A stretch of DNA of 18,879 bases from Chlamydiota bacterium (GTDB taxonomy: Bacteria; Auribacterota; Tritonobacteria; UBA1439). The translations under genes were made by a program, and so were the position numbers. Positions 1 to 18,879 of the stretch are shown piece by piece (position 1 is the stretch's first letter; each line of letters begins with the position of its first letter). Below the pieces are notes generated by a model, which saw only the letters and a list, made by a program, of their open reading frames with translations, searched no databases and was not told where the DNA came from. The stretch spans positions 1-18,879 of the forward strand of contig JBAXOY010000057.1 in NCBI GenBank assembly GCA_037133055.1, given 5' to 3'.

Positions 1-3
1 CCT

Positions 4-2025
4 GTGGAGAAGGTGAGGACCCTTGCCCTCATCGGACACGGAGGCTGCGGCAAGACGAGCCTCGCGGACGCGATGATGTTCCTGAGCGGGGCGAACGACC
101 GGCACGGCCGCGTCGACGCGGGGTCGTCCATCGGCGACACGAGCGAAGAGGAGAAGGATCGGAAGGTCAGCATCCAGTCGCATCCCCTTCACCTCGGGTG
201 GAAGGAGCAGAGCATCTTCGCCATCGACACGCCCGGCTACGCCGACTTCATCGGCGATGTGGTCTGCGCCCTCCGCGTGGCCGACGCGGCGGTCGTCGTG
301 GTGGACGCCCTGTCGGGGGTGGACGTGGGGACGCAGCGGGTCTGGAAGCTCGCCGACCGCCACAACCTGCCGCGCGCGGTCTTCATCAACAAGCTCGACA
401 AGGAGAATGCGGACTACGCGAAGTGCCTGGAGGCCGTGCGGAGCAATTTCGGCGCGAAGTGCATCCCGGTGGTGCTCCCGATCGGAAGGCAGTCGGGGCT
501 GAAGGGCGTGGCGGAGGTACTGTCGGGGAAGGGGATGGATGCGCTGGACGCGGACATGAAGGCGCTCGCCGCGGGCCTCAGGGAAAAGCTCACCGAGGCG
601 GCCGCGGAGACCGATGACGCGCTCACGGAGAAATATCTCGATCAGGGCGCCCTCGCCCCCGAGGAGGTCGCGCAGGCGCTCCGGAAGGCGGTGAGCGGCG
701 GTTCGCTCGTCCCCGTGTTCTGCGGCTCCGCGGACAAGGAAACGGGGGTCGCCGAGCTCCTCGACGGGATCTGCGGTTTTTTCCCGTCCCCGGAGGACCG
801 CGGGCAGGTCAGGGCCGCGGGCGACGCCGTCGTCGAACCGAAGGCCGGAGCGCCGTTCAGCGCGTTCGTGTTCAAGAACGTCACCGACCCGTTCGTGGGG
901 CAGCTCACCTATTTCAGGGTCTACTCAGGGACTCTCCGGGCGAACAGCTCTTTCTACAACGCGACCGTGCAGAAGTCGGAGCGGTTCGGGCATCTCTACT
1001 TCATCAAGGGGAAGGAGCAGATCTCCGTCGACGAGATCGGCCCCGGCGACATCGTGGCCGTCCCGAAGCTGAAGCTGACCGGGGTCGGGAACAGCCTCTC
1101 CGCGGAGGACCGCCCGGTCGAGTTCGAGGCGCTCTGGCTGCCGAAGACGGTGATCTCGTTCGCCGTCTTCCCGAAGAAGCTCGGCGAGGAGGAGAAGATC
1201 GCCGCCGGGCTCCACCGGCTGACCCAGGAGGACCCGACGCTCAGGGCCGTGCGGAATCCCGAGACCAAGGAGTTCATCGTCTCGGGAATGGGCGACGTCC
1301 ATATCGCGACCGCCCAGCAGCGGCTCAGGAACAAGTTCAGCGTCGAGGTCGACCTCAGGCTCCCCACGGTCCCGTACAAGGAGACGATCAAGGCCCTCGC
1401 CGAGGGGCACGAGCGGCACAAGAAGCAGACCGGCGGGCGGGGCCAGTACGCCGAGGTGTACCTCAAGGTCGAGCCGATGGGGAGGGGGAACGGGTTTGAG
1501 TTCGTGGACGACATCGTGGGCGGAACGATCCCGAAGAGCTTTCTCCCCGCGATCGAGAAGGGGGTGCGCGGGGCGATGGGCGCCGGGGTCGTCGCGGGCT
1601 TCCCGGTCGTGGACTTCCGCGTCCGCTGCTACGACGGGACCTTTCACGACGTCGACTCGTCCAACATGGCATTCGAGCTCGCGGGGTCGAAAGCGTTCAA
1701 GGACGGGATGGCCAAGGCCCGCCCGATCCTCCTCGAGCCGATCTACATACTCGACGTGACCGTACCGGCCGAGTACATGGGGGCCATCACCGGCGACCTC
1801 AACAGCAAGCGCGGGCGCATCATGGGGATGGAGCAGATGGGGGACCTCCAGAAGATCAAGGCGCAAGTTCCTCTCGCAGAAATGCTTAGTTACTGCACCC
1901 AGCTCCGGTCGCTCACGGGCGGGCGCGGCACGTTCGAGATGGAGTTCTCCTCCTACGAGGAGGTGCCGGCGGCGCTCGTGCCGAAGGTCATCGCCCAGTA
2001 CCAGGCGAAAAAGGAAGAAAAGTAG
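4..2025 (+). CDS. fusA: Elongation factor G paralogue (EF-G2-like translational GTPase); the start may lie slightly upstream of the window
   Basis: G1 GHGGCGKTS, G3 DTPGYADF, G4 NKLD, EDPTL, GMGDVHI, KKQTGGRGQYA, DGTFHDVDSS and LRSLTGGRG. Divergent switch I (RKVSI instead of RGITI) and YADF instead of HVDF indicate the non-canonical paralogue. Confidence 0.9.
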   Translation: MEKVRTLALIGHGGCGKTSLADAMMFLSGANDRHGRVDAGSSIGDTSEEEKDRKVSIQSHPLHLGWKEQSIFAIDTPGYADFIGDVVCALRVADAAVVVVDALSGVDVGTQRVWKLADRHNLPRAVFINKLDKENADYAKCLEAVRSNFGAKCIPVVLPIGRQSGLKGVAEVLSGKGMDALDADMKALAAGLREKLTEAAAETDDALTEKYLDQGALAPEEVAQALRKAVSGGSLVPVFCGSADKETGVAELLDGICGFFPSPEDRGQVRAAGDAVVEPKAGAPFSAFVFKNVTDPFVGQLTYFRVYSGTLRANSSFYNATVQKSERFGHLYFIKGKEQISVDEIGPGDIVAVPKLKLTGVGNSLSAEDRPVEFEALWLPKTVISFAVFPKKLGEEEKIAAGLHRLTQEDPTLRAVRNPETKEFIVSGMGDVHIATAQQRLRNKFSVEVDLRLPTVPYKETIKALAEGHERHKKQTGGRGQYAEVYLKVEPMGRGNGFEFVDDIVGGTIPKSFLPAIEKGVRGAMGAGVVAGFPVVDFRVRCYDGTFHDVDSSNMAFELAGSKAFKDGMAKARPILLEPIYILDVTVPAEYMGAITGDLNSKRGRIMGMEQMGDLQKIKAQVPLAEMLSYCTQLRSLTGGRGTFEMEFSSYEEVPAALVPKVIAQYQAKKEEK

Positions 2026-2040
2026 TCTTCCCCGCGTGCA

Positions 2041-2979
2041 ATGAAGTGTAACGATCTATCACGCCGCATCGGCGAAGCCCTCGCGATGCAGTCCCCCTGC
2101 CGGCTCTGTCCGCGCGCGTGCGGGGCCCGGCGCGACAGGGGGGAGAGGGGGTTCTGCCGCGAGGGGTCAACCGCGCGGGTCTTCAGCGCCGCCCCGCATT
2201 TCGGCGAGGAGCCGCCGCTCTCCGGAAAGGCCGGCTCCGGCACGGTGTTCTTCAGCGGCTGCACCCTCCGGTGCTCCTACTGCCAGAACCACGCGTTCAG
2301 CCAGGAGGGAGCCGGGAGCGAGGCCGGGCCCGGGGAGCTCGCGCGCATATTTCTCTCCCTCGAGAGGAGGGGGTGCCACAACCTGAACCTGGTCACCCCG
2401 ACGCATTTTCTGCCGCAAATCCTCCAGGCCCTCGCGCGGGCGGAGGAAGCGGGATTTTCGCTCCCCCTCGTGTACAACACAAGCGGGTATGAGTCGCCGG
2501 AGACGCTGCGCCTCCTCGACGGCGTCGTGGACATCTACCTGCCCGACATGCGGTATGACGCGGCTGCCCCCGCCGCGCGGCACTCGGAGGCGGAGGAGTA
2601 TCCGGAAATCAATCGCCACGCGGTGCGGGAGATGTGGCGGCAGGTCGGCCCGCTCGTCACCGACGCGGCGGGGGCTGCGCGCCGGGGGCTCATCGTCCGG
2701 CACCTGGTCCTCCCCGGGGGAGAGGCGGGAACCCGGGGCGTCCTGCGATTCCTCGCGGAAGAGGTGTCGCGCGACGCCGCGGTGAGCCTGATGAGCCAGT
2801 ACACGCCGTGCTTCCGGGCTCTCGGCGACCCGCTCCTCGGCCGGAGACCGACCCGGATCGAGTTCGAAGAAGCCGCGGAGGCCCTGCGCGATCTCGGGCT
2901 CAGGAACGGGTGGATACAGGAATGGTCTGAGGACGGGGGCCGTGAGTTCCTGGGTGAAACGTTCACCCCCGGGGTTTAA
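2041..2979 (+). CDS. Radical SAM protein, PflX-like (uncharacterised Fe-S protein)
   Basis: N-terminal CRLCPRAC...GFC, HFGEEPPLSG..GSGTVFFSGC, radical SAM CxxxCxxC (CTLRCSYC), NLNLVTPTH, YNTSGYE, DIYLPD and GLIVRHLVLPG. Confidence 0.88.
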   Translation: MKCNDLSRRIGEALAMQSPCRLCPRACGARRDRGERGFCREGSTARVFSAAPHFGEEPPLSGKAGSGTVFFSGCTLRCSYCQNHAFSQEGAGSEAGPGELARIFLSLERRGCHNLNLVTPTHFLPQILQALARAEEAGFSLPLVYNTSGYESPETLRLLDGVVDIYLPDMRYDAAAPAARHSEAEEYPEINRHAVREMWRQVGPLVTDAAGAARRGLIVRHLVLPGGEAGTRGVLRFLAEEVSRDAAVSLMSQYTPCFRALGDPLLGRRPTRIEFEEAAEALRDLGLRNGWIQEWSEDGGREFLGETFTPGV

Positions 2980-3006
2980 AATTCACGCGGCAACCGGGCA
3001 GGAGGT

Positions 3007-3044
3007 TTGGCTTTTTCTCGGGGCCGGAATAGCATATAATCCGG
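3007..3044 (+). promoter_or_regulatory. Putative sigma70-type promoter for the yebC-ruv operon
   Basis: Perfect TATAAT at 3035-3040 in an AT-richer intergenic gap. TTGGCT (3007-3012) lies 17 bp from an alternative -10, TAGCAT (3030-3035). CCGGA-N11-TCCGG (3024-3044) overlaps the -10. Confidence 0.5.
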
Positions 3045-3076
3045 TAGAGCAGGGCGCACGGCGGAGGGGGAACCCC

Positions 3077-3832
3077 ATGAGCGGACATTCAAAGTGGGCG
3101 AGCATCAAGCACAAGAAGGGCGCAGCGGACCAGAAACGGGGGAAGGTGTTCAGCAAGTTCGTCAGGGAGATCAGCGTGGCGGCGCGGTTCGGGGGGGGCG
3201 ACCCGGACTCGAACCCTCGCCTGCGCACGGTGATCGCGAAGGCGAAGCAGTACAACATGCCCGCGGACAACATCGACAAGGCGATCAAGAAGGGGACCGG
3301 GGAGCTCCCCGGGGTCTCCTACGAGGAGATCACCTACGAGGGATACGGCCCGGGCGGGGTCGCGCTCCTGGTGGACTGCCTCTCGGACAACAAGAACCGG
3401 ACATCATCCGAGATCCGCAATATCTTCGACAAAAAGAACGGCCGGATGGCCGGGGCCGGGTCCGTCGCCTGGAACTTCGCCAAGAAGGGGTTCATCGCCG
3501 TCGAGAAGGGGGTGATCGAAGAGGACCAGCTCCTCGCCCTCGCCCTCGACGCCGGCGCGGAGGATTTCAGCGCGGAGGAAAAGGAGTCCTACGAGATTTA
3601 CACGAAGCCGGAGGCGCTCGATGAGGTCAAGAAGGCGCTCGACGCCAAGGGGATCAAGTACACCGTCGCCGAGCTCGCGCTCATCCCCAAGAGCACGGTG
3701 GGCGTGACCGGCAAGGATGCGCAGCACGTCCTTGCCCTGATGGAGGAGCTCGAGGACCACGACGACGTGCAGAACGTCTCGACGAACGCGGATCTCCCGG
3801 ATGACATCGTTGAGGCCGCGGCCGGGAAATAG
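3077..3832 (+). CDS. yebC: YebC/PmpR family protein
   Basis: MSGHSKWASIKHKKG, GGGDPDSNPRLR, YEGYGPGGVA, DNKNRT and LEDHDDVQNV. ATG at 3077 follows a GGAGG Shine-Dalgarno (SD) site. Confidence 0.95.
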   Translation: MSGHSKWASIKHKKGAADQKRGKVFSKFVREISVAARFGGGDPDSNPRLRTVIAKAKQYNMPADNIDKAIKKGTGELPGVSYEEITYEGYGPGGVALLVDCLSDNKNRTSSEIRNIFDKKNGRMAGAGSVAWNFAKKGFIAVEKGVIEEDQLLALALDAGAEDFSAEEKESYEIYTKPEALDEVKKALDAKGIKYTVAELALIPKSTVGVTGKDAQHVLALMEELEDHDDVQNVSTNADLPDDIVEAAAGK

Positions 3833-3846
3833 CCCTCGGGGATGAT

Positions 3847-4395
3847 GTGAGAATCATCGGTATCGACCCCGGCACGCTCGTGACCGGCTACGGGATCGTG
3901 GACAAGGATGGGGGCCGCATCTCGTTCGTCGCCTGCGGGTGCGTCAGAAACCGCCGCGGCGCCCCGCTCCCCATCCGTTTCCTGAATATCTACCGGGAGC
4001 TGGGCGGTGTCTTCGACGACTACCGCCCCGGGGAGATGGCGCTCGAGGGGATCTTTTTCTGCAAGAACGTCAGGACGGCCCTGAAGCTCGGGGAGGCCCG
4101 CGGCGTGGCGATGCTGGTGGCGGCCGAGAAGGGCGTGGAGGTCTTCGAGTACGCGCCGCGGCGCGTGAAACAGGCGGTGCTCGGCAACGGGGGCGCCCGG
4201 AAGAGCCAGGTCCAGTTCATGATGAAGTCCCTCCTCGGGCTGGACGAGGAGCCAAGCTCCCCCGACGCCGCGGACGCGCTGGCCATCGCCCTGTGCCGCG
4301 CCTTCGCGGGAGGCGGCGTGAGATCTGAGATCTCAGATCTCAGATCTCAGATCAAGGAGGGTGCGCGGCCGACGCGGGGCCGTGTGAAGGGATGA
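3847..4395 (+). CDS. ruvC: Holliday junction resolvase RuvC with a repeat-derived C-terminal tail
   Basis: IIGIDPG, ALEGIFF, LGEARGV, EYAPRRVKQAV.G.G.A.KSQV and DAADALAIA; lies between yebC and ruvA. Confidence 0.95.
   Translation: MRIIGIDPGTLVTGYGIVDKDGGRISFVACGCVRNRRGAPLPIRFLNIYRELGGVFDDYRPGEMALEGIFFCKNVRTALKLGEARGVAMLVAAEKGVEVFEYAPRRVKQAVLGNGGARKSQVQFMMKSLLGLDEEPSSPDAADALAIALCRAFAGGGVRSEISDLRSQIKEGARPTRGRVKG
4319..4353. repeat. Heptamer array (AGATCTC/G, about 5 units) containing a perfect 24-bp palindrome
   Basis: TG AGATCTG AGATCTC AGATCTC AGATCTC AGATC; 4319-4342 (TGAGATCTGAGATCTCAGATCTCA) equals its own reverse complement. Confidence 0.93.
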
Positions 4396-4399
4396 CGGG

Positions 4400-4993
4400 A
4401 TGATCACGCACCTCGAGGGCGAACTCAGACAGGCGCGGCCGACCAGCATTGTGGTCGATGTCGGGGGTATCGGCTACGAGTGCGTCATCCCCCTGAGCAG
4501 CTTCGACCGGCTCCCGAGGAAGGGGGAGCGGGTCACGGTGCTCACCCACCTGCACCTCCGAGAGGACGGGATGACGCTCTACGGCTTCATGACCGAGGAG
4601 GAGCGCGGGCTCTTCCGCATGCTCATCAGCGTCTCCGGGATCGGGCCGAAGATCGCCGTCGGCATCCTGAGCGGGATCTCGCCGCGCAACTTCCGCAGCG
4701 CCGTGCGGCAGGGGAGCGTCGCGATGCTCTCCGCGGTCCCCGGCATCGGCAAAAAGAAGGCCGAACGCCTCATCGTGGAGCTGAAGGACAGGATCGCCGC
4801 GATCGAGATCGAGGGTGAGGAGCGGGAAGCGCCGGCGGAGGGCCGCGCGGGCAACGACGCGATGCTGGCCCTTGTTTCGCTCGGCTACTCGCGGCTCGAG
4901 GCGCAGAAGGCAGTCCACGCGGCCATGAAGCGCATCGGGAAGGCCGTCGACGCGGAGACGCTCATCCGCGAGGCGCTGAAGGCGGCGACATAG
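4400..4993 (+). CDS. ruvA: Holliday junction branch migration protein RuvA
   Basis: [43 protein letters not shown] and ALVSLGY. Confidence 0.96.
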
Positions 4994-5013
4994 GGCTGTC
5001 TGGGTGTGAGGTT

Positions 5014-6036
5014 ATGACCGAACCATTCGTGGAAAAGGCGCTGAAGGACAAGGACCCGCAGCTCGACCTCACGCTCCGCCCCGCCGAGTTCGGCGATTTC
5101 ATCGGGCAGGAGAGGGTCAAGGAGCGCCTCGGGATATTCATCCGCGCCGCGCGCGAGCGGGGCGAGGCGCTCGAACACGCGATCTTCTCGGGCCCCCCGG
5201 GCCTCGGGAAGACCACGCTCGCCTATCTCATCGCCAAGGCGATGGGCTCGAATATCAAGGCGATTTCGGGGCCGGTGATCGAGAAGGCAGGGGACCTCGC
5301 GGGGCTCCTCACCAACCTCGAAAACGGCGACATCCTCTTCATCGACGAGATACACCGGATCAACAAGGTCATCGAGGAATACCTCTATCCCGCGATGGAG
5401 GATTTCACTCTGGACATCATCATCGACCAGGGGCCGAACGCCCGGAGCGTGCGGCTCAATCTCGCCCGGTTCACGCTCCTCGGCGCCACTACCCGGAGCG
5501 GGCTCATCAGCGCGCCGCTCCGCTCGCGCTTCGGCATGGCGATTCGGCTCGACTACTACCCGGTGGACGACCTCGATAGGATCGTCCTGAGAAGCGCGCG
5601 CATCCTCGGCGTCGAGATAGACGGCGGGGGTTCGGCGGAGATCGCCAGGCGGGCACGGGGGACGCCCCGCATCGCCAATAATCTGCTCCGCCGGGTGCGG
5701 GACTATGCCCAGGTGAAGGCGGGAAACCGCATCACGGCGGAAATCGCCGACGCGGCCCTCGCCATGCTCGACGTGGACCGGCACGGCCTCGACGAGATGG
5801 ACGCGCGGATCCTGACGACGATCATCCGGAGCTTCGGCGGGGGGCCCGTCGGCATCGGCAGCATTGCCGTCGCGGTGGGGGAGGAGCCGGGGACCCTCGA
5901 GGAGGTGTACGAGCCGTACCTCATCCAGCAGGGGTACCTCAAGAGGACCTCCCAGGGGCGGGTCGCCACGGACAAGGCCTACGGGCGGTTCGGGGAAAAG
6001 AAAAACGGCTCCGGGGCTCAGGGGGAGTTCCTCTGA
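5014..6036 (+). CDS. ruvB: Holliday junction DNA helicase RuvB
   Basis: LRP..FIGQ, Walker [24 protein letters not shown]....[15 protein letters not shown] and YEPYL. Confidence 0.97.
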
Positions 6037-6064
6037 GGACCTTCAACGCCGGATGCGCGATGCC

Positions 6065-7249
6065 ATGACCCGCCTCAGGACCGCCGATTTCGACTATGCC
6101 CTGCCCGCCTCCTTCATCGCGCAGGAACCGGCCCCGCGGCGCGAGGACTCACGCCTGATGGTATTCCGAGCCGACCGCGGCACGGTCAGCCACGCCGGCT
6201 TTTCCGGGATCGGCGACCACCTTGGAGATGCAGCCCTTTTGGTGCTCAACGACACGAAGGTCTTCCCCGCCAGGCTGATCGGCAGGAAGGCGGGCACGGG
6301 CGGGCAGGTGGAGGTGCTCCTTTTGCGTGAGCGGGAAGGGGGGGAATGGGAGTGCCTCCTCAAACCGGGCGCGCGGCTGAGGGGAGGGGCGGAGATCGAG
6401 TTCGAGGGGAGTTCGCTCGTCGCCCGGGTGGGGGAGAGAATCCCCGGGGGGATCTTCACGGTCCGATTTGAGGGGGAGGGCGAGTTCTGGGATGAGGTGT
6501 ACAGGATCGGCAGGGTGCCGCTGCCGCCGTATATTAAAAGAAATCCCAAATCCAAAATCCCAAATCCCAACGGAAGAGATCCCGAATCCCAAATCCCAAA
6601 TCCCAACGGAAGGAATCCCGAATCTCAAATCCCAGATACACGAGACAGGGAGGACAGGGAGAGATACCAGACGGTGTACGCGCGGCAACGGGGTGCGGTC
6701 GCCGCTCCGACCGCGGGGCTTCATTTCTCCACGGAACTTCTGGAGCGGCTCGCGTCACGGGGGATCGAAACGGCGACGCTCACCCTCCACGTCGGCCCGG
6801 GCACCTTCAGGCCGGTGAGCGGGGAGTACGTCGCGGATCACAGGATGCACCCCGAGTGGTACGAGATCGGGGAGGGGGCCGCGGAAAGGATCAACCGGGC
6901 GCGCCGCGAGGGGAGGCGCGTGGTGGCGGTGGGGACGACCTCGGCGCGGGCGCTCGAAGCCGCCGCCGACGAAGGCGGTGTTGTCAGGGCGGGCGCGGCG
7001 TGGACGGAGATATTCATCTATCCCCCCTACCGGTTCAGGGTCGTGGAAAACCTGCTCACCAACTTTCATCTCCCCGGCTCGACGCTCCTGATGCTGGTCG
7101 CCGCGCTCGCGGGCAGGGAGAGCGTGCTCGAACTGTACGAGATCGCCAAGAGAGAGGGGTACAGGTTTTATAGCTACGGAGACGCGATGTTAATTTTAAA
7201 TCCCAAATCCTCCGCCGAAGGCGGACAAATCCCAAATCCCAAAAGATGA
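6065..7249 (+). CDS. queA: SAM:tRNA ribosyltransferase-isomerase QueA with an internal repeat insertion and a C-terminal extension (alternative start at 6053)
   Basis: DFDY.LP...IAQ.P, LVLNDTKVFPARL, PLPPYIKR, RYQTVYA, AAPTAGLHF, TLHVG.GTF.PV, VGTTS.RALE, LLTNFHLP.STL and YRFYSYGDAMLI. Confidence 0.95.
   Translation: MTRLRTADFDYALPASFIAQEPAPRREDSRLMVFRADRGTVSHAGFSGIGDHLGDAALLVLNDTKVFPARLIGRKAGTGGQVEVLLLREREGGEWECLLKPGARLRGGAEIEFEGSSLVARVGERIPGGIFTVRFEGEGEFWDEVYRIGRVPLPPYIKRNPKSKIPNPNGRDPESQIPNPNGRNPESQIPDTRDREDRERYQTVYARQRGAVAAPTAGLHFSTELLERLASRGIETATLTLHVGPGTFRPVSGEYVADHRMHPEWYEIGEGAAERINRARREGRRVVAVGTTSARALEAAADEGGVVRAGAAWTEIFIYPPYRFRVVENLLTNFHLPGSTLLMLVAALAGRESVLELYEIAKREGYRFYSYGDAMLILNPKSSAEGGQIPNPKR
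6541..6640. repeat. In-frame AAATCCC-family heptamer array with a 36-bp higher-order unit (4x7+8 bp), about 3 copies
   Basis: AAATCCC AAATCCA AAATCCC AAATCCC AACGGAAG / AGATCCC GAATCCC AAATCCC AAATCCC AACGGAAG / GAATCCC GAATCTC AAATCCC AGATACA. Confidence 0.95.
7198..7243. repeat. AAATCCC array interrupted by the hairpin TCCGCC-GAA-GGCGGA
   Basis: AAATCCC AAATCC [TCCGCCGAAGGCGGA, 7211-7225] C AAATCCC AAATCCC AAA. Confidence 0.92.
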
Positions 7250-8220
7250 GAAAAAGGTATCTCCGCCTCCTGCTGATTTCGTGCATTGTCATCGGCGCAT
7301 TCCTGCCGCCGGCACGCGGTGCGGAGCCGGCCGCCGCGCCCGCCCCCGCGGCGCCGCTCGCCGTATATTTTCTCGAGGTCGGGCACGGCGACGCCACCAT
7401 CATCACAACGCCGGGGGGGAAGTGCGTGCTCATCGACGCCGCGGGAGGCCGCAGGGGGGGCGAGGCGGTCCTCTCTTTCATGGGAAAGAAGGGGATCCGG
7501 CGGATCGACACGGTCGTGATGTCGCACGCGGACGGCGACCATATCGGGGGGATGCCCGCTATTCTCGAGAGCCCGCTCGCAGTGGGGGAGTTTCTCGATC
7601 CCGGCTATCCTCACACGACCGGGCTCTACCAGCGGGTCCTGAAGTCCGTCAAGAACCGCGCGGGGACACGCTATCGCACCGCGAAAGCGGGGGATAGTCT
7701 CGACTTGGGAAGGGAACTCACGGTCCGGGTCCTGAGCCCCTCGGGCAAGCCGCGAAGCACCAACGACAGCTCGATCGTCATCCAGCTCCGCTACGGGAAG
7801 GTCTCCTTCCTCTTCACCGGGGATGCCGGGAGCGGCGCGGAGAAGGGGATGGTAAGGCGGATCGGGGGGGGGTTGAGGTCGCAGATACTCAAGGTCGCGC
7901 ACCACGGGTCGAAGTCGTCCTCCTCGGAGCCGTTCCTTTTGTCCGTGAAGCCCGAGGTCGCAGTCGTGAGCACCGACAGCACCGGCCCTGACGGCCCGTA
8001 CATTGAGACCATCGACAGGCTGCGCAAGGCGGGGGCGAAGGTGTACCAGACGGGGCGATACGGGATGGTCACGGTGGAGTCGGACGGGAAGGGCTACCGG
8101 GTCCTCACGGAGCGGGTTCCCGGGCGGGCGACCGTGACCGCGCGCGAAACCCCGGCAGTCACTCCCGCGCTCATCACGCCGCGTGAGATGCCCGTTTCAA
8201 CCGGGGCCGTCCCACAATGA
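7246..8220 (+). CDS. Secreted MBL-fold metallo-hydrolase, similar to the ComEC/Rec2 C-terminal domain
   Basis: Signal-peptide-like N-terminus, FLEVGHGDA, LIDA, SHADGDHIGG (HxDxDH), NDSSIV, LFTGDA and LKVAHHGS. ATGA overlap with the queA stop. Confidence 0.85.
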   Translation: MRKRYLRLLLISCIVIGAFLPPARGAEPAAAPAPAAPLAVYFLEVGHGDATIITTPGGKCVLIDAAGGRRGGEAVLSFMGKKGIRRIDTVVMSHADGDHIGGMPAILESPLAVGEFLDPGYPHTTGLYQRVLKSVKNRAGTRYRTAKAGDSLDLGRELTVRVLSPSGKPRSTNDSSIVIQLRYGKVSFLFTGDAGSGAEKGMVRRIGGGLRSQILKVAHHGSKSSSSEPFLLSVKPEVAVVSTDSTGPDGPYIETIDRLRKAGAKVYQTGRYGMVTVESDGKGYRVLTERVPGRATVTARETPAVTPALITPREMPVSTGAVPQ

Positions 8221-8227
8221 TGCCCAT

Positions 8228-8260
8228 CGTTGGGATTTTGGATTTGGGATTTGGGATTTT
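8228..8260. repeat. Inverted copy of the heptamer array (GGGATTT x4)
   Basis: CGTT GGGATTT TGGATTT GGGATTT GGGATTT; the reverse complement of 8228-8259 matches 6541-6572 at 30/32. Confidence 0.93.
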
Positions 8261-8264
8261 ATAG

Positions 8265-9386
8265 ATGGACTTCACCGTTCTCCACAGGGACACCGCCACC
8301 CAGGCGCGCGTCGGCAGGCTCTCCACCGCGCACGGCCCCATCGACACCCCCGTATTCATGCCCGTCGGGACTCAGGGAACGGTGAAGACGATGAGCCCCG
8401 AGGAGCTGCACGAGATCGGATTCGGCATCATCCTCGGCAACACCTACCACCTCTCGCTCCGGCCCGGCACCGACATCGTCGGCCGCGCGGGGGGGCTCCA
8501 CTCCTTCATGCACTGGGACGGGGCGCTGCTCACCGACAGCGGCGGGTACCAGGTCTTCAGCCTGGCGACCCTGCGCGAAATCTCCCCCGAGGGGGTGGCG
8601 TTCCGCTCCCACATCGACGGCGCGGCCCATTTCCTGAGCCCCGAGGGCGCTATCGGGATGCAGGAGACGCTCGGCTCCGACATCATGATGGTCCTCGACG
8701 AGTGCACCCCGTACCCGTGCGAGCGGGATTATGCTTGCAATTCGATGGAGCGGAGCCTAGAATGGGCCCTCCGCTGCAAAAATGCCCGCCGGTCGACGCA
8801 CGCGGCGCTTTTCGGCATCGTCCAGGGAGGGACGTACGCCGGGCTGAGAATGCGCTCGGCGGAGGAGCTTGTGCGGATCGGCTTCGACGGGTACGCCATC
8901 GGCGGCCTCAGCGTCGGCGAGCCCGGGGCACTCATGCTGGAGACCGTGGCCCAGTGCTGCGGGATCCTTCCCTCCGGGAGGCCCCGGTACCTGATGGGGT
9001 GCGGCACCCCGGTCGAGATCATCGAGGCGGTGGCGCGCGGCGTGGACATGTTCGACTGCGTGATGCCCACGCGGAACGGAAGGAACGGGACGGCGTTCAC
9101 CGCCCGGGGGAAGCTCCCCGTGAAGAACGGCGCGTTCAGGGACGACTTCCGCCCGATCGAGGAGGGGTGCGGCTGCGCCGCCTGCAGGCACTACACGCGG
9201 GCGTATCTGCGGCACCTGTTCAACGCGGGGGAGATGCTGGGACTCAGACTGGTGACATACCACAACCTGTACTTCTACCACCGGCTCATGGCCCAGATGC
9301 GCGAGACAATCGCCGCGGGGACGTTCGCGGCGTTCAAACGGGATTTCATCGACCGGTACGAATACGGAGGGGCGTCGTGCACATGA
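8265..9386 (+). CDS. tgt: tRNA-guanine(34) transglycosylase
   Basis: TPVFMPVGT.GTVK, NTYHL, LTDSGGYQVFSL, LFGIVQGG, GYAIGGLSVGE, PRYLMG, DMFDCVMPTRNGRNG, and Zn ligands CGCAAC...HN. Confidence 0.97.
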   Translation: MDFTVLHRDTATQARVGRLSTAHGPIDTPVFMPVGTQGTVKTMSPEELHEIGFGIILGNTYHLSLRPGTDIVGRAGGLHSFMHWDGALLTDSGGYQVFSLATLREISPEGVAFRSHIDGAAHFLSPEGAIGMQETLGSDIMMVLDECTPYPCERDYACNSMERSLEWALRCKNARRSTHAALFGIVQGGTYAGLRMRSAEELVRIGFDGYAIGGLSVGEPGALMLETVAQCCGILPSGRPRYLMGCGTPVEIIEAVARGVDMFDCVMPTRNGRNGTAFTARGKLPVKNGAFRDDFRPIEEGCGCAACRHYTRAYLRHLFNAGEMLGLRLVTYHNLYFYHRLMAQMRETIAAGTFAAFKRDFIDRYEYGGASCT

Positions 9387-9742
9387 ACATGCTGTCGACG
9401 GGGATTCTGGGAGCGGCGCGCGCGGCGGGGATGGCCTCTTCGCCCTCGGGCCCGGGGGGGGAGGCGCCCGGAATCATGTCCTACCTCCCGATGATCGGAA
9501 TGCTGGGTGCGATCTTTTACCTGCTTATGTTCCGGCCCCAGCAGAAGAAGCAGCAGGAGGTGAAGGATCTGCTCGCCTCCATCAAAAAGGGCGATCAGGT
9601 GGTCACCTCCGGGGGCATGCACGGGGTCGTGGCGGGGGTCAGGGACGATATCGTGGTGCTGAAGGTCGCCGACAATGTGAAGATCGAGTTCTCGAAGACC
9701 GCGATCGCCGCGGTGACAAAACGGGAGAGCGAGCCCACGTGA
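9383..9742 (+). CDS. yajC: Preprotein translocase subunit YajC
   Basis: Hydrophobic helix then FYLLMFRPQQKK, KKGDQVVTSGGMHG and KIEFSKTAIA. GGAGG at 9366-9370; ATGA overlap with the tgt stop. Confidence 0.93.
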   Translation: MNMLSTGILGAARAAGMASSPSGPGGEAPGIMSYLPMIGMLGAIFYLLMFRPQQKKQQEVKDLLASIKKGDQVVTSGGMHGVVAGVRDDIVVLKVADNVKIEFSKTAIAAVTKRESEPT

Positions 9743-10404
9743 ACGCCGTTACCATAGAACAGGTCAGGAAGAACCGGGAGGTCAACGCCTACCTGGAAAA
9801 AACCGACCGGTGCATGGTGTCGATGGGCTACACGGAGCACGGGGCGCGGCACGCCCGCATCGTTTCGGACGACGCGCGGGACATCCTCGTGAAACTCGGG
9901 CGCGGCGCGCGGGAGGCGGAGCTCGCGGCGATCGCCGGCTACCTCCACGACCTCGGCAACCTGGTGAACCGGGAGAACCACGCCCTCACCGGAAGCGCCA
10001 TGGCCCGGGACATCCTGCAGGGCTTGGGGATGCCCGCGGGGGAGATCGCCGACGTCGTCTCGGCGATCGGGCACCACCAGGAGGAGAACGGGGAGCCGAT
10101 GAGCGATATCTCGGCCGCCCTCATCCTCGCCGACAAGATCGATGTCCACCGCGGCCGCGTCCGCAAGAACAACAAGATGGATTTCGACACCCACGACCGC
10201 GTGAACTACTCCGCGAAGCGGTCGGTGGTCCTCGTGAGCCGCAAAAAGCGCACGATCCGCTACGACCTGAAGATCGACACCCGCCTCTCGAAGGTGATGG
10301 AGTATTTCGAGATTTTCATGTCGAGGATGGTGATCGCCCGGAAGGCCGCACTATTCCTCGGCTGCACGCTGGAGCTGGTGATCAACGGGGCCAAGATGCT
10401 GTGA
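9739..10404 (+). CDS. HD-domain metal-dependent phosphohydrolase
   Basis: GYTEHGARH, GYLHDLGN, HALTG, AIGHH, LILADK.DV and HDRVNY; overlaps the yajC stop. Confidence 0.88.
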   Translation: MNAVTIEQVRKNREVNAYLEKTDRCMVSMGYTEHGARHARIVSDDARDILVKLGRGAREAELAAIAGYLHDLGNLVNRENHALTGSAMARDILQGLGMPAGEIADVVSAIGHHQEENGEPMSDISAALILADKIDVHRGRVRKNNKMDFDTHDRVNYSAKRSVVLVSRKKRTIRYDLKIDTRLSKVMEYFEIFMSRMVIARKAALFLGCTLELVINGAKML

Positions 10405-10406
10405 CT

Positions 10407-10462
10407 AGCTGTAAGCTCTAAGCTATAAGCTTACAGCTTAGAGCTTACAACTTACGACTTAA
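10407..10462. repeat. Heptamer array (AGCTNTA / AGCTTAN, 8 units) forming a ~46-bp near-perfect palindrome
   Basis: AGCTGTA AGCTCTA AGCTATA AGCTTAC AGCTTAG AGCTTAC AACTTAC GACTTAA; centre of symmetry 10429/10430, with 19 of 20 pairs matching over 10410-10449. Confidence 0.93.
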
Positions 10463-10473
10463 GGGGAGGATCG

Positions 10474-12990
10474 ATGAATCGCAACCTGCGCTGGAGAATC
10501 ACGCTCATCTTCGCGGTGCTCCTTGTCTGCTTCTACTACATCTACCCGACGGCGCGCTGGGCGGGACTCTCGCCCGAGGCGCGGAAGGGCATCGAGAAGG
10601 AGTGGGCGGCCCGCGATCCGGAGGTGGACGGCGAGGGAATAAGCGCCCGACTCTTCTACTCGCTTGAGAAGTGGTTCCGCGGCGACCCGCGCAGGGTCCT
10701 GAACCTCGGCCTCGACTTGAGGGGCGGCATGCACGTGGTGCTCCAGGTGGAGACGAAAGAGCTTCCCGAGGACGCCAGGAGGGATGCGCGGGAACGGTCG
10801 CTCGAGATCATCAGAAACCGCGTGGACGAGTTCGGCGTCGCCGAACCCTCCATTTTTCCCGAGGGGCGCGACCGCATCGTGGTCCAGCTTCCCGGCATCG
10901 ACGACCCGCAGCGCGCCCTTGCCCTGATCGGGAAAACCGCCCTCCTCGAGTTCAAGCTGGTCTCCGAGGACATGCTCGCGCAGCGGACGCTCAACAAGAT
11001 CAACGCGAAAAAACCGATCCTCCAGTACCTCGAGGACGAAAAGGGGCGCACCAACGACGGGGTCGGCTACACCTACTGGCAGATCCCCGAGAAAAAGGTG
11101 AAGCTCGTCGAGGCCATCATCGCCTCCCCCGAGGTGAAGGAGCTCGTCCCCCAGGGCTACGAGTTCCAGTTCGGCCGCACGCTCCCGTCCCCCCGGACGA
11201 AAGACCGCGTGAAGGGGCTTTACCTGATCCAGAGCGAGGCGGTCATCAAGGGGCTCTCGCTCAAAAACGCCAAGCTGAGCCGCGCCGGCGCGTTCAACCA
11301 GCCCGTGGTGACGATGGACTTCGATCGCGAGGGGATGCGGAAGCTCCGCATCGTCTCCGGCGAGGCGGAGAGAAAGTACAAGGACCCGAAGAACCCGGTG
11401 GTGGCCCGCCTGGGCATCGTCCTCGACGACGTCGTGTATTCCGCGCCGCTCATGATGGTCAAGCTTGACTCGAGCCCCTTCATCGAGGGGCGGTTCACCG
11501 TCGAGGAGGCGAACGACCTCGCGATCGTCCTCAGGGCGGGCTCGCTGCCGGCCCCCGTGAAGATCGCGGAGAACAGGATGGTGGGGCCGAGCCTCGGCCG
11601 CGATTCGATCCTTGCCGGCGTGAAGGCCTCGCTGCTCGGCCTCATTTTCGTCGCGGTCTTCATGGCGGTGTACTATCTCCGGGGGGGCATCGTCGCCGAT
11701 TTTGCCCTGCTCTTCAACGGCCTTTTGATGATCGCCGCGCTGTCGATGTTTCGCGCCACGCTCACCCTCCCGGGCATCGCCGGCATCATCCTCAGCCTCG
11801 GCATGGCGGTCGATGCAAACGTCCTCATCTTCGAGCGCATGAGAGAAGAGCTCGCCATCGGGAGGAAGATACGGGCAGCAATCGAGAACGGCTATGCCAA
11901 GGCGTTCGTCACGATCATCGACTCGAACCTCACCACGCTCGCCGCGGCGCTCATCCTCTACTGGATAGGCACGGGCCCCGTGCGGGGGTTCGCGGTCACC
12001 CTGAGCATCGGTATCCTCACCAGCATGTGGACCGCCCTGTTCGTCACGCGCGCGATATTCGACTGCATGTGCCTCAAACCGTCGTTCACGCGCCTCCGCA
12101 TGCTTCAGGCGATCAAAATGACGAAGATCGATTTCATCGGAAAGCTCTGGTACGCGATCGGGCTCTCCACGATCATCATCGCGGTCGGAATGTACAGCTT
12201 CTTCCACAGGGGATGGAGGAACAATTTCGGCGTCGACTTCAGCGGCGGCGCGCTCCAGCAATACGGCTTCGCCAAGCCGGTGAACATGGCGGAGGTCCGG
12301 AGCACGCTGAAAGAGATCGGCCTCCAGGAGACGATGCTCCAGAACGTCGAAGGAGGGAGAGAGCTCATCATCAAGACCGCCACTGACCAGAGCGCTCAGA
12401 TGCTGGAACTCTTCAAGAAGAAATTCCCCGATAATCCCTCCTTGCTCCTCAGGTCCGAGGTCGTCGGGCCGGTGGCCGGCAGGGCTCTCAGGCAGCAGGC
12501 CGTGATGGGGCTGCTGCTCTCCTTCGTCGCCATCATCATCTACGTCTGGATCAGGTTCCACAGCATACAGTACGGCCTCGGGGGCGTGCTCGCCCTGGTC
12601 CATGATGTGTTCGTCACCGTGGCCCTCTGTGCGCTCACGAACCGGCCGTTCGACCTGGGGATCATCGCGGCGCTCCTTACCATCGTCGGCTTCTCGATCA
12701 ACGACACCATCGTGATCTTCGACCGCATCCGCGAGGATTTGCGGATCATGAAGAAGGCGAGCTTCAGGGATATCGTCAACCTGAGCATCAACCAGACGCT
12801 CTCGCGCACCATCATCACCTCGCTCACCGCATTGATGACGGTCGTCTGCATATTCATCTGGGGCGGGAGCGTGATCCACGACTTCGCCTTCGCCCTCATC
12901 GTCGGCATGATCTCGGGCATCTACTCCACGGTCTATATCGCGGCGCCGATCCTGATCCTCTGGCCGGGGGCGCGGAGGGGAGCGGCGTAG
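10474..12990 (+). CDS. secDF: Fused protein translocase subunit SecDF
   Basis: LGLDLRGG, RVDEFGVAEP, IVVQLPG, LRAGSLP, VGPSLG, TLPGIAG..LS.GMAVDANVLIFER, IDSNLTT, FGVDFSGG, GFSINDTIVIFDRIRE and TLSRT. SD site GGAGGA upstream. Confidence 0.96.
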   Translation: MNRNLRWRITLIFAVLLVCFYYIYPTARWAGLSPEARKGIEKEWAARDPEVDGEGISARLFYSLEKWFRGDPRRVLNLGLDLRGGMHVVLQVETKELPEDARRDARERSLEIIRNRVDEFGVAEPSIFPEGRDRIVVQLPGIDDPQRALALIGKTALLEFKLVSEDMLAQRTLNKINAKKPILQYLEDEKGRTNDGVGYTYWQIPEKKVKLVEAIIASPEVKELVPQGYEFQFGRTLPSPRTKDRVKGLYLIQSEAVIKGLSLKNAKLSRAGAFNQPVVTMDFDREGMRKLRIVSGEAERKYKDPKNPVVARLGIVLDDVVYSAPLMMVKLDSSPFIEGRFTVEEANDLAIVLRAGSLPAPVKIAENRMVGPSLGRDSILAGVKASLLGLIFVAVFMAVYYLRGGIVADFALLFNGLLMIAALSMFRATLTLPGIAGIILSLGMAVDANVLIFERMREELAIGRKIRAAIENGYAKAFVTIIDSNLTTLAAALILYWIGTGPVRGFAVTLSIGILTSMWTALFVTRAIFDCMCLKPSFTRLRMLQAIKMTKIDFIGKLWYAIGLSTIIIAVGMYSFFHRGWRNNFGVDFSGGALQQYGFAKPVNMAEVRSTLKEIGLQETMLQNVEGGRELIIKTATDQSAQMLELFKKKFPDNPSLLLRSEVVGPVAGRALRQQAVMGLLLSFVAIIIYVWIRFHSIQYGLGGVLALVHDVFVTVALCALTNRPFDLGIIAALLTIVGFSINDTIVIFDRIREDLRIMKKASFRDIVNLSINQTLSRTIITSLTALMTVVCIFIWGGSVIHDFAFALIVGMISGIYSTVYIAAPILILWPGARRGAA

Positions 12991-13003
12991 CGCGGCACCA
13001 CAA

Positions 13004-13029
13004 CGCCGGGACGCAGAGTGCGCAGATAC
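13004..13029. repeat. Short copy of the ACGCAGA(T) repeat family
   Basis: CGCCGGGACGCAGA GTGCGCAGATAC; the first 14 bp are identical to 14986-14999. Confidence 0.65.
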
Positions 13030-13048
13030 TGCAGTGTACCCTGACGAT

Positions 13049-14020
13049 ATGCCCCCATCCGTCTCCAAGGTCACATCGCTCCTCGTCGTGAGCCTCGGGG
13101 GCCTCGGGGATTTCGTGACCCGGTGGCCCCTGTGGCAGTCCTTCCGGCGCTCCTTCCCCGGCGCGAGGATCGCCTACCTCGGCTATCCGCGCCATGCCTG
13201 CCTGCTCCGCGGAGCGGGCCTCTGCGACGAGGCCCTCCAATTTGACGCGCCCCGCTGGGCGGCCCCGGAGAAATGCCCCCGCGTCTTCGACATCGTGGTC
13301 TCCGCCCTAGGCGGCCGCGGCGCGGACTGGGCGGAGCGCCTGAAAACCGCCGCGGGGGCCTCCCGGCTTCTCTCGCTGGAGCCGTTTCCCCCCGCGGAGG
13401 CGCGGATATCCGTCGGCGCGCATATCGACGCACAGATCCGCGCGTCCGGTCTGGCGGACCCCGGCCCCCTGCGCTGCGGCCTGCCGGCGGATGCGGTCGC
13501 GTGGGCCGCGGCATGGCGGGGAGCCCGCGGGCTGTCGTGCGCGGAGACCGTAGCCATCCACCCCGGGAGCGGATCGGAGGGGAAAAACTGGCCGCGCGAG
13601 AGGTATGAAGCCCTCGCATCCTCCCTGGCGGGGTCCGGCACGCGGGTGCTGGTATTCCGGGGCGACGCCGAGAGGGATCGGGGCGAAAGGGCATGGTCCG
13701 ATATGCCCGGCGTCGTGCACGCATCCGGCTTCGACGTGGCGCAGGCGGCGGCTCTCCTGTCCGGATGCCGGCACTACGTCGGGAACGACAGCGGCATATC
13801 CCACCTTGCGGCGCTTCTCGGCGTCCCGTCGGCGGTGATCTTCGGCCCCACGGACCCCGCCGTGTGGGCGCCGCGGGGTAAGCGCGTCACGGTGGTGACG
13901 GGCCGCGCCGCCTGCGCGCCGTGTGGAACGGAGGGGATGCGGGAATGCCGGGACCGGCTTTGTCTGGCGGAAATCGGGGTGGGGGAGGTAAAAGAAAAGT
14001 GCGAAGGGTGTGAAGGGTGA
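13049..14020 (+). CDS. Glycosyltransferase family 9 (ADP-heptose:LPS heptosyltransferase-like); alternative GTG start at 13034
   Basis: GGLGDFV, FPGARI, IHPGSGS..KNWP, VGNDSGISHLAA.LGVP...IFGPTDP..WAP and C-terminal CAPC...C...C. Confidence 0.9.
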   Translation: MPPSVSKVTSLLVVSLGGLGDFVTRWPLWQSFRRSFPGARIAYLGYPRHACLLRGAGLCDEALQFDAPRWAAPEKCPRVFDIVVSALGGRGADWAERLKTAAGASRLLSLEPFPPAEARISVGAHIDAQIRASGLADPGPLRCGLPADAVAWAAAWRGARGLSCAETVAIHPGSGSEGKNWPRERYEALASSLAGSGTRVLVFRGDAERDRGERAWSDMPGVVHASGFDVAQAAALLSGCRHYVGNDSGISHLAALLGVPSAVIFGPTDPAVWAPRGKRVTVVTGRAACAPCGTEGMRECRDRLCLAEIGVGEVKEKCEGCEG

Positions 14021-14067
14021 GAAAGGTGTTACTGCCCATCTACGCCGATACGCGCATACGCACACAC
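13994..14067. repeat. 9-mer array (GAARRGTGN x4) followed by an 8-mer array (ATACGCNN x3)
   Basis: GAAAAGTGC GAAGGGTGT GAAGGGTGA GAAAGGTGT at 13994-14029; CTACGCCG ATACGCGC ATACGCAC at 14040-14063. Confidence 0.65.
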
Positions 14068-14952
14068 TGGGTTAGGGGTAACAGGCTCGTGCATACGGGA
14101 ATCCGCTGGCTCATCGTGGGTGGCTACCTCCTCACGCTCCCCTTCATGCGGCGCGGGTGGGACCTGGTCCGCACGCGGGGAGGGGATCCCGCCGCCGATG
14201 CGCTGCCCCTCGCCGCGGGTCTCGCGCTCGTCGCCGCGCTCGCCTGGTACCTCGTCGCGAAAAAAAGGGAGGTCAGGATATCCGTCTATCTCCTGCTCGC
14301 CGGGGTCTGCGGCGTCTCCGCGGCCCTCTTCTGCTCACTCCGCGAGCCGATCATGAGAATCCACATCGCCCAGTACGCGCTCATGAGCATCTTCGTGTTC
14401 TGGGCGATGGAGGGGGAGAGAGAGGGATGGACGTTCTGTCTATGGGCGGCACTTGTCACCTCCGAACTGGGACTCGCCGACGAGTCGTTCCAGGGGCTTC
14501 TCCCGTCGAGAATTTACGATCTCCAGGATGTCTTCCTCAACGTCAAGGCGGCGATCCTCGGCCAGGCGGTGGTCCTGCTGGTGCTGAGGCCGTGGGAATC
14601 CCACGGCCGCGCGCCGCGGCCGGCGGGGGAAAGAAATCGCGCGGCGTTTACCGCGATCGCGTTCTCGCTCGTCACGCTGCTCGCCCTGCTGAACATCGCC
14701 CTCATCGAGAAAGGGACGCCGACACTCGGCGGATGGGGGAACGCGGTCGTGAAGGGCCGGGACGGGTTTCGCTTCTTTGGCGCCGCGGCGGTCGCCGCGA
14801 ATGCGGTCGTGATCATCGCCGCCTCGATCCTCGCCGCCGCGGGGGGTCCGCTCCGGGGCGCGGCGCGCGCTCTGCGCGCCGCCGCCGTCTGCGGCCTGCT
14901 CTCGCCGCTTATCCTCATCGCGGGGAGACTGCTCGGGATGCGGTTCCGCTAG
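14017..14952 (+). CDS. VanZ-like integral membrane protein (start uncertain; GTG at 14089 is also plausible)
   Basis: Many hydrophobic helices; IHIAQYALM...GLADESFQGLLPSRIYDLQDVFLN resembles the VanZ-family H..Y / DE..Q...P.R..D..D...N pattern. Confidence 0.7.
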   Translation: MRKVLLPIYADTRIRTHWVRGNRLVHTGIRWLIVGGYLLTLPFMRRGWDLVRTRGGDPAADALPLAAGLALVAALAWYLVAKKREVRISVYLLLAGVCGVSAALFCSLREPIMRIHIAQYALMSIFVFWAMEGEREGWTFCLWAALVTSELGLADESFQGLLPSRIYDLQDVFLNVKAAILGQAVVLLVLRPWESHGRAPRPAGERNRAAFTAIAFSLVTLLALLNIALIEKGTPTLGGWGNAVVKGRDGFRFFGAAAVAANAVVIIAASILAAAGGPLRGAARALRAAAVCGLLSPLILIAGRLLGMRFR

Positions 14953-14985
14953 CATGAAACAGGAATTCAGCGTTACACGCTTCAC

Positions 14986-15381
14986 CGCCGGGACGCAGAT
15001 GAACGCAGATCGTCAGGATGGACGCGGATAAAGATGAGTTTCACCACGAAGAAAACGGCAAAGAGACTCTGGACGCGGATCGCCGCGGATGAACGCGGAT
15101 AAAATGCGGAACAAAGATACAAAGGCTTTTGGGACGCAGATGAACGCAGAGCACGCAAATACCACAATGGGTCAAGATTAAAGGCTCGCGATGGGAGCAC
15201 GCGGCGTTAAAAATCCGCGTTCATCCGCGGCAATCCGCGTCCCATCTGCTTTTGTAAAAGAATGGCGTCTCAACTATTCTCTATGGTATCTGCGTTCATC
15301 TGCGAAATCCGCGTCCAATTCGGGTATCCCGCCGCTTTTGTCCCCGTTTTGTATCCTGACGATCTGCGTGCATCTGCGTGC
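14986..15381. repeat. Gene-free block of six ~30-bp decamer-triplet repeats (unit GRACGCRGAT), three forward then three inverted
   Basis: A 14991-15019 pairs with A' 15353-15381 (27/29). B 15071-15100 pairs with B' 15213-15242 (29/30). C 15132-15164 pairs with C' 15284-15316 (imperfect, shared ACCA end). Confidence 0.92.
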
Positions 15382-15440
15382 TACGTTAAAGCCTGATCAG
15401 AATAGGAGTTGTCCTCCCCAAGATGCGTCCCCTTACGTCA

Positions 15441-15505
15441 CGCGGGCATTTTCGCTTGATTTGCCCGCGGGCGGGATGCTAGTGTAAGGTCCAGTCACAA
15501 GGAGG
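15441..15505 (+). promoter_or_regulatory. Putative sigma70 promoter, operator-like inverted repeat and ribosome binding site
   Basis: TTGATT 15456-15461, 18-bp spacer, TGc-TAGTGT 15477-15485; CGCGGGCA (15441-15448) and TGCCCGCG (15462-15469) flank the -35; AAGGAGG at 15499-15505. Confidence 0.5.
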
Positions 15506-15510
15506 GTCCG

Positions 15511-17475
15511 GTGCCCGCAGCACTCGCGATCGTTATCGCCGCGCTCGTAGTGTGTATCCCGGCGCCGGCCCCCGCCGCCGCCCCGGTTCCTGCCGACACC
15601 CCCGCTGCCGCTCCCACGCCGCAGCCGGGCTGCCGCATCGACCTCGATACGTTCACCGTGGACGGCGCGGGGCTCCTCTCGACGCCCGACGAGGTGCGCG
15701 CCCTGCTCGGCGCCCCCGATGAAGAGCAGCAGCTCTCTGCCATCGTGGAGGAGTCCGAGAAGGAAAAGGAGCGGGGCCAGGGGGATGCGGACGACGAAGC
15801 CCTGGATACCCGGGCACCGGCGAAGCAGCAGGGCAGGTTCATCTACGGCTATTTCACAAAGGGCATCAGGGTTGTCTTCCTCGCGGAGACAAAGCGCATC
15901 GAGTCGATCGATATGTACATCAAGGGGCTGCCCCCGTACGACCGCTTCACGGGCTCCTTCACGCAGCCGTTTTCGACCGACGTCAGGGAAACGGAACTGC
16001 TGAGGCCTCTCGCCCGCCAGATCTACAAGGACGCGCCCAACACCCTCTTCCTCAAGAAGGACGACCGCGCCCCCAATCGCGAAACGGCCCTGCTCGCCTT
16101 CAACGTCGAGGGATGGCTCACCAAGGTGACCTTCGCGTGGGAGGAAAATTACGCCATCGACTTCGACCGGTTCAGCGTGGCGGGCGTGGGCCTGGGCGAC
16201 CCGACCTCGACTATCCTGGAGCGCCTCGGCCCGCCCGACCGCTATGGCGCCCGCGGGAAGGAGCTTATCGGCAAATGGGAGCGGGAGGGGATCAAGGTCT
16301 TTGCGCTCAAGAAAGACGGGCGGATAAGCCGCATCGTGGTCGCGCTCGGCAGGTTTGACGGAGGGTGCGTCCAGCGGTTCTCCCTCACGCAGCGGAAGCC
16401 CGCCTTTCACGACTACCTGAAGGACCGCATATACCAGGAATCGGCCTCGCGGATGTGCGCCTATCGGAAGGGCGAGCCGCAGAGCCCCGAGAAAGCCGTC
16501 CTCAATTTTGACGAAAGCGACCGCCTCAAAACGCTCGCGTTCGACCGCATGCCGAACATCGAAATCAACCTCGAGGATTTTACCATCGGCGGGCTCAGGG
16601 TCGGCGACCCGGCATCGAAGGTGAAACAGCTCCTCGGGCCGGTCGGGAAGTGGCGCCGCGCGGGAAAGTACGTGGTCCTCGGGTATCCAAATTATGGCAT
16701 CCGCGTGCACGTGTCGAAGGCACACGAGATAGAGGGAGGCGAGAAGGGGAAGAGGTTCAACTGGGCCGACATGGGCGAGGTGAAGAAGGTGGATGCGCCG
16801 CTCAACACCTCTGCGGGCCTGTACGGGAACCCGTTCTCGCTCGGCGCGGTGATGAAGACGTGGGAGAAAGAGGCGTCTCCCCTGATCTTCAACAAAAAAA
16901 ATGACACGCTCTACCTCAGCCCGGACGGCAAGCCGCCTTCGCCCGGCGTCGCCGCGCTCGTCGAGTTCGAAAGGGTAGGATGGCCGAAGGCCGTCACGCT
17001 GAGGGAGTTCCGCGACATCGTGGTCGACATGAAGAAGTTCTCGGCGGCCGGCATCACGATCGGGACGCACGCCGACGAGGTCATCCGGGTGCTCGGCAAG
17101 CCCGACAGGGGCCGCGTGATCGAGAGGGACAACTTCGAGGTGATGCGCTATATCGAGAAGGGGATCACCGTGGTGCTGGACCGGCTGAACCGGAGCGTGT
17201 GCAAGATCACCCTTTACATGGACCGGTTCGAGGGGTCGTTCGCCCAGGACCTTACCCCCGATTCGAACGCGGACGACTTTGAGAAGGCGACGCATGCCCA
17301 GGTCTATACGCAGGACGAGAAGAGGATCTGCCTGAGCCGCGACGGGGCGCCCCCGACATGGGAGGAGGGCATTATCAACTTCGGCCTCTCAGGGGAGGTG
17401 GACACGATCATCTTCCAGACACTCGCCGTCAAGAAGGAGGGGATTCTCCTTGACATTACCAGGGAGCTCGAATGA
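15511..17475 (+). CDS. Hypothetical secreted protein with four ~135-175 aa internal repeats
   Basis: GTG after AAGGAGG, hydrophobic signal, Pro/Ala linker; repeats begin IDLDTFTVDG, IDFDRFSVAG, INLEDFTIGG and VDMKKFSAAG, each followed by a [VI]...LG.P-like motif. Confidence 0.85.
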   Translation: MPAALAIVIAALVVCIPAPAPAAAPVPADTPAAAPTPQPGCRIDLDTFTVDGAGLLSTPDEVRALLGAPDEEQQLSAIVEESEKEKERGQGDADDEALDTRAPAKQQGRFIYGYFTKGIRVVFLAETKRIESIDMYIKGLPPYDRFTGSFTQPFSTDVRETELLRPLARQIYKDAPNTLFLKKDDRAPNRETALLAFNVEGWLTKVTFAWEENYAIDFDRFSVAGVGLGDPTSTILERLGPPDRYGARGKELIGKWEREGIKVFALKKDGRISRIVVALGRFDGGCVQRFSLTQRKPAFHDYLKDRIYQESASRMCAYRKGEPQSPEKAVLNFDESDRLKTLAFDRMPNIEINLEDFTIGGLRVGDPASKVKQLLGPVGKWRRAGKYVVLGYPNYGIRVHVSKAHEIEGGEKGKRFNWADMGEVKKVDAPLNTSAGLYGNPFSLGAVMKTWEKEASPLIFNKKNDTLYLSPDGKPPSPGVAALVEFERVGWPKAVTLREFRDIVVDMKKFSAAGITIGTHADEVIRVLGKPDRGRVIERDNFEVMRYIEKGITVVLDRLNRSVCKITLYMDRFEGSFAQDLTPDSNADDFEKATHAQVYTQDEKRICLSRDGAPPTWEEGIINFGLSGEVDTIIFQTLAVKKEGILLDITRELE

Positions 17476-17541
17476 GAATGTACCCCGCGCGACAGACTAG
17501 TCCCGCGTGCGAAAAGCGAGATTCACGGTAAAGGCGCAAGA

Positions 17542-17619
17542 CCTGCCAACCGGCAGGGATGCGAGGATGACATCGGGCGGTTTGAACTGTTTGAACCGAT
17601 TGAACCGCTTAAACGGTTC
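17542..17619. repeat. Hairpin CCTGCC-AACC-GGCAGG followed by a 9-mer array (TTTGAACCG-like x4)
   Basis: Hairpin at 17542-17557; TTTGAACTG TTTGAACCG ATTGAACCG CTTAAACGG at 17581-17616; GAACCG-N6-CGGTTC dyad at 17602-17619. Confidence 0.8.
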
Positions 17620-17639
17620 TCTCAACAGGGAGGTTTGAA

Positions 17640-17786
17640 ATGGCAGAGGGCTATTGCGTGAAGTGCAAGGGCAAGAAGGAGATGGTCGGCCCGGAGGACG
17701 TCACCCTGAAGAACGGCAAAAAGGCGATCAAGGGGAAGTGCCCCGACTGCGGCACGGGCATGTTCAAGATAACGGGCAAGGCATGA
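17640..17786 (+). CDS. 48-aa basic zinc-ribbon protein (DUF5679-like); absent from the ORF track
   Basis: Manual translation MAEGYCVKCKGKKEMVGPEDVTLKNGKKAIKGKCPDCGTGMFKITGKA*, with two CxxC pairs; GGGAGG SD site at 17628-17633. Confidence 0.88.
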   Translation: MAEGYCVKCKGKKEMVGPEDVTLKNGKKAIKGKCPDCGTGMFKITGKA

Positions 17787-17791
17787 TCTCC

Positions 17792-17817
17792 CGGGGCGGT
17801 CGGCGCGTCCCGCCCCG
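17792..17817. other. GC-rich stem-loop just after the zinc-ribbon gene
   Basis: CGGGGCGG-N10-CCGCCCCG; there is no U-tract, so it is not called a terminator. Confidence 0.45.
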
Positions 17818-17831
17818 TGCCCTGCGAAGCC

Positions 17832-17867
17832 GGAACAAGCAGAGTGAGCACTCATTCTGCTTGTTCC
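17832..17867. repeat. 17-bp inverted repeat (REP-like hairpin)
   Basis: GGAACAAGCAGAGTGAG-CA-CTCATTCTGCTTGTTCC, with 16 Watson-Crick pairs and one G:T pair. Confidence 0.85.
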
Positions 17868-17918
17868 ATCTAGGGGGGCGCCGGAACCGTCCGGCCGCTT
17901 CCTGCCAAGGGGTCGCGT

Positions 17919-18879
17919 ATGCCTGAAGAGCTCTGTTTCGTCGCGGTCAACCCGTACACCATACGGAAGTCGCGCACCGGCGGCATCATCGGCCGGCTCC
18001 TGTCGCGCTCAACCCTCGAGCTCGTCGCCGCGCGGATGTACGCCCCCTCGCCCGAACTGGTCGCCGACTACCTCGACACCATCCCGGTCGGCAGAAAAGA
18101 GCCGGACCGACAGGTGCGGACCCTCATCAAGAACTATATCCGGCAGAACTACGCGCCCGGCGAGCGCGGCCACCGGCGCCGGGTGATGTTCCTTCTCTTC
18201 AAGGGGCGAAACGCGTGCCACGAGCTCACCGACGTCGTGGGGCACATCACCCGGAGCAGCCTTTCCGGCGAGTGCATCAGGGACACCTACGGCGACTGCA
18301 TCAAGGATCAGCGCGGCATGGTGAAATATTTCGAGCCTGCCGTCCTCGTCATCCCCGACGGGGAGGATGCCGGGCCGGCCCTGCGGGTGTGGGCGAACTA
18401 CGCGGCGCGTGACGGCGGCCTTTTGAAAAACGTGATCCCCTGGCCGAAGGGGGAGAAGCCCGAGGAGACCACGGTGCTCATCAAACCGGACATCTTCAGC
18501 TCCCGGAGCATCCGCGCGGGCAACGTCATCGACATCTTTTCGAAGGCCGACCTCTACATCATCGCAGTGAAGGTGCTCCGGATGAGCGTCGCGCAGGCGG
18601 AGGAGTTCTACGGGCCTGTCAGGGATTCGCTGGCCGAGAAGCTCAAGGGCCCGGTCACCTCTCGGGCGCGGATCGCCTTCGAGAAGGAGTTCGGCTTCCC
18701 GATCCCGGACGACGCCGCGCGCGGCATAGGGGAGCGGCTGAACCGCCTCGTCGCCGGGGACCAGTTCAACCAGATCGTGAAGTTCATGACGGGACGGGAC
18801 GCGGCTGCGACCTCCCCCGCGGAGCGCGAGGCTCCCGGGCTCGTGCCGTGCCTCGCCCTCGTCTACCAGGGGGTGGACG
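17919..18879 (+). CDS. Long nucleoside-diphosphate kinase-like protein with tandem NDK-like domains; 3'-truncated by the window edge and absent from the ORF track
   Basis: Open frame from ATG 17919: MPEELCFVAVNPYTIRKSRTGGIIGRLLSR..LELVAARM...GECIRDTYG, then ETTVLIKPD...GNVIDIFS...IIAVKVLRMSVAQAEEFY...QIVKFMTG...CLALVYQG. Confidence 0.8.
   Translation, partial: MPEELCFVAVNPYTIRKSRTGGIIGRLLSRSTLELVAARMYAPSPELVADYLDTIPVGRKEPDRQVRTLIKNYIRQNYAPGERGHRRRVMFLLFKGRNACHELTDVVGHITRSSLSGECIRDTYGDCIKDQRGMVKYFEPAVLVIPDGEDAGPALRVWANYAARDGGLLKNVIPWPKGEKPEETTVLIKPDIFSSRSIRAGNVIDIFSKADLYIIAVKVLRMSVAQAEEFYGPVRDSLAEKLKGPVTSRARIAFEKEFGFPIPDDAARGIGERLNRLVAGDQFNQIVKFMTGRDAAATSPAEREAPGLVPCLALVYQGVD

Follow-up and report, generated by a model that had tools for sequence, protein, structure and literature searches.

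How do six short repeats, three forward and three inverted, come to share a single gap between two genes, and does the order in which they stand there serve any purpose? The window analysed here is the whole of an 18,879-nucleotide stretch of DNA from a Chlamydiota bacterium, and a sequence-only reading had marked positions 14986-15381 in it as a gene-free block of three inverted repeat pairs with crossed topology, to be explained as a structured ncRNA or ssDNA, as overlapping inversion sites or as stacked empty cassette ends. In the following, G000 is the source genome, C-numbers are its contigs, G001-G007 are relatives and L-numbers are loci. Our analysis confirmed the six blocks, three in each orientation, in the gene-free gap (Table 1). 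Blocks A to D are built of tandem 9-10-mers, and A/A' and B/B' are indeed near-perfect inverted pairs, with complementarities of 96% over 27 nt (cores matching at 25 of 26 positions) and 97% over 30 nt (26 of 27), respectively. The proposed third pair, C/C', did not hold up as a specific pairing, because the inverted block in question is of a different type, D', and the true order is therefore A B C B' D' A'; C and D' share 20 identities, the same number as C and A', while B and D' share 22. The spacers had been described as AT-richer and unique, of which the first was borne out (GC content of 0.52 in 15001-15500 vs. 0.59-0.72 in the remaining bins) but the second was not, since the genome holds 5-16 further copies of five of the six segments tested and one of the sixth; no other copy exists of two control segments taken from flanking DNA. 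The element as a whole extends from about 14962 to 15436 (about 475 bp), beyond the limits that had first been flagged, and begins a few bases past the stop codon of the VanZ-like gene. Like an IS66-derived MITE it is short and has no coding capacity, the only start-to-stop ORF of at least 80 aa within the gap being one of 98 aa that has no Pfam match.

Table 1. Features of the repeat element and of the two genes that enclose it (window positions).
Feature	Position	Strand	Remarks
VanZ-like membrane protein gene, upstream host	14017..14952	+	Pfam VanZ E 7.7e-5, below curated cut-off; orthologs in relatives
Remnant tail of CGTC-1/dRS3-like REP palindrome; truncated left edge of element	14962..14970	+	
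Conserved outer flank of left arm	14971..14993	+	Segment 14960-14993: 21 further copies
Block A, terminal arm of repeat shell	14994..15019	+	81 A blocks genome-wide, 47 identical to this one
Block B, optional module	15074..15100	+	54 B blocks, 31 within 1 mismatch; missing from many copies
Block C, arm overlapping GxxExxY gene start in filled cassettes	15135..15160	+	C122, L047 cassettes
Centre, gene position in filled cassettes; here two spacers and B'	15161..15287	.	C122, L047; spacer copy numbers 14, 9 and 5
Block B', optional module, inside C...D'	15213..15239	-	
Block D' (the C' of the sequence-only reading), arm after GxxExxY stop codon in filled cassettes	15288..15313	-	
Block A', terminal arm of repeat shell	15353..15378	-	
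Conserved outer flank of right arm	15379..15404	-	Segment 15379-15398: 10 further copies
Worn IS66-type terminal inverted repeat, right end of carrier MITE	15405..15436	-	3 mismatches to family pattern
Expected right copy of 8-bp target duplication	15437..15444	+	Left partner missing
Downstream host gene, 654 aa, no clear family	15511..17475	+	Upstream region conserved in relatives

Other repeats were seen in the same window. Tandem repeats of the 7-base GGGATTT type, in both orientations, occur at 6538-6645, 7227-7251 and 8219-8259, inside queA, where they encode NPKSQIP runs, and at gene ends, and a perfectly abutting inverted pair of 7-base repeats lies at 10407-10452 between an HD-domain gene and secD/F.

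The explanation that we favor, with reasonable confidence, is that the block is a truncated, gene-less shell of a GxxExxY cassette, likely placed by an IS66-derived MITE that later lost its left end. When the whole assembly was scanned for typed blocks, 329 were recorded, grouped into 164 clusters; 70 clusters hold at least two blocks, and in all 42 clusters with blocks on both strands the forward blocks precede the inverted ones, as expected for the arms of an element. Near full-length relatives of the window copy, with 78-84% identity, are present on C79, C6, C93 and C12. When block order was surveyed in 31 loci hand-picked from the clusters, the crossed order, which results from the placement of B' inside C...D', was found in five including the window (C57, C6, C93, C12 and C166), and C79 was judged by eye to be crossed as well. 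B' lay outside D' in four of the 31 loci, seven showed A C D' A' without B, and four consisted of A A' alone. The blocks thus represent a dispersed, modular family with inward-facing arms, in which the crossed order is a trait of a subfamily and B and B' are optional modules. A genome search for other copies and for genes enclosed by them had been recommended on the basis of the sequence, and it was rewarded with dozens of copies and with the finding that the same arms bracket GxxExxY genes.

G000 has two such genes, on C111 and C122, which match TIGR04256 (E 6e-39 and 7e-40), and both carry these arms. The C111 gene is flanked by A A A on one side and by A' on the other, with the end type of the window's left-arm outer flank found 3' of the gene and that of the right-arm outer flank 5' of it. 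On C122, A B C D C precedes the gene and D' follows it, block C encoding the first residues of the predicted GxxExxY protein, and at L047, which encodes an 88% identical protein, a filled C-gene-D' unit directly follows an empty C...D' unit. These two layouts identify C and D' as the gene-proximal arms, and the centre of the window element hence corresponds to the position of the gene. At 58 of 79 usable GxxExxY loci (80 relatives fetched, 200 bases analyzed on each side) an exact inverted match of at least 10 bp was detected, compared to 4 of 65 control pairs taken from the windows further out, and 21 loci fell below the 10-bp cut-off. Thirty of the 79 loci had the unit type of the window on both sides in inward orientation, a count favored by the fact that the loci were partly found via a pattern from the repeat-encoded N-terminus, which selects for arms of this type. 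Likewise, among 41 related genomes, which as kin are not independent, the unit pattern was present in 18 of 25 with a GxxExxY gene and in 2 of 16 without one, seven of the gene-positive genomes being devoid of this single repeat pattern. The window blocks share identity and orientation with those around intact GxxExxY genes. This supports the suggestion of stacked empty cassette ends, in that the blocks are the arms that flank GxxExxY genes, and the window block a gene-less shell of such a cassette.

Two observations concern the filled cassettes themselves. A 107-bp module containing A stands in three tandem copies ahead of the C111 gene (C111:1-290) and recurs at C166:2513-2806. In addition, a GxxExxY cassette lies just upstream of a transaldolase-like gene at both L001 (G000:C111) and L047, and since the L047 protein is closer to that of C122 (88% identity) than to that of L001 (65%), the comparison of these proteins points to a putative cassette replacement at this site.

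If the shell is a cassette remnant, the question arises of what carried it into the gap. In many copies a REP of the CGTC-1/dRS3 type, a designation taken from the part of PMC3733652 consulted, lies outside the arms and is followed by a conserved end. A loose scan, with false hits among its results, returned 27 right-type and 29 left-type outer ends, whose outside flanks gave nine exact matches at 8 bp and none at 7, 9, 10 or 11 bp, against a null mean of 0.03. In seven of the nine matches the two halves of an element lie on different contigs; of the remaining two, one belongs to the complete C85 element and the other to an element on C34 (C34:23812-23914) that carries other cargo. Complete MITEs with both terminal inverted repeats are present on C85, C93 and C6, and seven split elements pair exactly by their flanks; over 150 bases, three of the split ones share 98-99% identity, which indicates recent spread. 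The same MITE ends were found in five of the seven family members, with 166 end matches in G003, and six of eight regions fetched from G003 and G006 showed exact 8-bp duplications around a cargo that consisted of a REP pair or another hairpin, without arms. G007 contains a 1.8-kb element with a DDE_Tnp_IS66 gene, the ends of which match those of the family (young right end 16/18, left 15/18). Family and protein queries detected no IS66 transposase in the 92% complete assembly of G000 itself. The MITE end pattern had no match in viral contigs and one in metagenome contigs. A pair of ends 1.8 kb apart on G003:C209, considered as a possible autonomous element, proved to be two separate MITEs. The IS66-type carrier was also seen to hold different hairpin cargo in different genomes (G000 C34, L162 and L164).

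The window copy retains one side of this carrier. On the right it ends precisely at the MITE terminus, beside a conserved promoter region, and this end is identical to the G007 IS66 end at 10 of 18 positions, compared to 15-16 of 18 in young copies. The left side breaks off within the REP at about 14962, ahead of which the contigs of other copies diverge, and a fuller REP occupies the equivalent position in the copies on C8, C13, C85 and C154. The left partner of the 8-bp duplication is absent, the best match in 14850-15000 having two mismatches and lying inside the upstream gene. Both ends and a target duplication are thus found in the family but not in the window copy, and because the latter has a right end only (15405-15436), it was classified as a truncated derivative rather than an intact MITE.

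Another family of MITEs is present in the same genome. Its members have ISBst12-like ends and carry 7-base repeats together with a four-helix-bundle (PF05635) gene that has lost its interior, so that its two ends are joined. This second family occurs on C3, C8, C22, C32, C38, C42, C44, C68, C85, C97, C103, C110 and C117, and 9 of 13 end pairs show an 8-bp duplication within one mismatch. Its ends resemble ISDge4 of the ISBst12 group, as far as the portion of PMC12898284 consulted describes it. A full-length four-helix-bundle gene with ends of this family is located at C135:509-811, and the GxxExxY shells on C8 and C103 each have one of these MITEs within them.

A comparison with relatives shows the locus with and without an insert. 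The downstream 654-aa gene is present in all seven family members, and in G002, which belongs to the same genus, as well as in G006, the stop codon of the upstream gene is followed almost directly by the conserved promoter region, leaving the empty orthologous site that is expected in relatives for an IS66-derived MITE. G003, G004, G005 and G007 have other short-repeat inserts ahead of the 654-aa gene, the upstream genes in G004 being different, and the corresponding G001 locus was left out of the comparison because its upstream region is not comparable. The repeat family itself was not found in G001 or G002 (80% and 96% complete). At the same intergenic position upstream of the 654-aa ortholog, L018, L019, L020 and L021 represent different inserts in four relatives, and this diversity suggests that the position is a repeatedly used target. 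The 654-aa protein contains repeats, gives only a weak hint of DUF7738 and occurs in 8 of 40 relatives, namely the seven family members and one further member of the class. A second shell, on C73, faces an empty site in G001 and has no visible 8-bp duplication, and the sites on C71 and C10 are shorter in G001/G002 than in G000 and too diverged for junction mapping. With regard to the assembly, contigs from four DNA runs showed no strand change among the 15 joints listed out of 17, and none of them spans the element; since block A is connected with the upstream gene by X2 and X4 contigs and the right flank with the downstream gene by one X2 contig, a misassembly at this locus is unlikely.

The IS66-type carrier does not account for every copy. 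An IS66-type end lies within 130 bp of 16 of the 77 A blocks with enough flank, while for 47 of the 77 both an IS66-type end and a REP remnant are lacking. Together with the C73 insert, these bare blocks indicate that a second route of spread exists, for which the GxxExxY nuclease is a candidate. The residues D80, E90 and K92 are kept in at least 90% of 61 aligned GxxExxY sequences, and a confident structure prediction (pLDDT 88) showed a generic PD-(D/E)XK resemblance, to Cas4 SSO0001, lambda-type exonucleases and Hjc (best Z 7.8, rmsd 3.6, 100 residues aligned); the search of PDB structures gave no chain at Z of at least 8 and no standout match, and the search of PDB sequences no significant match. 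The partner gene, which lies outside the window, is thus predicted to encode a protein with the PD-(D/E)XK core fold and its D...ExK residues. In the part of PMC3424549 consulted, the GxxExxY family is listed as being of unknown function and subject to multiple transfers. We infer that this nuclease acts on the arms. The shell could accordingly be imagined to have arrived via the cassette's own route, with the nuclease cutting hairpin or cruciform arms and host repair copying them, and with the IS66-type right end gained later by recombination with a MITE-borne copy, a scenario that we consider rather improbable for the window copy. It would agree with the large share of bare A blocks, with the C73 shell, which is an insert relative to G001, with the presence of different short-repeat inserts immediately before the 654-aa gene in the loci of four of seven relatives, and with the conserved residues and predicted nuclease fold of the protein. 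However, no activity of a GxxExxY protein was reported in the portions of the literature consulted, the fold matches are middling and single out no junction resolvase, and the window element ends on the right exactly at the MITE terminus and on the left within the REP layer, which is what a truncated MITE would show. Among 100 loci (at least one duplicate in the set), none had an intact GxxExxY gene flanked by IS66-type ends and a duplication, a result that counts against the favored MITE-borne origin.

The crossed order of the blocks had suggested a different origin, in which the region would be a structured ncRNA or ssDNA with a pseudoknot or two alternative folds, selected at this locus. 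The region does fold far better than shuffled versions (z of -8.9 for RNA and -9.2 for DNA), the pairing of B with either B' or D' means that alternative folds exist, the crossed order is common to five or six copies, and the position between two co-directional genes makes read-through possible. However, the partner-specific variants that had been taken as a sign of maintained pairing turned out to be specific at the family level only, the block order also differing between copies. In the comparison that the sequence-only reading had itself put forward, which was performed for A/A', with B/B' listed for seven elements, own partners in all 18 complete A...A' elements differed by 1.17 mismatches on average and shuffled partners by 1.15 (P=0.72), so that partner covariation of A/A' is absent. 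Block order is not kept across the family, and the orthologous site in G002 and G006 does without the element altogether. The best plus-strand RNA fold (-187.5 kcal/mol, from folding that is not pseudoknot-aware) is a nested rod in which all six blocks are paired as A/A', B/D' and C/B', whereas DNA and minus-strand folds favor A/A' plus B/B'; an Rfam scan of the whole window gave no match, and threading would probably be needed for two helices, each of about three turns, to cross within a closed outer stem. A pseudoknotted RNA is thus without support and unnecessary as an explanation, the crossed layout looks like an incidental by-product of module shuffling, and selection for such a structure at this locus is in our opinion highly unlikely. 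As a caution, nested repeats of this sort can mimic pseudoknotted RNAs.

The third proposal, that the block pairs are overlapping sites of a programmed, shufflon-like inversion system, finds some agreement in other copies. Outer flank and inner spacer do not belong together in 14 of 59 classifiable A blocks, and on C60 both ends of the copy show this exchange; interiors have therefore been flipped in the past, and inversion does occur in the family. However, the window copy shows the common arrangement, its interior contains nothing coding or promoter-like, its flanking genes do not encode recombinases, and no adjacent recombinase gene was found. A single inversion, moreover, should not be able to turn D' B' into B' D' without a strand flip. 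The rare flips are most simply accounted for by ordinary recombination between the 26-bp inverted repeats, and we give next to no credence to a programmed system.

In summary, the origin of the window block as a MITE-borne, gene-less GxxExxY shell would involve the following steps. A cassette would have lost its gene, leaving the arms A-C...D'-A', and the resulting shell may have ended up between two REPs of the CGTC type within a MITE, so that IS66 transposase acting in trans could copy the entire nest to new intergenic sites. Recombination among near-identical blocks would then have added, removed and reordered modules, placing B' inside C...D' in one subfamily, and the window copy would finally have lost its left end and is probably immobile now. 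Its effect on the host, if there is any, would be of the kind that long hairpins in read-through transcripts ordinarily have. Although the window block itself is probably an immobile relic, it provides a worked example, precise as to ends and duplications, that accounts for a common but otherwise unexplained kind of intergenic repeat. Such repeats are linked by it both to IS66 carriers and to a widespread family of nucleases of unknown function. The main interest lies in the candidate nuclease-arm system rather than in the window copy, and both cutting or binding of the arms by GxxExxY proteins and movement of the nested MITE by IS66 transposase can be tested now. As a tentative and somewhat doubtful generalization, GxxExxY genes and their inverted arms may constitute an undescribed class of selfish elements that depend for their movement on a minimal PD-(D/E)XK nuclease and not on a DDE or HUH enzyme. 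Their gene-less shells would colonize intergenic gaps in many phyla and be captured and amplified by IS66 MITEs, as in the parallel case of the four-helix-bundle cassettes; the window block would then be a second-stage shell.

Among known systems, IS66-derived MITEs resemble the window family in being non-coding and multi-copy, with ends that start with GTA and exact 8-bp target duplications; a transposase-bearing element with matching ends occurs in the relative G007, and none was found in the incomplete G000 assembly. The excerpts consulted give 20-30 bp ends starting with GTAAGCG and 8-bp duplications for IS66 (PMC11946415), the latter also in a paper that defines MITEs and mobile insertion cassettes (MICs) (PMC3281130). 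In contrast to these, the cargo of the window family is a three-layer nest, a REP pair and then modular GxxExxY arms, the family ends read GTA..GGG(T/A)CA instead of GTAAGCG, and the window copy is one-ended. As for the GxxExxY/PDDEXK_3 family (TIGR04256, PF13366), both genes of G000 match TIGR04256 but the window holds no such gene. Repeat arms around GxxExxY genes or gene-less shells were not described in the literature searched, which covered few subscription journals, and no account of them was given in the consulted portions of PMC3424549, PMC3733652, PMC11946415, PMC12898284, PMC3281130 and 10.1101/2021.01.26.428298. The family shares with REP/REPIN/BIME sequences and their RAYTs, as described in the part of PMC3733652 consulted, an intergenic location, hairpin formation, lineage-specific expansions and mosaic arrays, and its middle layer is a REP pair of the CGTC-1 type. 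However, REPIN units are palindromes of 20-40 bp with a GTAG or CGTC tag, which fits the outer REP remnant but not blocks A to D, since these are tandem 9-10-mers rather than palindromes and flank a PD-(D/E)XK gene. A RAYT was also considered as the partner of the blocks and rejected, none of eight Y1_Tnp loci coinciding with a multi-block cluster. These eight RAYT-like genes (L003-L010) include several that lie within terminal inverted repeats of their own, unrelated to the blocks. Finally, the empty and filled units that stand in tandem at L047, C111 and C122 are reminiscent of integron cassette arrays with attC sites. In such arrays, however, the repeats run in one direction, whereas the GxxExxY arms face inwards around their unit and the copies are scattered between housekeeping genes.
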